A DNA stretch of 64,000 nucleotides from a virus: IMG/VR virus record IMGVR_UViG_3300017963_002783, positions 5,471-69,470 of that record. The stretch is one strand, 5' to 3'. Of the stretch, positions 1 through 64,000 are shown piece after piece; within the stretch, counting starts at the first letter, position 1, and every line of letters starts with the position of its first letter. A program made the translations under genes and the position numbers. The notes under the pieces are model-generated. The model did no database searches. It was not told the DNA's origin and worked only from the letters and a program-made list of their open reading frames with translations.

Positions 1-24
1 AGCAAGCGCAAGGACCGGAAAGAT

Positions 25-1383
25 ATGGAGCGCATGTTCGAGGAGCTTCACGTCACCCCGGAGCAGGCAAAGCGGGCCTTCCCGAAAAAGAAGAACCAGA
101 TTGACGACTATGTGGTGGCCACGAAAGAGGGGGACGAGAACGAGTCCACCTCCAGGGATTCCGGCGCTCCGGACGAATACACCGATCCGAAGGCGTATTA
201 TTACGATAAGGGAAGCGATACGCTCAAGATTATCGTCTACTGGTACAAGGATTACGAGTCCGCTACAAAAATCATAGATACCGTATCGGGATCCGTGTTC
301 GACTCCCCGAAGCCGGCGGAGCAGGTGGAAAAGGAGATTGCGAAACTCAGCAAAGCCCCGGAACGATTCCAGCTTCTGGAGAAGCAGTTCATTCGGGTGC
401 GCTATCTTATATTTTGCGCGGACCTTATTTTAGAAGAGGGCGTTACTCCATGGGAACGCCCGGACGGGCTTCCTACGGACCTCTCGGAAGACTTCCCGTT
501 CGTAATATTCGAACCGGACAGGCTTTTTGTGGGCACTCGCCAGGAACTCATCAGCCTCGTAAATCCCCTGAAAGATCCCCAGAAGTATTACAACAAACTC
601 GCATCGGCAGTTCTGGAGATTATCGGCACCCAGGCGAATAGCGGCACGGACTACGAGGAGGGCGCGGCGGAACCCGATTGGGAAGAGAAGCTCAAGAAGT
701 TCGGCTCGAAGCCCGGGTTCAACATGAAATGGAACACGGGGGCTTTGGCGGAAAACAGAGTCCACTACAGGCAGCCGGGAAGCCCCCCTCAAGGCCACAT
801 TATAGGCGCCAGGGACCTCTACAAGAGCCTCCTGGACATCTCGGGCGTGGAGTCTTTAATCAATACCGAAACGCTCGGAAAACAGGCCTCCGGGGTGGCC
901 ATCGACCTAAAACAAAGGCAGGGCGGGAACATTATCCAGTGGCTTTACGCATCGTTCCGGTTCTTTCAGCACCTTCTGGCGGACAAGGAGCGGGATGCCA
1001 TCCAGATGCAATTTGACTACGAGAAGGTGATTCGGATAAAGGGCCACAAACCCCGGTACGTGCGGGTCAATGAGGCCGTTTATGACGAAATGGGCGCCAT
1101 CACGACCGTCCTGAACGATGTGACCACCGGGCGGTACGATGTCACGGTGTCCGACAAGGAACTCATGCCCACCATGAGAATCGAGCGGTTCAAGTATTTC
1201 GTGGAACTGGTCAAATCGGGAGCATTGGTCCTGCCCCCGGAAGTCATGACTAAAATCGTCTTGACGCTCATGGACGACCCGGAACTCAAGACCATCGTGG
1301 AAGACGAGATGGCGGACTTTTATCAGGCGGCTCAGGCGGCTATGGGTCCCGGTGGGATGCCCATGCAGCAGGCCGCTGCATAA
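25..1383 (+). CDS. Portal protein, P22-like (5' part outside the window)
   Basis: Motifs typical of P22-like portals (LKDPQKYYNK, ASGVAIDLKQRQG, NDVTTGRYDVTV); upstream of scaffold and capsid genes; frame open to the window edge. Confidence 0.85.
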   Translation: MERMFEELHVTPEQAKRAFPKKKNQIDDYVVATKEGDENESTSRDSGAPDEYTDPKAYYYDKGSDTLKIIVYWYKDYESATKIIDTVSGSVFDSPKPAEQVEKEIAKLSKAPERFQLLEKQFIRVRYLIFCADLILEEGVTPWERPDGLPTDLSEDFPFVIFEPDRLFVGTRQELISLVNPLKDPQKYYNKLASAVLEIIGTQANSGTDYEEGAAEPDWEEKLKKFGSKPGFNMKWNTGALAENRVHYRQPGSPPQGHIIGARDLYKSLLDISGVESLINTETLGKQASGVAIDLKQRQGGNIIQWLYASFRFFQHLLADKERDAIQMQFDYEKVIRIKGHKPRYVRVNEAVYDEMGAITTVLNDVTTGRYDVTVSDKELMPTMRIERFKYFVELVKSGALVLPPEVMTKIVLTLMDDPELKTIVEDEMADFYQAAQAAMGPGGMPMQQAAA

Positions 1384-1397
1384 AGGGAGATTATGAC

Positions 1398-1823
1398 ATG
1401 AAAAAATTGTGTGTTTTCCTAGCCTTGATAGTTTTTTTTGTGGCCGGGGCCGTTTATGCCGAACCGACCACAACGGAATCGGACACTACGGTAGAAGTCT
1501 CGGAAATAGACGCTGATTGGACTTATTCCTCAAGCTGCATGATGTACGGCAGGGACGGCATGGGAGTCCGCATGGACTGGATTCTGTTCGTCCCGGGCGA
1601 AGGCTGGGAAGTGGGAACGCTCGGTTGCTACGTTGCGATCAAGAACGGAAGCGATTCGGGTCCCATTATTTATTACGCCCAAGCCTCTGATCTTGCGAGC
1701 GGTATGGCTCCTTTTCCCATTTATTACCACGGGGCCAAAATCAGGCCCGTGATCGACTTTTCGGCCTCTTCCGTGGGTCATGATAGCTCTAAGGTGATTT
1801 TTCAACTCTGGCCACAGCAATAA
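1398..1823 (+). CDS. Hypothetical exported protein (Sec signal peptide)
   Basis: RBS GGGAGA; N-terminus MKKLCVFLALIVFFVAGAVYA-EP has basic, hydrophobic and VYA cleavage regions. Confidence 0.65.
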   Translation: MKKLCVFLALIVFFVAGAVYAEPTTTESDTTVEVSEIDADWTYSSSCMMYGRDGMGVRMDWILFVPGEGWEVGTLGCYVAIKNGSDSGPIIYYAQASDLASGMAPFPIYYHGAKIRPVIDFSASSVGHDSSKVIFQLWPQQ

Positions 1824-1970
1824 AAGGAGGATTCATGACGGCAGTTAGACGCAAGGGTGGTTGGAAAATAAAAAGCCACAAAACGGGTAAAGTTTACCCA
1901 AAAACCTACAAGAGTAAAAAGGCGGCAGACAAGCGCATCAGGCAAATGAAGGCGCACAGTAAGGATTGAG

Positions 1971-2447
1971 ATGGCCAGATTCGGCAAGTCCCAAACATGG
2001 GTGCAGGACCTCGAGCAAGACGACAGGGAACTTTATTCGTCCATCCTGGTACTGACGGGACCCAAGAGCATTATCCTGTCCGAAGAGATGGAACTGCCCA
2101 AGCTGAAAGAAATGTTCGACAAGGTACTCACGTTTTTCATCCCGGATGACTACGGAGAGTTTCCCGATACTTCCGGCTATACGGCGGAAAACTGGGAAGA
2201 ACTGGAGAGTGAGCTGGAAGACCCAGCCCTTTTCCGGTACACGCAGAAAGCCCTTGATGCTGTGGTAGAGTTCAACGAAAAAAGAATGAAACAAATGGAT
2301 AAAAGGGGCTACACCGAGATCGAGGGCTTCTTGCACGTACCGAAGTTCGGCAACCGCGTTTTCGCCGTGGGAGGCTTCGTAAGGGGCTACTCGCCGAAAC
2401 TTATCATGACTCCATCCCAATATCTCAGGTCGCAGGTAATTCATTGA
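1971..2447 (+). CDS. Hypothetical protein
   Basis: 158 aa ORF in operon orientation with a plausible RBS. Confidence 0.6.
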   Translation: MARFGKSQTWVQDLEQDDRELYSSILVLTGPKSIILSEEMELPKLKEMFDKVLTFFIPDDYGEFPDTSGYTAENWEELESELEDPALFRYTQKALDAVVEFNEKRMKQMDKRGYTEIEGFLHVPKFGNRVFAVGGFVRGYSPKLIMTPSQYLRSQVIH

Positions 2448-2491
2448 AAAATGCTTCTGGTGCCGGATTATTGCTTTGGTTGGAATCCGAG

Positions 2492-3460
2492 ATGAAAAAA
2501 GTTTCCATCATTGTCCCCACGAGGAACGAAGAGGAGTTCATCGGGCCTTGCCTGGACTCCCTTATTCGGAACAAGGGGCTTTATCCCGAAATCGAAATCA
2601 TCGTGGTGGACGGCCACAGCACGGACCGGACAAGGGAGATTTGCGAATCCTACGGTGATGAGATCAAGTGCCTGAGCAACCCGCATAGGATTTTTCCCGC
2701 AGCCGTGAACCTTGGGGTTCTCTACGCCACGGGTGAGATCGTTATGATCGTGGGGGCCCATGCGGTTTACCAACCGGATTATGTCAAAATCTGTGTTGAT
2801 ATTCTTATGACTTCCAGTTTTCATAATGTCGGTGGCACGATCAATTACATCCCGCGCAGTCCGGGACTTATCGCCCGGGCCCTTACGATTATCAAGAGCG
2901 ACAAGTTCGGGGTGGGCAAGTCCGAGTTCCGGGTAGGGGTTGATTCCGCACAACCCGTAGATACGGTGTTCGGCGGGTGTTACTGGAAGTGGTTGTTCGA
3001 TAGAATAGGCCCGTTCGACGAAAGACTCCGGTTCAGTTCCGACCTGGACTTCAACCTGAGACTCAAGAAGGCCGGATATCGGACTGTTCTCCTGCCATGG
3101 GTCAAGACGGACTATTGGTGCCGCTCGGAGTTCAAGCCGTTTATGAAGAAGGCTTTCGAGGACGGCCAGTGGATTATCTACCCGTGGGCCATTACGGGCA
3201 GGCCGCTCAGGGGGCGCCATTTTGTTCCCTTAGCGTTCGTATCGCTCTTACCTGTGTCTATCTGGCCCTACTTGATTCTTAATTTTGCCAGATGCTTTCA
3301 GATTGGTTTCGGGAAGCGGGACTGGAAAACGGGGCTTGCCCTATCCTTTCTGTTTCCCGCTTATCATGTGTGTTACGGCACGGGATCCCTCATAGCGTTG
3401 CTTAAAGCATTCGGAGGTAAACTAGGTGAAGCACGTTCTGGTACTTGCCCCGCACGTTGA
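2492..3460 (+). CDS. GT2 family glycosyltransferase (ExoA-like)
   Basis: VSIIVPTRNEE, IIVVDGHSTDRT, FDERL..SSDLDFNLRL and C-terminal hydrophobic helices. Start refined to ATG 2492. Confidence 0.9.
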   Translation: MKKVSIIVPTRNEEEFIGPCLDSLIRNKGLYPEIEIIVVDGHSTDRTREICESYGDEIKCLSNPHRIFPAAVNLGVLYATGEIVMIVGAHAVYQPDYVKICVDILMTSSFHNVGGTINYIPRSPGLIARALTIIKSDKFGVGKSEFRVGVDSAQPVDTVFGGCYWKWLFDRIGPFDERLRFSSDLDFNLRLKKAGYRTVLLPWVKTDYWCRSEFKPFMKKAFEDGQWIIYPWAITGRPLRGRHFVPLAFVSLLPVSIWPYLILNFARCFQIGFGKRDWKTGLALSFLFPAYHVCYGTGSLIALLKAFGGKLGEARSGTCPAR

Positions 3461-4046
3461 CGATGGCGAGATAGGCTGCGGCGGAAGTATTGTCAGGTTG
3501 ATAGAGCAGAACGATATCGTTTCCTATGTGACATTCAGCACGGCGAAGAAGTCCATCCCGAAAGGCTTTTCCCCTGACATTACGGAAAAGGAAGTCCGTA
3601 AGGCCACGGCGATACTCGGGGTGCAGAACCTGTCCATCCACGATTTCGAGGTGAGGGACTTCCCGGCGCACAGGCAGGAGCTACTGGAAATCCTTGTCGA
3701 ACTGAATAAAGACTTTCAGCCGGACATTGTTTTCGCGCCCTCACAGCACGACACGCACCAGGACCATAAGGTCATATCGGAAGAGGCGTTCAGGTCGTTC
3801 AAGACGAGTACCATATTCGGGTACGAAATTCCCTGGAACAATAACACCTTCTCGACGGATGCCTTCATCCCGCTTGCGAATCATCATGTCAGAAAAAAGG
3901 TCGAGGCGATAAAGGCCTACATGAGTCAGAAAATCCGGATGTACGGCGGGACGGAGTTCGTCCAGAACCTGGCCGCCGTGAGGGGGGCGTCCATCAGGAC
4001 GCAATATGCCGAGGCTTTCGAGGTAAACAGGTTGATATGGAAGTGA
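3426..4046 (+). CDS. PIG-L/LmbE family N-acetyl-sugar deacetylase
   Basis: LAPHVDDGEIGCGG and DTHQDH zinc motifs; YAEAF near the C-terminus. Confidence 0.9.
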   Translation: MKHVLVLAPHVDDGEIGCGGSIVRLIEQNDIVSYVTFSTAKKSIPKGFSPDITEKEVRKATAILGVQNLSIHDFEVRDFPAHRQELLEILVELNKDFQPDIVFAPSQHDTHQDHKVISEEAFRSFKTSTIFGYEIPWNNNTFSTDAFIPLANHHVRKKVEAIKAYMSQKIRMYGGTEFVQNLAAVRGASIRTQYAEAFEVNRLIWK

Positions 4047-4978
4047 AAATTATCGGCAAGAGGGGCAGCCTTCGACCCACGGGAAACAGCGATATTATTC
4101 TGGACCACGCCCTCCAGAACGCCATAGAGGAAGGGGCCGTCCTAAGCGAAGATTTCGACGGGGTTCTGCTATCCACACCCGTATATTTCGGGCGATACAG
4201 CTCCGAGATACGGCAGTTCATCCAGGGAACAGATTTGATGGGCAAGGCTGTGGGATGCCTGAGTGTGGGGGCCAAAAGAAACGGGGGTCAGGAGACGACT
4301 ATCTTGTTTGCCCTTTACGACTGCCTCGTAAAAGGCGCCATCGTGACGGGGAACGGTTCCCCAACAGGTCAGTTCGGGGGAACTGCCTGGGCGGGAAACG
4401 TCGGCGCGGTTAAGGAGGATGAGTTCGGCCTGGAGACTGTCGCCGGGACGGGCAGGCGTTTAGTGGACCTTGTGCGCCTTATGAACACACCGCAATCGCT
4501 CCGGATGCCCAATCTTCTGTTTATCACGAAGGACACGATTGACGCCCTGGATATAGAGCCTTGCAGAGCGTGTCCCGTTTGCCCGAACGGAGATTTGGAT
4601 GCAGACTACACCTGCTGCGTTAAGGACGGCATGGTGGACTTTCAGGAAAAACTTGCCGAAGCGGACGGGATTATCTTCTACTCGAGCGCGAACGATTCGG
4701 ACAAGTTCTTTACCTTTCTGGAACGCACCCGCTTTATCCGCAGAAACCATTTCGAGCTCCAGAACAAAATCGGGAGCGCAATAGGCGACCCTATTTTCAA
4801 GATGCAGAGTTTGTCGTTCTTTTTGCGCCAGAATATGTTCGTGGCTTTTCATCCCATGACGTTCGGGAATGCCGTGTATCGGTCCATGCAGTACAGAACG
4901 GAAACGCACTCCAGCATTAAGTACGTCCCGGTAGGGTATCAAGATGCAAAGGATGGGGCATTATGCTACCGCGATTAA
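4037..4978 (+). CDS. Two-domain flavodoxin / iron-sulfur flavoprotein (NAD(P)H-FMN reductase family)
   Basis: STPVYFG, RNGGQETT and GGTAWAG in domain 1; CRACPVC...C Fe-S motif and ADGIIF in domain 2. Confidence 0.75.
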   Translation: MEVKIIGKRGSLRPTGNSDIILDHALQNAIEEGAVLSEDFDGVLLSTPVYFGRYSSEIRQFIQGTDLMGKAVGCLSVGAKRNGGQETTILFALYDCLVKGAIVTGNGSPTGQFGGTAWAGNVGAVKEDEFGLETVAGTGRRLVDLVRLMNTPQSLRMPNLLFITKDTIDALDIEPCRACPVCPNGDLDADYTCCVKDGMVDFQEKLAEADGIIFYSSANDSDKFFTFLERTRFIRRNHFELQNKIGSAIGDPIFKMQSLSFFLRQNMFVAFHPMTFGNAVYRSMQYRTETHSSIKYVPVGYQDAKDGALCYRD

Positions 4979-5994
4979 CGATTCTCGTATCGGCGGCAGG
5001 AGCACCCGGAACCTACACCCTTATTAAGAAGCTCAAGGAAGACGTTCCGGATATTCGGATTATAGCCTGTGACATGCAGGAAGAAGTGGCGGCGAAGTTC
5101 ATTGCGGACGCTTACTATCAGGTTCCGCTGGCAGAATCGGCGCAATATCTTCCAGACCTTTGTGCCATTTTCGCAATGGAAAAGGTAGACGTTTTCTTTC
5201 CCACATCGAGTGCCGAGGTGCCGAAGGTAAGCAGGGAGAAGGACTTCATTGAACAGAGCGGCGTAAAGGTTCTAGTGTCCGACATCTATGGCATCAAAAT
5301 GGCCACAGATAAAGGCTACCTGTATTCAATACTGGAAAATTATGTCCCTGTCCCCAAGGTTTGTGAATCTGTTACGTGGGGACAGTTCGAAATACTCGCT
5401 CATCATTTGGGCTATCCTGACAAGAAAGTCTGCTTTAAGCCCCCCATATCCAAGGGGAGCCGAGGGTTTCGGATCATAGATGCCAAGGTTGACACGAAAA
5501 ACCAGATGCTCAGAAAGAAGCCCGGGGAGTGCCTTTCGGTCAGCATGAATCAGGTCAAGGAGTGGTTCGGGGACGACAGGTTCCTCCCCCAACTGCTTCT
5601 CATGGAATACGTCGAGGGTCCCGCTTACGACTGCATGGTCTTGGCCCACAACGGCAAGGCCCTCTTGACGACCGTCAAGACCAGGGAAAAGGAACGCTGG
5701 GGCATTATTACGGAAGGGGAGTTGATAGAAAGCCCGTCACATGTGAAGATGTGTTCCGCAATCGTTCGGGAACTCAACCTGTCGTACAACGTCAGCATCC
5801 AGTTCATAGGGGACACGCTGATAGAGGTTAACCCTCGCACCTCCACCTATATCTACGGGGACGACTTCAACGAGCCGTGGCTTGCCATACAGCTTGCCAT
5901 GGGCTGGATAACGGAAGAGGAAGTTATGGCCTATCAGGACAAAGTGCCCATAGGTCGCCGCATGGTCAGGTATATGGACCAAATATTTTATTGA
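4963..5994 (+). CDS. ATP-grasp ligase of polysaccharide-cluster type
   Basis: KPPISKGSRG, LLMEYVEG and IEVNPR ATP-grasp motifs. Confidence 0.85.
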   Translation: MLPRLTILVSAAGAPGTYTLIKKLKEDVPDIRIIACDMQEEVAAKFIADAYYQVPLAESAQYLPDLCAIFAMEKVDVFFPTSSAEVPKVSREKDFIEQSGVKVLVSDIYGIKMATDKGYLYSILENYVPVPKVCESVTWGQFEILAHHLGYPDKKVCFKPPISKGSRGFRIIDAKVDTKNQMLRKKPGECLSVSMNQVKEWFGDDRFLPQLLLMEYVEGPAYDCMVLAHNGKALLTTVKTREKERWGIITEGELIESPSHVKMCSAIVRELNLSYNVSIQFIGDTLIEVNPRTSTYIYGDDFNEPWLAIQLAMGWITEEEVMAYQDKVPIGRRMVRYMDQIFY

Positions 5995-6005
5995 GGTGAG
6001 AAGGT

Positions 6006-7115
6006 ATGAGAACCTGTATACGCTGCGTGATGGACGAGACGGACCCCGAGATATGCTTTGACGAACAGGGGTTATGTAACCACTGTCGGGCCTACGATAA
6101 GCGCATCCAGACCGAACTGCATTACGGTCAGACGGCACGGGGGGAGCTTTATAAGGTACTTCATACGATACGCACCGAGGGCCACTGGAAGCCCTATGAC
6201 TGCGTGATCGGCCTGTCGGGTGGTGTGGACAGCTCCTACGTGGCCTTGAAACTCAAGGAGATGAAGATACGGCCTTTGGCGGTCATTATCGACAATGGCT
6301 GGGACACGGAACTCGGGAAGCAGAACGTCCGGGAACTGGTCTTCGCGCTCGACCTGAACGCCCTGTACGTCCAGCTTAACGAGGACAGATTCAAGGACTT
6401 GCAGTTGAGTTTTCTCAAGGCGGGTGTGGCGAACGTAGAGATTCCCACCGACCACCTCATCACGGCGGGCCTGTACGAAGTGGCTTATCGGTCTAACATT
6501 CGCTGGGTTGTTCATGGGGGCAACATCGTCACTGAAAGCATCATGCCCGAAAGCTGGGGCTACGACGCGAAGGACTGGCGGCATATTAAGGCCATCCAGA
6601 AGCGATTCGGGCAGTACGACATAGATGGCTTTGCCCACCTGACCGTCCCGAAATGGTTCTGGCTGACCTTTGTGAAAAAAATCAAGTGGTTCCCCATTCT
6701 GAACTACATCAGATACGACCGCAAGAAAGCGGTAGAGGAACTCAAGGCCAAGATTCCCGGCTGGCAGGATTACGGGCTGAAGCACTTCGAAAGCCTCTAT
6801 ACAAGGTGGATACAGGGCTATTTCCTTCCCAAAAGATGGAACGTGGATAAGCGCAGGGCGCATTTTTCGACGCTTATCAACTCGCACCAAATGACCCGTA
6901 AGGATGCCTTGCTCGAACTGGAAAAGCCCATTAACGATTGGTACCCGCAATATCAGGAAGATATGGCCGAAGTACGGGCAGGATTCGGCTTGTCTTTGCC
7001 GACATTCGAGCATTACTTGAAGATGCCCAAGGTGAGGCATGAACAATACCCGAACAACAAATGGCTCTGGAAATTTGCAGGGCACGCAAGAAAAGTTGCG
7101 ATCATGGCAAGGTAA
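6006..7115 (+). CDS. N-acetyl-sugar amidotransferase (WbpG-like)
   Basis: N-terminal CxRC..D and CNHC, PP-loop SGGVDSS, YGLKHFES and DKRRAHFS motifs. Confidence 0.9.
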   Translation: MRTCIRCVMDETDPEICFDEQGLCNHCRAYDKRIQTELHYGQTARGELYKVLHTIRTEGHWKPYDCVIGLSGGVDSSYVALKLKEMKIRPLAVIIDNGWDTELGKQNVRELVFALDLNALYVQLNEDRFKDLQLSFLKAGVANVEIPTDHLITAGLYEVAYRSNIRWVVHGGNIVTESIMPESWGYDAKDWRHIKAIQKRFGQYDIDGFAHLTVPKWFWLTFVKKIKWFPILNYIRYDRKKAVEELKAKIPGWQDYGLKHFESLYTRWIQGYFLPKRWNVDKRRAHFSTLINSHQMTRKDALLELEKPINDWYPQYQEDMAEVRAGFGLSLPTFEHYLKMPKVRHEQYPNNKWLWKFAGHARKVAIMAR

Positions 7116-7508
7116 TAAGATAGGAGGTAAGAACTGTGTTTTTTGAAGATTGGGAAATTATAGTCAGATATAGAGATTATGATGAAATCTTGGAAATCGT
7201 ACCTATAAAAAAGAATCTTGATGGTTCTAGGGTGATAGCTTATCCAGAAAATGGTAGCTGGAGTTGCACGGAAACGCCACATGGACAAAGGTTTCCAGAT
7301 GATATTAGGGATAAGCTCCTTAGTATGCCTAGTGCATTGGCAGAAAAACTTTTTATTACATTGGGCAAACGATTCATACCAAAAGGTCCTACTGCGACAG
7401 AGAAAGAATTGGAGGCCACAAAATTTCATCTCAAAGATATGAGAGAAATCGTAAGGGTGCAATTATCGCTAAGAAAATGGTCTTAGGTAATAAGATAGGA
7501 GGTAAGAA
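7110..7508 (+). repeat. 24 bp direct repeat AGGTAATAAGATAGGAGGTAAGAA (7110-7133 and 7485-7508)
   Basis: Identical copies flank ORF 7136-7486; each contains stop codons and a Shine-Dalgarno. Confidence 0.9.
7136..7486 (+). CDS. Hypothetical protein (AT-rich, moron-like)
   Basis: GTG start after AGGAGG; visibly lower GC than neighbours. Confidence 0.6.
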   Translation: MFFEDWEIIVRYRDYDEILEIVPIKKNLDGSRVIAYPENGSWSCTETPHGQRFPDDIRDKLLSMPSALAEKLFITLGKRFIPKGPTATEKELEATKFHLKDMREIVRVQLSLRKWS

Positions 7509-7510
7509 AA

Positions 7511-7822
7511 ATGGATATTTTTTTTATTTTGGTTGCTACGCTCCCTATATGGGGAACCGCTTTGATTATGCTTAATGTTTACGCTTTTCCGAAATGTTGG
7601 ATTTGCGGTAAACGCAGTTGGCATCAGAACATGAGAGAGAGCGGAGGATTTGCGGCATGGGCACTCAGTAAACCATATTTTTATCATCAATCTTGTTTAG
7701 AAAAAACAGGATATTCCAGTTTTGTAGAACTAGAGATGGCAAACTGGATAAAATGTAACGAGAAAAGAGAGAAGAGAAAAGCTGAACGCGAGGCAAGATG
7801 GAATGCCAAACACGCTCAGTAG
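7511..7822 (+). CDS. Hypothetical membrane-anchored protein with CxxC (moron-like)
   Basis: N-terminal TM helix, CWIC motif, strong RBS. Confidence 0.6.
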   Translation: MDIFFILVATLPIWGTALIMLNVYAFPKCWICGKRSWHQNMRESGGFAAWALSKPYFYHQSCLEKTGYSSFVELEMANWIKCNEKREKRKAEREARWNAKHAQ

Positions 7823-8159
7823 ATTTAAGAAACGCTACGCCCACCACCGCAACCTACTTGCCAGGGGCCATACGGAGATAAGCCTATTCTACAGCACCAT
7901 CTCCATGTCCCTCATCGTGTGGCTGGCCATCAGGGACTCGGTGACTATCAGACGGGAGTGGGCCTTTGTGGTCATTCCGCTGATTATCCTTGTGGCAGCG
8001 ACCATCCAGTATCTTGTGGGCTATCTCATGGACAGGTACAAGGTGATTCAGGATTTGCAGGAGTGGGATTTTTCTCGCAACCCGCTCATTCAATATCTCT
8101 ACGACAAGGCGAAAAGAGAGGTGGAAGATAATGAAGATACTCTACATCGCCAACTTTGA
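7803..8159 (+). CDS. Hypothetical two-TM membrane protein
   Basis: Two hydrophobic segments; overlaps both neighbours in the operon. Confidence 0.55.
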   Translation: MPNTLSRFKKRYAHHRNLLARGHTEISLFYSTISMSLIVWLAIRDSVTIRREWAFVVIPLIILVAATIQYLVGYLMDRYKVIQDLQEWDFSRNPLIQYLYDKAKREVEDNEDTLHRQL

Positions 8160-9057
8160 CGATATCCACTCGGAACGCTGGTGTTCATTCTTTGAACAGT
8201 CAGGGCATGAGGTTCACAGGTATCATGCTCCCCGGTTTTCCCTGAAGGCCATCCTCGGACTCAGGCACATGATTCAGTTCTGGAAGCCGGACGTGCTTCA
8301 CGCCCAGTATGCAGGGGCCTGGGGACTGATGGGGGCTTTGTGTTTTTTTCATCCCTATGTGGTGACCATCCACGGTTCGGAGTTCCTTCTGGCCAGAAGC
8401 TGGCGAAGACGGCTTGTGGACTGGGTTCTCAAAAGGGCCGACCTGATTACCACGGATTCCACTCGCATCCTGAAGCAATTGGATCCCAGAAAAGGCAGGT
8501 TGATACGGTTTGGGGTCGATGTGGAGAAGTTCAAGCCAAATGATGGTACAAAATATCCCCAAACTGTTGCTTATCGGGTTGGTCAAGGGGTTGTATACGA
8601 TAAAGAAACCGTTATGTCTTGCTTGGAAATCCTATTCTTTGAATATAAGCCTATTTATTGGTGGCCCCTTGAGAATATGATAGAAGAGGAAATGATACAT
8701 CTTTTACAACATATGGATGTTTACATCTCCACTACTCTCTCTGACGCTGGCATTGCCTCCACTACCGCGGAAGCTATGGCCTGCGAGTTGCCCTGTGTTG
8801 TTAGTGACGTGGCAGAAAACAGCGAATGGATAGAACACGGCGTGAACGGGTTTCTCTTCCCAGCGGCCGACCATCAGAGCCTGGCCGCCTATATCAAAAT
8901 CCTTCTTGAAAACCCGGGCCTCCGCCGCAAGTTTGGCGAGAGGTCACGGAAGATTATATGCGACCGGAACAACTGGCACACCGAAATGGCCAAGATGGAA
9001 AAACTTTACAAGGAGTTAGCCGATGGCAAAAAAGGACGAAAAGAAAACGCTGTATAG
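8131..9057 (+). CDS. GT4 family glycosyltransferase
   Basis: PDVLHAQY, TIHGSE, FGVDVEKF, EAMACELPCVVSD and NGFLF motifs. Confidence 0.9.
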   Translation: MKILYIANFDDIHSERWCSFFEQSGHEVHRYHAPRFSLKAILGLRHMIQFWKPDVLHAQYAGAWGLMGALCFFHPYVVTIHGSEFLLARSWRRRLVDWVLKRADLITTDSTRILKQLDPRKGRLIRFGVDVEKFKPNDGTKYPQTVAYRVGQGVVYDKETVMSCLEILFFEYKPIYWWPLENMIEEEMIHLLQHMDVYISTTLSDAGIASTTAEAMACELPCVVSDVAENSEWIEHGVNGFLFPAADHQSLAAYIKILLENPGLRRKFGERSRKIICDRNNWHTEMAKMEKLYKELADGKKGRKENAV

Positions 9058-9382
9058 CTGCAACCTGGAGCTTGTCCGAATCAACGAGTACAACCTGCGC
9101 TACAGGGTCGTGAACGAGGAGGGCCTGGACCTGGACGTTCATCACTTGGAGTTCGACCGGAAAGGCTTCCCGAGGGATGATAACTTCAATATGGACTTCC
9201 TCAATATGAAAATTGTGGATCCCGAACCCGTGCCCGATCCGAAGGACCCGGAAAACCCAGTACCCGTTACAGATAAGGAGTACGCGGACTATCTGGCGCA
9301 CAAAAGGGGCGCAGAGATGATGCGTAAGAAACAAGCCGAATTCCGAAAACTCCTGAAGTTGAGATTGACCATCACGGAGTAG
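9023..9382 (+). CDS. Hypothetical protein
   Basis: RBS AAGGAG; operon orientation. Confidence 0.55.
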   Translation: MAKKDEKKTLYSCNLELVRINEYNLRYRVVNEEGLDLDVHHLEFDRKGFPRDDNFNMDFLNMKIVDPEPVPDPKDPENPVPVTDKEYADYLAHKRGAEMMRKKQAEFRKLLKLRLTITE

Positions 9383-9388
9383 AATCCA

Positions 9389-10348
9389 TTGCGAATCCTC
9401 ATTACGGGTGGGGCGGGCTTCATTGGGTCCCACCTTTGCGACAAATACGTCGATTCTCCGGCCACGGTAATCTGCTATGACAACTTCCTGAGCGGGGATC
9501 TCCGCAATATCCGCCATCTTCTGGACTGCAACAACTTCAAGCTCATCAAGGGGGATGTGCGGGATACGGACGCCCTCGAGAAAGTCGTCAGGGATGTGGA
9601 CGTTATCTTCCACTTGGCGGCCCAGATTCATGTGGACAGGAGCTATGTGGAACCCGAACTGACCTGGGGCATCAACGTCACGGGAACCCAGAACGTCCTG
9701 GAGCTTGCTAGGCTGTACGATGTTAAGAAGGTTATTTTCGCATCGTCAAGCGAGATTTACGGCACGGCTCAAAAAGTTCCGATGGACGAGAGTCACCCGC
9801 TCGACGCCCCCCACCCTTACGGGGCGAGCAAGATTGCGGCTGACAGACTTTGCCACTCCTATGTTCAAACTTACGGAATGGAAGTCTGCGTGGTTCGATG
9901 CTTCAATGTCTTTGGTCCCCGGCAGCGTGCTGTCGGGTACGGGGGTGTTATCAGTATCTTCACCAGTAGAGCCTTATCAAATCATCCGCTTGTCATATTC
10001 GGGAACGGAGATCAAGTTCGGGACTATACCTACATCTCTGATGTGGTCAAAGCCTATGACGCCGTGCTTCGATATGACGGGACATTGCGAGTACCCGTCA
10101 ATTTCGGAACTGGCCAGAAAGTATCCATCCGGGAACTCGCGGAAAAAATAATCGAGTTATCGGGCTATCTCGCTTGCAGAATAGCTTATGCCGAAAAAAG
10201 ACAGAGCGAAGTGGATGCTCTTGTCTGCGACTACGGTAGGGCGTTCAAGATATTCGGGTGGCAACCGGAAGTGTCCTTAGAGGACGGGCTTTCCCTGTTT
10301 ATCGAATGGTACGAGAAGTATGGCTTCCAGGACCCACTCACTTTTTGA
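9389..10348 (+). CDS. NAD-dependent nucleotide-sugar epimerase/dehydratase (extended SDR)
   Basis: TGGAGFIGSHL, HLAA, YGASK (YxxxK), FNVFGPRQ, RDYTY. Confidence 0.95.
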   Translation: MRILITGGAGFIGSHLCDKYVDSPATVICYDNFLSGDLRNIRHLLDCNNFKLIKGDVRDTDALEKVVRDVDVIFHLAAQIHVDRSYVEPELTWGINVTGTQNVLELARLYDVKKVIFASSSEIYGTAQKVPMDESHPLDAPHPYGASKIAADRLCHSYVQTYGMEVCVVRCFNVFGPRQRAVGYGGVISIFTSRALSNHPLVIFGNGDQVRDYTYISDVVKAYDAVLRYDGTLRVPVNFGTGQKVSIRELAEKIIELSGYLACRIAYAEKRQSEVDALVCDYGRAFKIFGWQPEVSLEDGLSLFIEWYEKYGFQDPLTF

Positions 10349-10790
10349 GTTCTTTTTTTATCAAGGTACAAGGGTAGGAAAAAATGGAAAACAATTCAAA
10401 CTTTTCAAGTTCAGAACAATGCATCATGATGCAGACGCTAATGGGCCTTTTTCTGTTAGTGAAGAGGATGCGCGGGTCACAAGCATTGGAAGAGTTATTA
10501 GAAAAACTCACCTCGATGAACTCCCCAACCTTATTAATGTTATTAGTGGAGACATGCGATTATTTGGTCCTAGACCTGAAGTTCCCCACTTCATAAATAA
10601 GATGCCCCCCACTATCCGAAAGGTCGTCCTGAGCGTGAAGCCGGGATGCATCGACCTTGCCACCATGAGGAACCTGGACGAAGGCAATAAGCTCAAGGAC
10701 AGTGACAACCCTGACCTTGTGTACGAAAAAGAAATCTGGCCTGAAAAGTTGAGGTTGCAATGCCAGAGTATTCTCAAGATTTCCTTATAA
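10320..10790 (+). CDS. Bacterial sugar transferase (PglC/WcaJ-type phosphoglycosyltransferase catalytic domain)
   Basis: RVGKNGKQF, KFRTM, LDELP, GDM..GPRPE and VKPG motifs; the usual N-terminal membrane helix is not evident. Confidence 0.85.
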   Translation: MASRTHSLFEFFFYQGTRVGKNGKQFKLFKFRTMHHDADANGPFSVSEEDARVTSIGRVIRKTHLDELPNLINVISGDMRLFGPRPEVPHFINKMPPTIRKVVLSVKPGCIDLATMRNLDEGNKLKDSDNPDLVYEKEIWPEKLRLQCQSILKISL

Positions 10791-11737
10791 GATTATATCG
10801 GGAGATGTACCGGATACGGGCTTTCGAAGAGGCCCTCATAAACCCCATCCTGTCGGGTGAGGTCAAGACTCCCTGCCATCTTTGCTCCGGGCAGGAAGCT
10901 GTCGCTGTAGGGGTCTGTCAGGCACTCCAACCCACGGATGTTGTTTTTGGCAACCACCGCAGCCACGGCCATTATCTGGCCAAAGGCGGGGATATGAAGG
11001 CCCTCGCAGCGGAGATTTGGGGCAAGGAGAGGGGATGTTCCAGGGGCAGGGGCGGCTCCATGCACATCACGGCCCCCGAAGTGGGCTTCATGGGGGCAAC
11101 CCCTATCGTTGCGGGAACCGTGGCTTTAGCTTTGGGTGCGGCCCTAGCCTTCAAGATAAGAGGTGAGAACAGGGTTGCCGTGTCCTTCTTTGGCGACGGG
11201 GCCATGGGGGAGGGTGTTATCTATGAAGCCCTTAATTTTGCAGGACTTCATGATCTTCCTATCCTGTTTGTGTGCGAGAACAATTATTACGCAACCCACA
11301 TGCCGATTCAGAAATGCATGAGATGGAACACGACTGTAACGGATCATGCTTGTGGATTCGGTGTGCCAATTTATACGGTAAACGGCAATAAGGTTCTGGA
11401 TGTTTTTTGGGCGTTGCGGAATTACCTAAGAGATGGTCCGTTTTTTTTGGAGTGCAATACGTACCGTCTCCGAGGTCACGTAGGCCCTGACGACAACATC
11501 CAGGCTGAACACAGAGACATCAGGCCGCCTGAAGAAATCGAGGAATGGAAGGCTAAGGACCCCATAGAGACCTTCAGGCAGCACCTTTTCGACAAAACCC
11601 ACGACTTCATGACGGAGGACAATGCTCTCAGAAAGGTAGAGCGGGAATCACAGGAAGAGGTTCAGGAAGCCATCGAGTTCGCCCGCACGTCCCCCTATCC
11701 CAAGAAGGAAGAATTAATGAGGTATGTGTATGCGTAA
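10760..11737 (+). CDS. TPP-dependent dehydrogenase E1 alpha-like subunit
   Basis: GQEAVAVG, HRSHGHYLAKG, GRGGSMH, GDGA...NN TPP motif, TYRLRGH. Confidence 0.92.
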   Translation: MPEYSQDFLIRLYREMYRIRAFEEALINPILSGEVKTPCHLCSGQEAVAVGVCQALQPTDVVFGNHRSHGHYLAKGGDMKALAAEIWGKERGCSRGRGGSMHITAPEVGFMGATPIVAGTVALALGAALAFKIRGENRVAVSFFGDGAMGEGVIYEALNFAGLHDLPILFVCENNYYATHMPIQKCMRWNTTVTDHACGFGVPIYTVNGNKVLDVFWALRNYLRDGPFFLECNTYRLRGHVGPDDNIQAEHRDIRPPEEIEEWKAKDPIETFRQHLFDKTHDFMTEDNALRKVERESQEEVQEAIEFARTSPYPKKEELMRYVYA

Positions 11738-11978
11738 ATCGTATCAGTTTTACATCAGGGTAAAATATCAATTCTGGAAACTTTACTGGAAGGTTCGAAG
11801 AACTAAAAGGCCGAAAATATGGCATGAATTGATGTTCGACCTCACAAACAGAAAAGGGATCGCTGTGGGAAAGATTTATCCTTATGGCAATCCAGTAACC
11901 GGAGAAGGTTGCTCCACCAAAGTCATTTTCAATTCAAAAGACTTTGGCATCGTTGCTTACAAGTCAAAGGCAGAATGA
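11724..11978 (+). CDS. Hypothetical protein
   Basis: AT-rich ORF inserted between the E1 alpha and beta genes. Confidence 0.45.
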   Translation: MCMRKSYQFYIRVKYQFWKLYWKVRRTKRPKIWHELMFDLTNRKGIAVGKIYPYGNPVTGEGCSTKVIFNSKDFGIVAYKSKAE

Positions 11979-11989
11979 GGTAAGAAGCT

Positions 11990-12346
11990 ATGCCTAAATG
12001 GGACTTTGCATCAGTCAATGCCGAACCAAAGATGATATTGTGGAGAAACGCAGCTAGAACACGACTCCCTGATTATGATTGCGTTGATTCTCTTGAAACG
12101 AAGGAAAAACTATTTGATTTCGGAAACCAATTAGGGGTCTTGGCTGCCATGAGTATTCTTACGGAGGACGTCGCAGAGTTAAGAAAACCCCATGATTGGT
12201 GGCAAGCGTTCAAAGAACGATGGTTTCCTTCTAGGGCATTAAAACTTTGGCCCGTTGAATATGATTACGTTGACATAAAAGCACTTTATCCTGAAGCGAC
12301 CTTCAAGGATGAAACCATCATTTGGAAAGCCAAAAAACGAAAATGA
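11990..12346 (+). CDS. Hypothetical phage protein
   Basis: RBS GAGG; contains P.DWWQAFKERWFP; stop overlaps the next start (ATGA). Confidence 0.6.
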   Translation: MPKWDFASVNAEPKMILWRNAARTRLPDYDCVDSLETKEKLFDFGNQLGVLAAMSILTEDVAELRKPHDWWQAFKERWFPSRALKLWPVEYDYVDIKALYPEATFKDETIIWKAKKRK

Positions 12347-13011
12347 GACAGATAACTTACGTCCAAGCCATTAACGAAACCCTACATCAGCTAATGGAAC
12401 GAGATAGCAGGGTTTTTCTTATCGGCCAGGGAGTAACATCTCCGTGGTACGTGGGCGGCACCTGTAACGGTTTGCTCGACCGCTTCGGGCCTGAACGGGT
12501 CATTGACACCCCAATCAGTGAAAACGCCGTGGCAGGCGCGGCGGTAGGGGCTGCCGTTTCAGGTTTGCGCCCCATCCTGGTTTTCCCGCGCATGGACTTC
12601 ATGCTGTACGCCATGGATCCCATTATCAACCATGCCGCCAAGTGGCACTATATGTTCGGGGGCGAGGCGGGTCCCGTGCCTCTTGTAATTTGGACAATCA
12701 TTAATCGTGGGGGATGCCAGGGGGCACAGCACTCTCAGGATTTAAGGTGGCTGTTCAAGAAGATTCCCGGGTTGAAATGGACAAACCCGCAGACTCCCGG
12801 TGAAGTAAATGAATCGCTGATAGATGCTGTTCTGGACGATAATCCTGTGATGTTTTTTGATGATAGGGATAGATACGAAACGGAAGGTGAAGTCTATCCT
12901 TATGTTTTAAAGAAGAATCCTGGCTGCCCCTGTCCATGCTCTTTACCCTTAGAGGAGGAATACTTTGAAAGATTACAAGGTCCCCTTCATCAACTACCCT
13001 CGCGCCCATGA
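12343..13011 (+). CDS. TPP-dependent E1 beta-like subunit, lacking most of the C-terminal domain
   Basis: FGPERVIDTPISE, GLRPI, MDPIINHAAK, GAQHSQ, DDNPV; about 220 aa only. Confidence 0.85.
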   Translation: MRQITYVQAINETLHQLMERDSRVFLIGQGVTSPWYVGGTCNGLLDRFGPERVIDTPISENAVAGAAVGAAVSGLRPILVFPRMDFMLYAMDPIINHAAKWHYMFGGEAGPVPLVIWTIINRGGCQGAQHSQDLRWLFKKIPGLKWTNPQTPGEVNESLIDAVLDDNPVMFFDDRDRYETEGEVYPYVLKKNPGCPCPCSLPLEEEYFERLQGPLHQLPSRP

Positions 13012-14083
13012 CGCGCACAAGGAGGAATACGAGGAAGCCGTTCTCAAGTGCATGAGGAAAGGCTACCTGATTTACCGGAACGACCTCATTAAGTTCGAGG
13101 ATGAGTTCTCCAGCTATTGCGGCTGTCAGTACGGCATTGGCACCGGAAGCTGCACGGGTGCCATGTTCATTGCGCTTAAGGCTTTGGGGATAGGCCTGGG
13201 CGACGAGGTAATCACGGTCTCCCACACCTACATTGCCACCATAGACGTTATCAAGGCGGTAGGGGCGACACCCGTTCTTGTTGACGTGGAACCGCACAGT
13301 ATGGTTATGAACCCATGGCATCTAAAAGAAGCCATTAGCCCGCACACAAAAGCTATCCTTCCTGTCCACTTGAACGGCAGGATGGTTCACATGCCTGAGA
13401 TAATGGAGATAGCCGACAGGTACAACCTGTACGTCATAGAGGATGCCGCCCAAGCGGTAGGGGCCGAAATAGACGGCAAGAAAGCAGGCTCATGGGGCGA
13501 CATAGGCTGTTTCAGCTTCTACCCTGCCAAGATACTCGGCTGGTATGGAGAAGGCGGCATGGCGGTCACGAATAATTCATATTTAAAAGATATGATGTTT
13601 CCGCTTAGAGACCATGGCGAATTTCCAAACTATAGGTATCCCCCAGAGTTTCGCAATGACCCTGAATTGATAGGAATTTGGGGCTACAACACCATTCTGG
13701 ACAACATGGCCGCCGCCGTGCTCAGGGTGAAGCTCAAGTATCTACCGGAAACACTTGAGCGCAGAAGACAGATCGCAAGACAATATTTGTCAGCGTTTTG
13801 CAGGCCAGAATGGGATTTGCATCAATCGTGGCAGAACTACGTCCTGAAGGTTCCGGACGGCAAGCGGGACGCTCTCCAGCACTACCTTTACGACCAGGGC
13901 ATCGAAACGATGGTCCACTGGCGCACCCCGAACCACAAGCAGAAAGCCCTCGGGCTTCATTTCCACTTGCCCGTAACGGAAAGTTTGTCGCAAGAGGTAT
14001 TGTCCTTACCCCTTTATCCTGAGTTGGCAGATTTCGAGGTAGAGTATGTTATTAAAGCTGTTAAAGCGTTCTTTGAGTCATGA
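12965..14083 (+). CDS. DegT/DnrJ/EryC1/StrS PLP-dependent sugar aminotransferase
   Basis: GDEVIT, ILPVHLNG, IEDAAQA, FSFYPAKILG (PLP lysine), LSLPLYP. Confidence 0.95.
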   Translation: MKDYKVPFINYPRAHDAHKEEYEEAVLKCMRKGYLIYRNDLIKFEDEFSSYCGCQYGIGTGSCTGAMFIALKALGIGLGDEVITVSHTYIATIDVIKAVGATPVLVDVEPHSMVMNPWHLKEAISPHTKAILPVHLNGRMVHMPEIMEIADRYNLYVIEDAAQAVGAEIDGKKAGSWGDIGCFSFYPAKILGWYGEGGMAVTNNSYLKDMMFPLRDHGEFPNYRYPPEFRNDPELIGIWGYNTILDNMAAAVLRVKLKYLPETLERRRQIARQYLSAFCRPEWDLHQSWQNYVLKVPDGKRDALQHYLYDQGIETMVHWRTPNHKQKALGLHFHLPVTESLSQEVLSLPLYPELADFEVEYVIKAVKAFFES

Positions 14084-14804
14084 TCAGAGAACGGCTATCG
14101 TCAATGCCTGCCCGGATTCGTTGTTCGCATGGATTACGAATCATAGAAACAATGGGGTCACTATTGAGCGGTCAGGTTTTTATTGGGTGATCTCCTCGGA
14201 CGGAATTACTCTCAGGTCCCCCACTCCCAAAATGACGGGCTTTGGCCTAAACTACTTTAAGCACAAATTTCTCAAGTATTTCACCATCGAAAAAGACGAT
14301 ACTTGCTTGGATATCGGGGCCTGCATTGGTGACACGACTTTGGCTATGGTTAAGCTCGGATGTGGCAAGGTTTGCGCCGTTGAGCCCGACCCCATAAACG
14401 CCATGTATTTGCGGTATAATGTTGGACACTTAGCCGATGTCTACGAAATTGCCATATCGGACAAGCGCGGGCAGGCCACCCTGCATGTTGCCAGAAGCAT
14501 TGCAGGGCATTCATTGGCGGATTACAGGACCAGGCGCTATGACAGCATCGAAGTCGATTGCGTCACTTTGAACCAGTTAAGTTGTGTGACTAATCTTTGG
14601 GATTTCGTCAAGATTGATGTTCAGGGCAGTGAAGAGACAGTTTTCCGGGGGCAGGAAAAGTTTTTAAGTCAAGTCAAGAAGATGGTAGTCGAGACCCATA
14701 AATGGCGCGAGGGAGACACTGCGCCATCTCTTTACCAGTTTTTGGAACCCCACTTTAAAAACGTGAGATTTGATAATAGGCTGTTTTATTGCTGGAATGA
14801 TTAA
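14046..14804 (+). CDS. FkbM family methyltransferase
   Basis: LDIGACIG, AVEPDP, VKIDVQGSE. Confidence 0.88.
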   Translation: MLLKLLKRSLSHDQRTAIVNACPDSLFAWITNHRNNGVTIERSGFYWVISSDGITLRSPTPKMTGFGLNYFKHKFLKYFTIEKDDTCLDIGACIGDTTLAMVKLGCGKVCAVEPDPINAMYLRYNVGHLADVYEIAISDKRGQATLHVARSIAGHSLADYRTRRYDSIEVDCVTLNQLSCVTNLWDFVKIDVQGSEETVFRGQEKFLSQVKKMVVETHKWREGDTAPSLYQFLEPHFKNVRFDNRLFYCWND

Positions 14805-15198
14805 GGGACTTGCAAGATTTCTTCTAACGCTCTGGAAGTTCAGGGATGTTCAGCTTGCCCTGTGTGCCGATATTCGCAATATCCGCACCATCCCGAAATC
14901 GACAGAGTTTGCCCATCACGCTTTTGGCGCCGTGATTGGCGGGGATGTCATAATGGGTGAGCATTGCATTATTCATCCCGGGGTGCTCATAGGTAATCGG
15001 GTCCCAACGGATGTACCCATGCAGCCGATTCTTGGCGACAATGTGGTGGTTTATCATCAATCTACCCTTCTGGGCAATATTCGGATAGGGAACGGCGCGA
15101 AAATCGGGGCGCACAGTCTTGTACTGAAGGATGTTCCCGAAAACACCACGGCTTATGGAGTGCCAGCGAAGGTAAATGTGGCGAAACATGAAAGCTAG
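14797..15198 (+). CDS. Hexapeptide-repeat (CysE-like) acyltransferase
   Basis: Left-handed beta-helix repeats; IGAHSLVLKDVP....GVPAK. Confidence 0.85.
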   Translation: MIKGLARFLLTLWKFRDVQLALCADIRNIRTIPKSTEFAHHAFGAVIGGDVIMGEHCIIHPGVLIGNRVPTDVPMQPILGDNVVVYHQSTLLGNIRIGNGAKIGAHSLVLKDVPENTTAYGVPAKVNVAKHES

Positions 15199-15817
15199 GT
15201 TTTTCTACAAGGCTGCCATTTTCTGGAAATACAGGCATTTATGGGATGGCAGATGGGGTGCAGGTTATTCAAACAATCAAGCCCTCTATCACAAGCACAG
15301 GAAGTTCATCCTGGAGGCTATGGCGAAGTATGCGCCCTACTGTGATCTGAACGTCCTAGAGCTTGGTTGTGGCGCGGGCGCCAACTTGAAGCGCATCCAG
15401 ATTAGATGGCCGTGGGCGCAGGTAACGGGTATTGACGTCAGCCAGGAGGCCGTCAATGAGGTGAAAAGTCTCGAGTGGGAAGATGGACCCGCTACGTTTA
15501 AGTGCCAGGATATTCGTGAGGGCAAATGGCGGAACGATCGTTACGACATTATACTCACGGATGCTATGCTGATATCCCTAAGACCGGAAACTCTTAGGAA
15601 GGTTTTGGCTTATTGCCTTGAGGCGGCAAGTATGGCGTTGGTATTTTGCGAGTGGCATCATTATGGCTCAGGTGGATTCATTGATGAAAACCATTGGGTG
15701 CATAACTACCTGGAGTTTTTTCCCAAAGCGGTGATAACGAAAATACCGCCCGAGCTTTGGCCAGGAGGAGGGGGCTGGGAAAAATACGGCAGTATCATAG
15801 AGGTTGATTTGCGATGA
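15188..15817 (+). CDS. Class I SAM-dependent methyltransferase
   Basis: VLELGCGAG and GIDVS motifs. Confidence 0.85.
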   Translation: MKARFFYKAAIFWKYRHLWDGRWGAGYSNNQALYHKHRKFILEAMAKYAPYCDLNVLELGCGAGANLKRIQIRWPWAQVTGIDVSQEAVNEVKSLEWEDGPATFKCQDIREGKWRNDRYDIILTDAMLISLRPETLRKVLAYCLEAASMALVFCEWHHYGSGGFIDENHWVHNYLEFFPKAVITKIPPELWPGGGGWEKYGSIIEVDLR

Positions 15818-15988
15818 AGCGATCCGAAGCCGAAGCGTTTGCGCGAACCATTATCAAAAAATGCGAAGAGAGACATATCTGGTACGATGTGCATAAAAGT
15901 TCCCGGCCCAAGCTGGGCAAGATAGAGATTGTCATATCATTAAAAGTAGACTCTGACGACTAAGTAATACTCAAACGAGCACCGAGGT

Positions 15989-16048
15989 AAAGGGCCGTTG
16001 AGGATTGCATCTAGTTCGCTAGGTGTGTTCCTTGACGGCCCTTTTTTT
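15989..16048 (+). terminator. Long hairpin (UUCG-capped) plus T-run upstream of the scaffold gene
   Basis: AAAGGGCCGTTGAGGA pairs with TCCTTGACGGCCCTTT; apical CTAG-TTCG-CTAG; T-run follows. Confidence 0.65.
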
Positions 16049-16079
16049 ATTTCCACGAACACGAAAGGAGAAACATCTG

Positions 16080-17105
16080 ATGGCTAAGGAGACAGACGGA
16101 ACAGGGGCTCCTGGGAGTGCCGAAGATCAAGTGGCCGGCGACGAGACTCAGGACGAAAGCCAGGACGTTTGGAACGTAGAGGGTAATTTACCTGACGACA
16201 TGAAGCCGGACAAGAAGGCAGTTCCGACACCCAAGCAAAAGCAGCCGGGGGAAGAACCTCCACCCGCCAAAGAAGAGGGCGAGGAAGAAGAGGAACCGGC
16301 AGAAGAAGTTGAGGAAGAAGAGCCGTCTTCTGAAGAGGCGCAACCTACGGAGCGCGAAATGGAGCTCGAAAGGCAGGTTGCAGAACTGACAGGCCAGATG
16401 GGTCAGTTTCAGCAGATGCTGGAATACTATCAGGGGCTTGTCAACCAGGGCGTACCCCAGCAGGGGCAGCAGCAACAACCTGGGCAACCGCAACCTCAAA
16501 CCCCCGTGCCGGGGCAGCAACAACCCGGAACGGAAACCCAGATGCAGAAACCCCCGGAGGGAATACTAACTCCGGGCCAATGGGACAGCACCGATTGGGC
16601 AAAAGCCCAAGAGGACATGGGGAAATACTTCGATTGGCACACCAAATCGACCGTTCAGGAAAACTTGCAGAACGCTTATCAGCAAGCCATACAGCCCGTT
16701 TTTCAGGCTATCGGCAATCAGTTGAGTGCTATTCGGGAGATGGTCGTCAAGGCCCAGCATAAGGACTATGACGACGTTATCAAGGCGGTTCATGACGAAC
16801 TGTTCTATCTCGACCCGAACGGCAGACCGCTTGCCGAGAAAAATCCGGCCCTGATTAAGTATTTTCAGCAAGCACCCTTTCCCGAACTGGCCATGTACCA
16901 ATGGGGCCTATCGAAAAAAGCCCCCGATAAGATCAAGGAAGCTGCACGGAAAGGCTCAAAGGAAACGGCGAAGAAAATCGCAGCGAAACCCAAAGGCCCT
17001 ACAAGGCCGAAAGCCTCTGCACCTCCCGGTGAGGGGCCTGCACTTGATTGGGATTCCGATGAGCAGACCGTTGAGGCGGAACTGGATAAGGCTCACCTCA
17101 TTTAG
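16080..17105 (+). CDS. Capsid scaffolding protein
   Basis: Acidic, Gln/Pro-rich, coiled-coil protein directly upstream of the capsid gene; RBS AAGGAG before ATG 16080. Confidence 0.7.
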   Translation: MAKETDGTGAPGSAEDQVAGDETQDESQDVWNVEGNLPDDMKPDKKAVPTPKQKQPGEEPPPAKEEGEEEEEPAEEVEEEEPSSEEAQPTEREMELERQVAELTGQMGQFQQMLEYYQGLVNQGVPQQGQQQQPGQPQPQTPVPGQQQPGTETQMQKPPEGILTPGQWDSTDWAKAQEDMGKYFDWHTKSTVQENLQNAYQQAIQPVFQAIGNQLSAIREMVVKAQHKDYDDVIKAVHDELFYLDPNGRPLAEKNPALIKYFQQAPFPELAMYQWGLSKKAPDKIKEAARKGSKETAKKIAAKPKGPTRPKASAPPGEGPALDWDSDEQTVEAELDKAHLI

Positions 17106-17157
17106 TAACCGTTCTTCCTTGGTCCTCTTTTTCACTCATTAAGGAGGAAGAACTGGT

Positions 17158-18186
17158 ATGGCCACTATTAAATTTACAGGACTTGTAAACAACGCACACA
17201 GGGTTCAGAGATGGGCCGTGCAGTTGTGGCATACGCATCAGAGAGATCAGTTCTTCAAGGGATATCAGGGAACCGGCCCGAACAACATTGTTCAGACCAA
17301 GTTGGACTTCACCAAGAAGGCCGGTTATCAGATGACCGAAGGACTGATTATGCCCTTTGAGGGCGCCGGGGTTGTAAACGACGAAGTGTTGGAAGACCAG
17401 GAAGAGGCCCCGGACTTCCATTCCATGACCTGGACGATTTCTCAGTTGAGAAATGCCGGTCGGGTGGAAGGCGAAGAGACAACCCAGCAGGTGGAATACA
17501 ACCTGCCTGAAGAGACCAGGATGGGCCTGGGCGACTGGATGGCCGAAAAGAGAGACGAGGCCATTTTTACCGCCGCTCATGGCTCCTGTACGAAAATCTT
17601 TTACGTGAACAACAGGGCAGGCACCGCGACAGTCGTTGCGGCTGACCTTTTGACCCTGGCGGATATTATCAAGGCGAAGACTTACGCCAAGTCCACCGCG
17701 GACCCGAAGATTCCGCCTTTGAAGATTTCCAACGTGAACAAGAAGAGTGTCTATCGCTATTTGTTCGTCATGCACGACCACGTAGCGTACGACCTGGCAG
17801 TCAATGACGCCACCTATCAGCAGGTGGCCCGTGAAGCCCGCGAGAGGGGTGGGGGAAACCCGCTGTTCTCGGGTGCCCTTCTGGACTGGATGGGCGTTGT
17901 GCTCCAGGAGCATGACAATGTATCCAACTTTGCCGGATGGGGTGCAAGCGCGGACGTTTATGGGAGTGAATCGCTCCTGATGGGGCGACAGGCCATCATT
18001 GTCGGCATTGGTGGATACCGCATGAGGGGCAAGAACGGCTACCTCAAGTGGGTGGAGAAAAAGTTCGACTATGAGAACCAATTCGGCATCGCTGTGGGCA
18101 TTATCAAGGGTGAGGCCAAAGCGGTTTATAACAGCAAGGACTTCTCCGTTGTTGCCTACCGGTCCGCCAGAACCAACGTGGCTTAA
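17158..18186 (+). CDS. Major capsid protein, N4-gp56/DUF4043 type
   Basis: KKAG, LEDQEE, QLRNA, NPLFSGA, GRQA and FDYENQ motifs of this family; strong RBS. Confidence 0.85.
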   Translation: MATIKFTGLVNNAHRVQRWAVQLWHTHQRDQFFKGYQGTGPNNIVQTKLDFTKKAGYQMTEGLIMPFEGAGVVNDEVLEDQEEAPDFHSMTWTISQLRNAGRVEGEETTQQVEYNLPEETRMGLGDWMAEKRDEAIFTAAHGSCTKIFYVNNRAGTATVVAADLLTLADIIKAKTYAKSTADPKIPPLKISNVNKKSVYRYLFVMHDHVAYDLAVNDATYQQVAREARERGGGNPLFSGALLDWMGVVLQEHDNVSNFAGWGASADVYGSESLLMGRQAIIVGIGGYRMRGKNGYLKWVEKKFDYENQFGIAVGIIKGEAKAVYNSKDFSVVAYRSARTNVA

Positions 18187-18225
18187 ACCTTAAGTTTTTA
18201 ACCCTAGATAAGGAGTTTACATAAA

Positions 18226-19125
18226 ATGAGCGGTGATGAAGAAAGATCACGGGAGGCTCTAAGCCAGCAAGAGGACAAGGATCTCTGGCAATCCTTTTTA
18301 CGGCTCACGGAGAATGATTTCATGTCGTGGGCCAAGGATCCGGAGAATCTGGCATCTGTGCAAAGCGCATCAGACCGCACGAAGAAGACTTACATTACGA
18401 AGTGGAAGAAGTATTCTGCGGAACCGTGTCCTCTTGAACCACCGGAGGATAAGCCGAAAGCCCCCGCTGTTATCTCCAAGAGAGAAGAGAGCGAGCCGGA
18501 AGCCCCTCCGGAAAGCCAGGATGTCGAATACCTCAGCTACGAGGAGTATTCCATGGGCAGTCGAGTAAACACCCTGGAATACTTCCGCGTACCCGACCAT
18601 GACGTGGACCCCGCGACCCATCCCGGGCCGTGGACGGAGCGTTGTGTTGGGCGCAATCAGGAGACTGGAAAGCTCCAGATGGTTCGCATCCCCGCACGGG
18701 ATTTTCCTGTCGAACCCCACATGGTAGTTCGCTACCGGGGAAGTGTGGTCCAGGACCACCAATCGGTCCACACGAATAGCGTTGTGTATAAGAAGCAGCG
18801 CCATGGGTACACTTTTGACAGGTTTTACATCAATCCTAGAAACAAGAAGCGGTACGACCGTTGCTGCCTTATCCTGGACCGGATTCATCAGGCCGGCCTG
18901 CTCTTTGAAAAATGGGTAGGCAGGGATAGGAAGGCGCGGGCCAGGCTGCGCAAACAGCGAGGAGCGCACGGGCAACCTTTAGACGAACCGATGTACGAAT
19001 TGATCGGGGCGACTGAGGGGGATTACCGGGACCTGAAGCGGCTGTTCGAGCGGCATTTCCTGAGAAGCATGAAGGACGAGCTGGCTGACGATATTGGCTT
19101 ACAGCTCCTTATCGGAACGTCATAA
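18226..19125 (+). CDS. Hypothetical protein
   Basis: RBS AAGGAG; 299 aa in the head operon. Confidence 0.6.
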   Translation: MSGDEERSREALSQQEDKDLWQSFLRLTENDFMSWAKDPENLASVQSASDRTKKTYITKWKKYSAEPCPLEPPEDKPKAPAVISKREESEPEAPPESQDVEYLSYEEYSMGSRVNTLEYFRVPDHDVDPATHPGPWTERCVGRNQETGKLQMVRIPARDFPVEPHMVVRYRGSVVQDHQSVHTNSVVYKKQRHGYTFDRFYINPRNKKRYDRCCLILDRIHQAGLLFEKWVGRDRKARARLRKQRGAHGQPLDEPMYELIGATEGDYRDLKRLFERHFLRSMKDELADDIGLQLLIGTS

Positions 19126-19146
19126 CAATAGGAGGCATTGACGCTT

Positions 19147-19374
19147 ATGGCCTTGGAACCAACCTACTACGACATTACGGACTTCAAGGAAACTGGTGTC
19201 TCCCAGGGCGATCTTGTGAAGGCCGTCTACAATCTGTGGAAGGCTATACACGCCATTTGCTACAACATTGACGAGGATACCGGCTCGCCGGGAACGGATT
19301 ATATGTCCAAGATCGGCACGGACCTCAACACGGCAATGGCGAACATTGGCACGCCCCACGGGGCCACCACATAA
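19147..19374 (+). CDS. Hypothetical small head-module protein
   Basis: RBS AGGAGG upstream. Confidence 0.5.
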   Translation: MALEPTYYDITDFKETGVSQGDLVKAVYNLWKAIHAICYNIDEDTGSPGTDYMSKIGTDLNTAMANIGTPHGATT

Positions 19375-19420
19375 CCTACCATAATTCATTAACTCTCTTC
19401 ATCGAGGAGGATTTTGACCT

Positions 19421-20371
19421 ATGAAGAAACTGTTGAAAAAGCTGTTTATTCTTTCGATGGTTGTGGCTTTGTTTGGGATTTTTACTGCTCCGGCAGCTCA
19501 CGCAGGGTACATCCATTTCACGATTACCGTTTACAAGGATACGGGTTATGCCACCTCTGCGGGTGGGTATACCCAACTGACAAGCGGGGTCCAGTACATT
19601 GTGCTGGAGGATACCGCCGATTCACTTGAAACCATCTACAGCGATACTGCCGGGACTGCCATGACGAACCCGGTTACGGCCACCGTGTTCAATACTACGG
19701 ACGACATTGATTTCTATGTGTCCGACGCGGAGACTGCCGTTGACATTATCGTTGTGGATAACAGCGGTGGGTACACCGCCATTCTGGACAACTGCACCAC
19801 GAGCACTCATACTTGCATTATTGATGAAACACCCGGAGTGCAGCACAAAAATATCATCTGGTATTGTATGTACTCTTCGGGTGCCACGCCGCGGGCGAAC
19901 GCTTTGGACGGCAATATTGATACCGAAGTGGACCTCCTGGACGGCATGATTGTCCACGATGTGCAGATCGAAGTTGTGCAGGCAAGTGCCGGATCATCCA
20001 TTGGTCTTTGTGTTGGTGGGGGTTCTACTGGAGAAGGTGACATTGATGGGTTTGTCGGTCCCCAAGATGTCGATGTCGGTGTAGGTAGAATCGTTGCTAC
20101 CAAGAACCGTGCTATTCGTACTGCTGTTGCTTGTCCATATTATGGGGCGTTTTTTACTCATGAAGTCGGAGACAATGCAGCAGCGTTTTGCGACGGCACG
20201 GAGGATGTTTCCATTTATTGGGAAGGCCCGGCATTTCCGTACCAGGTGAACGGGGCTCATTGCCTGAGTTACAGGATTTCCTCTTCCGACAGCACAGCTA
20301 ATACCGCCCAGTGGTTTAGTTCCAGTGTCGGCTGGGGCTTTATCCACTATTGGGTGAGCAAGCTCCGCTAA
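19421..20371 (+). CDS. Signal-peptide-bearing beta-rich protein (possible decoration/surface protein)
   Basis: MKKLLKKLFILSMVVALFGIFTAPAAHA-G; Thr/Asp/Gly-rich mature region; RBS GAGGAGG. Confidence 0.7.
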   Translation: MKKLLKKLFILSMVVALFGIFTAPAAHAGYIHFTITVYKDTGYATSAGGYTQLTSGVQYIVLEDTADSLETIYSDTAGTAMTNPVTATVFNTTDDIDFYVSDAETAVDIIVVDNSGGYTAILDNCTTSTHTCIIDETPGVQHKNIIWYCMYSSGATPRANALDGNIDTEVDLLDGMIVHDVQIEVVQASAGSSIGLCVGGGSTGEGDIDGFVGPQDVDVGVGRIVATKNRAIRTAVACPYYGAFFTHEVGDNAAAFCDGTEDVSIYWEGPAFPYQVNGAHCLSYRISSSDSTANTAQWFSSSVGWGFIHYWVSKLR

Positions 20372-20394
20372 AACCGTAAACCTTTAAAAACCGA

Positions 20395-20431
20395 AAAGGG
20401 GTCTTGGCTTTGTCGTCAAGGCCCCTTCTTT
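20395..20431 (+). terminator. Rho-independent terminator
   Basis: AAGGGGTCTTG pairs with CAAGGCCCCTT, followed by CTTT. Confidence 0.6.
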
Positions 20432-20451
20432 ATCAGGAAAGATAAACAGGT

Positions 20452-21585
20452 ATGCCCGAAAACCGCCTGAACTCTACGGTAAAGTTAATGCTGGTCCTGT
20501 TCGTGATTCTGCCTTTCGGGATCATATCGAACGGTATTCTGCACCAGAGCCATAAGTACGGCATGGTGATTATCGCCCTGGCTTTGTTCGGCTCACTGAC
20601 GCCCAATCGCTGGTTCCGGTATTTCGTCTGGTACTGCGCTTTGTGGCAGATCGTGTTGTGCCTGAAATGGATTTACGCCGGAATTCCACCGAAGCAGGCC
20701 CAGATAAGCTGGAAGTTCACCTATTTTGCCATCATTTTTATTGGCATTTACCTGATCGCAGCTTACAGCCGAATCAAGAAGGAGTGGTTCTACAATGCGA
20801 TTTGCATAGCGGCGTTGGTGCATTTTGTGATCGCCATATTTCAACTGTTCGATTGGGATCCCGTTATGGTCACTCTCCAGGCCATCTACCGGGGGGACGT
20901 GCGGTTCGATTTGAAGCCCATATTCTTTTTGGGCTATCAGATGAAATCCCTCACGGGCATTCTGGCGAACAACAATTTCCTGGCCTGTTTTCTGGTAGTC
21001 GCTTTGCCGTTCTTCGTAAGGCCCAGATGGTGGCCTGTCGGCATCCTCATAGCCATTATGGTGTTGAGGCTGTTTACCGTGACGGCCACATTTGCAGCCT
21101 TTGTGGGCGGCATTTACTATTTCCGTAAGGACATTATGGCCAAGAAATGGCTCCTGGTCGTCCTGTTAGCCATCACCGCCTTTATTGTCGTCACGAAGCA
21201 AAGCCTGACCATTCACCTGTTTTCCTCTCCCATGCCCGACCGATTCGAGTGGTGGCTATGGGTGTGGAACAACATGCAAACCCGATGGGAGTACATGGTG
21301 TTCGGTCTAGGCCAGGGAGCCATCTGGCTTTACAACTACCCCATCCATAACGAGTTCGTGGAGTTCTTCTATAATTTCGGGATAGTGGGAATGCTGTTCC
21401 TTGTGCCTTTCCTGCTTTCCGTGCCCAGACGAAACAAGAGGCTTTACACGGCCTTTATTATTTTCTCCATCACCTGCATGGGAACGTATCCTATGCACCT
21501 GGCCCAGCACACCTTCATGATTGCCATGATTCTGGGCCTCCTAGAGAGGGAGAAACTTACATGCCAATCGAGTCCTACACCGTAA
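20452..21585 (+). CDS. O-antigen ligase / O-oligosaccharyltransferase-like polytopic membrane protein (Wzy_C type)
   Basis: About 10-12 hydrophobic segments, G.L.NNN.LA, R...W, and HNEFVEFFYNFGIVG, the HN motif of WaaL/PglL-like proteins. Confidence 0.75.
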   Translation: MPENRLNSTVKLMLVLFVILPFGIISNGILHQSHKYGMVIIALALFGSLTPNRWFRYFVWYCALWQIVLCLKWIYAGIPPKQAQISWKFTYFAIIFIGIYLIAAYSRIKKEWFYNAICIAALVHFVIAIFQLFDWDPVMVTLQAIYRGDVRFDLKPIFFLGYQMKSLTGILANNNFLACFLVVALPFFVRPRWWPVGILIAIMVLRLFTVTATFAAFVGGIYYFRKDIMAKKWLLVVLLAITAFIVVTKQSLTIHLFSSPMPDRFEWWLWVWNNMQTRWEYMVFGLGQGAIWLYNYPIHNEFVEFFYNFGIVGMLFLVPFLLSVPRRNKRLYTAFIIFSITCMGTYPMHLAQHTFMIAMILGLLEREKLTCQSSPTP

Positions 21586-22637
21586 CCGGCCTGTTTGAAG
21601 GCTATACGTTCTCCGAACTAAAGGAACGCACCCTCCAAAAACTCCGCCAGAAATCCGAAAATTACGACCGGTACTCCGAAGCCAAAGTGGAGAATGCCCT
21701 GAACGATGCCCTCATTAAAGCTGTGGGCATGACGGGATGCCTCCGGGCGTTCGCCATTATCCGCATGAAGGACGGCTTTTCCCAGTACAAACCCCCCACC
21801 CAGATGCTCAAGCCCACCAAGGCCTTCTTTTACCAATCGGCTACAAGCTATTACGAGCTTCCCCAGAAAACCCGCGCATGGCTCGATAAGCACAAACGCG
21901 GCTGGAGGGCCATGGACGGCGACCCTTTGTATATGTATCCAGGGGACAGCTACGGCAATCTCCGCAAACTCGGGTTCGCGCCTACCCCCGACACGGACGG
22001 GAACGATTACGCATCTTCGCCCGACAGCGGAATTTACGCTTCGGAAAGTTCCATGGAGACTTCCGGGAACGTGGAGGGGGTGAATAACGCTGCCCACGCC
22101 ACTATCTGCACCGACAGTGACGGGAGAACCCTATCCGACGAGGGGGTTCAGGTGGGCATGATGGCCGTGAACGTCACGGACGACTCGAGCGGTCAGATTA
22201 CGGCAGTATCCGGGTCCACGTTTACCGTCACGCTGGCAGGCGGGACGAACAATACGTGGGCTGTCGGAGATAGTTTCATGATTCTCGCCGGGGAGTACGG
22301 GGTCGTAGTGGACTGGACCAACGAGGAGCATTTCCTGTTCACAGCGGATATTGGGGGCATTGCGGACGTGGAGACCCTTGTCGGGAACGTCTACCTGGAG
22401 TTCACCAGGCGACCTTTAAAGATGCACCTGAACAACCACAAACCGGAGTTACCCCCGGAGCTTCATATCTATTTGCCTGACGGTGCGGTGTGGTTTCTGA
22501 AGCGGGACGCCCCGCAGGGCTCGAACGATTACCAGATGGCTGTTACGGCCTGGCAAGCCTTCGAGAAGGGCATCAAGGGGGACTACATCGATCTCGAGAG
22601 CGTTATGGAAGACAGTTGCCTGACGGATTATCACTGA
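21561..22637 (+). CDS. Head-tail adaptor-like virion protein with a beta-rich insertion
   Basis: Position after the capsid module; TFSELK.R, ALNDA and PELPPELH motifs common in podophage adaptors. Confidence 0.55.
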   Translation: MPIESYTVTGLFEGYTFSELKERTLQKLRQKSENYDRYSEAKVENALNDALIKAVGMTGCLRAFAIIRMKDGFSQYKPPTQMLKPTKAFFYQSATSYYELPQKTRAWLDKHKRGWRAMDGDPLYMYPGDSYGNLRKLGFAPTPDTDGNDYASSPDSGIYASESSMETSGNVEGVNNAAHATICTDSDGRTLSDEGVQVGMMAVNVTDDSSGQITAVSGSTFTVTLAGGTNNTWAVGDSFMILAGEYGVVVDWTNEEHFLFTADIGGIADVETLVGNVYLEFTRRPLKMHLNNHKPELPPELHIYLPDGAVWFLKRDAPQGSNDYQMAVTAWQAFEKGIKGDYIDLESVMEDSCLTDYH

Positions 22638-22638
22638 T

Positions 22639-24399
22639 ATGCGCGAACCGATCGAAATCAGATTCACGGGCGGGATAAACAATCAGGACACTCCCCTGGA
22701 CTGTTTTGTCCAGAGACAACTGAAGAGAGTCCCGGTGCTTATCAATGCCGACACGGAATTGAGCGGCAAGATTATTCCCTTGAGGCCGAAACGTGCCATG
22801 AACTCTACCGTTTGCGGGGCCAGCGTTCATACCATTCTCAAGGCTAACCTGACCATCCTGGTAGGGGCGGGGGATAGCCTGTATTACCTGGACAGTGACG
22901 ATGAACCCGTCCTGCTGAAGTCCGGCCTGAACGATTACAACTTTCACATGGCCCAGGTGGGCAACTGGGTGTACGGGACGGACTATTACGAGAATTTCAG
23001 CGTTTATATCGGAAGCGACCCGCCTGTTTATTGCAGTTGGGGCCATGCCGTGCCGGAGTCTCCCCCTACGGTAGTTGCGGGCGCGGCGGGCAACCCGGAC
23101 GGCACGTACATCTGCTATTACAGGTACAAGATTACTTTGCCTGACGGCACGATACTCAGGACGGGTTTATCGGAAGGGGCGAGCGTAGACGTTACGGGCG
23201 GCAAGAAAATCGAGTGGTCGGCTATGGTTCACGCCTCTTACACGGGCGCCACGGCGGTTCAGATAGAGCTGTTCAGGACCATGAGCGGCTGGTCGGCTAC
23301 CTATCTGGTGGCCACTATTGACGAGGGCACCACGGCGTACTCGGACAATGTGGCTGACGCTACGGTTCAGGCCAACACGGAGTTCGACGAGACGGGCTAT
23401 TATCCCCCACCTTCTTCCGCTATCCGGCACGTCTTTTACCACGAAGGGGCTGACAGGGTGTTTGTCGCTGTGGGCGGGGATGTGTACTGGTCCGAGCCGG
23501 CTCTTTATAACGTATTCGTCTATAACGAGAGGGCGGCTGAATACACGAACGTCAATAGCGTTTTCCTGGGCAGCCAGCGAGAAATTACCTGCATGGCCCT
23601 CCTGGACGAGCAGCTCTATTTGGGCGCAGAGCACACCTGGCGCCGTCTAAGGGGAACGGATCCGGCATATTGGGCATGGGAATCCGTTGGGGGAGCCATT
23701 AAGGGTCCCATGGACGAGCGTAACGCCGTGGTGACTAAATGGGGCATCATCTACCCGGGAAACGACCATGCCATGTGGATATTCAATGGGTTCGAGACGG
23801 ACAGGATTATCACGTGGTTCAGGCCCGGGGGCTACGGTTTTCCCTCCTCAACGTCCTTTGCCATCTTTGACGGCAGGTTCCTGAGCCTCTTCCTTTCGCC
23901 TACCGCGGGCCTGTACGACTACCCGGAGTTCCGGTTCGACTTCCTGAACTATCCGACAGAAGCCCCGCGAGTGGTTGTCAGCAGCCGAAACCCGAGCGCA
24001 GCGTTTTACCACAACGATTCGGACGAGATTTATTTCGGCACGGAGGACGGCTACATCCAGAACGATACTGACGTTACGACCGATGTGACCATGAGTTTCT
24101 ACACCCCGGAAATTCCAGTAGAGGGTATTACGAAATACGGGGACGCTGCGACCATGTATGTCGATTTTTGCAGCGGCGGGGACCAGCTCAGTATCTCCGT
24201 GTACCTCGACGAGTCAACCGATGCAGACGACCTCACGGCTATCACAGCGGCCACAAGACAGCGGAAAGCCATCCCCCTATTGGAGTATCCTTCCCGGACC
24301 ATCATGCTTCAGTTCAGCCTCACGACTCACGAACTCCTGGCCGAAATTAGGGAACCTTTAATTATCACAGGGGACGAGGATGCCGACCCAGCGACCTGA
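22639..24399 (+). CDS. Tail nozzle/stabilisation-like virion protein
   Basis: FTGGINN N-terminus, VYWSEP, beta-propeller-like composition; follows the adaptor gene. Confidence 0.6.
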   Translation: MREPIEIRFTGGINNQDTPLDCFVQRQLKRVPVLINADTELSGKIIPLRPKRAMNSTVCGASVHTILKANLTILVGAGDSLYYLDSDDEPVLLKSGLNDYNFHMAQVGNWVYGTDYYENFSVYIGSDPPVYCSWGHAVPESPPTVVAGAAGNPDGTYICYYRYKITLPDGTILRTGLSEGASVDVTGGKKIEWSAMVHASYTGATAVQIELFRTMSGWSATYLVATIDEGTTAYSDNVADATVQANTEFDETGYYPPPSSAIRHVFYHEGADRVFVAVGGDVYWSEPALYNVFVYNERAAEYTNVNSVFLGSQREITCMALLDEQLYLGAEHTWRRLRGTDPAYWAWESVGGAIKGPMDERNAVVTKWGIIYPGNDHAMWIFNGFETDRIITWFRPGGYGFPSSTSFAIFDGRFLSLFLSPTAGLYDYPEFRFDFLNYPTEAPRVVVSSRNPSAAFYHNDSDEIYFGTEDGYIQNDTDVTTDVTMSFYTPEIPVEGITKYGDAATMYVDFCSGGDQLSISVYLDESTDADDLTAITAATRQRKAIPLLEYPSRTIMLQFSLTTHELLAEIREPLIITGDEDADPAT

Positions 24400-24817
24400 T
24401 AAGGTAGTTTTCGAACCCATCCGGGAACCCCACAAGGCTCTTCCCTACTGGGACTGGTTCGCTAATTCTCGCTTCTTTGCCCGCTATCCCATCGGGGCCC
24501 TGGAGTCGGCTTTCGGGCAGGTACTCAACCGGGAAGCTATCGCCATTGTGGGCTTCCTGAACGGGGAGGCAAAAGGGTTCGTTATTATCAAGCCCAAGCA
24601 GGAACCCCATCCCACGGAACCCAAACTGATAAGCGTATGCGAAGTGGTCCAGATTTACGGGTATCGCTACCTGTATAAGTTCCGGGACGAATTCTTCTCA
24701 TGGCTCAAGGGCTTCGGGTACGAAAAACTCAGAGGGTACAGCAATGCCCAGGACAAGGCGTTCGAGAAACTGTTCGATATGACTAAAATCTATTCGGTTT
24801 ACGAAAAGGAGTTTTAG
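24380..24817 (+). CDS. Possible GNAT-fold protein preceding the ejection proteins
   Basis: Size and position match T7 gp13-like genes; weak GNAT-like pattern only. Confidence 0.4.
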   Translation: MPTQRPDKVVFEPIREPHKALPYWDWFANSRFFARYPIGALESAFGQVLNREAIAIVGFLNGEAKGFVIIKPKQEPHPTEPKLISVCEVVQIYGYRYLYKFRDEFFSWLKGFGYEKLRGYSNAQDKAFEKLFDMTKIYSVYEKEF

Positions 24818-24819
24818 CT

Positions 24820-25623
24820 ATGTGTTTTGGTGGACCAGGACCAGGGGCAGGAGGCCCCACGGCAAGTCCGGGAGGAGGCATGATGTTCGGCGCGACGCCC
24901 GCACAGGGGGGTTTTGTCGCCAATGCGCCCACCCCCGCACCCTCTCCGAGCATGTCTTTCGGGGGCGGCGTTCAACAACCCGGATTCGTTACGAACGCAC
25001 CGCCCGGGCTACCCCCGTCACCCGAGCAGGGCATGAGTTGGGGAGGCGGTTTGCAGCAGCCGGGATTCGTCACGAACGCTCCGCAACCCCCGGCAGGCAT
25101 AGGAGACCAGAGCGGGGTACTCCAGAAGGCTAAAGACTTCCTGCTCAACCTCGTCACGGGACAGGCAGGGGGTGTGCTGGGAAGCCTGACGAGTCACCCG
25201 TTTGCCATGACCCCGCCTATCAGCTTGGCCTTGCAGACAGCGAAGGGCATATTCGAAGGCCAGAACCCGGACCTGGCTCTGGCTAATGCCATCCTGGGTC
25301 CCATGACGTTCGGCTTGATGAACCTGTCCGAACTGACCGGACAAGTGCCGGGGCAGGCGGGCAACCCAGCCCTTGGCGGTCCTGCCGGAACCATGCCGCC
25401 CACACCTTCCGGGGGACCCGTAGCGGGCCCATCCGTTCCAACTCCTGCACCTCAAATGATGGTCCCCCCTCCCATAGAATCGACACCCACACTTCCGCCT
25501 GTATCTACCACTATGCAGTTGCCGAACGTCCAGCCGAATCTTGACAGCAGCATTATGGCCTTCAAAGGCATACGCGGCAAGGGCAGGATGGCCCCGAAAC
25601 AAGACTGGCTTAACCTTCGATAA
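24820..25623 (+). CDS. Gly/Pro-rich internal virion (ejection) protein candidate
   Basis: MCFGG start; repeats of SxGGGxxQPGFVTNAP. Confidence 0.5.
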   Translation: MCFGGPGPGAGGPTASPGGGMMFGATPAQGGFVANAPTPAPSPSMSFGGGVQQPGFVTNAPPGLPPSPEQGMSWGGGLQQPGFVTNAPQPPAGIGDQSGVLQKAKDFLLNLVTGQAGGVLGSLTSHPFAMTPPISLALQTAKGIFEGQNPDLALANAILGPMTFGLMNLSELTGQVPGQAGNPALGGPAGTMPPTPSGGPVAGPSVPTPAPQMMVPPPIESTPTLPPVSTTMQLPNVQPNLDSSIMAFKGIRGKGRMAPKQDWLNLR

Positions 25624-25638
25624 AGGAGAACGAATAAG

Positions 25639-26370
25639 ATGTGCTTTCAATCCACACAACTTCAGCAACCCTCTCCGCAGGCAGGATTTGGAGGATTTAC
25701 CAATAATGTGATGCCACCCGTTACGGCTCCCTCTCCGACTATGGGGAGTTCCTGGTGGGGCAATCAGGCCTCTCCATATACCGGCTCCCCGGTTACGCCC
25801 ACCGTAACTACTCCTGGCCAAAGCTGGGGCGGGGGTGCCAATCAGCCGGGATTTATGACCAATCCGCCCGCCACGCAACCTCAAAGTCAGGTGGGTGGGG
25901 GTATGAACTGGATGGACCTTTTAGGCAAAGTGGCGGGTCCCGCAGCGATGGTGGGGGCAAGCATGATCGGGGCGAAGTCCCAATCCGGCATGATGCAGGA
26001 CCTGTCGGGGGCACAGCAGCAGAGCTACGATAAGTACCTCCAGACTATCAATCCCCCGGAAGCGGTCAAGCAAGCCCGGTTTAACGAACTCAAACAGGGT
26101 ACGCTCAAACAGGCCGGCACCGCCAGGAGACGTCTCGGGAGTCAAATGGCTTCCCGTGGTATTCGCGGCAAGGGTGCCGCGGCACCAATAGCCGAAACGG
26201 AAGAGGATATCCGGGACGCTATTAACAGGGCCTACTTCACCGTGTACGGTCAATACAACGTACCGGGGATGCCCCCGCCAGTCAATTACGCCCCCAGCAC
26301 GGGACAGCTTTTAGGATCCCAGGTGGGCGACCTCGGGACCCTTCTAGCTATGAAGCAAATGTTCGCGTAG
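25639..26370 (+). CDS. Internal virion (ejection) protein candidate
   Basis: MCFQ start, shared SWGGG..QPGF.TN repeat, MASRGIRG motif; RBS AAGGAG. Confidence 0.55.
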   Translation: MCFQSTQLQQPSPQAGFGGFTNNVMPPVTAPSPTMGSSWWGNQASPYTGSPVTPTVTTPGQSWGGGANQPGFMTNPPATQPQSQVGGGMNWMDLLGKVAGPAAMVGASMIGAKSQSGMMQDLSGAQQQSYDKYLQTINPPEAVKQARFNELKQGTLKQAGTARRRLGSQMASRGIRGKGAAAPIAETEEDIRDAINRAYFTVYGQYNVPGMPPPVNYAPSTGQLLGSQVGDLGTLLAMKQMFA

Positions 26371-26383
26371 GAGATTTTCGCAA

Positions 26384-27316
26384 ATGCCTTACGTCAACCC
26401 CTATCAGGTTTTATCCCCGTATCTCCAGCCCTCCGTTAAGACGGCGACTGCCCTTCTTCCTACGTTCTTGCAGCACAAGCGATGGAAGGAGGAAACCCCC
26501 GGGCGGGAAGCTGCAACCAAATACACGCAGGAACGGGCAAAACAAATCGAGGAAACGCGGCAACGCTGGACGGACATTATGACAGGGGGATTGCCGGGAT
26601 TTTCCAAACTCCTACCGGAAGGCGTGACTCCCGAAACCTATCTCAAAGCGAGACAGATAGGGGCTATCAGTCCTATGTCCATTACCCAGCCTTCTTATCA
26701 GTTAATAACAGCCCCTGGAGAGGGAGGGAAGCCCGTACAGCAATGGGTTGAGAAAGGCAAGGGGGGTCCTTTCCCCGCTTATCAGAAGCAAGCCTTACAG
26801 AGAAAAACTTACGATTGGTCAGACCCGCAGGGAAACAAGTGGGCCAGGGATTATGATTACGACTCTACAACGGGTAGTTGGGAATGGTCGGGGCCAGCCC
26901 GCATGACTCAGAGAGCCAAAACCCTTGAGGATATTTCAGCAGAGGCAGCGGCAAGGGCCAAGGGGACGGAGACAGTCGAACAACTCAGCCCCTCCCAGAT
27001 GATAAACCAGATGAAACTGGAGGCTATGCAGAGAGTCCAGGCGAATGTTGCTAACGAAAATGACCTTCTCATCCTTGGTTATCACAAAGACCCCGTGGCG
27101 GCATCGCTTATCGGGCAGCTTATGGACGGCATATCCATGGGCCTAGTAAGCGTAGAGGAGGGCGGGAAACGTAGGCCGCCCAACCAGGACGAAATCATGG
27201 GCATGATCAGGGAACGCCTGGACGTTTACCAGAAGGCTATCAACGAGAAGTACCTCGGGCCACAGCAGGCCCCTGTCGATCAACCCAATTTGCAGGACCC
27301 ATTAGGTATCCGATGA
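26384..27316 (+). CDS. Ejection protein candidate
   Basis: Ends in DPLGIR, a terminus often seen just before large injected proteins; RBS AGGAG. Confidence 0.5.
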   Translation: MPYVNPYQVLSPYLQPSVKTATALLPTFLQHKRWKEETPGREAATKYTQERAKQIEETRQRWTDIMTGGLPGFSKLLPEGVTPETYLKARQIGAISPMSITQPSYQLITAPGEGGKPVQQWVEKGKGGPFPAYQKQALQRKTYDWSDPQGNKWARDYDYDSTTGSWEWSGPARMTQRAKTLEDISAEAAARAKGTETVEQLSPSQMINQMKLEAMQRVQANVANENDLLILGYHKDPVAASLIGQLMDGISMGLVSVEEGGKRRPPNQDEIMGMIRERLDVYQKAINEKYLGPQQAPVDQPNLQDPLGIR

Positions 27317-30300
27317 ACCTTGCCGAAATAAGACAGAAATATCCTCAATATAGCGACATGCCGGATGGAGATTTGGCACAACGTCTTCACTCCAAGTTCT
27401 ATGCCGATATACCTTTTGAGGAGTTTTCCAAGAAGATCGGCTACGAACCCGTAAAGGAAGCGACACAACCTTCATGGGTAGGGGAACAAGCTGGCGGGGC
27501 ATTGGAGACCGCCCAGAATATCGGCAGGGTCTATCCTGCACTCGAAGCAGGGGCAAGCTGGCTAACGAATCTCTACGGTCTTCCCGCTTCTGGACTTGCC
27601 GCACTCGCAGGGTTGCCTTTCGGAAAAGAACAGGAATGGGCTGAGAAGACCCGTGAAGCCCTTATCTATCAGCCGCAGACGGAACGCGGTCAGCAGCTCA
27701 TGGGGCGGACTATGCTGCCTTTTGAGAAGCTACAAGAGGCCGCTGAATACGCAGGTGGAAAGACTCTTGAGAAAACCGGAAGCCCTGCCCTTGCAACGGG
27801 AGTCCATACAGCCATAGAAGCGGCACCCGTCTTGGTTCCCTTCGGCCCTAAGTTCGTCAAGGGTATCCGCAATAAGATTGTCAACTCAACTACATGGCGT
27901 AAGGCGTCTATCCCCGAACGAAACCTTATTATTCAGGATTTGGACGATGTTCTCAACAATCCTCAGTCAATAAAAAAGGGCGTTACGGAAGCGGATATTG
28001 TCCGCAAATACGGCGGGAAGTATTTTGAGCAAGCCCTTGAGCGCAGAATCAAAGGGGAAAGCAGACACACTTTTGCGGATATTATAGAGGAAGTGGAACC
28101 TACTGGTCCCCCACCCGTTCCCGGCATGTGGCAGGGGGAACCCCGCGCCGAAATGATGCCATCCAAGGAGTTTGCGACCACCCCTGTACGCGGCCCTATC
28201 CCGCAACCCCGGAAACCCATGGCAGGCCCGGGAGGTGGATGGGTAGAAGGTGCAGGGGAGATTAAAAAGCCCTACCCCGGCCAGAAAGCAATCCCGGTGC
28301 CTATCCCGAAGCTGGGGCCTCCACCTGAAGCACCTGTACCGTCAGGGCCTCCTATCCCTATGACGCAGGGCATAGGAAGCCAGGTGCCTTTCCCCGAAGG
28401 GTTTACGCAAGCAGGGGCGCCGCCTCCGGAAGAAATCGCCAAAGCCCTCGAAACCGAGCGGGAGACAGCGGCGGCAGAGGAGTTTGAGAAGGCAAAGGTA
28501 AAGGAAAAGCCAGAGAAATTCTCTAAGCAATGGTTAATGAGAACTTTTAAGGGTGATGTTTATAACCAAACTGGAGATTTTCTTGGAAGCGTTTATCTGG
28601 ACGGAGAGGAAGCGCATCTTTTAAAGATTGATGATGGTAAGGTAGTTGAGAAACTAGGCGTTTACAAACCTACCGATTTTGAAAAGGCCGGGAAACTTCA
28701 ACTGAGTGCTAGGCAATCCGTTCAGGAATGGAAACTGAAACAGCCCCCCCGTATCGAGAAAGGAGAGGTACGAAAAGCCGCTGCCTTCAGCCCCGACACT
28801 CTCCTGAAAGCCGCCACGGAAATCGACCCTGAGCTTGTCCATGTGGGCGTTAAGGAACTCCGCAAGAAGTTCCCCGATGTGTCTAAGGATGAGTTCGACA
28901 AGGCCGTCCTGAACCTTAGAGACAAGGGCGAGGTATGGCTCCAGAGAAGCGCAGCATCCCCCAAGGTGGCTGAAAAGATGGGCCAGGAGGTCGTAGTCGA
29001 AGGCGAGGACACCTATTCCTCTTTGAGTAAGAGGAAGCCTACTCCCCGTGAAGCGAAGGGGAAAGAGCCGTGGGAAAAAGCAGAAATTAGGGCAGAACAA
29101 ATTGATGATGCTGAAAAAATAGCCAAAGCACTTATCAAAGACAAGATTTCACGCAACAAAGCGTTCGACAGGTATGTGGCTCAACAACTAGGTCGTCCCG
29201 ATTTAACTGAGGGAGAGTTTTTAGAAATTTATGATAGATATAAAGCCGAATACCCCGACCTGAAGCCCGTTAAGGAGGAGAAAGCCCACATCCTTGCCCC
29301 CGACACGGTAGAGGGGGTAGAGGGGAACATCCTTTGGGAAGATAAGAACGGTGTGGTTTACGAGTCCTCCAAGCTGGGTTCGAAGCATCATGGTGACATT
29401 CCCGAAGGAGTGCGTCTCAAGATTGAAGATGTTGCTAGGCGGGGTTTTATATCGGAAGGGAAAGAAACGTGGCTAGAGAAGCCCATTCCGTTGCCGAAGA
29501 AGAAGCCTGTGCCCTTGAAAAAATCGGAGAAGGCTAAACCTAAACGAGTAACTGCCCGAGATTATTTAGAAGAAAAAGTTGTTGCTGGTGGAATTGAAAC
29601 GACTAGGGGTCAACTCATTAAGGAACTGCAGGCGCAAGGGGCAAATCGACAACAAATAGATATGTATTTGATGGGCTTGGAAACAGGGAAAGAAGCTAGG
29701 GAAAAGGCTAAACCAGAGAAGGCAAAGGGGAAGAAGGCTGAGAAACTACCAGAAGGTGCAGAACTCGTAGCGCGACACATGAAAAAGCCTGAATATAAAG
29801 GGGATTCGGAAATAGTTACAGAATATTATGTTACCAAAGCACCATCTGGTAAATATGAAATGTATCGAAGGCGATACAAAGATCAGGAAAAGGTTTCAGA
29901 AGATTTATTAACCCAAGAATGGACGAAAGAAAAAGCCGCAACAAGCTCTGAGACTGTTTTTTTGAATGCAGAAAAGTTTAATATCGGAAAAGAGTTGCAG
30001 AAACAGAAAGATGCCGAAGAAGAATTTAATAAGCAAGAGTATAAACTTCGTTCTGAACTTCAAGATTTGATTGATAAAGGAACAGAAGAATATCATAAAG
30101 AATTAAAAAAAGCCCGAATATACGGTAAGGCAGAAAAGGGTGAAGCCCCCCAAGAAAAGATAGATGCTATCGCGGCCAAACTAAAGCCCAAATGGGAGCC
30201 TCAAATTGAAGTAAAAAGGGCCGAACTAAAAGAATTTCGAAAAGGTAAAAAGAAGTTTATCGCTGATTTCTTAAAACCCCCCTCCAAGCCCTCTACTGAA

Positions 30301-33123
30301 CCACAAAAGTTCGGGGAACCTGATAGAGCCATAGGCCGTGCCTACATAAAAGACCGCTGGCGACCCATTGTAGGGCAAAGGGAAATCAAGAAGGGCAAGA
30401 ACAAAGGGAAACTGGAGGTAAGACTTCCTGACGGCAAAAAGGCCATAGTGGAAAAAGACGCTATCAGGGAAATGTGGAAGCCCGAAGAGACGGGCAAGAA
30501 ATCCCTGAAACAGCTTTCCAAGAAGTACCTCGGCTCCGAGGAGGGCATGGTGGACCTCGGAGAAATCCTGGACGTTCTCAAGAAGGCCCAGATCAACCTA
30601 CCCAAAGACGATATAGGGGTTCTTCAGCAATTTCTCCGTATCCCCGATTGGCTCACCGAGTCCCATCCCAAGGAGTTGAAGTTCGTCCGCGAGAACCTGA
30701 AAAAGAGGGACTTGCACCGGAACCTGCTCAGGCACGACCTCATGGGAGCCGTGAAGCCCTTCCTGGACCTCAAGGGGAAGTCTTTCGAAAAGGTGGCCGA
30801 AGCTCTCATCAAAGGCGACCAGATAGGGGCCACCCTGCCGGATAAAGTCCTCAAGAAGAAGTTCACCCCGGAAGAGGCCAACGCCTACCGTGCCGTCAGG
30901 GAAGTCCTCAACTACATTTGGTTCGAAGACCTGCCTCAGCTCATGAAGGACCTCGGGCACAAGGAATCCGAGATTCAGGAGAAAATGAAGCAGTATGGGA
31001 AGCTGGGGGCTTACTTTCCGAGACGAAGGATAGGGCGGTACTTCATTAAGGCCACCCGAAAGGAAGTGACTGAAGACCCGGAAACCTTTGTTCTGTGGCG
31101 GGAGCATTTTGACGACATTATCCTGACAGCCACCAGGGGCAAGATAGGCATAAAGTCAGCCTTCAAAAAGAAAAAGCTCGAAGATATGTTCCCCGATGCC
31201 ATTATAGAAGGTCCCAAGGAAGTTACCCGCTACCCGGAGAGTATGTACTTTGAAGTGTCCCCCGCCGTTACCCAGGAACTCCTCGACTATGCCATGAAGC
31301 ACGTTGAAGGCACCAAGGCCGAGAAGAACGCCTTCAAGAAGGCCATGGAGCAAGCCGTAGCCGATGTGTTCAAGGTCAGGGGTTTTATGGAACACGCCAA
31401 GGGCAGGAAGGGCATCCCCGGCTATGAACTCGCTCCCAAATACGCCAAGGAAACCCTGATAAACTACATAAACGGCTACGCGGGATTCAAGAGCAAGATG
31501 CTTGCCGCAAGGGAGTTGTGGCACGAATGGCCTAAAGTGAAATGGGAAGGCAAGCCGGGGCTGAGAACGTGGGCGGACAACTACGTCAAGGACACTTACT
31601 CCAACATGGATCGCCTCGACCTTGCTGTTGACAAGGCGCGGGGCATTTTCTTCTATCAGTTTCTCGGTGCGGTTATCAAGTCCGCCATGCTCAATGCTAC
31701 GCAGAACTTCATCTCTGCCACACCGATGCTCAGTACGGAAACAGGCTGGGCGGGTACAAAGGTATCCGCAGAGATGGTCAAAACCATGGGCGACATTGTG
31801 CGCCAAACATGGACCAAGAAGCCCAAGACTACGGGCATTGACTGGCCTATGAGCAAGCGGGAAACCGCCACGTCCAAGAGGCTTTCGCCCGAAGAACAAA
31901 GGGCCATCACCAGGGCAAGGCTGGACGGCACGGTTGCCGACAAGCTCACCGAAGAACTCATGGGAATAGCTTTCGGCAAGTATGGTGGGTATTTTCGTAA
32001 ACTCCAAAGCGGCATGAGGTTCATGTTCGGAAGCGTAGAGCGCATGATGAACCGGGAGCCTACTTTTATGGTGGCTTTCCGGGTGGCCAAAAAGAAGGGC
32101 ATGGGCTTCGAAGAGGCGTACACTTTTGCCCAGCGCATGGTGGAAAAGAGCCATTACAACTACGGCAAGACGAACCTGCCTAAGCTTGTCAGGGGCGAAA
32201 ACCTGAAAGCCTTGCGTCCTGCCTGGACGTTCAGGACGTACACCGCCAATCTGGTAGAGGAAATGGGCTACCTCTGGAACCTTGCCGAACGGGAGCAAAT
32301 GAAGGCTGGGCAAAAGCCATCCATCCCGGTAGGTAAGGAGAAGTTTACCCGGAATGTCAAGGGCAAGATGGCTCTTGCCAGAATGTTCGCCGCCCTGCTT
32401 GCTTTTGGGGGACTGGCAGGAATTCCTTTATTTAACGATCTGATGGATTTCATTGCGAAGCGCACGGGGGAGGATCCCCGGAGCAAGATTGCGGAGATTG
32501 CTGGCGATTGGGCTGACATGGTGTTCTACGGCGGCCCGGGACTCGTTGGGGTGGACCTGACAGGTTCCATATCCATAGAAGTTCCGAGGAGCGCAGCGGA
32601 GCTTATCGGCATCCCTTACGAGTACGCCAAGCGCACCAAGAATTTCATGGACGACATTTACGTTCAGGACTGGCAGAGAGCAGCCGAGGATTTTCCGCTT
32701 ACGCCTCAGTTTGCCAAGTACCCTATCCAGGCTTATCGCTATGCCACTGAAGGTTTCAAAACCCGAACGGGTGTTGACATTGTAGACGATGATTTTCAAC
32801 CCATCAAGCTCACCCAGTGGGAAGCCATGAGAAAAGCGGCAGGCTTTCAACCCACCCGCATATCGGAGCACTGGCGCAAGGAGAGAACTAGGGCCATCAC
32901 AAAGAAGTACTGGGAGGACCGCAAGACACGGCTCCTGACTGCTCACAGGAACGCCCTGAGCGCGGGCGACTACCAGAAGCTCGCAGAGATAGGCGGCAAG
33001 ATTCAGGATTTGAACTCGCAGCTTCCCCCCGAGGTGGCTCCTATCAATATCAGAACCATCAAAACGGGCATGAAGCCCATTAAGAGCAAGCGGGAAGCCA
33101 TTGGCCGCAAGAGGATAAAGTGA
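27313..33123 (+). CDS. Large (1936 aa) DNA-ejection / polyvalent-type virion protein
   Basis: IRQKYPQYSDMPD N-terminus, charged middle, helical C-terminal region with YFPRRR.G.Y, NATQNF and FGGLAGIP. Confidence 0.7.
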   Translation: MNLAEIRQKYPQYSDMPDGDLAQRLHSKFYADIPFEEFSKKIGYEPVKEATQPSWVGEQAGGALETAQNIGRVYPALEAGASWLTNLYGLPASGLAALAGLPFGKEQEWAEKTREALIYQPQTERGQQLMGRTMLPFEKLQEAAEYAGGKTLEKTGSPALATGVHTAIEAAPVLVPFGPKFVKGIRNKIVNSTTWRKASIPERNLIIQDLDDVLNNPQSIKKGVTEADIVRKYGGKYFEQALERRIKGESRHTFADIIEEVEPTGPPPVPGMWQGEPRAEMMPSKEFATTPVRGPIPQPRKPMAGPGGGWVEGAGEIKKPYPGQKAIPVPIPKLGPPPEAPVPSGPPIPMTQGIGSQVPFPEGFTQAGAPPPEEIAKALETERETAAAEEFEKAKVKEKPEKFSKQWLMRTFKGDVYNQTGDFLGSVYLDGEEAHLLKIDDGKVVEKLGVYKPTDFEKAGKLQLSARQSVQEWKLKQPPRIEKGEVRKAAAFSPDTLLKAATEIDPELVHVGVKELRKKFPDVSKDEFDKAVLNLRDKGEVWLQRSAASPKVAEKMGQEVVVEGEDTYSSLSKRKPTPREAKGKEPWEKAEIRAEQIDDAEKIAKALIKDKISRNKAFDRYVAQQLGRPDLTEGEFLEIYDRYKAEYPDLKPVKEEKAHILAPDTVEGVEGNILWEDKNGVVYESSKLGSKHHGDIPEGVRLKIEDVARRGFISEGKETWLEKPIPLPKKKPVPLKKSEKAKPKRVTARDYLEEKVVAGGIETTRGQLIKELQAQGANRQQIDMYLMGLETGKEAREKAKPEKAKGKKAEKLPEGAELVARHMKKPEYKGDSEIVTEYYVTKAPSGKYEMYRRRYKDQEKVSEDLLTQEWTKEKAATSSETVFLNAEKFNIGKELQKQKDAEEEFNKQEYKLRSELQDLIDKGTEEYHKELKKARIYGKAEKGEAPQEKIDAIAAKLKPKWEPQIEVKRAELKEFRKGKKKFIADFLKPPSKPSTEPQKFGEPDRAIGRAYIKDRWRPIVGQREIKKGKNKGKLEVRLPDGKKAIVEKDAIREMWKPEETGKKSLKQLSKKYLGSEEGMVDLGEILDVLKKAQINLPKDDIGVLQQFLRIPDWLTESHPKELKFVRENLKKRDLHRNLLRHDLMGAVKPFLDLKGKSFEKVAEALIKGDQIGATLPDKVLKKKFTPEEANAYRAVREVLNYIWFEDLPQLMKDLGHKESEIQEKMKQYGKLGAYFPRRRIGRYFIKATRKEVTEDPETFVLWREHFDDIILTATRGKIGIKSAFKKKKLEDMFPDAIIEGPKEVTRYPESMYFEVSPAVTQELLDYAMKHVEGTKAEKNAFKKAMEQAVADVFKVRGFMEHAKGRKGIPGYELAPKYAKETLINYINGYAGFKSKMLAARELWHEWPKVKWEGKPGLRTWADNYVKDTYSNMDRLDLAVDKARGIFFYQFLGAVIKSAMLNATQNFISATPMLSTETGWAGTKVSAEMVKTMGDIVRQTWTKKPKTTGIDWPMSKRETATSKRLSPEEQRAITRARLDGTVADKLTEELMGIAFGKYGGYFRKLQSGMRFMFGSVERMMNREPTFMVAFRVAKKKGMGFEEAYTFAQRMVEKSHYNYGKTNLPKLVRGENLKALRPAWTFRTYTANLVEEMGYLWNLAEREQMKAGQKPSIPVGKEKFTRNVKGKMALARMFAALLAFGGLAGIPLFNDLMDFIAKRTGEDPRSKIAEIAGDWADMVFYGGPGLVGVDLTGSISIEVPRSAAELIGIPYEYAKRTKNFMDDIYVQDWQRAAEDFPLTPQFAKYPIQAYRYATEGFKTRTGVDIVDDDFQPIKLTQWEAMRKAAGFQPTRISEHWRKERTRAITKKYWEDRKTRLLTAHRNALSAGDYQKLAEIGGKIQDLNSQLPPEVAPINIRTIKTGMKPIKSKREAIGRKRIK

Positions 33124-33126
33124 TAA

Positions 33127-33801
33127 ATGCCCGTCACCCAATCTGCAAAACTGACCGCCAGAGGACAGGACTGGCTCGAGGACAAGCCCGCCCTGCTCAG
33201 GCAGCTCAACTATATCATAAAGGATATCTACTGGTGGCTTGACTACATCCGGGGCATTGAGGGCCACACCTTTGCCCCGTCCAGCATGACCGTCCCGGAC
33301 CACGACCACACCGCGGCAGATGAGGGTGGGGACTACCCATGGGCCGATTTAGTAGTGGCGGACGTTACTTATCTTCAAACGCTTGTCGCTGACATCCTGG
33401 TCAACAACCTCGTTGACAAAAGTTCCGATGAGACTATCACCGGGACATGGATATTCCAGAAATACGCCTACGTTACGAAAAGCGGCGCGGGTCCTTTCAA
33501 TCTCACCTCGGACGACTACGGCAAGAAAATCTTTATAGACAACGGCGTGAACAACGTCGTTGTGAACCTCCCGGACATTGACGCTTCAAGCATCGGCTAC
33601 TGGCTGAGTATCGTCCGGATGGGAACTGGTACGCTCAGTATTCAAGCCAAGGCGGGGGATACCATCGGGCCTTCCTCTGCGGGAGGTTATGTTCTATCCA
33701 TGGAGACGCGAACGTACCCGGAACTCGGCCTGGAAGTGGAAAGCGCGACTCACTGGTCCCCCGGCGCCATGGGGAGTTACGGAATTTGGAGAGTGTTTTG
33801 A
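33127..33801 (+). CDS. Tail fibre-like protein
   Basis: HDH and ETITGTWIF fibre motifs; C-terminal beta domain paralogous to 36823-37296. Confidence 0.55.
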   Translation: MPVTQSAKLTARGQDWLEDKPALLRQLNYIIKDIYWWLDYIRGIEGHTFAPSSMTVPDHDHTAADEGGDYPWADLVVADVTYLQTLVADILVNNLVDKSSDETITGTWIFQKYAYVTKSGAGPFNLTSDDYGKKIFIDNGVNNVVVNLPDIDASSIGYWLSIVRMGTGTLSIQAKAGDTIGPSSAGGYVLSMETRTYPELGLEVESATHWSPGAMGSYGIWRVF

Positions 33802-33802
33802 T

Positions 33803-34363
33803 ATGGCTGGGCTGGATCCCATTATTGTAATAGGTATCCCCCGCAGCGGCACGACTAATGTGGCGCGGTTGCTCCATAATCATTTCGGGGTGTTTATGGG
33901 TCACAAATTCTGGAACCCGGGATTCGCAGGGCCTGACGGCACTTATGAGGATTTGCGTCTTATGGAGATGAATCAATTATTTGATTTGGGGCTTATTAAG
34001 ATCGAGCCCTGGAAGCGGCGATTTAGACGATTTGTGAAATCCAGGCAGAAACTACAAAAGCCTTGGGGATTTAAAGACCCGCGTTTAATTCATGTTTTGC
34101 CTGTCGCCCTGTCATTTTTTGAACACCCACTCATTATCCGCTGCGAAAGGCATAAGGAATACGTGATGCACAGCCAGACGACAAAGCTGGGCTGGAAACG
34201 GGAAGATGCCGAAGCGTTTTACGACAATGCCCAAAAAATTATGGACCACGTTCTAGGGGGTCAGAACTATCTACTAGTGCATTATCCCGAAGGCGTAAGG
34301 CACAAAGACGAAAAAATCATTAGTGCTTTGGAGCAAATAGAATTGAGTTATGGCCTTAATTAA
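33803..34363 (+). CDS. Sulfotransferase family protein
   Basis: IIVIGIPRSGTT PAPS-binding loop; WGFKDPR. Confidence 0.85.
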   Translation: MAGLDPIIVIGIPRSGTTNVARLLHNHFGVFMGHKFWNPGFAGPDGTYEDLRLMEMNQLFDLGLIKIEPWKRRFRRFVKSRQKLQKPWGFKDPRLIHVLPVALSFFEHPLIIRCERHKEYVMHSQTTKLGWKREDAEAFYDNAQKIMDHVLGGQNYLLVHYPEGVRHKDEKIISALEQIELSYGLN

Positions 34364-36458
34364 TCCATACAAACGACATCTTAAATGGGAATCGACAGGC
34401 CGGACATACGAAAAACTGGACGCTGAGGGTCAACCGACAGGCGAAAAGATTTGGGCCGGTCAAATCGGTGAACAACAGGTCCAGGACGACCAGGGAAATT
34501 GGCAACCGTACATTCATGAAAACGATGAACTGAGGTTTTCCCATCACGACAGCCGCATTAAGTTTGAATCCGGGCAGCAGGTACTCAAGAAAGTAGCGGA
34601 TAAGATTTGCGAATCGGTCAAGCTGTTTGTCGAGAAGGAAACTGCTCCCGGTGTGTGGGAGACACAACCTCATGGTCTGCCTACCCGAAACATTCTCCAC
34701 AACAAGCGATTCAAGAATAAGGAGATTGTCGATTATGAGGGGTCGGCTATCGGCTGGCTGGAATTTCCCGACGCCCCGTATGACCTCCAGATCGGGATGC
34801 AGGTTGGCCGCCGCAAACATAGCGTGTTCGGCTTTCGGTTTCGCGCCCCCATTTCCGGCAGGGTGCGGTTTCAGATTGTCAAGGATGGCATTCCGAAAGT
34901 TGCAGGAGGCGCTAAACTTATCAAGCGCACGATAAATGATGAAGAGCGCATACTCGGCGTCCAGTACAAGGATTGGTATTGGAAATGGACGTATGACGAG
35001 GCGGCGTATCATTCGATAGATGTGCAAAATTCGAGCGCATATCCCGGCACGTGGAAAGCCGTCATTACTATTGGGCCTTTCGATTATGAGGAAAATACGT
35101 GGATTGAGGTCGTACCTGCCACTTGGGGGCCGACAGATACGAGTGACGATTGTTACGAAGATGCCAGAACAACTTTCAGAGAGGACATTGGTGCCTACAA
35201 CGACTTAGTACAGGGATACAATTACGCCTACATGGAATCAGGTTGGATCTGGAGTAATGTACAGGCATCAGGTACGGCGGGAGATGGGTGCTATATCGAA
35301 ATATATGTTAGAACGTTAGGTTCCGGCTCTAACGGCAACGAGTATGGTCGCCTGTATGCTGTTGATGCACGGGATGTGACGGCATGGAGCCAGGACTATA
35401 GGCCATACACTCATACCACTCGTCATGCCACCTATGTAGCGTGGAATGTAGGCGCAACTGGCTTACAGAAAAACTCCAGCATAAAAACGCTTATCCAAGA
35501 GCGATTTGACGACGACCATGTGGCAGGGGATGAGATTGGCCTTGTATGGTTGGAAACTAGTCATTCCGGCTTTAAGGACAGGATTTATTATAACTCGGAA
35601 GATACTGGCAGTGGCGATCCCCCAGCCCTGTATATAGTTTATACGGCGGGAAGTTCCTCATCCTCAAGTTCATTTTCCTCTAGTTCTAGCTCGTCAAGTC
35701 CGTCAAGCTCATCCAGTTCCAGTTCGCTAAGTTCCTCCTCGTCAAGCAGTAGCCTATCTTCGTCAAGCAGTTCAAGCTCACCGTCCAGTTCCAGCTCTTC
35801 GAGTTCGCCATCCTCCAGTTCATCCTCTTCGTCACTAAGCTCAAGCTCGTCAAGTTCTTCTCCCTCGTCCAGCAGTTCATCATCGTCGCCCTCATCCAGC
35901 TCCAGTTCCTCCAGCCCTTCCAGTTCGTCAAGCTCCAGCTCACCGTCAAGCTCCAGCTCATCCCCGTCTTCGTCATCCAGCAGCCCATCTTCGAGCAGTT
36001 CCTCGTCAAGCCCGTCCAGCTCGTCGTCCAGCAGTTCACTATCATCTTCTTCCTCAAGTTCTTCGCCCTCGAGTTCCAGTTCAAGCCTTTCCTCATCTTC
36101 ATCTTCAAGTTCTCCATCATCCTCCAGTTCCAGCTCGTCATTATCTAGCTCATCTTCCTCTTCATCATTCAGCAGTTCCAGCTCGTCCTTATCGTCCAGC
36201 TCTTCTTCTTCGTCTCCATCAAGCTCCAGCTCTTCAAGCTCCGAATCCTTATCAAGCAGTTCGAGCAGTTCCAGTCTATCAAGCAGCAGCTCCTCTTCTT
36301 CGCCATCCTCATCATCCAGTTCCAGTTCGAACCCATCAAGCAGCAGTTCCTCTTCTTCTGAGTCCAGTTCATCATCCTCATCTTCGCCAAGCTCCAGTTC
36401 GTCCAGTTCATCTATGAGTGCGCTTGAAATACTTTATTTCGGGGTGGCTAACCCATGA
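34350..36458 (+). CDS. Tail-module protein with an about 250-residue serine tract
   Basis: About 430 aa globular N-terminal region followed by Ser runs punctuated mostly by P or L. Confidence 0.8.
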   Translation: MALINPYKRHLKWESTGRTYEKLDAEGQPTGEKIWAGQIGEQQVQDDQGNWQPYIHENDELRFSHHDSRIKFESGQQVLKKVADKICESVKLFVEKETAPGVWETQPHGLPTRNILHNKRFKNKEIVDYEGSAIGWLEFPDAPYDLQIGMQVGRRKHSVFGFRFRAPISGRVRFQIVKDGIPKVAGGAKLIKRTINDEERILGVQYKDWYWKWTYDEAAYHSIDVQNSSAYPGTWKAVITIGPFDYEENTWIEVVPATWGPTDTSDDCYEDARTTFREDIGAYNDLVQGYNYAYMESGWIWSNVQASGTAGDGCYIEIYVRTLGSGSNGNEYGRLYAVDARDVTAWSQDYRPYTHTTRHATYVAWNVGATGLQKNSSIKTLIQERFDDDHVAGDEIGLVWLETSHSGFKDRIYYNSEDTGSGDPPALYIVYTAGSSSSSSSFSSSSSSSSPSSSSSSSSLSSSSSSSSLSSSSSSSSPSSSSSSSSPSSSSSSSSLSSSSSSSSPSSSSSSSSPSSSSSSSSPSSSSSSSSPSSSSSSPSSSSSSPSSSSSSSSPSSSSSSSSLSSSSSSSSPSSSSSSLSSSSSSSSPSSSSSSSSLSSSSSSSSFSSSSSSLSSSSSSSSPSSSSSSSSESLSSSSSSSSLSSSSSSSSPSSSSSSSSNPSSSSSSSSESSSSSSSSPSSSSSSSSMSALEILYFGVANP
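35652..36413 (+). repeat. Poly-serine coding repeat with diversified codons
   Basis: TCN and AGY codons mixed throughout; Pro/Leu roughly every 7-9 residues. Confidence 0.95.
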
Positions 36459-36826
36459 TGAGGTATGCCTTGAGAATCCTAAGTTTGCTGACTATCGTGT
36501 TGTTTGCTGTGTTTCTTACGATGTCCGAGGCGGATGTTTTTCTTGCGGCTGACCCGGAAGAAAGCGACGAACCGGAAGTCTACATCATTTATTACAACGG
36601 CACCACGGAACAATATGAGACAGAGGCAGACTACACCATAAAGCACAATATTACCGAGTGGCCGGAAGACACCTACGAAGTCAAGTTAAGGTACGGCGCC
36701 ACATCTACGGGCCCGTGGAGCGAATACTCAAGTACGAAATATCTCATCATCAGTTATCAGTCGGGGGCAGACCAGGCAGAAAGTTTTTTTCACCGATTTC
36801 AAACATGGAGAATTAAAGACCCATGA
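36455..36826 (+). CDS. Exported small beta-sandwich (FN3-like) protein
   Basis: Signal peptide ending SEA; YIIYY, YEVKLR and GPWSEYS resemble FN3 strands. Confidence 0.55.
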   Translation: MMRYALRILSLLTIVLFAVFLTMSEADVFLAADPEESDEPEVYIIYYNGTTEQYETEADYTIKHNITEWPEDTYEVKLRYGATSTGPWSEYSSTKYLIISYQSGADQAESFFHRFQTWRIKDP

Positions 36827-37296
36827 CCATCCATAAACTATACCTCGGAAGCGTGGGACCCTTCCTGTTTAACGATGAGGACGACATAGACGACCCTGAG
36901 AATGATTTCCAGAACCAGAAACAGCGGGCTATTGTGACCAACTTTCCGCTCGGTGCGTGGACACAGCTTCCCATTGAGGACAGGGTACAGGGCGGTCAAC
37001 TCACCGATGCCGATTGGTTGAAACTCATCTGTGTGGACAGCCAGCAGAGCGAAACGCTTATCCTGCCCACCATTACGGCGCAGCACCGGGGGAAATGGAT
37101 AGGGGTAGCCCGGACGACTTCGTCAGAACTGATTGTGCAGGCACCCGTAGGGACTAAAATTGCCAGTTCCCCTGTGGGAGGCAAACTGATCTGCGCCAAT
37201 GACAGTAGGCAAGGGGCATGGCTTGTTTTTTTCGCCCTCACCTTAAGTCAATACAGTCCGGGCTGGGGCTATGGCAAATGGCAGGTAGCGGCATGA
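36823..37296 (+). CDS. Tail-associated protein, paralog of the 33127-33801 C-terminus
   Basis: Shared LP.I....G.W...R, IQA/VQA..G..I..S..GG and SPG...YG.W pattern. Confidence 0.55.
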   Translation: MTIHKLYLGSVGPFLFNDEDDIDDPENDFQNQKQRAIVTNFPLGAWTQLPIEDRVQGGQLTDADWLKLICVDSQQSETLILPTITAQHRGKWIGVARTTSSELIVQAPVGTKIASSPVGGKLICANDSRQGAWLVFFALTLSQYSPGWGYGKWQVAA

Positions 37297-37820
37297 ATTA
37301 CGATCTTGACTATTACGAGAACCTTCTCAGGCAGTACAGTGCCACGGGGGAGCAGATTGCCAGGCGCAGATGGCAATGGATTACGGACACCATCGACCCT
37401 AAGATAGTTCTTGACTACGGTTCCGGTGTGGGATGGTTCAGGGCATGGAGGCCCAAGGGTGTCGAGGTTCACAGCTATGATATAGGCCCCTTCCCGCAGA
37501 CGGGCGTTGAGCTTCGCATGTATGACGTGGTGTGCTTCTGGGACGTGCTGGAACATATTGACAACTTTTCTCAGGTAGAACCCATTCTGGCTTTAAGCCA
37601 TAATGTGGCCGGGACTGTCCCAATTAAGCCTGACAAGACGAGGTACGCAACCTGGAAGCACTTTAAAATAGGAGAACACCTTCATTTCTGGAATAAAGAA
37701 ACCCTGAACGGTTTCTTTGAGCGATACGGCTTTCAGTTAAGCAAGCATAGCAGGGAAATCGAATGTCCCCCGAGAAAGGATATCCTATCATTCTTTTACC
37801 AAAAGGAGATAACAAGATGA
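37293..37820 (+). CDS. SAM-dependent methyltransferase (Methyltransf_23-like)
   Basis: VLDYGSGVG, WDVLEHI, EHLHFW. Confidence 0.85.
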   Translation: MNYDLDYYENLLRQYSATGEQIARRRWQWITDTIDPKIVLDYGSGVGWFRAWRPKGVEVHSYDIGPFPQTGVELRMYDVVCFWDVLEHIDNFSQVEPILALSHNVAGTVPIKPDKTRYATWKHFKIGEHLHFWNKETLNGFFERYGFQLSKHSREIECPPRKDILSFFYQKEITR

Positions 37821-38056
37821 CTAAGGTATTAAGTGTTCTGGATTTTGACGTAAGAAAAAAGGTTCTCGAAGCCCTTGCTGCGGGTAAATACATAGTGACC
37901 GTAAGCACGGTGAACGAAAAGACAGGTAAGCTCGACCATTATGCGGTCTTCAAGGAGTTCCCAACGGACGATATTTTTCCAGCTTTAGAAGAATGCGTTA
38001 AGTTAGTGGCAAATCAATTAGGTAAAATAGATGAGGAAGGTCATATTACGCAATGA
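37817..38056 (+). CDS. Hypothetical protein
   Basis: RBS AAGGAG; ATGA coupling with the previous gene. Confidence 0.55.
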   Translation: MTKVLSVLDFDVRKKVLEALAAGKYIVTVSTVNEKTGKLDHYAVFKEFPTDDIFPALEECVKLVANQLGKIDEEGHITQ

Positions 38057-38939
38057 ATTGAGTCCCGGTGATATCCTGACCATGACGAGGGTAGTGGCTG
38101 ACCTGGCCATGGCTTTCCCTGAGTGGCTTATAGATGTCCGGTCTCCCTGCCCCGAAATTTGGGAAAACAATCCCTACATCGTGCCATTAGAGCAAAAAGA
38201 AGAGGGTGTCGAATCCTTCACGGTTCATTATAACGGCATCCACGAATCGGGCTGGAAAGGTCAGCACTGGACCGATGCTTTCCATGACGATGTGGAACAA
38301 CAGTTAGGGGTTTCGTTCTCGAAGACAGGTATTAAGCCGGAGCTTTATTTATCGGATGAAGAGAAGGGCTGGATTAATCAGGTGGAGGTGGATTGCGGCT
38401 GGCCCGGTCCCTTCTGGCTCCTTAATGCCGGTCACAAGCCTGATAACACGCTGAAGCAATACCATCGCTGGCAAGAGGTTGTGGATCTCTTCAATGACTA
38501 TTTCAACGGGGCGGTCAGGCTGGCCCAGGTGGGCCACAAAAGCCACAAGCATCCTCAATTAAAGGATGTCTATAACCTTGTCGGCAAGACGGACCTCCGG
38601 CAGCTAATCAGATTGGGATGGTGGGCGCACGGCACAATCGGCCCATTGTCTTTTCAGTTTGTCATGAGTGCAGCTTTCGAGCAACCCCATGTAGTCGTAG
38701 CGGCAGGCAAGGAAGGGGTGCGGTGGCATATCTATCCCCATGGCAGATACCTCTATACTAATGGTGCCCTGGACTGTTGTAAATGGGACGGGTGCTGGAG
38801 GGGCGGCACGCAGGGTGAATGTGTAGATTTGGTTTATGGTGTTCCCAGATGCTTTAGGTTGATTAAGCCGTACATGATCGTAGATGCTGTTAAAATGTAT
38901 TATGAGGGAGGCAGACTTGGACTTTCAAGGGGTAAGTAA
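38031..38939 (+). CDS. GT9-like (heptosyltransferase-like) glycosyltransferase
   Basis: SPGDIL, WENNPY, PELYLS, NLVGKTDLRQL and a C-terminal Cys cluster (CC...GCW...C...C). Confidence 0.8.
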   Translation: MRKVILRNELSPGDILTMTRVVADLAMAFPEWLIDVRSPCPEIWENNPYIVPLEQKEEGVESFTVHYNGIHESGWKGQHWTDAFHDDVEQQLGVSFSKTGIKPELYLSDEEKGWINQVEVDCGWPGPFWLLNAGHKPDNTLKQYHRWQEVVDLFNDYFNGAVRLAQVGHKSHKHPQLKDVYNLVGKTDLRQLIRLGWWAHGTIGPLSFQFVMSAAFEQPHVVVAAGKEGVRWHIYPHGRYLYTNGALDCCKWDGCWRGGTQGECVDLVYGVPRCFRLIKPYMIVDAVKMYYEGGRLGLSRGK

Positions 38940-39516
38940 GGCTATATGGCACGACAAGGGCAAAGGACTCAGGGAAAAAGAAGCCATCTGGCTAATCAAT
39001 CTGTGTTGTGATTTGAGACCCGACATTGTTCTTGATATCGGCACGGGATGGGGAGTTACGGGCAGAATCTTTTCCCTGACTGCCAACAAGGTTTACAGTA
39101 TTGACAAGGGTGCCTGCGGTTATGCCCGTAAAGCCATTACGGATTATGGACGATTAGACAAAGTAGAATTTATTCAATCGCCTTCGATTGATACTCTCTT
39201 GCCAATCTCTTTCCATTCGGCAGACCTGGCGTTCATAGACGCCGGCCACCCAACCCTTTACGTTATAGCCGATTTTATGAAATATTCCAGGTTTATCAAG
39301 GACGGCGGTATTATTTGTTTTCATGACTGTGACCGTAAAGATGTCGTGGAGGCTCTGGCACTCATAGAAAAGCAGAACCCGAAACTCCATGAGGGGTACG
39401 CGCTTAGACAGTTTCATGCTGTAGACATTACAAGGGCCTTCTATTGGGAAAAGGAAAACCCATTTAAGGCGGTAGACATAAACCGTGTCGATCCGACAAA
39501 GGCGAGCGCCCAATGA
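38884..39516 (+). CDS. Class I methyltransferase (Methyltransf_24-like)
   Basis: VLDIGTGWG, AFIDAGH, GGIICFHD. Confidence 0.85.
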   Translation: MLLKCIMREADLDFQGVSKAIWHDKGKGLREKEAIWLINLCCDLRPDIVLDIGTGWGVTGRIFSLTANKVYSIDKGACGYARKAITDYGRLDKVEFIQSPSIDTLLPISFHSADLAFIDAGHPTLYVIADFMKYSRFIKDGGIICFHDCDRKDVVEALALIEKQNPKLHEGYALRQFHAVDITRAFYWEKENPFKAVDINRVDPTKASAQ

Positions 39517-40274
39517 AAGTGTACCTTCCCTGGTTGGGAGAGTTTGGCAACGAGCTTCTAAGATGGGTCCCGGCTGTAAGAAATTGCCAGGAGCCAAGAA
39601 TTGCTTGTTATGAGGAGGGGAAAGACTGCCTTTACCCGTGTGCTGATGGCAGACATATTGTTCCGAGGGTTAATGAACAAGACAGGGTATGTAGCGGAGC
39701 CCTAACTCAAAAAAGCGTTTGGGATGAGGTAAAGAAAACATTAGGACCAGACCACGAATATATAACCCCCTCCACACTAATGCCACTTTACCCGGAATAT
39801 CAGCATTTCGAACCATTGACAAAAGACTTCGGTTTTTCGTGCGATATAGCCGTATTCCCCCGTTGGCGCCACAACACCAAAAGACTGAACTGGGAGAATT
39901 GGCCCAAGTTTGTAAGCCTTCTGCAAGCTACGGGCTATCGAGTTTTCGCTTGTGGCCATCCTGACAGCTCCTTTAATGTGGATTGCCCTGCCGCTTGGGA
40001 TTATGACAACCCTTTGGAAGCATCCATTTGGGCAATTAAGCACAGCAAGATTCGCATAGGAATGATAACAGCTTTGACCGTGATGAGTCTTTATTGCGGT
40101 AAGGAACCCTGGGTGCTCGTCAATCAAAGAGGTATGAAATGTAACACGGGACGTGACGCCCCTAACTTTGCTTACCTCTGGTTTGCAGACTGGCAGGGGG
40201 TGGGCTGGCGCGTTTATCCCTACCTGAACCAATACATCGAAATGATGCCCATTATTGAAAAAAGGCTCTCATGA
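39513..40274 (+). CDS. Putative GT-B fold glycosyltransferase
   Basis: GEFGNEL and R.....NW..W pattern reminiscent of GT9/GT-B enzymes; cluster context. Confidence 0.5.
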   Translation: MKVYLPWLGEFGNELLRWVPAVRNCQEPRIACYEEGKDCLYPCADGRHIVPRVNEQDRVCSGALTQKSVWDEVKKTLGPDHEYITPSTLMPLYPEYQHFEPLTKDFGFSCDIAVFPRWRHNTKRLNWENWPKFVSLLQATGYRVFACGHPDSSFNVDCPAAWDYDNPLEASIWAIKHSKIRIGMITALTVMSLYCGKEPWVLVNQRGMKCNTGRDAPNFAYLWFADWQGVGWRVYPYLNQYIEMMPIIEKRLS

Positions 40275-41110
40275 AAAGATATCAGGTAATTGTTCCCGCC
40301 TCAGAAGTTTTCATTCCGGGTTTGACGGTCTTCCTGAAAACTTTCTATCATTATCATCAGGACAAAGATATAGGCGTTACGCTTCTCAACTACGATCTGC
40401 CCGAAGATTACATTGCCCGCTGGCCGTTCGAGCAGATTATTCAGCTCGATACCGGCAGAAGTCCAGGACTTGTCTGTAAACTCGAAAGCTACCGGATTGC
40501 CGCAGAACAGGACAGGATAACCATGCTTGCCGATGCGGACAGTTTCTTTATGGCATCCATGTATCCCTACTTCCGGCTTGCGGAAATGGGCTACATTGTC
40601 GGGTCAGCCAATGGGCAGAACATTGTTTTCAAGCAGGACTACGAGGACTTGACGGGCATTCAGGGCATAGCGGGGAAGTTTGCCTATCGCACCATCGCGG
40701 CACCCCTTATTCTGGATCCACGAAAGCACGGTCAGGTGTTTACGGATGCCGTCAATCAATGGTGGAAAATAGGGGAGAATCATTCAACATCCATCTGGAT
40801 GCTTATGAATGCTTTCATGTGTATGCACAACAAGCAGGAGGATATTGTTCTCCTGCCCGCCCAACAATTAACCAACCTGCACCAGAAGATGCTCAAGCCC
40901 GGAACAAGAGTGAGAATGCACGAAGGGAAACTTGTAACCGAGGACGGGCTTCAGGTGCTTATGTGTCATGATAAATGGTGGCGGCAAAACTTCCTGGACG
41001 GCCTTATGAAGATGGGACAAAAATTTTGCAAAGGGGATTCCCATTGCTTAAATCAATGGAAAGGCAGCCGTGATTTGCTGAAAGCGGAGTTTGATAAATG
41101 GGCACAGTGA
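40271..41110 (+). CDS. Putative GT-A fold (GT8-like) glycosyltransferase
   Basis: CKL..Y, DAD (DxD) motif and late H..KWW. Confidence 0.55.
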   Translation: MKRYQVIVPASEVFIPGLTVFLKTFYHYHQDKDIGVTLLNYDLPEDYIARWPFEQIIQLDTGRSPGLVCKLESYRIAAEQDRITMLADADSFFMASMYPYFRLAEMGYIVGSANGQNIVFKQDYEDLTGIQGIAGKFAYRTIAAPLILDPRKHGQVFTDAVNQWWKIGENHSTSIWMLMNAFMCMHNKQEDIVLLPAQQLTNLHQKMLKPGTRVRMHEGKLVTEDGLQVLMCHDKWWRQNFLDGLMKMGQKFCKGDSHCLNQWKGSRDLLKAEFDKWAQ

Positions 41111-42216
41111 CAAAAGAGCCTGCCGGAAAGCAGGATATTCGATCCTGGTACGACAACGGCGACGGGGATGCCAAGACTTTTAGCCGTCAAACTTCTGAAG
41201 GATATAACCTGACCCTCCGGAAGCTGGACTGGGTAGGCATAGACGCTATGAGCGCCTTTGGCGGAAACGTACTCCAGGACTCCTCCGTTTTGGAAGACCT
41301 CATGACGGATGTGGGGGCATCCGACAGGGTGGCGGTATTTTTGGCTCCCGGTAAATGGCAAATTACTAAAGACCAGACCATTACGGGCAACCTTGTCCTG
41401 TTCATGCCCCCCGGCGCGTATTTCGATACGGACATTACAATCCGCAGTTCGGCTTACAAATGGACGCTCTCAGGTTCCGGCACGAATGAGTATTACCTGG
41501 AAGCCTCGGCGGGGGGCGACCCGGGCATTAATCAGCCGTCCTCTATTATAGAGAACGGCACGGCCATGACTGCCGGGGCTGTGGGAGGGCTTGCGGCAGG
41601 GGAGTGGGCCTGGGACGACAATGACACCCTTGGGTACGATACGGTCTACGTTAGGTTGTCGGACAATGTGGATCCGGACACCAAGGCGGCAAACTATGTC
41701 CTGGCAGGCTACACCCTCACAGTCAACGCCTGGATAGAGGCGGGACCGTATCAGATCGTGACGGGCTACGGGACGTTCACGTATACCGGGTACGACAACT
41801 CGGACAACTCGACGAGCGGAGGCGGGGAGGACAATCTCGCTTCGAGTACAATTCCCGCTTACGGTTTGGGAACCAAGCGGGGCATTCTGGTCAAGGCGGC
41901 GGGTACCAAAACGGGCCTGAACGGAAACAAGACTCTCAAGTTCTATTTCGGCACTAAGGAAATCACGGTCAACCTGCCGGCGAACAACGAGCACGATTGG
42001 CAGCTCACGGTGGAAATCTGGAACACGGCTACCAACGCCCAGCGCATAGCGTGGGAGTACATCGAAAGTCAGGCCGGGGCCGTCATGGAACACCGTGCCG
42101 ATTACGATACCGCAGCGATTGATACGACATCTGCCGTCACGGTGAAAATGACAGGCACTTGTGCCAATGCGAGCGACACGATAACCCAAACTATCTGGAG
42201 ATGGAACCCGATATGA
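41098..42216 (+). CDS. Tail fibre/spike-like protein A (no signal peptide)
   Basis: Thr/Gly-rich beta protein; N-terminal domain paralogous to 42213-44231. Confidence 0.6.
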   Translation: MGTVTKEPAGKQDIRSWYDNGDGDAKTFSRQTSEGYNLTLRKLDWVGIDAMSAFGGNVLQDSSVLEDLMTDVGASDRVAVFLAPGKWQITKDQTITGNLVLFMPPGAYFDTDITIRSSAYKWTLSGSGTNEYYLEASAGGDPGINQPSSIIENGTAMTAGAVGGLAAGEWAWDDNDTLGYDTVYVRLSDNVDPDTKAANYVLAGYTLTVNAWIEAGPYQIVTGYGTFTYTGYDNSDNSTSGGGEDNLASSTIPAYGLGTKRGILVKAAGTKTGLNGNKTLKFYFGTKEITVNLPANNEHDWQLTVEIWNTATNAQRIAWEYIESQAGAVMEHRADYDTAAIDTTSAVTVKMTGTCANASDTITQTIWRWNPI

Positions 42217-44231
42217 AAAAGCGAATAATGTTAGGGATATTCGGGGCCGTCCTTCTGGCGGCCTTTTTCGTGGTGCATTTTGGTATTGATACCATCATAG
42301 CGGGCACGGTTACGAAAGGGATTGTCGGCAAGCAGGACATCTATTTGGAGTATCAGGTGGATTCCACCAAGACGTTCTCGCGGCAGACTGCTACGGGCTA
42401 CAACCTCACCCTTAACAAGATTGACTGGGTAGGCATAGATCTTTGCCAGGTGTACGGCGGGGGGGTCAACCGGACTCGCTCCGTGCTGGTCCAGGCGGCA
42501 AGCGATACGGAAAGCGATAAGGTCCAATGGTGGATACAGCCCCATGAGGATGGCTGGGCCATCACGGACGACCTCGACCTGTCCGGATACGAGGATGTCA
42601 CCATAGTTTTGCCCGAAGGGGCGTACTTCAATATTTCCAACGGCAAGACCTTAAAGCTGTACTCCCCGGCCAACCTGGTGTGTGGACCCCGGCAGCAGAT
42701 TGTCAGCGGACTTGGTACGCTGGATTTTGAAAAGGACGGCGATTATCACGTCGCATGGAGGGGCGCGACAGGGGACGGTAGCACGAACGACACTTCGGCC
42801 ATCCAGACGGCAATAAGCGAAGCTGGGACGGGTAGGCTGATATTTCAAAGTTGCACCTACAAGGTAGTCTCCACGGCTGGCACTCCCGCCCTGTCTATCG
42901 GGGCCTCCCTGGACGTTGAGATGCCCCGGGATGCCATTATCGCGGATTACGGTGTGGGTACGACTGTTAAAATCGACACGGGAGCTGTCGAAGCAAAGGC
43001 CCAAGTGAATCTCGGTGTTATCCAGAGTGCAGATACTACGGACGGAACGGTCGGAGTTGACCGCCCAACAACTATGGTGCAGTTCTCAGACGCGAGATAC
43101 GTTAGCTGCCGTATAGAAAGCATAATAGGCAAGGCGACGAATGGTCTCTTGTTTTACGCCGGGGCCGGGGAAATAAATTATTGGAACCGGATTGACGGCC
43201 CTTACATACCTGCCAATCTGCATGGAGTGGATTATATCGTCCCGACAAACGGCGTGAAGTTCAACACGGCGGCTACGGGCTACAACAACGATAATGTCAT
43301 AGAGAATGCCATTACTTACAGATGCACGAACCATTACGTGGTTTACGGAAATAGCGGAACGAATGTCCTTCGGGAATGTGCCTGGAACGCTGGCGATAAT
43401 GGGGTCATTGTAGGTGACGGCACCTATAACGCCGAATATAACGCCTTCATGAATGTCCGGGGCGAAAACAACACAAGCTATTCCTACACTTTCGGCACTA
43501 CGGGCAATTACAACACGGTCTTTGCAAAACAATCCGGGGCGACCGCCTCGGTGATTTCCGACTCCGGGGCGGGCAATGAGGTTAAAACCGCCACCGGCAC
43601 GGTGGGCAGAAGCCTCGCGGCTTATAAAACGTTCAACGGAACCATGAACGGCGCGGGCATAAATATCACTGATGGAGTCACGTATCAATGGACGGCTTCC
43701 GGGTCCGGAACGGGGGAATACTATTGCGAAGCCCTCGGAGGAGGCAACCCGGGCCTGGCCGATCCCGACCATGTGGTCATGAACGGTACGGTCAGAAGCC
43801 AGGCTACGCTTGGGAGTTTGACAGCCGGAACGTGGAACTATGGCGACAATGATGTGCTTGGCTGGGACACCATCTATGTACGCCTTGACGACGATGCGGA
43901 TCCTGACAGTAAAGCCGCAGGGTGGCTTCGGACGGGTGAAAAGGGGTTAATCGCCAGACTTAGCCAGGGGGCGAATCGGCATATAAGAGTTCTGTCCGGT
44001 GGCGCCACGGACGAGGACGGTTCCCCAGACACTTTGTATCATATTATTCTTTATAATGTGTCGGATGAAACCGTGGAATATTCCATCAGTAATACGGCAA
44101 CCAGTAAAGGATATCCCCTTAAGCAAGCCAATTATGCCGTTGTGAAGGTTTACGAAATACGCCTTGTATGCTGCCTAGTGGCTGGCGGGGATATGATGGG
44201 CTGGATGACCATTAGCATGGACGGGGAGTAA
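42213..44231 (+). CDS. Tailspike-like beta-helix protein B with N-terminal signal peptide
   Basis: GATGDGSTNDTSAIQTAI pectate-lyase-3-like cap, Asn-rich beta-helix; leader MKKRIMLGIFGAVLLAAFFVVHFGIDTIIA. Confidence 0.75.
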   Translation: MKKRIMLGIFGAVLLAAFFVVHFGIDTIIAGTVTKGIVGKQDIYLEYQVDSTKTFSRQTATGYNLTLNKIDWVGIDLCQVYGGGVNRTRSVLVQAASDTESDKVQWWIQPHEDGWAITDDLDLSGYEDVTIVLPEGAYFNISNGKTLKLYSPANLVCGPRQQIVSGLGTLDFEKDGDYHVAWRGATGDGSTNDTSAIQTAISEAGTGRLIFQSCTYKVVSTAGTPALSIGASLDVEMPRDAIIADYGVGTTVKIDTGAVEAKAQVNLGVIQSADTTDGTVGVDRPTTMVQFSDARYVSCRIESIIGKATNGLLFYAGAGEINYWNRIDGPYIPANLHGVDYIVPTNGVKFNTAATGYNNDNVIENAITYRCTNHYVVYGNSGTNVLRECAWNAGDNGVIVGDGTYNAEYNAFMNVRGENNTSYSYTFGTTGNYNTVFAKQSGATASVISDSGAGNEVKTATGTVGRSLAAYKTFNGTMNGAGINITDGVTYQWTASGSGTGEYYCEALGGGNPGLADPDHVVMNGTVRSQATLGSLTAGTWNYGDNDVLGWDTIYVRLDDDADPDSKAAGWLRTGEKGLIARLSQGANRHIRVLSGGATDEDGSPDTLYHIILYNVSDETVEYSISNTATSKGYPLKQANYAVVKVYEIRLVCCLVAGGDMMGWMTISMDGE

Positions 44232-44237
44232 ACAACA

Positions 44238-44450
44238 ATGACGGGTTTAGAAGAGGTTCTGTTAGGGGCTGTCCTTCTGCTCGGAGGCGGCATAGGCGGC
44301 AAACTGATACTACCGGGAGTTTCGAGGCGCGACTGCACTAAAACCCATAAAGCCCTTGAAAAACTTATGGACACGAAGTTTGAAGGCATGGAGCAACGGC
44401 TCCAACGAATCGAGGACAAAATCGACTCGAACAACGGGAAGGGGAAATGA
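44238..44450 (+). CDS. Small TM plus coiled-coil protein (holin-like)
   Basis: N-terminal TM segment, C-terminal RLQRIEDKID; first gene after the tail module. Confidence 0.5.
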   Translation: MTGLEEVLLGAVLLLGGGIGGKLILPGVSRRDCTKTHKALEKLMDTKFEGMEQRLQRIEDKIDSNNGKGK

Positions 44451-44641
44451 CGGTTTGCGCTATTTAGCAACATATCGTCAGGAACGCTACCGCCTGCATC
44501 GGGGGTGTGTGTAAGTACCTTCACAAAGACGGGCGCATGGACGACCAGGAAAGAGTCTATATACTGGTGCAGCTTCGCAAAATAGAGCAAATCCTGGAAC
44601 CCCAGGAACCCGTTTGTACCGATATCCGATGGATAGCCTAG
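44447..44641 (+). pseudogene. 64-codon ORF with in-frame TAG at codon 7
   Basis: ATGA-coupled start with a purine-rich RBS; TAG at 44465-44467; frame then open to 44641. Confidence 0.35.
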
Positions 44642-44696
44642 AAGCTGTCTAAGTACACCGGCTTTAAGCCGGATTAACTTTAAGGAGGCCCAAAAC

Positions 44697-45494
44697 ATGA
44701 AGACAAAACTTTTTACAGCAACGTATCGGGGCCTTATCGTGTTTCTGTCACTATGCTTTTTGAGTGGGAACGCAATCGCATCGGAAAATGAAAAAGAAAC
44801 CGCTAAGGCTTTTGAATGTCCTTACAGCCACATTAGCGACCAGGACAAGTGCTTGACTTGTCATGGGCAGGGTTATCTATTCAAGAAAATCACAGAAGCC
44901 CGCATAGAATCTCTTTATAATCCTCCTGTTTATACAAGAATTTTAGTTGACAGTGCCGGAAACGAAATTGGCTATTTCGACCTTGGCGATGTCACTCACA
45001 ACTGCACAGGTAAATACTTACGGGAGGGCTTGAATTATCTGTTTGTGGATCATCAATTGGATAAATGCATAATTGACATTCATTCGCCTGGCGGGTCGCT
45101 GTTCGAAGCATGGAAAATTGTGGGCATCATCCAGGGATGGCAGGCTAAGGGCAAAATTATTCAAACACAATGTCACGCTTTTGCTATGTCTGCTGGCTTT
45201 CTCATTTTCGCTACGGGCAAGCCAAGACTTGTTTCCCCGATGGCTAACCTGATGTGGCATGAACTTCTCACGTTCTCAATGTTCTCCATCTCAACGCCCA
45301 GCTCCAGTGAGGATGAGGCCAAGATCTTACGAAAGTTACAGAACGCTGCCAATAGGCACTTGGCTAATGTCAGCAAAATGGCAAAGCAGGAAATAGACGA
45401 TGCCACACATAAAAAAGAGTTATGGATGACGGGCATTGAAGCCGTCAACCAGTACGGCTTTGCAGATGAATTAATAGGAGGTAACACACCATGA
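44697..45494 (+). CDS. Exported ClpP/crotonase-like serine protease with a CxxCH motif
   Basis: Signal peptide ending AIA; CLTCH; IHSPGGS, AMSAG (Ser) and MWHE (His) ClpP motifs; RBS AAGGAGG. Confidence 0.8.
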   Translation: MKTKLFTATYRGLIVFLSLCFLSGNAIASENEKETAKAFECPYSHISDQDKCLTCHGQGYLFKKITEARIESLYNPPVYTRILVDSAGNEIGYFDLGDVTHNCTGKYLREGLNYLFVDHQLDKCIIDIHSPGGSLFEAWKIVGIIQGWQAKGKIIQTQCHAFAMSAGFLIFATGKPRLVSPMANLMWHELLTFSMFSISTPSSSEDEAKILRKLQNAANRHLANVSKMAKQEIDDATHKKELWMTGIEAVNQYGFADELIGGNTP

Positions 45495-45880
45495 AAAAAC
45501 TGTTTCTCATTATCCCCTTGCTGGGCCTCATAACGGGCTGCGGCATCTTGAACCAGGGCGCCCTTCATGCCACGGACGAGTACGTCGCCTGCGTAGAGAC
45601 TCAAATGCAGGTCGTGGAGAAGGCTCTGTCTGTATGGCAGTTTGAGTCCGGCAAGATCAGGACGTTCTGCGGGCCGGAAGGTTGCGCCATGGAGCGGTAC
45701 GGCGCCCGGGCGATACGGGCCCTGGACACTTTGGACGAGATAGCCGCCATGCCCGAAAGAAGCCAGGAAGACTTGGGTAAGGCGTTTACCAGTTTCGGTA
45801 TTATTCTTGAAAGCATGGGCAAGGAGGTTATCGAGAACCTGGCTCCCAGAATCTTCGAGCTCATCGGGGAGTTTGTGTAA
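45491..45880 (+). CDS. Lipoprotein (possible spanin-like)
   Basis: Lipobox LITG-C; helical mature region. Confidence 0.65.
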   Translation: MKKLFLIIPLLGLITGCGILNQGALHATDEYVACVETQMQVVEKALSVWQFESGKIRTFCGPEGCAMERYGARAIRALDTLDEIAAMPERSQEDLGKAFTSFGIILESMGKEVIENLAPRIFELIGEFV

Positions 45881-46050
45881 TGCAAGATTACGACGATAAA
45901 GATTTAGTGATTGTGGCAGTCTTTCTGCTTTGCGCGCTGGCGATTGTGGTCTCTGTTTTTCAGCCCTTGGCGGCTGAGGTGACTCAGCTTGTCCAGAACG
46001 GCTTTTCGGGATTGTTTGGTGTAGCGATAGGTAGAAAGCTCAACCAATGA
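45880..46050 (+). CDS. Small membrane protein, holin candidate (56 aa, below ORF-track cutoff)
   Basis: Manual translation MQDYDDKDLVIVAVFLLCALAIVVSVFQPLAAEVTQLVQNGFSGLFGVAIGRKLNQ; TAATG coupling. Confidence 0.5.
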   Translation: MQDYDDKDLVIVAVFLLCALAIVVSVFQPLAAEVTQLVQNGFSGLFGVAIGRKLNQ

Positions 46051-46161
46051 TAAACGGCTCGCCTCGGGACTGCGGGAGATAGGCCCCAAAAAAACTCCAC
46101 TGAAGTACAGGCTAAAGCCCCGTTGTTTCGGGGCGTGTCGAAAAAAGTGAGGTAAACACAG

Positions 46162-47166
46162 ATGGCCTTACAATCAAGGGCGTTCTATAAGGCGAGGATC
46201 CAGATTGTTCGGGACACGGTGAGGCGGTTTCATCACCTCGGCAACCGCACCATTGCTAAATACATCCTCGAGAACTATGGGCCGCAGTTTGACAATGACC
46301 TGGAGAAAATCCGTAGCTCCGTGAGGCACGTTGTTGGCAAGAACGGTGAAAGGAATCGCCAGCGCACACCGGATAAAACCCTTTTCCGGGATACGGTAAG
46401 CCACATACCGGAAACGTGGCGGAAGATACGCACCGACTACCAGCTGGCGCCCGGGCTTTGGCTTGTTCTATCCGATCTTCACGTCCCGTACCACGAACCC
46501 GCAGCCATAGAAGCGGCGGTCCAGTACGGTCACACGGAAAAAATAAACGGCATATTCTTCAACGGGGATGTCCAGGATTGCGCCGCCGTATCCTACTGGC
46601 CCACGGCTAAAAGGGATTTCCCTCGAGAGATAGAACTCACGATTGATTTCTTCGACTTCATTCACAACGAGTTCCCTAAAGCGAAGAAGGTTTACAAGCC
46701 GGGAAACCACGAATACCGGCTTCCTAGGTACTTCCAGCAGCAGGCAAAGGAGATCGTGGATACCCCGATCGTTTCAGCCATGGAAGAGGTCATGGGATAC
46801 GAGCAGAGAGGGATTGAATTCCTAGATTACTTTCAGAAAGTCATGGCGGGAAAACTTCCCATTATTCATGGCCACGAAATCCCCCATCTTTCCAAAATGG
46901 TGAACGCAGCGCGAGGGTTGTATTTGAAGGCGAAGACGTTCTGTGCCTGTTCTCATTGTCATTCCAGATCAGAGCATACACCCAAAACCATCCACGGAGA
47001 CCTCCTGACCTGCTGGTCTTTCGGGTGTCTGTGTGATCTAAACCCGGACTACAACCCCTTTGGGAATGATTGGAATCACGGGTTCGCTCTAGTCAATGTG
47101 GATGCTGACGGCCAGTTCGAGGTGGTAAATCGCCGCATTCTACCTCATCGCTGGAAGGTGGTTTAG
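46162..47166 (+). CDS. Calcineurin-like metallophosphoesterase
   Basis: SDLHVP, NGDVQD, GNHE, HGHE and HCH motifs. Confidence 0.9.
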   Translation: MALQSRAFYKARIQIVRDTVRRFHHLGNRTIAKYILENYGPQFDNDLEKIRSSVRHVVGKNGERNRQRTPDKTLFRDTVSHIPETWRKIRTDYQLAPGLWLVLSDLHVPYHEPAAIEAAVQYGHTEKINGIFFNGDVQDCAAVSYWPTAKRDFPREIELTIDFFDFIHNEFPKAKKVYKPGNHEYRLPRYFQQQAKEIVDTPIVSAMEEVMGYEQRGIEFLDYFQKVMAGKLPIIHGHEIPHLSKMVNAARGLYLKAKTFCACSHCHSRSEHTPKTIHGDLLTCWSFGCLCDLNPDYNPFGNDWNHGFALVNVDADGQFEVVNRRILPHRWKVV

Positions 47167-47396
47167 ATGAGAGATTGGTTTTTTGTCAAAGACATCGACG
47201 AATACAACGCCTACATGGAGGACGTTCTCAGGCCTTTCGAGCCGGTCTTCCAGGCACACAAAGAACGCCTTGATTGGATTGCTGAAAATGCCATCCCGGA
47301 CGACGAAATGCCCGAGGTGTAAAGGAAAAAAGTTTGTTTATTTACAGCCCATCAGTAAGCTGGAACCTGTAACTTGCCCATTATGTAAAGGAACGG

Positions 47397-47759
47397 GTGA
47401 AAAATGTGAAACTGCCAAAAAGACTCAAGATAGGCGGTCATGATTGGAGAATTGTCTTTCCCTATCAGTTTATCGAATCAGACAAGAATTATGGTCTATG
47501 CGATTTTGGCATGAAAACGATATACATTTCCGCTGTGGACACGAATGGGAAGGAACGACCGGAAAGCTCTGTGTGGACTAGCCTGTTTCATGAAACCACT
47601 CATGCTATAGATGAAACCTTGTCTATGGGAGTGTTTGCCGGGGATGGCGAGAAAATGGAAACTATCACAGATGAGTTGAGAGAATCGAGGACGGAAGCCT
47701 GGAGTGAGATATGGTTTCAGGTATTGAACGATAACGGGCTACTCAAAAAGCCGAAGTAA
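47397..47759 (+). CDS. Small HExxH zinc-metallopeptidase-like phage protein
   Basis: LFHETTHA and a distal E. Confidence 0.6.
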   Translation: MKNVKLPKRLKIGGHDWRIVFPYQFIESDKNYGLCDFGMKTIYISAVDTNGKERPESSVWTSLFHETTHAIDETLSMGVFAGDGEKMETITDELRESRTEAWSEIWFQVLNDNGLLKKPK

Positions 47760-47793
47760 TTGATTTAATATCCTACTATTGTGCTAGGATGAC

Positions 47794-48789
47794 CTATTTA
47801 TAATCTTTCCATGCTTCTTTAATGCTTGAGTATCTACGATACATCCTAGTATTGACAAATCGCTGAAAGCGCCTTTCTTGCTTGGTACGGTTATACGGCA
47901 TTATATAGGGGTCATGCCCCAAGTTGTGAATCTTTTGACATCGGTAGAAATCTTCCTCCTGGGTAGTGTTGTAGCCGATAAGAACGTAAACAATACCTTT
48001 GGGGGCAATCATAAGCCCATCCAGAATTTTCCGCTCATCTTTCATCAAATCCCAAGCATAGTGAATTTTGCCCTTAAACTTGGTTTTCCTGAGTGCATCA
48101 GCTTTTTCTTCATCCATGAAACGTAAGTCATAGCCATTTTCATCAATCACGGTTAGATTAGCATCCCATATTTCTTCAAAAGTTTCTTTCCATTGGGGAT
48201 CTGCAAAAGTATTGTTATTCAGTAACCGGATTTTATCATATCGCTTATCATGAAAACTATATATGCTATCATGACTGCGATCCCCTTTATGATACATATT
48301 GGGTACTTTACAGAAAGGACAAAGGCGGGGGCAAAAACGAAAAGTATAGCCAAGGGAATAATCCAAATTAAACAAAGAGTAGTCAGGATACATCTCGTTG
48401 GTCTCGCATCGAAATAATCTCTCCACAGATTCCATCGAGGCCACTTGTTGTATGGTCCCGCTATGATTGTGGCGTCCGGTAAATCGAGTTCCTTTCTGAT
48501 GATTATCTCCATAAGTTTCAACAAAATATGGCCCCCCCTCTATATCGCATGGTACTTTTTCGGTAAAATCAAATAGCCAAGACCCATAGGTTAAATCAAA
48601 TTTACCAACACCATTTAACCAAACCTGATCACCGTTCGCTTTATGCCATGCTGAAATTTTCATTAGTGCTAAGTTATGATATTTGGCATCTGTGCAAAGA
48701 TTAATGTTCACTTGCCGACCCTTTGGACTCAGGAAGCCGAAGTAAGACTTGACGGAATTTGGCTTAATGCAGTCAGGTTTTATCCCCAC
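47794..48789 (-). CDS. Radical SAM family protein (phage type)
   Basis: NLALMKIS, CPRLCPFC (CxxxCxxC), YVLIGY, PYIMPY. Confidence 0.8.
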   Translation of the reverse strand: MGIKPDCIKPNSVKSYFGFLSPKGRQVNINLCTDAKYHNLALMKISAWHKANGDQVWLNGVGKFDLTYGSWLFDFTEKVPCDIEGGPYFVETYGDNHQKGTRFTGRHNHSGTIQQVASMESVERLFRCETNEMYPDYSLFNLDYSLGYTFRFCPRLCPFCKVPNMYHKGDRSHDSIYSFHDKRYDKIRLLNNNTFADPQWKETFEEIWDANLTVIDENGYDLRFMDEEKADALRKTKFKGKIHYAWDLMKDERKILDGLMIAPKGIVYVLIGYNTTQEEDFYRCQKIHNLGHDPYIMPYNRTKQERRFQRFVNTRMYRRYSSIKEAWKDYK

Positions 48790-49053
48790 CTATTCATAAT
48801 TCTTCCTTGACGTTCCGTTTCAAAACCCTGAAATTTCTCCCCTGTATCGCTACTCTGTGTCAAGCGGGGCATCTAGCCCCGCAGTCAAACTAACGGCAGT
48901 CGTCCGCATCTGCTAGCCGTTTTCACGATTATCACCCCCCTTCTTTATGGGAATTTGTTTACGCTCACATTTACAAACTTCATAGCCACACATTCGCCAG
49001 CGAAGTAATTCTAGCAAAATAGATTTCGGCGTTTCAGTGGAATTTTCCATCCA

Positions 49054-49476
49054 CTACTCCTTTACCCACTTCTCCCCATCCCATTTCTTGCCGTGGAGTT
49101 CATGCATTACGAAGGCAAGCCAGAGTTGTTCCATTGATTTAAATTGCATCACATATCTTTCCTGTTCGTCTGCTTCTTTAATAGCACAATAATGAGGCAT
49201 AACTCCTAATGTTTGTCTTTGGAAAGCAAAATCATGAAATTCATCAATGTGTCGCCAAAAGGGATCTTCAGGGAATACCATCTCCTGCAATTGATCCTGC
49301 CGGGGAAGCCAGATAGCTTGCCAAAAGCCAATAATATCATTTAGATAATGTGGAGTGAGCCCTAAAACGACTTTAACTTTATTGCGCGAAAAAACGATGT
49401 CTCCAAGTTGTGGATTCCATTGTCTCTGTATCTCAGGGCAGTCACACATTTTTATGTAAGTCTCAGGTATATCCAT
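49054..49476 (-). CDS. Hypothetical phage protein
   Basis: WLPRQDQLQEM and SMEQLWLAFVM; coupled to the upstream gene. Confidence 0.6.
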   Translation of the reverse strand: MDIPETYIKMCDCPEIQRQWNPQLGDIVFSRNKVKVVLGLTPHYLNDIIGFWQAIWLPRQDQLQEMVFPEDPFWRHIDEFHDFAFQRQTLGVMPHYCAIKEADEQERYVMQFKSMEQLWLAFVMHELHGKKWDGEKWVKE

Positions 49477-49819
49477 AATCTATCCCCTTTGCCTTCAGCG
49501 CAGCTCGGCAGATGGCGAGTGGGGCGGATTTATTCCAAGCCATAGCTAGGTTTTCTCCGTCTAAGCAGAAATGACACTCCCAATATTGTTTCTCCTCTTC
49601 CTCATGCCAGAATAGGTTGAATGCGCTTTTTTCTTTAATGAGCTTCTCCACCACCATCCACGCCTGAGAGATGTCGCGGGTGGGGTAGAACTTCTGGACA
49701 AAAAACATGGGATTATTTTTATCATTAAACCATATATTAGGGAAATCACCCGATTCTTCTCTATGCAATTCCATCACCTTCTCAGCAATCAGCCTATCTA
49801 TCTTGTCAAGGTCCATCAT
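49463..49819 (-). CDS. Phage ABA-sandwich-like protein
   Basis: IDRLIAEKVM, PTRDISQAWMVVEKL, APLAICRAAL. Confidence 0.7.
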   Translation of the reverse strand: MMDLDKIDRLIAEKVMELHREESGDFPNIWFNDKNNPMFFVQKFYPTRDISQAWMVVEKLIKEKSAFNLFWHEEEEKQYWECHFCLDGENLAMAWNKSAPLAICRAALKAKGIDYGYT

Positions 49820-50474
49820 CCCTCCTGAACTCAATCACCCGCACCCACGGGTTAGCTTCCCATTGGAACCCCGGCTTCTTGGCGTAGAGTGAATCCCAAT
49901 ATGTCTTGAATCCATCGATAGCAGCATCATGCCATCTAGGATGCCATTCAACGACATAGATACCTTCTTCAATAGCATTACTTGGGTCTATTTCTTGCAC
50001 CCTCTCCACCCTGACGCCCGTAATCTCAAGCCAGAGGCGGCAAGCCCATTTAGGCATGTGGATGGAGGGACGCCATTTATCATCGCCAGTAAAATATTTA
50101 CTAGCCCTATCGTCACGTTTCCATGGTCGCCATCCCGTCGTTCCAGAAGCCTTCCATGTAACACCGTAGTTAGGTTCATCTCCATCAACCATTGCCATCC
50201 AAGTCTCCCTCACCCATAGCCTATCGCCGGGACCGCCGTAAGGGCAATACTCATCAATGGGTGCCGTTTTGCCTTCTTTTCGCCATGTTTCTGCATGCCA
50301 AAAACAACTTTTTGGAGATGATTTTTTTGGTGCTCCATATTTATAACCCCAATCAAACCACCCATTTCGTTTTTGTATGGGCTGTGGCTTTATTGGCCTT
50401 CTTGTCATGGTTTTCCGGCCTTCAAGAATGGCCCTTACCATTTCGGTGCTGAATATGATCGGGTGGTCTTTCAT
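49806..50474 (-). CDS. ASCH/PUA-like conserved phage protein
   Basis: MVRAILEGRKTMTRR, CPYG..GDRLWVRET, WRPSIHMP, NPWV. Confidence 0.85.
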   Translation of the reverse strand: MKDHPIIFSTEMVRAILEGRKTMTRRPIKPQPIQKRNGWFDWGYKYGAPKKSSPKSCFWHAETWRKEGKTAPIDEYCPYGGPGDRLWVRETWMAMVDGDEPNYGVTWKASGTTGWRPWKRDDRASKYFTGDDKWRPSIHMPKWACRLWLEITGVRVERVQEIDPSNAIEEGIYVVEWHPRWHDAAIDGFKTYWDSLYAKKPGFQWEANPWVRVIEFRRDDGP

Positions 50475-50821
50475 CCCTTATCCCTCGGCATCCGGCGGAG
50501 CCATTTAAACAGCCTACCACTATCAGTTGTGACGTTTTTATTATTGGGATATTCATTAAGCCACTCCTCCCACTCATCCTCCTCGGCGGGCGGGGAGAGG
50601 AGGATTTGTTTGGCTTCCTCTAGGCTTGGCAGTATAACCATATCTTGTATCGCTCTTAATCGCCCTTCCAAATCCCCTTCGTCCACTATGCGGGATGGGT
50701 GGAGCCAAAGAATTTCACTCACCCCATCTTTCTCGATTGCGCCTACAGGAAAACACCTACAAAAAATACCTTTCCGCAGGATGCTTTTATCAACCTCCAA
50801 AATCACATATTTCTTGCCCAT
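50471..50821 (-). CDS. Hypothetical protein
   Basis: Fills the operon gap; RBS GGAGG upstream. Confidence 0.45.
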   Translation of the reverse strand: MGKKYVILEVDKSILRKGIFCRCFPVGAIEKDGVSEILWLHPSRIVDEGDLEGRLRAIQDMVILPSLEEAKQILLSPPAEEDEWEEWLNEYPNNKNVTTDSGRLFKWLRRMPRDKG

Positions 50822-50822
50822 A

Positions 50823-52043
50823 TCACTCCTCCCATATCTCGAAAGCCTTGAGGCCCATTTCGAAAAGTGTTTCAGCCTTCCGCTTGAACTCCTGGCGACC
50901 ATCCTCGGGAATGTCGTCAAGGGCCGTGGCCCTGTGCAAAGCCAGCAGCTTAGGCCATCCCCCCGGTACGGCCTCCTTTATGGATTCTTTCAGGTCGTAC
51001 ATCTGGCTATACCAGGTTTCGGCTTCGTTCATCCCCTGAGAGGCACCAGGATCGTCTTTTGTGTCAGGGTCGCTACCTTGGCCCTCATCTGCCCCTGTTT
51101 CAGGCAGAGCCCCCTTGTGGCTCATGGTGAGATGCTTTTTCAGGCCTCTTTCGCTCTTAGCTATAAATTCGCAGTGGGGACATTTATAAGAAGGCGGAGA
51201 TTCGTCTATTATAACTTGAGGCTCGGTTTCTTCCTCGATCTGCCCCGCGTCTTTGCCCCCATTTTCAGGGAACAGTTCTTTGGTCGTTATCCGGCCCTCT
51301 TTGAGAGCTGTCGCCATTCCCCTGAGATCGACGATATCCTGGGCAGTCCATTCATCCGCTATACTGCCCCGCTCATTTTCAATCTGCCTCTGAGTGACGC
51401 CGTATTTCTTGAAGAAGTCCATGGCCTGGGCTCGGGCCACATGGATATTTTCGGGCTTGATCTTTTTAAGCTCCGCTTCCTTGGCGGCTTCGATCATCCG
51501 ATCAAGCAACCATCGCGGCATGGCCCGGACCACGGCATTTCGGATCGCCTTGCTCTGCCCGATCTGAAAAACAATGTCCTCCTGCCGATCTTTGCCCATT
51601 TTGTCACTGAGCCTCTGACTTTTCCTTTGTCGGAAAAGACGCGGACAGGTGAATCCAGTCTCCAGGTCTATGAAATAGCCCTTGAAAAGATAGTGGGTCA
51701 GGCTTTCCTCAACGTCCACATCTATAGCATCATTGCCATAGTTTCTGGCAAGGCACATCCCGGCATCAATGCTCGGCCCCTCGACTGGAACCTTTCGGCC
51801 TTTATCCTTATCCCAAACCTCCCACCGATAATAGAAAGCGGTCCCGGCCAGCTTCGCCTCTTCCAAGACGTTGTTGACAAATTTGGTAAGAGAACGCGGA
51901 TTCTGCACTGCGACAGCCGTAGTGTATTTGGTTTCCACTTTCTGGAGTGCCCTACCCTGAGAAAGCATCTCTTGGGGCACGGTGGGAGGGCCTGTAAATG
52001 ATTGAATGTTGTCCAATACTTCAGGGTCCAATGCTTCTTCCAT
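50823..52043 (-). CDS. Putative ssDNA-annealing/recombination protein with a C2H2 zinc finger
   Basis: Adjacent to the exonuclease; EGPSI and SKAIRNAV motifs; CPHC...HLTMSH finger. Confidence 0.55.
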   Translation of the reverse strand: MEEALDPEVLDNIQSFTGPPTVPQEMLSQGRALQKVETKYTTAVAVQNPRSLTKFVNNVLEEAKLAGTAFYYRWEVWDKDKGRKVPVEGPSIDAGMCLARNYGNDAIDVDVEESLTHYLFKGYFIDLETGFTCPRLFRQRKSQRLSDKMGKDRQEDIVFQIGQSKAIRNAVVRAMPRWLLDRMIEAAKEAELKKIKPENIHVARAQAMDFFKKYGVTQRQIENERGSIADEWTAQDIVDLRGMATALKEGRITTKELFPENGGKDAGQIEEETEPQVIIDESPPSYKCPHCEFIAKSERGLKKHLTMSHKGALPETGADEGQGSDPDTKDDPGASQGMNEAETWYSQMYDLKESIKEAVPGGWPKLLALHRATALDDIPEDGRQEFKRKAETLFEMGLKAFEIWEE

Positions 52044-52046
52044 AAG

Positions 52047-52859
52047 TTATATCTCCCTTCTGTGTTTTGGATTTCCTACATACGGGCAGGTCTCCCAATA
52101 CCCGCACCACTTGGGATCACACCACCAGGAGGTAGGATTGGCGGGTATAAAAACTCCTGCCTTCAGCATGTTGATGAACATTTCCAGCTTTGCGAATAGT
52201 GCCTCATAGTCCTGCTCGGTCGGAGTCATTACTTGGGTTTGTAATTCCTCCGAGGTGGGATTTCCGTTTTTGCCCCGTCGAGCTATAAGGATACTGTATT
52301 TAAACTCTGGCCGGATATGGCGGGTCTTTTCATGGACAAAAGAATAAAGAGCAGGCTGTATCTCTTTTTTGATTCGCCCCTCTTGCCATTTCATGCGAGT
52401 GGTTTTCAGGTCTCCTACTTCGGGTTTTTCCTGATAATCCATCACGCCGGCCAGAGGCAGCTCCAAACCTACATCAAGCTCAAACGGCTCCTCTATAGCG
52501 ACCGGATTGATTCCAGGGGCAACTTCTTCCCGATAAAGTTTTGTGCAGCGCAGGGTGTCATTAAGCCCTTCATTTAAGAGGCGATCTTTGGCGGGGCGGT
52601 TCGCTTTGGCAAGATAGATGCCACTTGAGATTGTCTTGACATACTTGTCGCGGGCGGCATCCTTGAGGTCATTGACGGGCAGGTCGTCCCCCTTCTGGAT
52701 TTTGTGCTTCAAATTGACTTCATTGGCGCCATGTACGCCGGTGCCTCGGGCGGCAGCGATAGAAGGCGGGATGATTTCACCTTCAATAAAGCGACGCCGG
52801 AACTGTTCGCCGCATCTAAGGGCCATGTTAAGGCTGGACTGATGGATCGCGTCGATCAT
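52047..52859 (-). CDS. PD-(D/E)XK RecB/Cas4-like exonuclease
   Basis: N-terminal C, RGTGVH, GVMD, DLKT, QPALY and C-terminal C..KWC...C. Confidence 0.85.
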   Translation of the reverse strand: MIDAIHQSSLNMALRCGEQFRRRFIEGEIIPPSIAAARGTGVHGANEVNLKHKIQKGDDLPVNDLKDAARDKYVKTISSGIYLAKANRPAKDRLLNEGLNDTLRCTKLYREEVAPGINPVAIEEPFELDVGLELPLAGVMDYQEKPEVGDLKTTRMKWQEGRIKKEIQPALYSFVHEKTRHIRPEFKYSILIARRGKNGNPTSEELQTQVMTPTEQDYEALFAKLEMFINMLKAGVFIPANPTSWWCDPKWCGYWETCPYVGNPKHRREI

Positions 52860-53019
52860 TGCCGTCCCCTTCCGGAAAGTGATGAATAAGCGACCGGAGC
52901 CTCCCGATCTGCTCCCCGATCATTTTTTTGACCAATTCGGGATCCTTGCCATTCCTCAAGATGTGGGACATGGCATCGGCGGCCATCTCAAAGTCCTTTT
53001 TCGTGCTTGTCCATTTCAT
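52828..53019 (-). CDS. Hypothetical protein
   Basis: Short ORF in the early-left operon. Confidence 0.4.
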   Translation of the reverse strand: MKWTSTKKDFEMAADAMSHILRNGKDPELVKKMIGEQIGRLRSLIHHFPEGDGNDRRDPSVQP

Positions 53020-53165
53020 GAGTAAATTGTCCTTTCCCGGATATAGCGGCGTGTGGCCCGGTCCTGAAGTTTAAGGCGAATGTAATTACCCACACACCAT
53101 CCGACACTAAGCGCACCGATAATTGCCAGTATGTGCTCCATCCAAATCATGACACTCTCCTTTGT

Positions 53166-53872
53166 GCCCCAGATGCTGCCTCCTAGCTCCAAACTTATTC
53201 ACCGTTTTCTCCACAGTACGGCTTAATCAGCAGCCCCCATGCCCGTATCCGGGGCGGTTGAGGTTGGTAGGAGGAAAAAGGTTATGCTGAAAATTTCAAG
53301 ATACGCGCTTTTGTTGATGTTGGCGGCACCCATCACCTCATTTAAGGCATCCCATCCGTTCACCCACCCTTTCGGGTGTACGCCCACCGCCAGCTAAACT
53401 GGAGGATGAGTGGTAAGCTACACTCTATACCCAATCCCGCACAGACCGTTGTCGCAAGCATCGCTTACGCTCTCCCTCGCTTACCACTCATCCAAACTGT
53501 GCCCGAGCAGTCCCGATACATGCCGTGGACTTTTGACATGCAGAGCGGTGTTGACACCTTGCCACTAGGTCGCTTGCCCGGGCGTAAACTGTGCCGGGAG
53601 CCAAATCCAGGTATGCGCTCTTACGGTGCGCTTTGAACCGACCTATTTATGTTTGACTCCCGGCTGTCAAAGAACTGTTGGGGGAGCCAGGATTCTCACC
53701 TGAACCGCGATCCCAATTAAATGCTCCAGCAGAACTATACTGCCATGATAAACAGTCAGCTTGATTGCTGGCCTTTTCGGTTACTAGCCTACTAAGGACT
53801 TGTCGCGCTCGGAGACCTTGGAGCGCAGGCTTACTAGACGGCTAAACCACTCCCCCATTTCAAAGAACTGTT
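53166..53872 (-). ncRNA. Tandem array of six stem-closed structured RNA modules
   Basis: Six closing helices with G-U pairs in the minus-strand reading, GNRA loops and ACAGUU-like linkers; no credible ORF. Confidence 0.65.
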
Positions 53873-53908
53873 CCCACCCAACCACCCCAGGTCTTTTCCT
53901 CCACCGCC

Positions 53909-54178
53909 CTAAAAAAGCAGCGACCGGATATCTATAATTAATCCCCGAATCCGTTCAGCTTCCTGCCTGATATCGCCGGATGCTCCCTGCAAAAGGCCAC
54001 CTAATGGCGGAGCGGGTGGGTCAACACCCTTTTCTGCTTGACACATCTCATCGTGTTCAATCTTGTCTTTCAATTCAGCTAAACCATCTATTGCATCTCT
54101 GAGATTGCCTAAAGCTCTGTGGATCTGCGTATGATAAGGTTCACGTTCAGCGTTAGCCGTTGTTGCTTCAAGGTTCAT
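53909..54178 (-). CDS. Hypothetical coiled-coil protein
   Basis: RBS GGGGAG before ATG 54178. Confidence 0.55.
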   Translation of the reverse strand: MNLEATTANAEREPYHTQIHRALGNLRDAIDGLAELKDKIEHDEMCQAEKGVDPPAPPLGGLLQGASGDIRQEAERIRGLIIDIRSLLF

Positions 54179-54382
54179 TTCTCTCCCCCTTTCTGTTAGA
54201 TTTATCCTCACCGCCCTCTCTGCCCCGTTCGCGGCTCGTTTATTGTTGAGTCCGTACCTGGGGGGCATGATGAGGCACGGGGAAGAACTAGACAAAAACC
54301 AGCCCTTGGCTCCAAAGCCCCATGAGCATCAGGGCCACCATGATGCCAAGGCCGATTAGCGTGGTCACTATAGATGTCTGTC

Positions 54383-54655
54383 TCATGATTCTTCCTTGGC
54401 TTTTTTTATAGCAGCAACAAGGTTCCAAAAAACTGTCCGGCCAGGTTCAACAAGGTCGGGTTCAAGGTATTTTTTTGCTGCTTCACAGGCCTGCAACAGA
54501 TCGGGCACACTGGCGATAAGACGGGCATTCCCGTCAGTCGTTTCCATTTCTGTCTGCATCTTGATAAACGCTACTGTTTTCGTTGGTCCTTCTATCGAGT
54601 ACGGATGATTTTGTGCCCCCCTGCTTACTTTCCACGGTCCCGGTGTGTGTGCCAT
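54383..54655 (-). CDS. Phage early protein (HTPGPW...NARLIA family)
   Basis: MAHTPGPW and GNARLIASVPDLL. Confidence 0.75.
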   Translation of the reverse strand: MAHTPGPWKVSRGAQNHPYSIEGPTKTVAFIKMQTEMETTDGNARLIASVPDLLQACEAAKKYLEPDLVEPGRTVFWNLVAAIKKAKEES

Positions 54656-54773
54656 CTCATCCCCCCTTCTAAATTACCTCCATCCAGACCAGGTAAGCGA
54701 TCATCCCCCATGCGATCAGCCCGAGGATTTCAATAGCGTCAAATTTCATAGGGTGCTCCGTTGGATTTGAGAC

Positions 54774-54827
54774 ACGGTATCATTTTGCTACCAGGCTGTC
54801 AAGTTTTTTCGGTACCATTTTGCTACC
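54774..54827 (-). promoter_or_regulatory. Leftward early promoter with two operators
   Basis: Minus strand TTGACA (54802-54797), 17 bp, TACCGT; 17 bp boxes GGTATCATTTTGCTACC (54776-54792) and GGTACCATTTTGCTACC (54811-54827). Confidence 0.75.
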
Positions 54828-54850
54828 AATTTCAAGAAAAAATTTTAGGG

Positions 54851-55087
54851 CTATTCTTTAAGAAAATCAGCTGGGGTAACTTTGCGGCCAAGCATTTTGA
54901 AAATACTGATGTATTTTTCCATGCTTTTCCAAGCTATGGCGCGACGGCCATACCAATGATGTTCCACCATTTTTGGGGATGGTTTACCGCTTTCGCCAAT
55001 ATAGAGGTTTTTAAGGGCTTTGAGGCCAATATCGGCCTCGGCCGCTAGTCGCCTCAGATTTCTGGATGTGATTTCTTCCTTTTTCAT
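54851..55087 (-). CDS. Small repressor-like HTH protein
   Basis: 78 aa, divergent from the cro-like gene, lying between operator sets; XRE-like pattern; no peptidase domain. Confidence 0.5.
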   Translation of the reverse strand: MKKEEITSRNLRRLAAEADIGLKALKNLYIGESGKPSPKMVEHHWYGRRAIAWKSMEKYISIFKMLGRKVTPADFLKE

Positions 55088-55115
55088 TGACAGACTGGTA
55101 GCAATTTGGTACTGT
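55087..55115 (+). promoter_or_regulatory. Rightward promoter with operator
   Basis: TTGACA 55087-55092, 17 bp, TACTGT 55110-55115; inverted operator copy GGTAGCAATTTGGTACT 55097-55113. Confidence 0.75.
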
Positions 55116-55121
55116 ACCTCC

Positions 55122-55313
55122 ATGAAATTGCAGGATCTCACCCGAAAAGAACTTGAACCTATTGCTGATAAGGCGGGAACGACAGTCGCTTACTTGCTTC
55201 AGATCAAATATGGAAAGAGGAAGCCATCACGAAAACTGGCTGCCAAAATTGAAGAAGCCAGCGGAGGCATCATAGACAAAGTGGACCTGCTTTATCCTGA
55301 CCAAGCCGCATAA
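55122..55313 (+). CDS. Cro-like HTH regulator
   Basis: ADKAGTTVAYLLQIKYGKRKPSRKLA..IE.ASGG is typical Cro/YdaS. Confidence 0.85.
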   Translation: MKLQDLTRKELEPIADKAGTTVAYLLQIKYGKRKPSRKLAAKIEEASGGIIDKVDLLYPDQAA

Positions 55314-55507
55314 AGCGCGGGCCGAGGCTTGGCAGACCTCTGGAAACACCCCTTTCCATTCTCTGAGCCGAAGCCCGCTTAATAATACGATTTTGCTAGT
55401 TAAATCAAGCAAAAAGATACCTCGTAATTTCGGGCAATAACCACACCCCGAGAAAAAAGGCCGCAACGTAAATCAGGACTTTAACCCATTCGCGCCAGGA
55501 GGCTTTC

Positions 55508-55771
55508 ATGTCTCAGCAGACCTTCCATTTCCACGGTCCGAATACGGTCACAATCAACCAAAATACGCAGCCTATCATTGAACCCTGTACGGAAACCTTG
55601 AGTTTCAAGACCGGGGCCTCGGTTAAGCAGGAGTGGCTGGAAGATGCAAAAGCTGCTGGGTATTCGAATTTCAGTATCTATTTGAGAGATATGGTCAGCA
55701 TCGGGAAGGCTCTCCGGCCTTTTCTGAATCATACAATTCACGATATTTTGAAGCAAGGTAAAGGCGGTTAG
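55508..55771 (+). CDS. Hypothetical protein (possible RHH-like regulator)
   Basis: RBS AGGAGG; AKAAGYSNFSIYLRD resembles RHH helices. Confidence 0.5.
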   Translation: MSQQTFHFHGPNTVTINQNTQPIIEPCTETLSFKTGASVKQEWLEDAKAAGYSNFSIYLRDMVSIGKALRPFLNHTIHDILKQGKGG

Positions 55772-55880
55772 ACGGAGGTATACCTCGTCACACAGGAGAA
55801 AACCAAACAGCCTAATGCTCTTCCCCACTGCGCCCATATTTGGTAAAACTCCCCTCAAAAACAGAGAGGGGGAAATCAAC

Positions 55881-56939
55881 ATGAAGGGGAATATCTACTG
55901 GAGATTCGGGAAGCCGATTGTCAGATTCAAGGGGGTTTACAAGACTTGCCAATCATTGCAAGAGGCCGAGAGGGTTCTGACGGGCCTGAGATTCAAAGAG
56001 GATGAGGGGACATTTGATGTCAGGGATTATCAAAAAGACCAGCCGTTGGGGTTTGAAAATCTTGGAAAGCATTGGGTGGATATTCGGAGGGATGACGTGC
56101 GCTGCATCCGAAATCTTAACTACCATATCCGGCTTGCTTCAGCTTTTTTCGGGAATCGGAATGTCAAGGAGATCGGATATGCCGAGCTTGAGGACTTTTT
56201 ACGGTCCCTGCCGGCCAAACTGTCCGCTAAGAGCAAAAAAAATATCTTCACAACGCTTCATACCTTTTGGGGATGGGTACACAAAAGATACAAATTTCCC
56301 ATCCCCGAATTTCCCCAAATCAAATTTGAACTCAACTGGCGAAACACGGTTGACAAGGAGACTCAAGCCAGAATCATCGAGGAAGTCAAGCGGATCTCCT
56401 ACCACATCAACCCGAAAATCTGGATAGGAATAAAGTGGCTGGCAACCTATATCAGCATCCGGCCGATAGAGCTTATCAACATCAAGGAGGGGGATTTCGA
56501 TCTCTCGCTGGGAGTCGTCAATGTTAGATACAATAAGGAAAATAAGTCTAAAATTGTTCCTTTATTGGATGAGGATATTGAACTGGCTAAGTCTTTTCCC
56601 CAGGCCTTGCCTAGTGTTTACTTTTTTCGACATGGGCGCAGAAAAGGCGTCGCTCGTAGGCATAGGCACAGATTCGGAAAAGACTATCTATATTCTTGGT
56701 GGAGAATCGCTTGCAAAAATTGTGGAGTGGATGGAGTTGACCTGTATGGAGGGACAAGGCATTCCTCAGTACGAGCCCTTAGAGAAAGATTCACACCCGA
56801 CCAAATAAAGAAGGCCACCATGCACCACACCAATGCTGCGTTTGAGCGGTATTACCAGATAGAATTGGAGGACACCAGGAAGGTGTATCGGGGAACGACG
56901 CAGAAGGGGGAAGTGGTAGAGATGAGGAAGGCAAAATGA
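55881..56939 (+). CDS. Tyrosine recombinase / phage integrase
   Basis: IRPIEL (R), K....VPL, TRHS, MHH and ERYY (Tyr); a tRNA 3' end lies downstream. Confidence 0.88.
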   Translation: MKGNIYWRFGKPIVRFKGVYKTCQSLQEAERVLTGLRFKEDEGTFDVRDYQKDQPLGFENLGKHWVDIRRDDVRCIRNLNYHIRLASAFFGNRNVKEIGYAELEDFLRSLPAKLSAKSKKNIFTTLHTFWGWVHKRYKFPIPEFPQIKFELNWRNTVDKETQARIIEEVKRISYHINPKIWIGIKWLATYISIRPIELINIKEGDFDLSLGVVNVRYNKENKSKIVPLLDEDIELAKSFPQALPSVYFFRHGRRKGVARRHRHRFGKDYLYSWWRIACKNCGVDGVDLYGGTRHSSVRALRERFTPDQIKKATMHHTNAAFERYYQIELEDTRKVYRGTTQKGEVVEMRKAK

Positions 56940-57697
56940 AAAAGACCTCTATTGGCAATCGAATGAAAGAAAATTACGAAAATCGGTATCGAATGAAACT
57001 AACAAGGCGTACCCCCGTTATCATTCGATTAGATGGTAAAGCCTTCCATACCCTTACAAGGAGATGTGAAAAACCTTTTGATATTACATTCGCAACTTTC
57101 ATGCATACAACTGGTCTATACCTTTGCGAACATATTCAAGGTGCGAAATGTGCATATATTCAATCAGATGAAATATCAATTCTTTTAATTGATTTTGACA
57201 AGCTAACTACAGAGGCATGGTTTGATTATAATATCCAAAAAATCGTGTCTATCAGTGCGGCAATGGCATCAGCTATCTTTAGTTCTCGGTTTGGGCATTT
57301 AGCTTTTTTTGATTCACGGGCCTTTAACATCCCAAAAGATGAACTTTGTAATTATTTCATTTGGAGACAAAAGGATTGGGAGCGCAATTCTATTCAAATG
57401 CTTGCCCAAGCGTACTTTTCAACAAAGCAACTTCATAAGAAAAGCGGTTCTGATATGCACCAAATGTTACATGAGAAGGGAGCAAATTGGGCTAACTTAG
57501 ACTTGCTTTGGAAAAATGGGTGGTTTATTTGGAAAACAAACGAAGAATGGCTTCAAAATGCTGCTCCAATTTTTACCCAAGAAAGACAATATATTGAAAG
57601 ATATCTTTACCCAAATTCCACACAAGGAATTTGTGGGGGAGATAACATGCAAAGCCTTGAAAAAACAGGCATAAGTGGTGCGGAAGGCGGGACTTGA
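56936..57697 (+). CDS. Thg1-like protein (tRNA-His guanylyltransferase / 3'-5' polymerase)
   Basis: RMKENYE, IRLDGKAFH, YIQSDEISILL, FDSRAF, YFIWRQKD.RNSI. Confidence 0.92.
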   Translation: MKKTSIGNRMKENYENRYRMKLTRRTPVIIRLDGKAFHTLTRRCEKPFDITFATFMHTTGLYLCEHIQGAKCAYIQSDEISILLIDFDKLTTEAWFDYNIQKIVSISAAMASAIFSSRFGHLAFFDSRAFNIPKDELCNYFIWRQKDWERNSIQMLAQAYFSTKQLHKKSGSDMHQMLHEKGANWANLDLLWKNGWFIWKTNEEWLQNAAPIFTQERQYIERYLYPNSTQGICGGDNMQSLEKTGISGAEGGT

Positions 57698-57700
57698 ACC
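57676..57700 (-). other. attP core: 3' end of a tRNA-Leu-like gene
   Basis: Minus strand GGTTCAAGTCCCGCCTTCCGCACCA is a T-loop, acceptor strand and CCA; no 5' half; TTAC(A/C)CAA arm-like repeats on both sides. Confidence 0.8.
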
Positions 57701-57793
57701 TGAACGTGCTAAGTAAAACCCTGAAATTAGAAGCCAAACTTAGATGAAACAGCGAGTTACACAAGGTTTACACAACCCCCACGGGAGGGATGG

Positions 57794-58158
57794 ATGACAC
57801 CACAACAACGTAAGCAGGGAGGGGTGGATGAGTAAAGTTTATTGTAAAGATTGCTTGTATGTGACCGATGGATATGGCCAGCATGTTTGCGGTCACCCAC
57901 AGAATAGGAAAAAGCGGGATACCTCTTATGAAATGTATGAATATAGGCCATCTATAGCAGATGTAAATGAAAAAAACAATTGCCGCCTATTTGAGTCTAA
58001 AATTCATAGTAAGTAACTAGTGGGGAAATGGTTCATGACACCACAACAACGTGAGCAAGGAGGGGAGATATGTTACCTGAATCATGTGAAGAACTAGAGA
58101 AAGAACATCAAGGCGAAGAAACGGAAAAGATACCCATGACACCACAACAACGTGAGCA
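57794..58158 (+). repeat. Three copies of ATGACACCACAACAACGT(A/G)AGCA
   Basis: Copies start at 57794, 58035 and 58136. Confidence 0.9.
57828..58016 (+). CDS. Small Cys-rich protein
   Basis: CKDC...C...C; RBS GGAGG. Confidence 0.55.
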   Translation: MSKVYCKDCLYVTDGYGQHVCGHPQNRKKRDTSYEMYEYRPSIADVNEKNNCRLFESKIHSK

Positions 58159-58264
58159 CAAACGGCAGAAGATTAAGGAACTCCGCCAATTAATAGAGCA
58201 TACAGCAAGTCCAACAGCAAAAATAGTCCTTCAGGAAATGATAGATGAGATGGAGGAGGAATGA
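58070..58264 (+). CDS. Hypothetical protein
   Basis: RBS AAGGAGG; ATGA coupling with the next gene. Confidence 0.5.
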   Translation: MLPESCEELEKEHQGEETEKIPMTPQQREHKRQKIKELRQLIEHTASPTAKIVLQEMIDEMEEE

Positions 58265-58824
58265 CCATAGATAGCGGTGATGATGCAAGGGTAGCATATC
58301 CTTTGTTCCAAAAGGAATACGGCGGTTCGACTCCGACCTCACCGCTCCAAATGAAAGTGGTTAAAATTTCTCAAAAGAAGGCTTTGGGACTCAACAAACT
58401 ATGGCACAGCGTTTTACCTGAGATCGTCAATTATTGGCATTGTCGTTGTTATGGTGCATTTTGGGAGAATAAATACTTTGCTGTCGCAATGTGGTCTTTA
58501 CCGATTGCAAGGCGATTGAATTGGAGTGGGGCTTATGAGTTAAGGCGTTTTGCAATTTCTCCTGATGCGCCCCCAAATACGGCATCTTGGATGATGGCTA
58601 TAATGGCCCGACTTATCAAAAAGGCAAAACCTGAAATAACAAAACTTATTTCCTATCAAGATACATCAGTCCATCAAGGAACAATCTATAAAGCAAGTGG
58701 TTGGCACCCTGTTCTTCAAGGCAAAGGGGATGGAATTGGTTGGGGTCAAGGCTGGGCTTCAAGAGATAGGGCAAAACAGATAGCCACTGGAGATAAAATC
58801 AGATGGGAGAAAAATGTTGGGTGA
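58261..58824 (+). CDS. Mom-like GNAT DNA-adenine modification protein
   Basis: YELRRFAI..DAP.NTASW and LISYQD..VHQGTIYKASGW match the Mom-family pattern; alternative in-frame ATG at 58351. Confidence 0.75.
   Translation: MTIDSGDDARVAYPLFQKEYGGSTPTSPLQMKVVKISQKKALGLNKLWHSVLPEIVNYWHCRCYGAFWENKYFAVAMWSLPIARRLNWSGAYELRRFAISPDAPPNTASWMMAIMARLIKKAKPEITKLISYQDTSVHQGTIYKASGWHPVLQGKGDGIGWGQGWASRDRAKQIATGDKIRWEKNVG
58274..58349 (+). tRNA. Atypical tRNA-Gly(UCC)-like element within the mom-like 5' end
   Basis: 76 nt cloverleaf: GCGGTGA/TCACCGC acceptor, U73, CCA, D arm ATGC/GCAT, TTCGACT T-loop, TCC anticodon in an 8 nt loop. Confidence 0.7.
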
Positions 58825-58893
58825 AATCATTTACAAACTAATCGGGATTTTATTGTTTGCTTCAATTATTTACATGATTGCACATTTTGGAGA

Positions 58894-59088
58894 ATGATTA
58901 TGACACGACTCCAGGAGCTTGAGCGTATCATCCAAATCAAGCAGCAAGTCATTGATTATTTCATGGGAATCCTTGAGGAGAATTATCCTGAAACGCATTA
59001 CATCCTGGCGCAAATCAGGCGAAGCCGGGATGAGATTTCGAAGTGCGAACACGAAAGGCATAAACTGGTGACGATGGGTATTGCATGA
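58894..59088 (+). CDS. Hypothetical protein
   Basis: Coupled to the helicase start (ATGA). Confidence 0.5.
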   Translation: MIMTRLQELERIIQIKQQVIDYFMGILEENYPETHYILAQIRRSRDEISKCEHERHKLVTMGIA

Positions 59089-60422
59089 CCACCGAACTTA
59101 GGGTCCCTCCACAGAATACAGACGCCGAACAAGCTCTGCTCGGAGCCTGCTTTATCAACCCGTCCATCATCCCCTCCATAGACCTCCCCCCTGAAGCATT
59201 CTACAAGGAAGCCCACCAGCACATCTTCAAAGCCCTGCAAGACCGGAAAGACAAGGCCGATCTTGTCACCGTGGGCCAATGGCTTAAAGAGAAAGACCTC
59301 CTTGAGAAGTGTGGGGGCATGGACTACCTCGTCAGCCTGGAGGATTGTGTTCCGACAAGTGCGGGATGGAGGACTCATCGAGAGATAATTGATAAAGCCC
59401 ACAAGGAACGCCAATTTGTGGCAGCCTGCGCTTTAGCCCAAGAGAAACTTTACAACCATCAAGGAACTTTGGGCGACATTTCTTCCACTCTGCAATCCGA
59501 GTTGGTCAACATTGAAATCGGGGACCCTTTCAGCCAAAAGACAGGCGTGGACATAGCTAATGTGTATGATGCTGAAAGATGCCTCGAGTCCTACAGGGAA
59601 TACATCAAGACCTTAAAACAGAATCGGTTTATCACTGGGATCCACGAAATAGACAAACGTATCCGGGGAGTGAGCGGTGGCGAAGTGCTGTTCATTCTGG
59701 CCCGGGGCGGAACGTTCAAAACGGCTATCCTTCAAAATCTTCTCAAAAACTACGTCAATAACTCTGCCTGGGGTGCCACATTTTTTTCTATCGAAATGCC
59801 CGTGGCATCCCTGACTGAACGATACCATGAAATTGTGCAAGGCTCCCCTGGAAAGGATATCGAGGACTATTACACGGCCGATTTTGGGGAGGCCGGCACG
59901 TACCTAGAGGGACTAGAAAAGGAATTCAAGGCGGAACTCAGAAACCTGTTCATTGTGGATGCCAATGTGTCTGTCAAAGATATTATCGCGTATGTCCACC
60001 TCATTCAGCATAAAAAAGACATAAAAATAGGGGTGATCGGCATTGACTACCTTGGACTCATGGAGGGCGAGGGTCGTGGAGAGTACGAAATCATCTCAGG
60101 ACTTGCTAAAAACATGAAGAACCTGGCAAGGACGCTCAATATCCCTGTAGTCGTTATTGGCCAGACGTCCCGGAAAGCCGGCAGCGGAGATATGGAAATC
60201 ACCCTGGACATGGGCCGCGGTTCTGGCGTCATTGAAGAGGCCGCTGATGTCATGCTAGGCCTTTGGCAACAGGACCGGGAGTTAATCTGTAAAATCCTCA
60301 AGAATCGCAAGGGACCGAAAAACTCCAGGTGGATAATAGATCTTGATCCTGAAAATCTACGCCTCGGAGAATCGGCCAGGAAATGGGAACCAAAGAAGAA
60401 GGGCTCAGGCATTGAAGCATGA
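59085..60422 (+). CDS. dnaB: DnaB-like replicative helicase
   Basis: PPQN..AEQALLG, ARGGTFKT (Walker A), FSIEM, IDYLGL, GSGVIEEAAD, KNRKGP. Confidence 0.92.
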   Translation: MTTELRVPPQNTDAEQALLGACFINPSIIPSIDLPPEAFYKEAHQHIFKALQDRKDKADLVTVGQWLKEKDLLEKCGGMDYLVSLEDCVPTSAGWRTHREIIDKAHKERQFVAACALAQEKLYNHQGTLGDISSTLQSELVNIEIGDPFSQKTGVDIANVYDAERCLESYREYIKTLKQNRFITGIHEIDKRIRGVSGGEVLFILARGGTFKTAILQNLLKNYVNNSAWGATFFSIEMPVASLTERYHEIVQGSPGKDIEDYYTADFGEAGTYLEGLEKEFKAELRNLFIVDANVSVKDIIAYVHLIQHKKDIKIGVIGIDYLGLMEGEGRGEYEIISGLAKNMKNLARTLNIPVVVIGQTSRKAGSGDMEITLDMGRGSGVIEEAADVMLGLWQQDRELICKILKNRKGPKNSRWIIDLDPENLRLGESARKWEPKKKGSGIEA

Positions 60423-61141
60423 AAAACCCTTGGAGGGAAATGTCGAAAATCAATCCCCAGACCGAAAACGGCCACCGAAGAATAGCCAGCGACGTTTTAG
60501 CTGCCCTTATAAAGCAGGGTATGACAGGAGCGGAATGGGCTGTGTGTATGACGGTGATAGATAAAACTTATGGTTTCGGTAAGTTATCGGACCAAATAAG
60601 CCTCACTCAATTTCAGGTAGCTACCGGACTTTCCAGGCAAGGAGTGATGAAAGCAATCAAGTCGCTAGGCAACCAGCGTTGCCTAGTAGGCAACCACAGT
60701 TGCCTACCTACCGAATATCTCTTTAATAAACACTATGATACGTGGATCGCGGGTAGGCAACCACAGTTGCCTATAGGCAACCACAGTATACATCAGCTAG
60801 GCAACCACAGTGTACCCACAAAAGAAAGAAGAATAGAAAAGATATATATAGATGACAAAATCCCAAACTGCCCCCATCAGAAGATCATCGACCTTTACCA
60901 CGAAACCCTACCCGAACTCCGTACAGTCCGAATATGGAATGACAATCGAAAACGTCTCTTAGCTTCCAGGTGGAAGGAAAGCAAGAAACGCCAGAGCCTG
61001 GAATGGTGGAAGGGTTTTTTTGAGTATGTGAAAGATTCCCCTTTCCTGATGGGAAGGAAAACTGACTTTGAGGCAGACCTTGAATGGCTTATCCGGCCTC
61101 AGAATTTTGCTAAAGTTGTGGAGGGTAAATACCACAAATGA
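60419..61141 (+). CDS. Lambda O-like replication initiator
   Basis: PQTENG..RI, KTYGF.K..D.ISLTQF and FNKHYDTW; contains iterons. Confidence 0.85.
   Translation: MKNPWREMSKINPQTENGHRRIASDVLAALIKQGMTGAEWAVCMTVIDKTYGFGKLSDQISLTQFQVATGLSRQGVMKAIKSLGNQRCLVGNHSCLPTEYLFNKHYDTWIAGRQPQLPIGNHSIHQLGNHSVPTKERRIEKIYIDDKIPNCPHQKIIDLYHETLPELRTVRIWNDNRKRLLASRWKESKKRQSLEWWKGFFEYVKDSPFLMGRKTDFEADLEWLIRPQNFAKVVEGKYHK
60666..60850. repeat. Replication origin: five iterons plus an A/T-rich tract
   Basis: TAGGCAAC-N4-GTTGCCTA at 60666, 60687 and 60754; partial copies at 60774 and 60798; then AAAGAAAGAAGAATAGAAAAGATATATATA. Confidence 0.85.
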
Positions 61142-61356
61142 TTATCACCTACAAAGACCAGAGCGGTTCCATCCCGTACCCAATCACCCTGGATTCAGAT
61201 GTTATTCCCCGAGTGAAGGAGCGGGTAATGATCCCAAACAACCACAACAAAATCCGCAAGATGTTCACGGTCCAGCAAGTCACCTACGACCACATGAAAG
61301 TCAAGGTGGGTAAGCATGAGGTATGGGCCACAAGTGCCATAATTGACGTTTTATGA
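61138..61356 (+). CDS. Hypothetical protein
   Basis: ATGA-coupled; RBS GGAGG. Confidence 0.5.
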   Translation: MIITYKDQSGSIPYPITLDSDVIPRVKERVMIPNNHNKIRKMFTVQQVTYDHMKVKVGKHEVWATSAIIDVL

Positions 61357-61364
61357 GGTAGTAC

Positions 61365-61733
61365 ATGGCTAAAAAAGGTTTATCTCCAGTGCAAAGAACT
61401 ATCCGGGAGCTCCGCAACCAGGGCTGTCTGTGTGACATAGCTGAGAAATTCAACGCCCATGTGGGTCCGTTCGGGATCCGGCAGGACCTGTTTGGCTTTA
61501 TTGATATTATCGCCCTCGCCCCTGATGGAATTCGAGGAATTCAAGCCTGTGGTGCCGACTTTAAGGCCCACAAGAATAAGATTTTAAGTAACGAGAACGC
61601 CCTAGAATGGCTCAGGAGCGGAGGTCGGATTGACATATATAGTTGGCGTAAGGTTAAGAAGAAAAGAGGCGGCAAGCTTTTAATTTGGGCGCCTCGAGTT
61701 GAATCCATAACCAAGGAGGACTTTATAAAGTGA
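61365..61733 (+). CDS. PD-(D/E)XK Holliday-junction-resolvase-like nuclease
   Basis: RQDLFGFIDIIAL....GIQA. Confidence 0.65.
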   Translation: MAKKGLSPVQRTIRELRNQGCLCDIAEKFNAHVGPFGIRQDLFGFIDIIALAPDGIRGIQACGADFKAHKNKILSNENALEWLRSGGRIDIYSWRKVKKKRGGKLLIWAPRVESITKEDFIK

Positions 61734-61951
61734 GTTCAGCTATACATGAAATTCAAAACAAGGACCAGGCTGTCGCTTTCGCGTCGTTTCTCGCTGCCGA
61801 GCGTAACCGGCATATTGACGACATACGCAAAGCAGAGCGCGACCTAATAATCCTAGCGGAGAAATGGCAAATTGCCATCCCGTGGGACAATACTCACTTT
61901 ATTACGATTGCAGGCAATGGCCATAAAAAGAAAACCACCACCACGGCCTAA
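61730..61951 (+). CDS. Hypothetical protein
   Basis: RBS AAGGAGG; GTGA coupling. Confidence 0.5.
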   Translation: MSSAIHEIQNKDQAVAFASFLAAERNRHIDDIRKAERDLIILAEKWQIAIPWDNTHFITIAGNGHKKKTTTTA

Positions 61952-62309
61952 ACGCTGCCCCTGGAATAATGCCCTGCGGTGCGATGAACACTATTGTCCA
62001 CTCGAGGATGAGGGCTGGTTTGAGCTGATTTCCAGGTGGGCTTTAATAGGCCGCACAGCCAAGGGGATCGGTCTTGAACTGTCAGCCCGCTATGGCAATG
62101 AAGAAGAAGCCCTTGCCTGGAAATGCAGCATAAATCAGGTATTTCAAAACAGCGATGAGGCCATGGGCTTCCTTGTCGGAGAACTCCGGATGACAGAGCA
62201 GATTTGCCAGGACCTGCATAGGGCCCGCTCGATATGGCGCGACCTTGGGTATGGCATAAGCCACAAGCGAGCCCAGCAGCGATATGATAAAAAAATGGCC
62301 GCCCAATAA
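61917..62309 (+). CDS. Hypothetical Cys-containing protein
   Basis: CP.....C...CP; last gene of the operon, ending in a GC hairpin. Confidence 0.45.
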   Translation: MAIKRKPPPRPKRCPWNNALRCDEHYCPLEDEGWFELISRWALIGRTAKGIGLELSARYGNEEEALAWKCSINQVFQNSDEAMGFLVGELRMTEQICQDLHRARSIWRDLGYGISHKRAQQRYDKKMAAQ

Positions 62310-62364
62310 GGCGGCCTGTGAATGGAATTCAAGGCCCCCAGCAGACTGAGGGCTGGCTGTGGGG

Positions 62365-62859
62365 TTAGTCTCCAAAGTAAAAGGACCGCGCATAGTCAAC
62401 AACATATTCTTCTTCGTTTGCGTTCATGTGGTAATCCTCCCAAGGTGTAAACCAGTCTTGATATTGGAGTCTTGCGTTTTCCGGCTCGTTGAATTGCCCT
62501 AAGTCGCCAATGATCCGACACGCAGGTCCACCCGTGCAAAGCAAGATTTCATACTCTATGGCCTCGTCTGCCTCTCCTGGGCTATGCCAACCGCCACGGA
62601 TTTGAACAGAAAGAGGATCTTCATCAATAGCTTGTCGCGCTTCATCTTCATCGTGATACTGTTCCCGTTCCTCTTCACTTGCCTTGTCCCCCTCTTTGTA
62701 ATACAGATTAAGCCCTTCATAGATTTCTTCATCCGTCAAGTCACATTCCGGGTCTTGACATTCTTGGCAATGCCGCAACCTGTCAACCATTGCAATAATT
62801 CCGTCAAGCTGCGCTTTTGCCTGATCTCTAGCCCTATTTTTTTCTTTTTCAGCTTCCAT
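62365..62859 (-). CDS. Hypothetical phage protein
   Basis: PLSVQIRGGW, YEILLCTGGPA.RI.G and YQDWFTPW; RBS present. Confidence 0.7.
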   Translation of the reverse strand: MEAEKEKNRARDQAKAQLDGIIAMVDRLRHCQECQDPECDLTDEEIYEGLNLYYKEGDKASEEEREQYHDEDEARQAIDEDPLSVQIRGGWHSPGEADEAIEYEILLCTGGPACRIIGDLGQFNEPENARLQYQDWFTPWEDYHMNANEEEYVVDYARSFYFGD

Positions 62860-63031
62860 TATTCTTCCCCTCCTTCTTAATCTCACGGGTGCTGTACCAC
62901 CCGTAGGTCATAATGTGTTCGAGCATATAGGCTAGTTGTTGAGCCCTGGACCTCCTCTCCCGCTTCGCCTCCCGGTCCAGCCACTCGATAACCTGAACCG
63001 GGAGCACTAACGTTACGTTGCGTTTTGGCAT
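62849..63031 (-). CDS. Ribbon-helix-helix DNA-binding protein
   Basis: VTLVLP....LD..A....RSRA...YML. Confidence 0.7.
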   Translation of the reverse strand: MPKRNVTLVLPVQVIEWLDREAKRERRSRAQQLAYMLEHIMTYGWYSTREIKKEGKNNGS

Positions 63032-63034
63032 GGT

Positions 63035-63538
63035 TTAGTCCTCCAATGGATTCTTAAAGTTAGGCAAATTAACTACAAGTTTAATAACAAGATCCAAGAA
63101 TTGTTGTCTTTTCTCAAGACCCAAACAAAGTAATTTGTGGTTTAATTCTTTGCCATCAAATTCAAGGCCCATCATATCGGCTGCATTCTCAAGAATAAGT
63201 TGCTCTGCTTGCATTTGGATATGTTCTGCCACAAGAGCTGGGCAATGGTCGTCAGGCATATCATCAGGCTTTAATCCGGCTTTTCGTGTTCTTGTGTTGA
63301 CTTCCATGAAATAATCGGCCCATTCACTGTCATCAGCCAACCAAGCATCTTTCGGGTTTGTAATTTTTTTACCATGTTCAAACCGCGCATCAGTCAGTGG
63401 TGATTCTTGCAATATTTCTGTTTCAATTTTAGTGATAGCCTCCCTCATAACTTCAGCATTTGCACGGGCTAACAAATACGCCCTAACCGATGTTTTGACT
63501 TCTGGTGTGATGTCTTGTTCTGTCATATGGTTTTTCAT
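63035..63538 (-). CDS. Hypothetical protein
   Basis: RBS GAGGAGG before ATG 63538. Confidence 0.6.
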   Translation of the reverse strand: MKNHMTEQDITPEVKTSVRAYLLARANAEVMREAITKIETEILQESPLTDARFEHGKKITNPKDAWLADDSEWADYFMEVNTRTRKAGLKPDDMPDDHCPALVAEHIQMQAEQLILENAADMMGLEFDGKELNHKLLCLGLEKRQQFLDLVIKLVVNLPNFKNPLED

Positions 63539-63734
63539 GATTCTCCTCCTCTCTGTTTTTACCCCAATAATAATGTCTTTCACACTCATTTTTACTGCAA
63601 TCCGTGTGCCAAGCTCATATCAAATACAATGCCGTTTCAGCCATTCCCAAAACCACAAAATGACAATCTGCGACACAAAAATCCTCTCCTACCCCTCAGC
63701 CCTTCCTTTTTTGTAACTTTCTTGACGATTTTTG

Positions 63735-63764
63735 TTGACAAAGACCATCCACCTGTGATACCGT
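63735..63764 (+). promoter_or_regulatory. Candidate rightward sigma70 promoter
   Basis: TTGACA, 18 bp, then TG-A-TACCGT; same -10 region as the leftward early promoter. Confidence 0.4.
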
Positions 63765-64000
63765 CTTTTTTCAGGTGGGGTTTCTATGCTCAAACAAAGG
63801 CGATTTACGACGTAAGTCGCTTTTTTTATTGGAGATTATTTTTTCATGCCCGCGTGTCCCCTCAAAATCAAAAGCCAATTAGAGGAAAAATGCTTCAAAC
63901 TCAGCGGAGATGTGAAAAAAATCTTTCAGCGCCTCCCCCACCTCCAGGCTGGAGTAACGGATAAACGGACAGGTTGTATGGATAAACGCGGGCCAGTGAC

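Follow-up and report, generated by a model that had tools for sequence, protein, structure and literature searches.

Ribosomal-type boxA elements and end-closed RNA helices in an untranslated stretch of a temperate phage early-left operon

What a stretch of about 720 untranslated nucleotides does inside the early-left transcript of a temperate phage is the question raised by the locus described here. An earlier note had read it, on the minus strand of the 64,000-nt stretch of viral DNA that was analysed (the window), as an array of six different stem-closed RNA modules, M1 to M6, joined by ACAGUU-like linkers. We tentatively favour, at rather less than an even chance, the view that the array represents a stable-RNA operon (as for rRNA and tRNA) in miniature within the early-left transcript, for which processing and function are inferred.

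The array is non-coding and contains no credible ORF. The longest on the minus strand reaches only 54 aa from a GTG start without a Shine-Dalgarno sequence. A partly coding reading would take this ORF (53387–53223), or its 36-aa ATG form, which runs across M5, the following spacer and the start of M6, as a real small hydrophobic protein and would leave only M1 to M4 as RNA elements. It was called by a gene caller on the source contig (P0127), it has a weak match (47% over 45 aa, library E 4.2e-4) to P0129, a 141-aa protein in which a similar 44-aa unit is present twice in tandem, and the closing helix of M5 is not predicted in context. However, beyond the missing Shine-Dalgarno sequence of the GTG form, the GAGG of the ATG form lies only 2 nt upstream of its start, the matches are borderline and repeat-rich, the other being to a 1230-aa repeat protein, and no viral locus was found to encode a relative; we consider a real protein here quite unlikely. 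Nor does the array resemble a repeat locus: TRF finds no tandem repeats, near-identical, regularly spaced direct repeats of at least about 20 nt are missing, which agrees with the earlier note in setting CRISPR aside, and direct repeats are limited to 24, 17, 15 and 10 nt (80–100% identity), with non-palindromic junctions. No terminator-like sites were found on the minus strand within the array. Rfam 15 at gathering score (including GOLLD, ROOL, C4, ribozymes, riboswitches, 6S and tmRNA) gave no match in the window, so that none of the modules belongs to a family at that score, and its E-value mode returned five matches, none with an E below 3.2 and each scoring well short of the gathering threshold. 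Self-cleaving ribozymes, a CsrA sponge and a MazF-site decoy were dropped for lack of a matching feature, as was a retron ncRNA, no reverse transcriptase being seen nearby.

The position of the array points to early expression. A probable early-left promoter is read from the sequence at 54774–54827 on the minus strand, with a −35 TTGACA at 54802–54797, a 17-nt spacer and TACCGT at 54779–54774; it was missed by a consensus scanner because the −10 agrees only at T, A and the final T. Two copies of the operator-like repeat GGTAGCAAAATG(G/A)TACC, at 54827–54811 and 54792–54776, overlap the promoter site. The array lies about 890 nt downstream in the operon sense, and this arrangement upholds the assignment of the minus strand to the early-operon sense in the earlier note. 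The array would therefore be transcribed within the early operon under a repressor-controlled promoter. The recombination genes, including the exonuclease gene, follow downstream in the same operon, and the first gene past the array is a 44-aa hydrophobic ORF (53016–53165, minus strand; Shine-Dalgarno AAGGAGAG, ATG at 53150) with no Pfam or PHROG family.

The most informative elements of the array are two copies of a 13-nt repeat, AACAGUUCUUUGA, which lie 193 nt apart in the operon sense and flank M1. In the first, boxA1 AACAGUUCUUUGAAA (53858–53872, minus strand), 0 nt separate the element from M1 (mean P(unpaired) 0.61), while in the second, boxA2 AACAGUUCUUUGACA (53665–53679, minus strand), the first A is also the last base of M1 and M2 abuts directly (mean P(unpaired) 0.55). 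Both copies are thus predicted to be mostly single-stranded. The boxA form in the array is GUUCUUUGA. boxA2, as AGUUCUUUGACA, is identical to a leader motif about 90–100 nt upstream of the 16S rRNA in genome G004, a member of the Melioribacteraceae, and boxA1, as AGUUCUUUGAAA, is identical to a motif of the same genome about 80 nt upstream of the 23S rRNA, in the spacer between tRNA-Ala and 23S. These motifs sit at the leader and spacer boxA positions and, judged by sequence identity, the array repeat is a ribosomal-operon (rrn-type) boxA. Two of the supposed linkers, those just before M1 and M2, are therefore full ribosomal-type boxA elements, a point that the earlier note does not make and that alters the most likely mechanism. 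Passages of PMC4807359 describe rrn loci with two boxA copies, upstream of 16S and of 23S, a 567-bp non-coding insert that leads to Rho termination unless prevented by an upstream boxA, and looping by Nus/SuhB that promotes rRNA maturation. By analogy, the array boxA elements would bind NusB/NusE and confer resistance to Rho. They do not form lambda-type nut sites, no common short hairpin following the two copies, and the neighbouring small proteins show neither a family nor an evident arginine-rich motif of the kind expected of an N-like protein. A literature search on the boxA string itself returned nothing useful. Immediately 5′ of boxA1 lies a G-rich tract, GGGGUGGUUGGGUGGG (53873–53888, minus strand), for which weak pairing with 53930–53919 is possible (12 pairs, mostly G-U).

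All six closing helices of the earlier note were recovered at their coordinates by an inverted and direct repeat finder and a pair table, and the linkers ACAGUUC, ACAGUUU, ACAGUUU and UCCAGUUU after M1 to M4 were likewise verified in the sequence. On the minus strand, M1 (53679–53857, 179 nt) is closed by the arms UGGGGGAGU/GCUCCCCCA through 9 pairs and has in its interior a 15-nt direct repeat, with copies at 53845–53831 and 53795–53781. M2 (53593–53664, 72 nt) is closed by 13 pairs, one of them U-G, and is followed by linker L2 ACAGUUUAC (53584–53592; mean P(unpaired) 0.75). M3 (53501–53583, 83 nt) has 9 closing pairs, one G-U, and leads through linker L3 ACAGUUU (53494–53500; mean P(unpaired) 0.95) into M4 (53404–53493, 90 nt), which combines a perfect closing helix of 15 pairs with two interior hairpins. 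Linker L4 UCCAGUUUAGC (53393–53403; mean P(unpaired) 0.40) is able to pair with the start of M5 in a small local hairpin of the predicted fold. M5 as delimited in the earlier note (53321–53392, 72 nt) has a closing helix of 7–8 pairs, and a C/U-rich, G-poor spacer of 65 nt (53256–53320), a candidate Rho-loading (rut) stretch by its composition, separates it from M6 (53166–53255, 90 nt; 9 closing pairs, one G-U). At the spacer end CUUUUUCCUCC could pair with GGAGGAAAA at 53900–53892, although chance alone would give about one long-range match of 9 pairs in a stretch of such length.

The helices and linkers exceed chance to differing degrees. CAGTT occurs five times within 474 nt of the minus strand, compared with 69 minus-strand sites in 64 kb, where about 0.5 would be expected (Poisson P ~2e-4), and the two longest CAGTT-adjacent stems among all 69 sites in the window are those of M4 and M2. 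When segments were cut purely at CAGTT and shuffled 20000 times, the observed terminal helix was attained in 251 shuffles for M1, 2 for M2, 28 for M3 and 1 for M4. Pair probabilities computed in six sequence contexts give the closing helix 0.93–0.98 for M1, 0.98 for M2, 1.00 for M4 and 0.94–0.95 for M3, the latter falling to 0.34 in one context, and the terminal helices of M1 to M4 are kept when the entire 761-nt stretch is folded, in the MFE as in the centroid structure. The corresponding values are 0.00–0.02 for M5 and, depending on context, 0.00–0.68 for M6. The picture of six stem-closed modules is consequently reduced to four: M1 to M4 beat shuffles and close in nearly all contexts, while M5 never closes and M6 does so only in some. 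M1 and M2 also have a frame in common, comprising 24 nt of boxA plus 5′ arm (83%) and 17 nt of 3′ arm plus linker (82%) around unrelated interiors. The closing helices of the pairs M1/M2 and M3/M6 have 6 of 9 pairs in common in register, wobble position included, although the tally of positions that stay paired from one module to another is to some extent circular, each helix having been selected for being one.

The size of M2 to M6, 72–90 nt, raises the possibility of a decayed or highly aberrant tRNA gene array whose modules keep only the acceptor stem. Taken as 7-pair helices, with M1 and M5 read from the second base, six of six start with G and five of six have A directly after the helix, although these boundaries were chosen after the fact; U-CCA follows M4, and with its threshold set to 80% ARAGORN reports M1 as a tRNA interrupted by an 85-nt intron. 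At its default setting, however, ARAGORN finds nothing in the array, the Rfam tRNA model has no match at E≤10, so that the reading fails a covariance-model test, the folds lack D, anticodon and T arms, and closing helices of 13 and 15 perfect pairs are unlike anything in a tRNA. We regard a tRNA origin as very unlikely. ACA stands directly 3′ of five of the six helices (M1, M2, M3, M5 and M6).

All six non-Watson-Crick closing pairs are G-U or U-G in the minus sense, as the earlier note had held, and the three wobble pairs that have Watson-Crick neighbours on both sides (in M2, M3 and M6) are all G-U on that strand. Whole-module z scores on the minus strand are −1.74, −4.40, −2.01, −6.93, −1.73 and −2.20 for M1 to M6, and after removal of the closing stems the interiors score −0.21, +0.03, −0.30, −3.43, −1.81 and +0.08. 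As the stem-removed interiors score near shuffles, the folding signal resides mostly in the terminal helices and only the M4 interior is clearly folded, at −3.43 on the minus against +0.15 on the plus strand. The array reads better as minus-strand RNA because the closing wobbles are all G-U there and the M4 interior is structured only there. The comparison with shuffled controls on both strands proposed in the earlier note is hence borne out for the M4 interior, on the minus strand only, and goes against the interiors of M1, M2, M3 and M6, which fold no better than shuffles. Among the GNRA loops proposed for internal hairpins, GAAA forms a clean tetraloop in a predicted CACCC-GAAA-GGGUG hairpin of M5, and no other claimed loop is clean in the predicted folds.

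Unstructured interiors are also what would be expected if the array were a plain structured intercistronic leader of the early-left mRNA, in which boxA only keeps polymerase going into the recombination genes and the helices are mRNA-stability or processing hairpins, comparable to the T7 early RNase III sites, or tolerated filler, with no discrete functional small RNA. The boxA elements and the sense orientation fit such a leader equally well, and M6, whose closing helix stops 15 nt upstream of the next start codon, resembles a 5′ stabilising hairpin. A related locus, L002, has a GC-rich hairpin directly before the ribosome-binding site of its next gene. L002 has TTGACA at the same place as the early-left promoter of the window and, at the corresponding place in its operon, 290 nt of non-coding sequence that start with a boxA-like UGCUCAUUGAAAU and are predicted to fold into end-closed domains (z −2.48). 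Similarity between the M5–M6 spacer and L002 was considered and rejected as not significant, the score being reached in 32 of 500 shuffles and another alignment scoring 21 against a shuffle mean of 20, and the small upstream proteins of the window and L002 show no relationship. Four consecutive independent end-to-end helices with a common linker and a reused frame nevertheless exceed the needs of a leader, and close relatives manage without any such leader. Helices of 9–15 pairs are, in addition, short as RNase III substrates. We give a plain leader a somewhat lower probability than the favoured reading.

A different origin is suggested by the DNA itself. The two boxA copies, identical over 13 nt including flanking bases, might go back to a single recent duplication, for instance of a target site around M1, instead of being two sites under selection. 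Extended to the whole array, this would make each module a small palindromic insertion, either MITE-like or a hairpin-forming single-strand element, all having landed in succession at one target. The stems would be terminal inverted repeats, target-site duplication would account for ACAGTT and for the 13-bp AACAGTTCTTTGA that flanks M1, and a single boxA would have been doubled by the insertion of M1. An exact 13-bp direct repeat does bracket M1 and ACAGTT surrounds M2 to M4, inverted repeats of 15 and 13 bp that are perfect or nearly so enclose unrelated and mostly unstructured interiors, M1 and M5 begin with TG and end with CA, plus-strand z scores of M2 (−3.53) and M4 (−5.57) are also good, and the array is missing from the closest relatives as recent insertions would be. 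No second copy of a module is seen in the phage, in phage and plasmid collections or, for the M4 and M2 arm pairs, in IMG/VR, however, and the direct repeats abut the inverted repeats asymmetrically, with 2 nt on the left and a 1-nt overlap on the right. Nor are closing wobbles that are all G-U in the transcribed sense, or a minus-strand-specific M4 interior, features of such insertions, and no one transposase could recognise all modules because their arms differ. Successive insertion is accordingly judged unlikely. Integron attC sites have terminal AAC...GTT boxes that pair with each other, and were rejected as a parallel; the GTT of the array stands clear of the helices, and its copies are repeated in direct rather than inverted orientation.

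The favoured reading, a miniature stable-RNA operon, suggests the following course of events. The two boxA elements, directly 5′ of the M1 and M2 closing helices, would bring NusB/NusE of the host, with their partner factors, to RNA polymerase, and the Nus-modified polymerase would resist Rho over the long ribosome-free stretch. As proposed for rRNA, boxA and the Nus factors may hold a 5′ arm near the polymerase until its 3′ arm emerges, favouring end-to-end helices. At least four independent end-closed RNA domains (M1 to M4, 72–179 nt) are predicted to fold from the transcript, with the single-stranded A/U-rich ACAGUU(U) linkers as likely endonuclease sites. Terminal helices that start with G, are GC-rich and are followed by A or ACA may then shield the released RNAs from exonucleases, while the same polymerase would continue into the recombination genes.

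Known systems resemble this arrangement in part. rRNA processing stems are longer than the 9–15 pair closing helices of the array. As in an rRNA operon, two boxA elements occur in one untranslated transcript, each just upstream of an end-paired RNA domain, and a helix precedes each boxA as in the G004 leader and spacer; the enclosed RNAs differ in being 72–179 nt long and matching no rRNA, tRNA or Rfam family, and the unit sits within a protein-coding phage operon. Phage tRNA clusters with small stable RNAs, such as the T4 tRNA region, yield tandem end-paired and unrelated RNAs from one transcript. The array modules are likewise tandem, end-paired, unrelated in sequence and 70–180 nt long with short spacers, but neither ARAGORN at default nor the Rfam model identifies any of them as a tRNA. 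In the T7 early RNA, RNase III processing hairpins punctuate the early genes and boxA lies behind the host promoters A1–A3. Passages of PMC3709561 describe a working boxA downstream of the T7 early promoters, and the array similarly has a host-type boxA on an early phage transcript made by host polymerase. T7 hairpins, in contrast, separate coding genes, whereas the array has four to six successive end-closed domains without genes between them, its phage is temperate and its boxA is present twice. RNase P is described in PMC4919922 as cutting non-tRNA substrates including phage regulatory RNAs, and the C4 antisense RNA of P1/P7, which it releases, is like the array modules a small end-paired RNA in a phage operon transcript. 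The array differs from C4 in lacking an Rfam C4 match and in having several unrelated modules rather than one; a search for target complementarity within the phage gave nothing convincing, the best match covering 15 nt of the boxA1 region (E 0.036). GOLLD and ROOL, according to the abstract of PMC12286853, are large multi-domain non-coding RNAs of several hundred nucleotides carried by phages and prophages, from which the array is distinguished by the lack of an Rfam match or conservation and by interiors mostly no more folded than shuffles.

If the stable-RNA operon reading holds, the logic of the rRNA operon (boxA, end-closing helices and short cut sites) has been taken over by a temperate phage with an uncultured marine or sediment host, to make small stable RNAs of its own from within a protein-coding early operon, and phage use of boxA would extend beyond simple antitermination. 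The array would also represent a compact natural scaffold to express and excise arbitrary RNAs, and an RNA-based entry in the variable accessory region ahead of the recombination genes, a frequent site of phage counter-defence functions. A bolder form, which we hold to be improbable, is a cassette in which a reusable frame (rrn boxA, GC-rich end-to-end helix and ACAGUU cut site) expresses and excises a changing set of unrelated 72–179 nt RNAs early in infection, with Nus factors borrowed against Rho and as chaperones of the closing helices and the RNAs themselves serving to bind or decoy host factors or defences. Such a cassette would be a phage accessory locus of a kind not described before. 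Should one of the ordinary readings, leader or palindromic insertions, be true, the one thing of lasting interest would be that a temperate phage offers a clear-cut instance of a ribosomal-type boxA.

How widely the array occurs was addressed by searches at several levels. blastn of the array found no match in phage records or plasmids. Around relatives of the exonuclease (1 + 8 + 65 loci) no upstream DNA similarity was seen in 8 of 8 and 65 of 65; these loci do not extend to P0004 (76%) and other nearer relatives of the exonuclease, or to about 100 further matches. Relatives of the upstream 90-aa protein gave 32 more loci, of which 0 have the array, and no relative of the upstream 128-aa protein was found. 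A search of 105 related loci for ORF-free gaps of at least 200 nt yielded 17 gaps, none with a convincing boxA-led array, the largest (L210) being an AT-rich regulatory region. The closest exonuclease relatives examined, L004 (84%) and L177 (71%), are without any such array, which indicates that this phage group can do without it. In 100 sources (905,123 bases, leaving aside about 15 duplicate or late loci), covariance models built from the single sequences of M4 and M2 gave only self-matches at E<0.01, all others having E≥1.8, and arm-pair patterns of M4 and M2 each had 0 matches in IMG/VR. A two-boxA pattern had one match there, which lies within a coding gene on the other strand and was dismissed as chance. 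Taken together, the 105 related loci, the phage and plasmid collections and the sequencing runs yielded no homologue from which covariation between genomes could be read.

Hosts were sought through the exonuclease and the attachment site. Alignment A2 of the exonuclease comprises 31 of 120 listed proteins, chosen for long contigs or NCBI origin. A scan of genome contigs with an exonuclease alignment found none, and the exonuclease was not found in 301 genomes of the phylum of G004. In the phylum of G306 the exonuclease alignment matches 4 of 401 genomes with moderate scores, and boxA-like matches in these four do not adjoin detectable rRNA. The tRNA fragment at attP matches at least 119 genomes of many phyla. 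Among the sequencing runs listed, array sequence occurs in two DNA runs, both possibly the source, and in no RNA run; the contigs from runs that carry the array are identical, with no variants or joints.

The array is real as a feature: four of its modules are robust, and its two boxA copies are bona fide. All stems and linkers lie where an earlier note had placed them on the minus strand, as read from the sequence, a repeat finder and a pair table: M1 at 53857-53679, M2 at 53664-53593, M3 at 53583-53501, M4 at 53493-53404, M5 at 53392-53321 and M6 at 53255-53166. In an unbiased helix test, the minus strand was cut only at CAGTT and terminal helix length was compared with that of shuffled segments. 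The real length was reached by 251 of 20000 shuffles for M1, 2 of 20000 for M2, 28 of 20000 for M3 and 1 of 20000 for M4. CAGTT has 69 sites per strand across the window, and the stems of M4 and M2 are the two longest that end beside one; the array itself holds five sites within 474 nt (about 0.5 expected). Partition-function folds in six contexts give M1, M2 and M4 a closing-helix probability of at least 0.93 throughout; for M3 it is 0.94-0.95 in all contexts but one (0.34), while the M6 helix ranges from 0.00 to 0.68 depending on context and that of M5 is never formed (0.00-0.02). M1-M4 and M6 are kept as separate domains in a fold of the whole 761-nt stretch. Once the closing stems are removed, M4 has the sole significantly folded interior (z -3.43 minus, +0.15 plus); the interiors of M1, M2, M3 and M6 score about 0 against shuffles, and that of M5 -1.8 on the minus and -3.1 on the plus strand. 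Given these context folds and stem-removed interiors, the claim of six stem-closed modules is upheld for M1-M4, with a signal consisting mostly of end-to-end helices, but not for the closing helices of M5 and M6.

The same 13-mer, AACAGUUCUUUGA, stands before and after M1, followed by AA in the first copy (boxA1, 53872-53858) and by CA in the second (boxA2, 53679-53665). A search for AGTTCTTTGAMA in five bacterial genomes matched two places in a Melioribacteraceae MAG, reading AAGTTCTTTGACAG and AAGTTCTTTGAAAT, with 12-nt identity to the two phage copies. With genes placed by Rfam, one site lies some 90-100 nt ahead of 16S, and the other follows tRNA-Ala, with 23S starting about 80 nt further on; these are the places where leader and spacer boxA classically sit. 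Each site is preceded by a hairpin, just as the M1 closing helix precedes boxA2. Such a pair of boxA copies, one ahead of 16S and one ahead of 23S, is described for rRNA loci (PMC4807359). Judged by sequence, the two array copies are bona fide ribosomal-type boxA elements. The later linkers ACAGUUUAC, ACAGUUU and UCCAGUUUAGC have only ACAGUU in common with boxA and are not called boxA. A G-tract run, GGGGUGGUUGGGUGGG (53873-53888, minus), lies directly 5' of boxA1, and several GGG runs also occur in M5.

Similarity between modules is concentrated at their ends. The repeat finder identifies 24 nt common to M1 and M2 across boxA and the 5' arm (83% identity), 17 nt across the 3' arm and ACAGUU (82%), and GGCACAGUUU common to M2 and M3. 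When aligned in register, 6 of 9 closing-helix pairs are identical between M1 and M2 and likewise between M3 and M6, the same wobble position included, and M1/M5 have 5 of 8; ACA lies directly 3' of five of the six helices. Three pairs are changed on both sides in M1/M2 and in M3/M6, a count of helices that are still paired which is description rather than covariation because the compared items were picked as helices. The interiors are unrelated in sequence, as had been claimed, and also in length (46-161 nt). The pattern suggests a frame that was duplicated while its contents were exchanged. M1 itself contains a 15-nt motif (UUAG..N..CUAGUAA) twice, at 53781-53795 and 53831-53845; the copies are 80% identical and 50 nt apart, and each could form a small UAG/CUA hairpin.

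Several features favour minus-sense RNA over palindromic insertions with target duplications at the DNA level. boxA is orientation-specific and lies in the operon's sense, the interior hairpins of M4 form in the minus sense only, and all six non-canonical pairs of the closing helices are G-U in the minus sense, as the pair table bears out. Three of these wobbles (M2, M3, M6) are flanked on both sides by Watson-Crick pairs, an outcome of about 1 in 8 by arithmetic under a symmetric DNA model. Folded as whole modules, M2, M3, M4 and M6 have better z-scores on the minus than on the plus strand; M5 does not. However, an exact 13-bp direct repeat around M1 resembles a target-site duplication, and inverted repeats that are perfect or nearly so give scores on the plus strand too (M2 -3.53, M4 -5.57); both points count against an RNA reading. 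On balance we regard insertion at the DNA level as unlikely.

Known families and signals were also compared with the array. Rfam gives 0 matches at the gathering score in the window and five in a relaxed search, all at E>=3.2; nor is there a tandem repeat in the array, again as claimed. Decay from a tRNA array is highly improbable, as ARAGORN at default finds no tRNA in it. With an 80% threshold and introns allowed, M1 is called as tRNA-Trp with an 85-nt intron; the anticodon stem is mismatched and the T loop non-canonical, and the call was not accepted. Within the array, the minus strand has no sigma-70-type promoter or terminator-like site. The longest minus-strand ORF there, at 54 aa, starts with GTG, runs from M5 to M6 (53223-53387) and was predicted as a gene, P0127, in the source contig, which speaks for partial coding of the M5-M6 part, a minor rival that we consider very unlikely. 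Among 1.8 billion representatives it otherwise matches only two proteins, both rich in repeats (E 1e-4 to 4e-4). The ORF resembles a 44-aa unit present twice in the 141-aa protein P0129 (47% over 45 aa) and weakly a 1230-aa repeat protein; this likeness may come either from a genuine family of peptides or from repeat DNA that is read as protein.

We tentatively propose, at somewhat short of even probability, that the array mimics a stable-RNA operon, in a model whose steps from Nus recruitment onward we infer. boxA would recruit Nus factors and the polymerase would turn Rho-resistant over ~720 ribosome-free nt, a stretch that includes a 65-nt C/U-rich, G-poor spacer (53320-53256) resembling a site where Rho loads. 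In M1 and M2 the 5' arms, which begin right 3' of each 15-nt boxA element, would be tethered and find their 3' partners, the unpaired linkers would be cut, and the terminal helices would shield the released products. The partition-function fold gives linkers L2 and L3 unpaired probabilities of 0.75 and 0.95. A 567-bp non-coding insert is described as causing Rho-dependent termination that an upstream boxA prevents, dependent on NusB and NusG, and a Nus/SuhB complex as looping boxA to polymerase and promoting rRNA maturation (PMC4807359). T7 early promoters have a working boxA antitermination element behind them (PMC3709561), and RNase P is described as releasing non-tRNA RNAs, phage regulatory RNAs among them (PMC4919922). 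Alternatively, the stretch may be a structured leader without discrete products, which is possible though doubtful. The boldest reading, a cassette scaffold expressing functional small RNAs, is improbable. The proposed stable-RNA-operon mimic comes closest to two known systems, the leader/spacer of rRNA operons and the early region of T7; unlike these, the array belongs to a temperate phage, brackets its first domain with two boxA copies, repeats a frame-and-linker design with unrelated inserts and has tRNA-sized, G-started terminal helices. A limited literature search found no published description of such an array, a thin basis for calling it unpublished.

Among the relatives searched, the array is an orphan. 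Nothing alignable to it turned up in 74 loci around exonuclease relatives (compared by BLAST), a comparison taking in only a minority of the 158 such relatives in a large protein collection, or in 32 loci that encode relatives of the 90-aa protein upstream, and covariance models of M2 and M4 had no matches in 905 kb. The array sequence is present in two DNA sequencing runs only, both possibly its source, with identical contigs. In the nearest exonuclease relatives examined, L004 (84%) and L177 (71%), ordinary small genes or no gap occupy the array position. At 68%, L002 has a 290-nt ORF-free stretch (2998-3297; the same in L007, L009 and L175) at the same operon position. At the head of the L002 stretch is a boxA-like UGCUCAUUGAAAU, which differs from the boxA of the window at two positions; the stretch folds (z -2.48) into end-closed domains, GGGGCUAGAA...UUCUAGCCCC among them, and finishes with a GC-rich hairpin ahead of the ribosome-binding site that follows. 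It neither aligns to the window nor matches any Rfam family, and it hints at recurring architecture, not homology.

The source is a 69.5-kb IMG/VR viral contig (completeness estimate 58%), of which the window covers 64 kb. On the minus strand the array is flanked by a 128-aa ORF (53909-54295), recorded as an 89-aa gene in the protein database, and a 44-aa ORF starting at 53150. Downstream on the same strand lie a 63-aa ORF, the PD-(D/E)XK exonuclease (52047-52859; phrog_69, with PF12705 on its relatives) and, beyond it, a 406-aa phrog_3657 protein (50823-52043). Upstream, a minus-strand promoter-like site (54827-54774) combines a TTGACA -35, a 17-nt spacer and TACCGT as the likely -10; two operator-like repeats GGTAGCAAAATG(G/A)TACC (54776-54827, minus) overlap TTGAAA/TTGACA -35 boxes, and a 30-aa ORF and then the 90-aa phrog_1273 gene follow 3'. 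The site looks like a candidate repressor-controlled early-left promoter, from which the array would start ~890 nt into the transcript. A divergent plus-strand operon begins with a repressor/Cro-like gene (phrog_35) and includes integrase, Thg1-like, Mom-like and DnaB genes. Because of this site and the divergent repressor/Cro-led operon, placing the array in an early operon is reasonable; candidate promoter and layout fit that claim, a setting inferred rather than established.

Some further observations concern neighbouring genes. A 15-nt GGGAACAGTTCTTTG of the boxA1 region (53875-53861, minus) has an exact copy at 51268-51282 (plus) inside the phrog_3657 gene (blastn-short E 0.036), so the downstream mRNA is perfectly complementary to boxA1 over 15 nt, possibly by chance. 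Residues 283-311 of the phrog_3657 protein form a weak C2H2 zinc-finger-like stretch, with all Pfam matches below gathering score. The attP core (57676-57700) equals a tRNA 3' end, with T arm, acceptor strand and CCA; at least 119 genomes from many different phyla have the same 22 nt, and attP therefore does not identify the host. Adjoining the integrase is the Thg1-like 3'-5' nucleotidyltransferase gene (56936-57697, plus; PF04446 E 3.8e-24, phrog_4717 E 8e-82), for an enzyme of the tRNA 5'-end repair/editing type in the same phage that has RNAs with acceptor-like ends.

Follow-up and report, generated by a model that had tools for sequence, protein, structure and literature searches.

The window analysed here, a 64,000-nucleotide stretch of a viral contig (IMG/VR record IMGVR_UViG_3300017963_002783, positions 5,471 to 69,470), carries a 76-nt tRNA-Gly(UCC)-like cloverleaf inside the open reading frame of a Mom-family gene. 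Comparison with homologous loci indicates that this element belongs to a large, phage-borne family of non-canonical tRNA-Gly(UCC)-like elements that travels with Mom-family genes. The explanation that best accounts for the whole of the evidence, and towards which we lean with modest confidence, is that this mom-linked RNA would be excised, glycylated and used by Mom as a private, non-ribosomal donor.

The embedded cloverleaf and its surroundings

The stems, discriminator, encoded CCA and bulge described in an original prediction, which was made from the letters alone, are all found in the sequence (Table 1), and the T loop reads TTCGACT. The cloverleaf occupies bases 14-89 (codons 5-30) of the Mom-family ORF and is read in frame as its N-terminus, so that the peptide encoded through it ends in GGSTPTSPLQ; this in-frame reading and a second ATG one base past the CCA had likewise been described correctly. 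ARAGORN calls exactly 58274-58349, labelled 'tRNA-???' with the anticodon '(tc)', as the sole tRNA in the whole 69,470-bp contig. The Rfam tRNA model (RF00005) gives 28.4 bits (E 0.0027) and thus just misses its gathering score of 29. Folded on its own, the sequence reaches -27 kcal/mol (z = -2.66), which is matched by 2 of 200 shuffles, a signal that is weak by itself. In comparison to an elongator tRNA, the window element lacks a 7-nt anticodon loop and a regular 5-bp T stem.

The stop codon of an upstream 64-aa ORF, for which no Pfam or PHROG family was found at the thresholds used, overlaps the mom-like start codon (ATGA), making translational coupling possible. A putative Shine-Dalgarno-like run lies directly before this start codon, and sequence inspection revealed no such run ahead of the second ATG. 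The Pfam and PHROG profile matches start near the second ATG, and a start codon at this site is absent from most homologues. A search for promoters and terminators directly ahead of the element found no promoter-like site on the + strand, the counts being at shuffle level. Among the neighbouring genes, a Thg1-like gene was considered as a conserved partner and dropped from the system, as no Thg1-like match occurs in the other loci. Matches to the integrase, the upstream ORF and the downstream ORF are also missing from the other loci, and only DnaB-like matches recur (5 loci). The stretch itself is present in two DNA metagenome runs, from which it may derive, and no RNA run containing it was found.

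Table 1. Features of the window in and around the embedded cloverleaf (window positions)
Feature	Position	Strand	Basis
Upstream 64-aa ORF, no known family	58070..58264	+	ORF list
GGAGGAGG, Shine-Dalgarno-like run directly before ATG 58261	58252..58259	+	read from sequence, putative
Mom-family ORF, 187 aa	58261..58824	+	ORF list, Pfam, PHROG, AF2, Foldseek
76-nt tRNA-Gly(UCC)-like cloverleaf	58274..58349	+	ARAGORN, Rfam tRNA, covariation
Acceptor stem GCGGTGA / TCACCGC	58274-58280 / 58339-58345	+	sequence
D stem ATGC / GCAT	58283-58286 / 58294-58297	+	sequence
Anticodon stem TCCTT / AAGGA	58299-58303 / 58312-58316	+	sequence
Anticodon loop, 8 nt, TGTTCCAA	58304-58311	+	sequence
Anticodon-like UCC (U34 C35 C36), preceded by U33 (58306) and an additional nucleotide of the loop	58307..58309	+	
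T stem GGCGG / CCG-A-CC	58321-58325 / 58333-58338	+	sequence
Bulged A between T-stem pairs 51:63 and 50:64	58336	+	sequence
Discriminator U73 (T 58346) and encoded CCA (58347-58349)	58346..58349	+	sequence
Second in-frame ATG, 1 base past CCA; possible start of a 157-aa core protein	58351..58353	+	
Codons of R96 (58546-58548), S109 (58585-58587), D134 (58660-58662) and Y143 (58687-58689)	58546..58689	+	
Stop codon of Mom-family ORF	58822-58824	+	

The protein is a Mom-family GNAT

Profile and structure searches bear out the proposal that the gene is Mom-like. The ORF matches Pfam PF25680 with 49.8 bits (cut-off 27.1), residues 63-149 aligning with profile positions 32-127 of 202, and PHROG 1384 ('Mom-like') with 69.8 bits over residues 30-157. 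An AF2 model of the 187-aa protein (mean pLDDT 82.4, pTM 0.76) falls below a pLDDT of 50 at residues 6-21, 155-158 and 163-165. With this model, Foldseek places the two chains of phage Mu Mom (8bv8_B and 8bv8_A) at ranks 1 and 2 of the PDB matches (E 1.6e-8, TM 0.61), followed by generic GNATs; the identity to Mu Mom in the structural alignment is about 18%. A search of the PDB with the single sequence returned no Mom and only chance nanobody matches, whereas a profile search recovered Mom.

In the profile alignment to 8bv8_A, Mu Mom residues R111, S124, D149 and Y159 correspond to R96, S109, D134 and Y143 of the window protein, where native Mu numbering equals the chain index plus 9, an offset inferred from the positions of D-E-R and S124A. 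The four window residues are invariant or nearly so among 87 homologues. Essential or important roles have been described for R111, S124, D149, R151 and Y159 of Mu Mom (PMC13219725, section 13); R151 has no clear equivalent in the profile alignment, in which H138 adjoins a gap. The window protein is a Mom-family GNAT with catalytic equivalents present. Judged from the model and from the Pfam match, which stops at profile position 127, it can be classed as a short-type Mom relative and not as a Mu-type Mom: it is shorter than Mu Mom, only 44 residues follow Y143, no helix pair is modelled there, and the HTH-like insertion of Mu Mom (residues ~175-209), which is essential in Mu, is missing, so that its activity may differ.

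The closest relatives of the protein, compared at the protein level only, are P0002-P0005, of which P0004 and P0005 represent a form with a 3-aa deletion and P0003 a form with an insert. A metagenome scan for DNA of this group gave four loci, none of them from the group. A scan of viral contigs with P0003 gave no match, and the same scan with P0004 gave distant relatives that were used for the tree. Matches to cultured phages (INPHARED) come from 32 records and are confined to residues 64-148, with none reaching 80% coverage of the protein, and the fused form was not found in any cultured phage.

Selection on the RNA fold

Comparative data indicate that the RNA fold is under selection. Across 84 distinct homologous elements, 88.4% of the cloverleaf cells are paired, compared to 37.9-47.9% in six slid controls, and changes on both sides occur in 17 of the 21 pairs. 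The covariation score is 0.401 (0.057-0.120 in the slid controls), and none of 500 shuffles reaches the observed values. These compensatory changes mean that the cloverleaf, and not the peptide only, is conserved in homologues, a point on which the original prediction depended. Using class-specific registers, pairing reaches 99.5% in the acceptor stem, 99.4% in the D stem, 95.2% in the anticodon stem and 100% in the T stem of 79 distinct elements, which were chosen for having at least 19 of the 21 pairs, making the per-helix percentages partly circular but not the pair types. Pairs 1:72, 2:71 and 3:70 are fixed (78/79 elements each). Pair 4:69 swaps freely (GC 45, CG 31), and so does pair 5:68 (CG 28, AU 23, UA 20, GC 5). 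The bulged A of the T stem is present in 78 of the 79 elements, with covarying pairs on both sides of it, and the 8-nt anticodon loop is found in 64. The TTCC core of this loop shows no or almost no variation in the 84-row alignment, C35 and C36 of the UCC core occur in nearly all loops of the 79 elements, and U73 and CCA are present in 74 and 67 of these, respectively. Nine elements carry the T loop TGCAATT, which has a G at position 55, as do a few other T loops.

Synonymous sites are constrained as well. Third positions of conserved residues have an entropy of 0.88 bits in the tRNA part (n=9) and of 1.60 bits in core residues 31-53 (n=8); residues 61-150 were left out of this comparison, as the gapless register fails past indels. 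Low values in the tRNA part are seen at F16 (0.0; its third base lies in the anticodon-like UCC), T26 (0.2), G22 (0.44) and L29 (0.63). These data bear on the reading that the peptide alone matters and that the cloverleaf is a by-product of codon choice. It draws on the purifying selection that acts on the peptide where the fold is gone, including an SP-x-Q-L end that is kept even in tRNA-less lineages, but many double changes that preserve Watson-Crick pairing alter amino acids (e.g. SGD...SPL versus SAD...SAL), and residue 5 can be S, C, R or G even though the codon GC that forms G1 and C2 is fixed. The low model confidence for residues 6-21 and the existence of free-standing, untranslated copies (see below) also speak against it. 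This reading is contradicted by the covariation counts, is barely credible and was rejected, even if part of the sequence conservation could be due to the peptide and not to the RNA.

The fold is missing from 25 of 109 distinct cores, and well-supported branches force at least three changes. Loss of the fold on several occasions with retention of the enzyme implies that the tRNA is dispensable in some settings.

Translation through the tRNA

The alignments further indicate that the tRNA bases are also translated, with initiation shortly 5' of G1. The frame is open across the tRNA in 84 of 85 distinct rows. In 64 of 80 rows, the 27 nt 5' of G1 contain an in-frame ATG, compared to 12 and 5 rows for the two remaining frames, and the start codon is placed 4-13 nt 5' of G1 in most rows. 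No ATG, GTG or TTG occurs at residues 31-45 in 24 of the 85 rows. Variants with a 7-nt anticodon loop have one additional nucleotide in the D loop, which keeps the total length and the frame. In three lineages without the fold, pN/pS is 0.13, 0.26 and 0.12 for residues 9-30 and 0.06, 0.17 and 0.14 for core residues 31-56, consistent with purifying selection on the N-terminal peptide where the fold has been lost. Neither the translation of the region nor selection on its peptide was part of the original prediction.

Linkage to mom genes in three arrangements

Viral contigs scanned with the T arm as the only seed yielded at least 119 stretches, of which 80 loci were examined. Open in-frame 5' fusions, involving two Mom subfamilies, account for 53 of these loci: 23 are of the window type, and in the other 30 the tRNA is joined to a full-length, Mu-like Mom that spans PF25680 positions 2-202. 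In another 17, a free-standing tRNA lies 18-104 nt 3' of a mom gene. The remaining loci comprise two with mom beside the tRNA, two cut by the contig end and six without a Mom match, so that at least 72 of the 80 loci are attached to or adjoin a Mom gene. Among records with free-standing copies, 13 of 15 contain a Mom above the Pfam cut-off, including all 8 of those that are at least 90% complete. Untranslated copies occur among the free-standing tRNAs (one has a frame of 6 aa), this group carries A33, and the copy at locus L142 comes with promoter-like and terminator-like sites of its own.

Three further readings were weighed. Transfer RNA genes are common in phages, and the element might be an ordinary phage tRNA-Gly for codon supply that overlaps its neighbour by chance. 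Encoded CCA ends and detection by ARAGORN and Rfam in many members are shared with such genes: 12 of 20 sampled homologous elements pass the Rfam tRNA cut-off (29.6-43.5 bits; the other 8 fail), 42 of 101 sequences receive a tRNA call from ARAGORN, and some of those with 7-nt loops are called tRNA-Gly(tcc). However, ordinary phage tRNAs differ from this family, in which an odd anticodon loop and T stem, including G55 in some members and A33 in the group of free-standing copies, are combined with single copy number (the only tRNA of a 69-kb phage contig), coding overlap and obligate linkage to one enzyme family, and we regard codon supply as quite improbable.

Many temperate phages integrate at tRNA genes, and the integrase gene at 55815-56939 (PHROG integrase), 1.3 kb upstream of the element, could suggest a remnant or copy of an integration target, that is, an attP-type tRNA sequence for site-specific recombination. 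An att site requires neither a whole tRNA nor 5' and 3' halves that covary within phages, and both are found here. Phage genes flank the element on both sides (ORF list, PHROG), and contigs that carry the same element were binned with at least six bacterial phyla, among which the host tRNAs would differ. In addition, the genomic islands of Dehalococcoides, in which a similar tRNA-like locus is embedded, are described as integrating at ssrA and not at that locus (PMC3146451). The integration-site reading was rejected because of the complete covarying tRNA, the flanking phage genes and the many phyla, and is extremely improbable.

A decoy or counter-defence RNA, e.g. one that soaks up enzymes or toxins directed at Gly-tRNAGly, would need no tie to Mom chemistry. 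GNAT toxins acting on Gly-tRNAGly such as TacT exist (PMC13219725, section 13), and the glycine identity marks are kept in the tRNA. The near-obligate Mom linkage in three gene arrangements would stay unexplained, and no co-varying defence or toxin gene was noticed, albeit without a systematic search. We consider a decoy very improbable.

A candidate private glycyl donor

The original prediction mentioned a report that Mom uses Gly-tRNAGly, and this is in print: Mu Mom is reported to use, and to be selective for, Gly-tRNAGly (Silva et al., 2026, PMC13219725). On this basis, a private, non-ribosomal donor is the best reading of the element. Host tRNA-processing enzymes would cut part of the mom transcript at the tRNA ends, and the released 76-mer would be glycylated by the host glycyl-tRNA synthetase (GlyRS). 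It is proposed as a GlyRS substrate because it keeps the published bacterial determinants G1:C72, C2:G71, C35, C36 and U73 (PMC10464925). All of these are present in the window element, and the frequencies given above for the 79 elements extend to the family what the original prediction had listed as GlyRS identity elements. Changes at U55 and G18 are described as tolerated by GlyRS in vitro (PMC10464925), and U73 as peculiar to bacterial tRNAGly and tRNACys (PMC6097841). The charged 76-mer would then serve Mom as a private donor of glycine to adenine N6 of phage DNA, as in Mu. Its 8-nt anticodon loop, together with the bulge in the T stem, would exclude it from EF-Tu and the ribosome and thereby avoid competition with translation, for which the non-proteogenic tRNAGly used with FmhB in Staphylococcus aureus is a precedent of a private tRNAGly pool (PMC7826273). 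Since excision parts the start codon from the ORF, each transcript would be either translated or turned into donor, a choice that would also limit the level of a potentially toxic enzyme.

Several points complicate this proposal. Detection as a tRNA is incomplete across the family, the window element itself falling just short of the Rfam cut-off, and the repeated loss of the fold and the missing HTH-like insertion described above also count against it. Mu Mom accepts each of the three host tRNAGly isoacceptors (PMC13219725, section 10), so a private donor is no chemical necessity. In the fused form, moreover, excision destroys the message, which is an odd route for cofactor supply.

The fold might instead act only in cis, as a tRNA mimic that throttles or times Mom synthesis and never carries glycine. 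It could do so by blocking initiation, by recruiting RNase P for cleavage of the mRNA or through feedback binding of Mom. With the start codon 4-13 nt 5' of G1, a folded acceptor stem would occupy the initiation region, and a cut at G1 would part the AUG from the ORF. Expression of Mu mom is described as tightly restrained and toxic when untimely (PMC3378877), and its translation as requiring Com, which acts on mRNA structure (PMC6483171). Nevertheless, the free-standing tRNAs 3' of mom in 17 of the 80 loci cannot control mom initiation, and L142 carries its own putative promoter and terminator. Furthermore, conservation of C35, C36, U73 and C74 extends to synonymous sites, which would not be needed in a mimic directed at an enzyme that probably reads the 3' end, as discussed for Mom (PMC13219725). 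An exclusively cis-acting role thus seems unlikely, and a cis role and a donor role are not exclusive. The original prediction had offered a dedicated glycyl donor and an autoregulatory mimic side by side; as the bulged tRNA also occurs free-standing 3' of mom, the comparative data favour the dedicated donor over a purely cis-acting mimic.

Taken further, the private-donor reading suggests a bifunctional mom transcript, in which the same 76 nt would encode an N-terminal peptide and a tRNAGly consumed by the DNA-glycylating enzyme, and their overlap would set the ratio of enzyme to donor. An enzyme would then, for a first time, share one stretch of DNA with the RNA co-substrate that it uses, an arrangement maintained in hundreds of phages by selection on both readings; we advance this version tentatively, at slightly less than even confidence.

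Relation to known systems

An embedded tRNA-Gly-like locus in a mom homologue had already been printed in 2011, which the original prediction had missed. McMurdie et al. (2011, PMC3146451) described a 76-bp tRNA-Gly-like 'pseudo-tRNA' within the first 150 bp of a mom homologue in ssrA genomic islands of Dehalococcoides. By this description it resembles the window element, as a complete 76-bp tRNA-Gly-like cloverleaf in the 5' end of a Mom-homologue ORF; it is stated to be usually mislabelled or missed by annotation pipelines and to occur on a marine fosmid as well. The Dehalococcoides gene encodes a 270-aa Mom homologue on an integrative island with serine recombinases, whereas the short-type Mom of the window has 187 aa and its gene is part of a phage replication operon. 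The available text of PMC3146451, which predates the finding that Mom uses Gly-tRNAGly, gives no function for the locus and reports no cross-family covariation, translation evidence or free-standing copies. In a literature search that covered main texts, no other paper mentioned a tRNA gene joined to mom or lying next to it; figure S1 of PMC3146451 and the supplements of PMC13219725 (homologue alignments and a similarity network) may bear on novelty.

Mu Mom (PF25680, 8bv8; Silva et al., 2026, PMC13219725) belongs to the same family as the window protein by HMM and by fold. In Mu, by contrast, mom has no tRNA gene, host isoacceptors are used, and control is exerted by Com, C, Dam and OxyR. The non-proteogenic tRNAGly of S. 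aureus forms a dedicated pool for FmhB, FemA and FemB. Charged by the normal GlyRS but a poor partner of EF-Tu and the ribosome, this pool supplies tRNA-dependent transferases that act outside translation (Rietmeyer et al., 2021, PMC7826273). The window element is likened to this pool in function only, its poor use by EF-Tu being inferred. As described there, the staphylococcal tRNAs stem from cellular, free-standing genes of a lineage reported from staphylococci only, their acceptor is a peptidoglycan precursor and not DNA, and they deviate in D and T stem and loop sequences and not by a bulged T stem or an 8-nt loop.

Transfer RNA-shaped folds in longer RNAs that are read by tRNA-binding enzymes include the thrS operator and the 3' tRNA-like structures of plant viruses. 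Such folds are located in untranslated regions, as partial mimics or at the 3' terminus, while the window harbours a full cloverleaf in a coding region and has free-standing sister copies.

Implications for tRNA-dependent DNA modification

That Mom takes the glycine for DNA modification from a charged tRNA has been shown only recently. If many phages carry their own deformed tRNAGly together with Mom, this would constitute a dedicated carrier for tRNA-dependent DNA hypermodification, comparable to that of staphylococcal cell-wall synthesis. These genes would then be systematically missed or mislabelled by annotation pipelines, as gene callers read straight through them, and a full tRNA and a protein segment would share bases under double selection. 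The overlap offers a clean natural system for the study of superimposed RNA and protein codes and of how a single transcript is committed to processing or to translation. The bare observation, printed in 2011 and left without explanation in the literature covered here, becomes testable with standard assays through the chemistry of 2023 and 2026. The family alignment also provides a handle on the tRNA recognition of Mom, in which acceptor pairs 1-3, U73, CCA, C35, C36 and the bulged A are held and other positions are free.

Genomic context and the encoded protein

The tRNA-Gly(UCC)-like cloverleaf occupies codons 5-30 of a Mom-family gene on a single phage contig of 69,470 bases, 64,000 of which form the window. 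It is the sole tRNA call across this contig (ARAGORN), typed 'tRNA-???' with a two-base anticodon because its anticodon loop has eight bases. The Rfam tRNA model aligns with the element end to end and narrowly misses its cut-off of 29 bits (28.4 bits, E 0.0027), and the single-sequence fold beats shuffles only mildly (z = -2.66). The stems, loop, bulged A, CCA and second ATG (58351) given in the original prediction are all confirmed in the sequence. The Thg1-like gene (tRNA-His guanylyltransferase family) sits 0.6 kb 5' of the tRNA-mom gene; no Thg1-like match was found close to mom among 140 other loci, and it is therefore not a conserved partner.

Features of the window and of individual comparison loci (L-numbers: homologous or T-arm-seeded loci)
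Feature	Sequence	Position	Strand	Evidence
Integrase gene	window	55815-56939	+	ORF list, Pfam/PHROG
Thg1-like gene	window	56936-57697	+	PF04446 85.5 bits; phrog_4717 275.6 bits
Three small ORFs	window	between Thg1-like gene and 187-aa ORF	+	ORF list
187-aa Mom-family ORF	window	58261-58824	+	ORF list, Pfam, PHROG
tRNA-like element	window	58274-58349		ARAGORN
DnaB-like helicase gene	window	59085-60422	+	ORF list, Pfam/PHROG
Replication-initiator-like gene	window	60419-61141	+	ORF list, Pfam/PHROG
Region with extra D-loop base	L033	2981-3067
Independent bulged tRNA	L142	about 558-633	- (of locus)
Fusion ORF	L189	867-1481	-
mom, hairpin, tRNA, methylase gene	L193	5095-7233
T-arm fragment	L202	about 4314 (oriented)

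The window protein matches the Pfam Mom family (PF25680) with 49.8 bits against a cut-off of 27.1, beginning at residue 63 and profile position 32, and matches PHROG 1384 ('Mom-like DNA modification protein') from residue 30. A profile of 87 homologues recovers crystal chain 8bv8_A of Mu Mom (E 9.7e-7). In the profile alignment to this chain, using native Mu numbering (chain index + 9, set from the D-E-R motif and the S124A position), Mu R111, S124, D149 and Y159 are aligned with R96, S109, D134 and Y143, which are invariant or nearly so across the family, and Mu R151 has no clear counterpart in the window protein. The predicted Mom/GNAT fold is borne out by an AlphaFold2 model from the 87-homologue alignment (mean pLDDT 82.4; residues 2-4 and 6-21 below 50), for which the top Foldseek matches in the PDB are both Mu Mom chains, followed by generic GNATs. 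In contrast to Mu Mom, in which an HTH-like insertion is essential (PMC13219725), the window protein lacks this insertion and is thus a short-type relative. For Mu Mom, Gly-tRNAGly is the donor of the glycine attached to adenine N6 of dsDNA, in line with the donor named in the original prediction; all three E. coli isoacceptors serve and Gly-tRNAAla is rejected (PMC13219725).

Conservation of the cloverleaf as RNA

The protein search yielded 744 relatives, the best 120 of which align over 92-100% of the 187-residue protein and include its N-terminus; between the aligned proteins, 'SGD...TSPL' swaps with 'SAD/CAD/RAD...TSAL', which corresponds to an exchange between G4:C69 and C4:G69. Besides the best 80 of 238 viral loci, the comparison set included 17 loci that came from genome bins, among them bins of Bacteroidota, Planctomycetota, Verrucomicrobiota, Lentisphaerota, Pseudomonadota and Actinomycetota. 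ARAGORN called a tRNA in the window and in 41 loci, which makes 42 of 101 sequences; to judge by the listed positions, these calls fall where the mom match has its 5' end. One extra call, in L028, is an unrelated tRNA-Met.

For the covariation analysis, 84 distinct elements were aligned, omitting L094 and L097 (no element), L095 (contig edge), L099 and L100 (partial) and exact duplicates. Here, 88.4% of cloverleaf cells are paired versus 37.9-47.9% in six slid controls, and the covariation score is 0.401 versus 0.057-0.120. Covariation across mom-like homologs, the check proposed in the original prediction, is evident in both-sided changes at 17 of 21 pairs (269 cells), the observed value being reached by none of 500 shuffles. 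The lower pairing of the D helix (82.1%) and the anticodon helix (76.4%) in this gapless alignment arises because a second class of rows, with a 7-nt loop and one additional D-loop base, falls out of register. With class-specific registers, 79 distinct elements are paired at 99.5% (acceptor), 99.4% (D), 95.2% (anticodon) and 100% (T); the selection of these elements for at least 19 of 21 pairs makes the percentages, though not the pair types, partly circular. Over all 141 sequences the cloverleaf score is bimodal, with 98 at 20-21 of 21, two at 18-19 and 40 at 17 or below; random windows average 13.3.

Selection on the peptide and the RNA

All but one of 85 distinct rows keep the Mom frame open across the tRNA, and the other two frames contain stops. 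In the one exception, L033, an additional D-loop base is uncompensated and shifts the upstream ATG out of the mom frame, which may reflect a sequencing error, a gene that is broken or initiation at the TTG after the CCA. Of 80 rows, 64 have an ATG in the Mom frame no more than 27 nt 5' of G1 (other frames: 12 and 5), mostly at a distance of 4-13 nt, and no ATG, GTG or TTG occurs at residues 31-45 in 24 of 85 rows, though invariant positions are found among residues 44-53. The extra D-loop base of the 7-nt-loop class preserves total length and frame. Rows of this class form at least three separately placed groups on the protein tree: L071 is the well-supported sister of L034 (8-nt loop), and another group also contains the 8-nt-loop row L017. 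In the window, the ATG at 58261 is preceded by GGAGGAGG and overlaps the upstream stop, and the second ATG lies one base past the CCA; both starts may be usable, and, speculatively, the second would head a nearly leaderless message after tRNA excision.

In three fold-less lineages, in which cloverleaf scores are near those of random windows, pN/pS is 0.13, 0.26 and 0.12 for residues 9-30, close to the 0.06, 0.17 and 0.14 for core residues 31-56; in residues 9-30, synonymous changes wipe out the anticodon, acceptor strand and CCA, and PLFQ and SPLQL remain. In fold-bearing rows, conserved residues have a third-position entropy of 0.88 bits in the tRNA part versus 1.60 in the core. The constraint on the fold-less peptide and this low entropy together show that the RNA and peptide readings are both under selection. 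Residues 6-21 are disordered according to AlphaFold2, and the SP-x-Q-L end runs into the first core strand. The homologous protein P0003, seen at the protein level only, carries a 25-aa insert after the tRNA-encoded peptide with a degenerate repeat of that peptide (RIVMPIF...SPKQM), suggestive of a duplication that set the tRNA and peptide functions apart.

Evolutionary history

A tree of 109 distinct cores was computed with IQ-TREE in quick mode, its root not being established; partial matches (L099, L100, L137, L139), incomplete or short cores and duplicates were omitted. The tRNA is present in 84 cores, the peptide only in 13 and neither in 12. Rows without the tRNA are nested amid tRNA-bearing ones: L018 falls in a starred group with L026 and L032, L097 groups with L095, and the L073 group adjoins L075, L034 and L071. 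The tRNA also occurs in L138 and L140, which form the most divergent pair (27-28% identity). Parsimony requires nine changes, at least three of them forced by starred branches, and we infer that the tRNA was ancestral and was lost repeatedly.

Linkage to Mom in different arrangements

At least 119 stretches came up when viral contigs were scanned with the bulged T arm alone; the examination covered 80 loci. Open in-frame 5' fusions account for 53 of these loci, 23 of the window type (many on contigs already in the homologue set) and 30 with full-length Mu-like Mom, which was undetected with the window's core as query. A further 17 loci have a free-standing tRNA 18-104 nt 3' of the mom gene, two have mom beside the tRNA in another arrangement, two are cut by a contig end and six have no Mom match within the locus. 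All seven representative fusion ORFs score above the Pfam Mom cut-off, six at profile positions of about 2-202 (95-140 bits) and L189 at 64-129 only (45.3 bits). Among the distinct Mu-like fusions, 25 of 28 share the 76-nt geometry and form no fewer than 20 of the 21 pairs, and 18 of 28 have an upstream in-frame ATG before any stop. The L189 fusion has a short anticodon loop without UCC and intact acceptor and T arms.

Free-standing copies run into a stop after six codons in the Mom frame. Twelve of the 17 lie exactly 77 nt past mom, directly 5' of terminase-like genes (L155, L158, L169, L172, L176-L179, L182, L197, L218 and L220). These are 75 nt long, carry A33 in their 7-nt loop (CAUCCUG), and have an acceptor stem with the G3.U70 wobble that is the classical alanine mark; they are flanked by the inverted repeat ACACGGCA/TGCCGTGT. 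In L193, a terminator-like hairpin follows mom, and the tRNA is flanked by two DNA-modification genes, mom and a ParB_N + N6_N4 DNA methylase gene. Mom is found above the Pfam cut-off in 13 of 15 whole records with free-standing copies, including all eight that are at least 90% complete, and in none of 14 well-known genomes searched as a control. If the fold acted solely as a cis-regulator at the mom start, the free-standing copies 3' of mom would stay unexplained, and this role cannot account for them; a trans-acting RNA partner of Mom can.

The six Mom-less loci include three in which one flank of the tRNA offers little room, one truncated ORF, one T-arm fragment and L142, whose bulged tRNA is an independent unit with a perfect TTGACA-17-TATAAT 5' and a hairpin and T run 3'; Mom was not found in the L142 record, which is 83% complete. 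In L202, the T arm, 3' acceptor strand and CCA alone end a ParB-like/methylase-type ORF, and this fragment may be a remnant or att-like.

Glycine identity and ribosomal features

Across the 79 elements, pairs 1:72, 2:71 and 3:70 are G:C, C:G and G:C in 78 each, with free variation at 4:69 and 5:68. Position 73, the discriminator, is U in 74 and A in five, CCA is encoded in 67, and nearly all anticodon loops contain UUCC, so that the glycine identity put forward in the original prediction is kept in the homologs. Bacterial GlyRS determinants are G1:C72, C2:G71, C35, C36 and U73 (PMC10464925), and U73 occurs in 231,855 of 232,109 bacterial tRNAGly (PMC6097841). The T loop TGCAATT, with G at position 55, occurs in nine elements, and a few further T loops share this G55; in vitro, GlyRS tolerates alterations of U55 and G18 (PMC10464925).

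The anticodon loop has 8 nt in 64 of the 79 elements, and the bulged A of the T stem is present in 78. As a general rule, elongator tRNAs have a 7-nt anticodon loop and a regular T stem. Given this rule and the staphylococcal precedent for a tRNAGly poorly used by EF-Tu and the ribosome (PMC7826273), the bulge and long loop would be expected to impair both uses.

Proposed mechanism

For Dehalococcoides islands and a marine fosmid, a mom homologue has been described whose first 150 bp contain an embedded 76-bp tRNA-Gly-like locus, no function being proposed (McMurdie et al., 2011; PMC3146451). Neither of the two Mom papers refers to a linked tRNA gene in its main text, and no further literature on a tRNA gene fused or adjacent to mom was found; as far as these searches reach, the functional reading and the double selection are absent from print. 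Comparative sequence analysis demonstrates a selected tRNA-Gly-like fold that keeps its glycine determinants, whose bases are also translated and which is linked to Mom in three arrangements. In the proposed mechanism, the tRNA would be excised from the mom transcript, charged by the host GlyRS and used by Mom while avoiding EF-Tu, and each transcript would meet one fate or the other, translation or tRNA.
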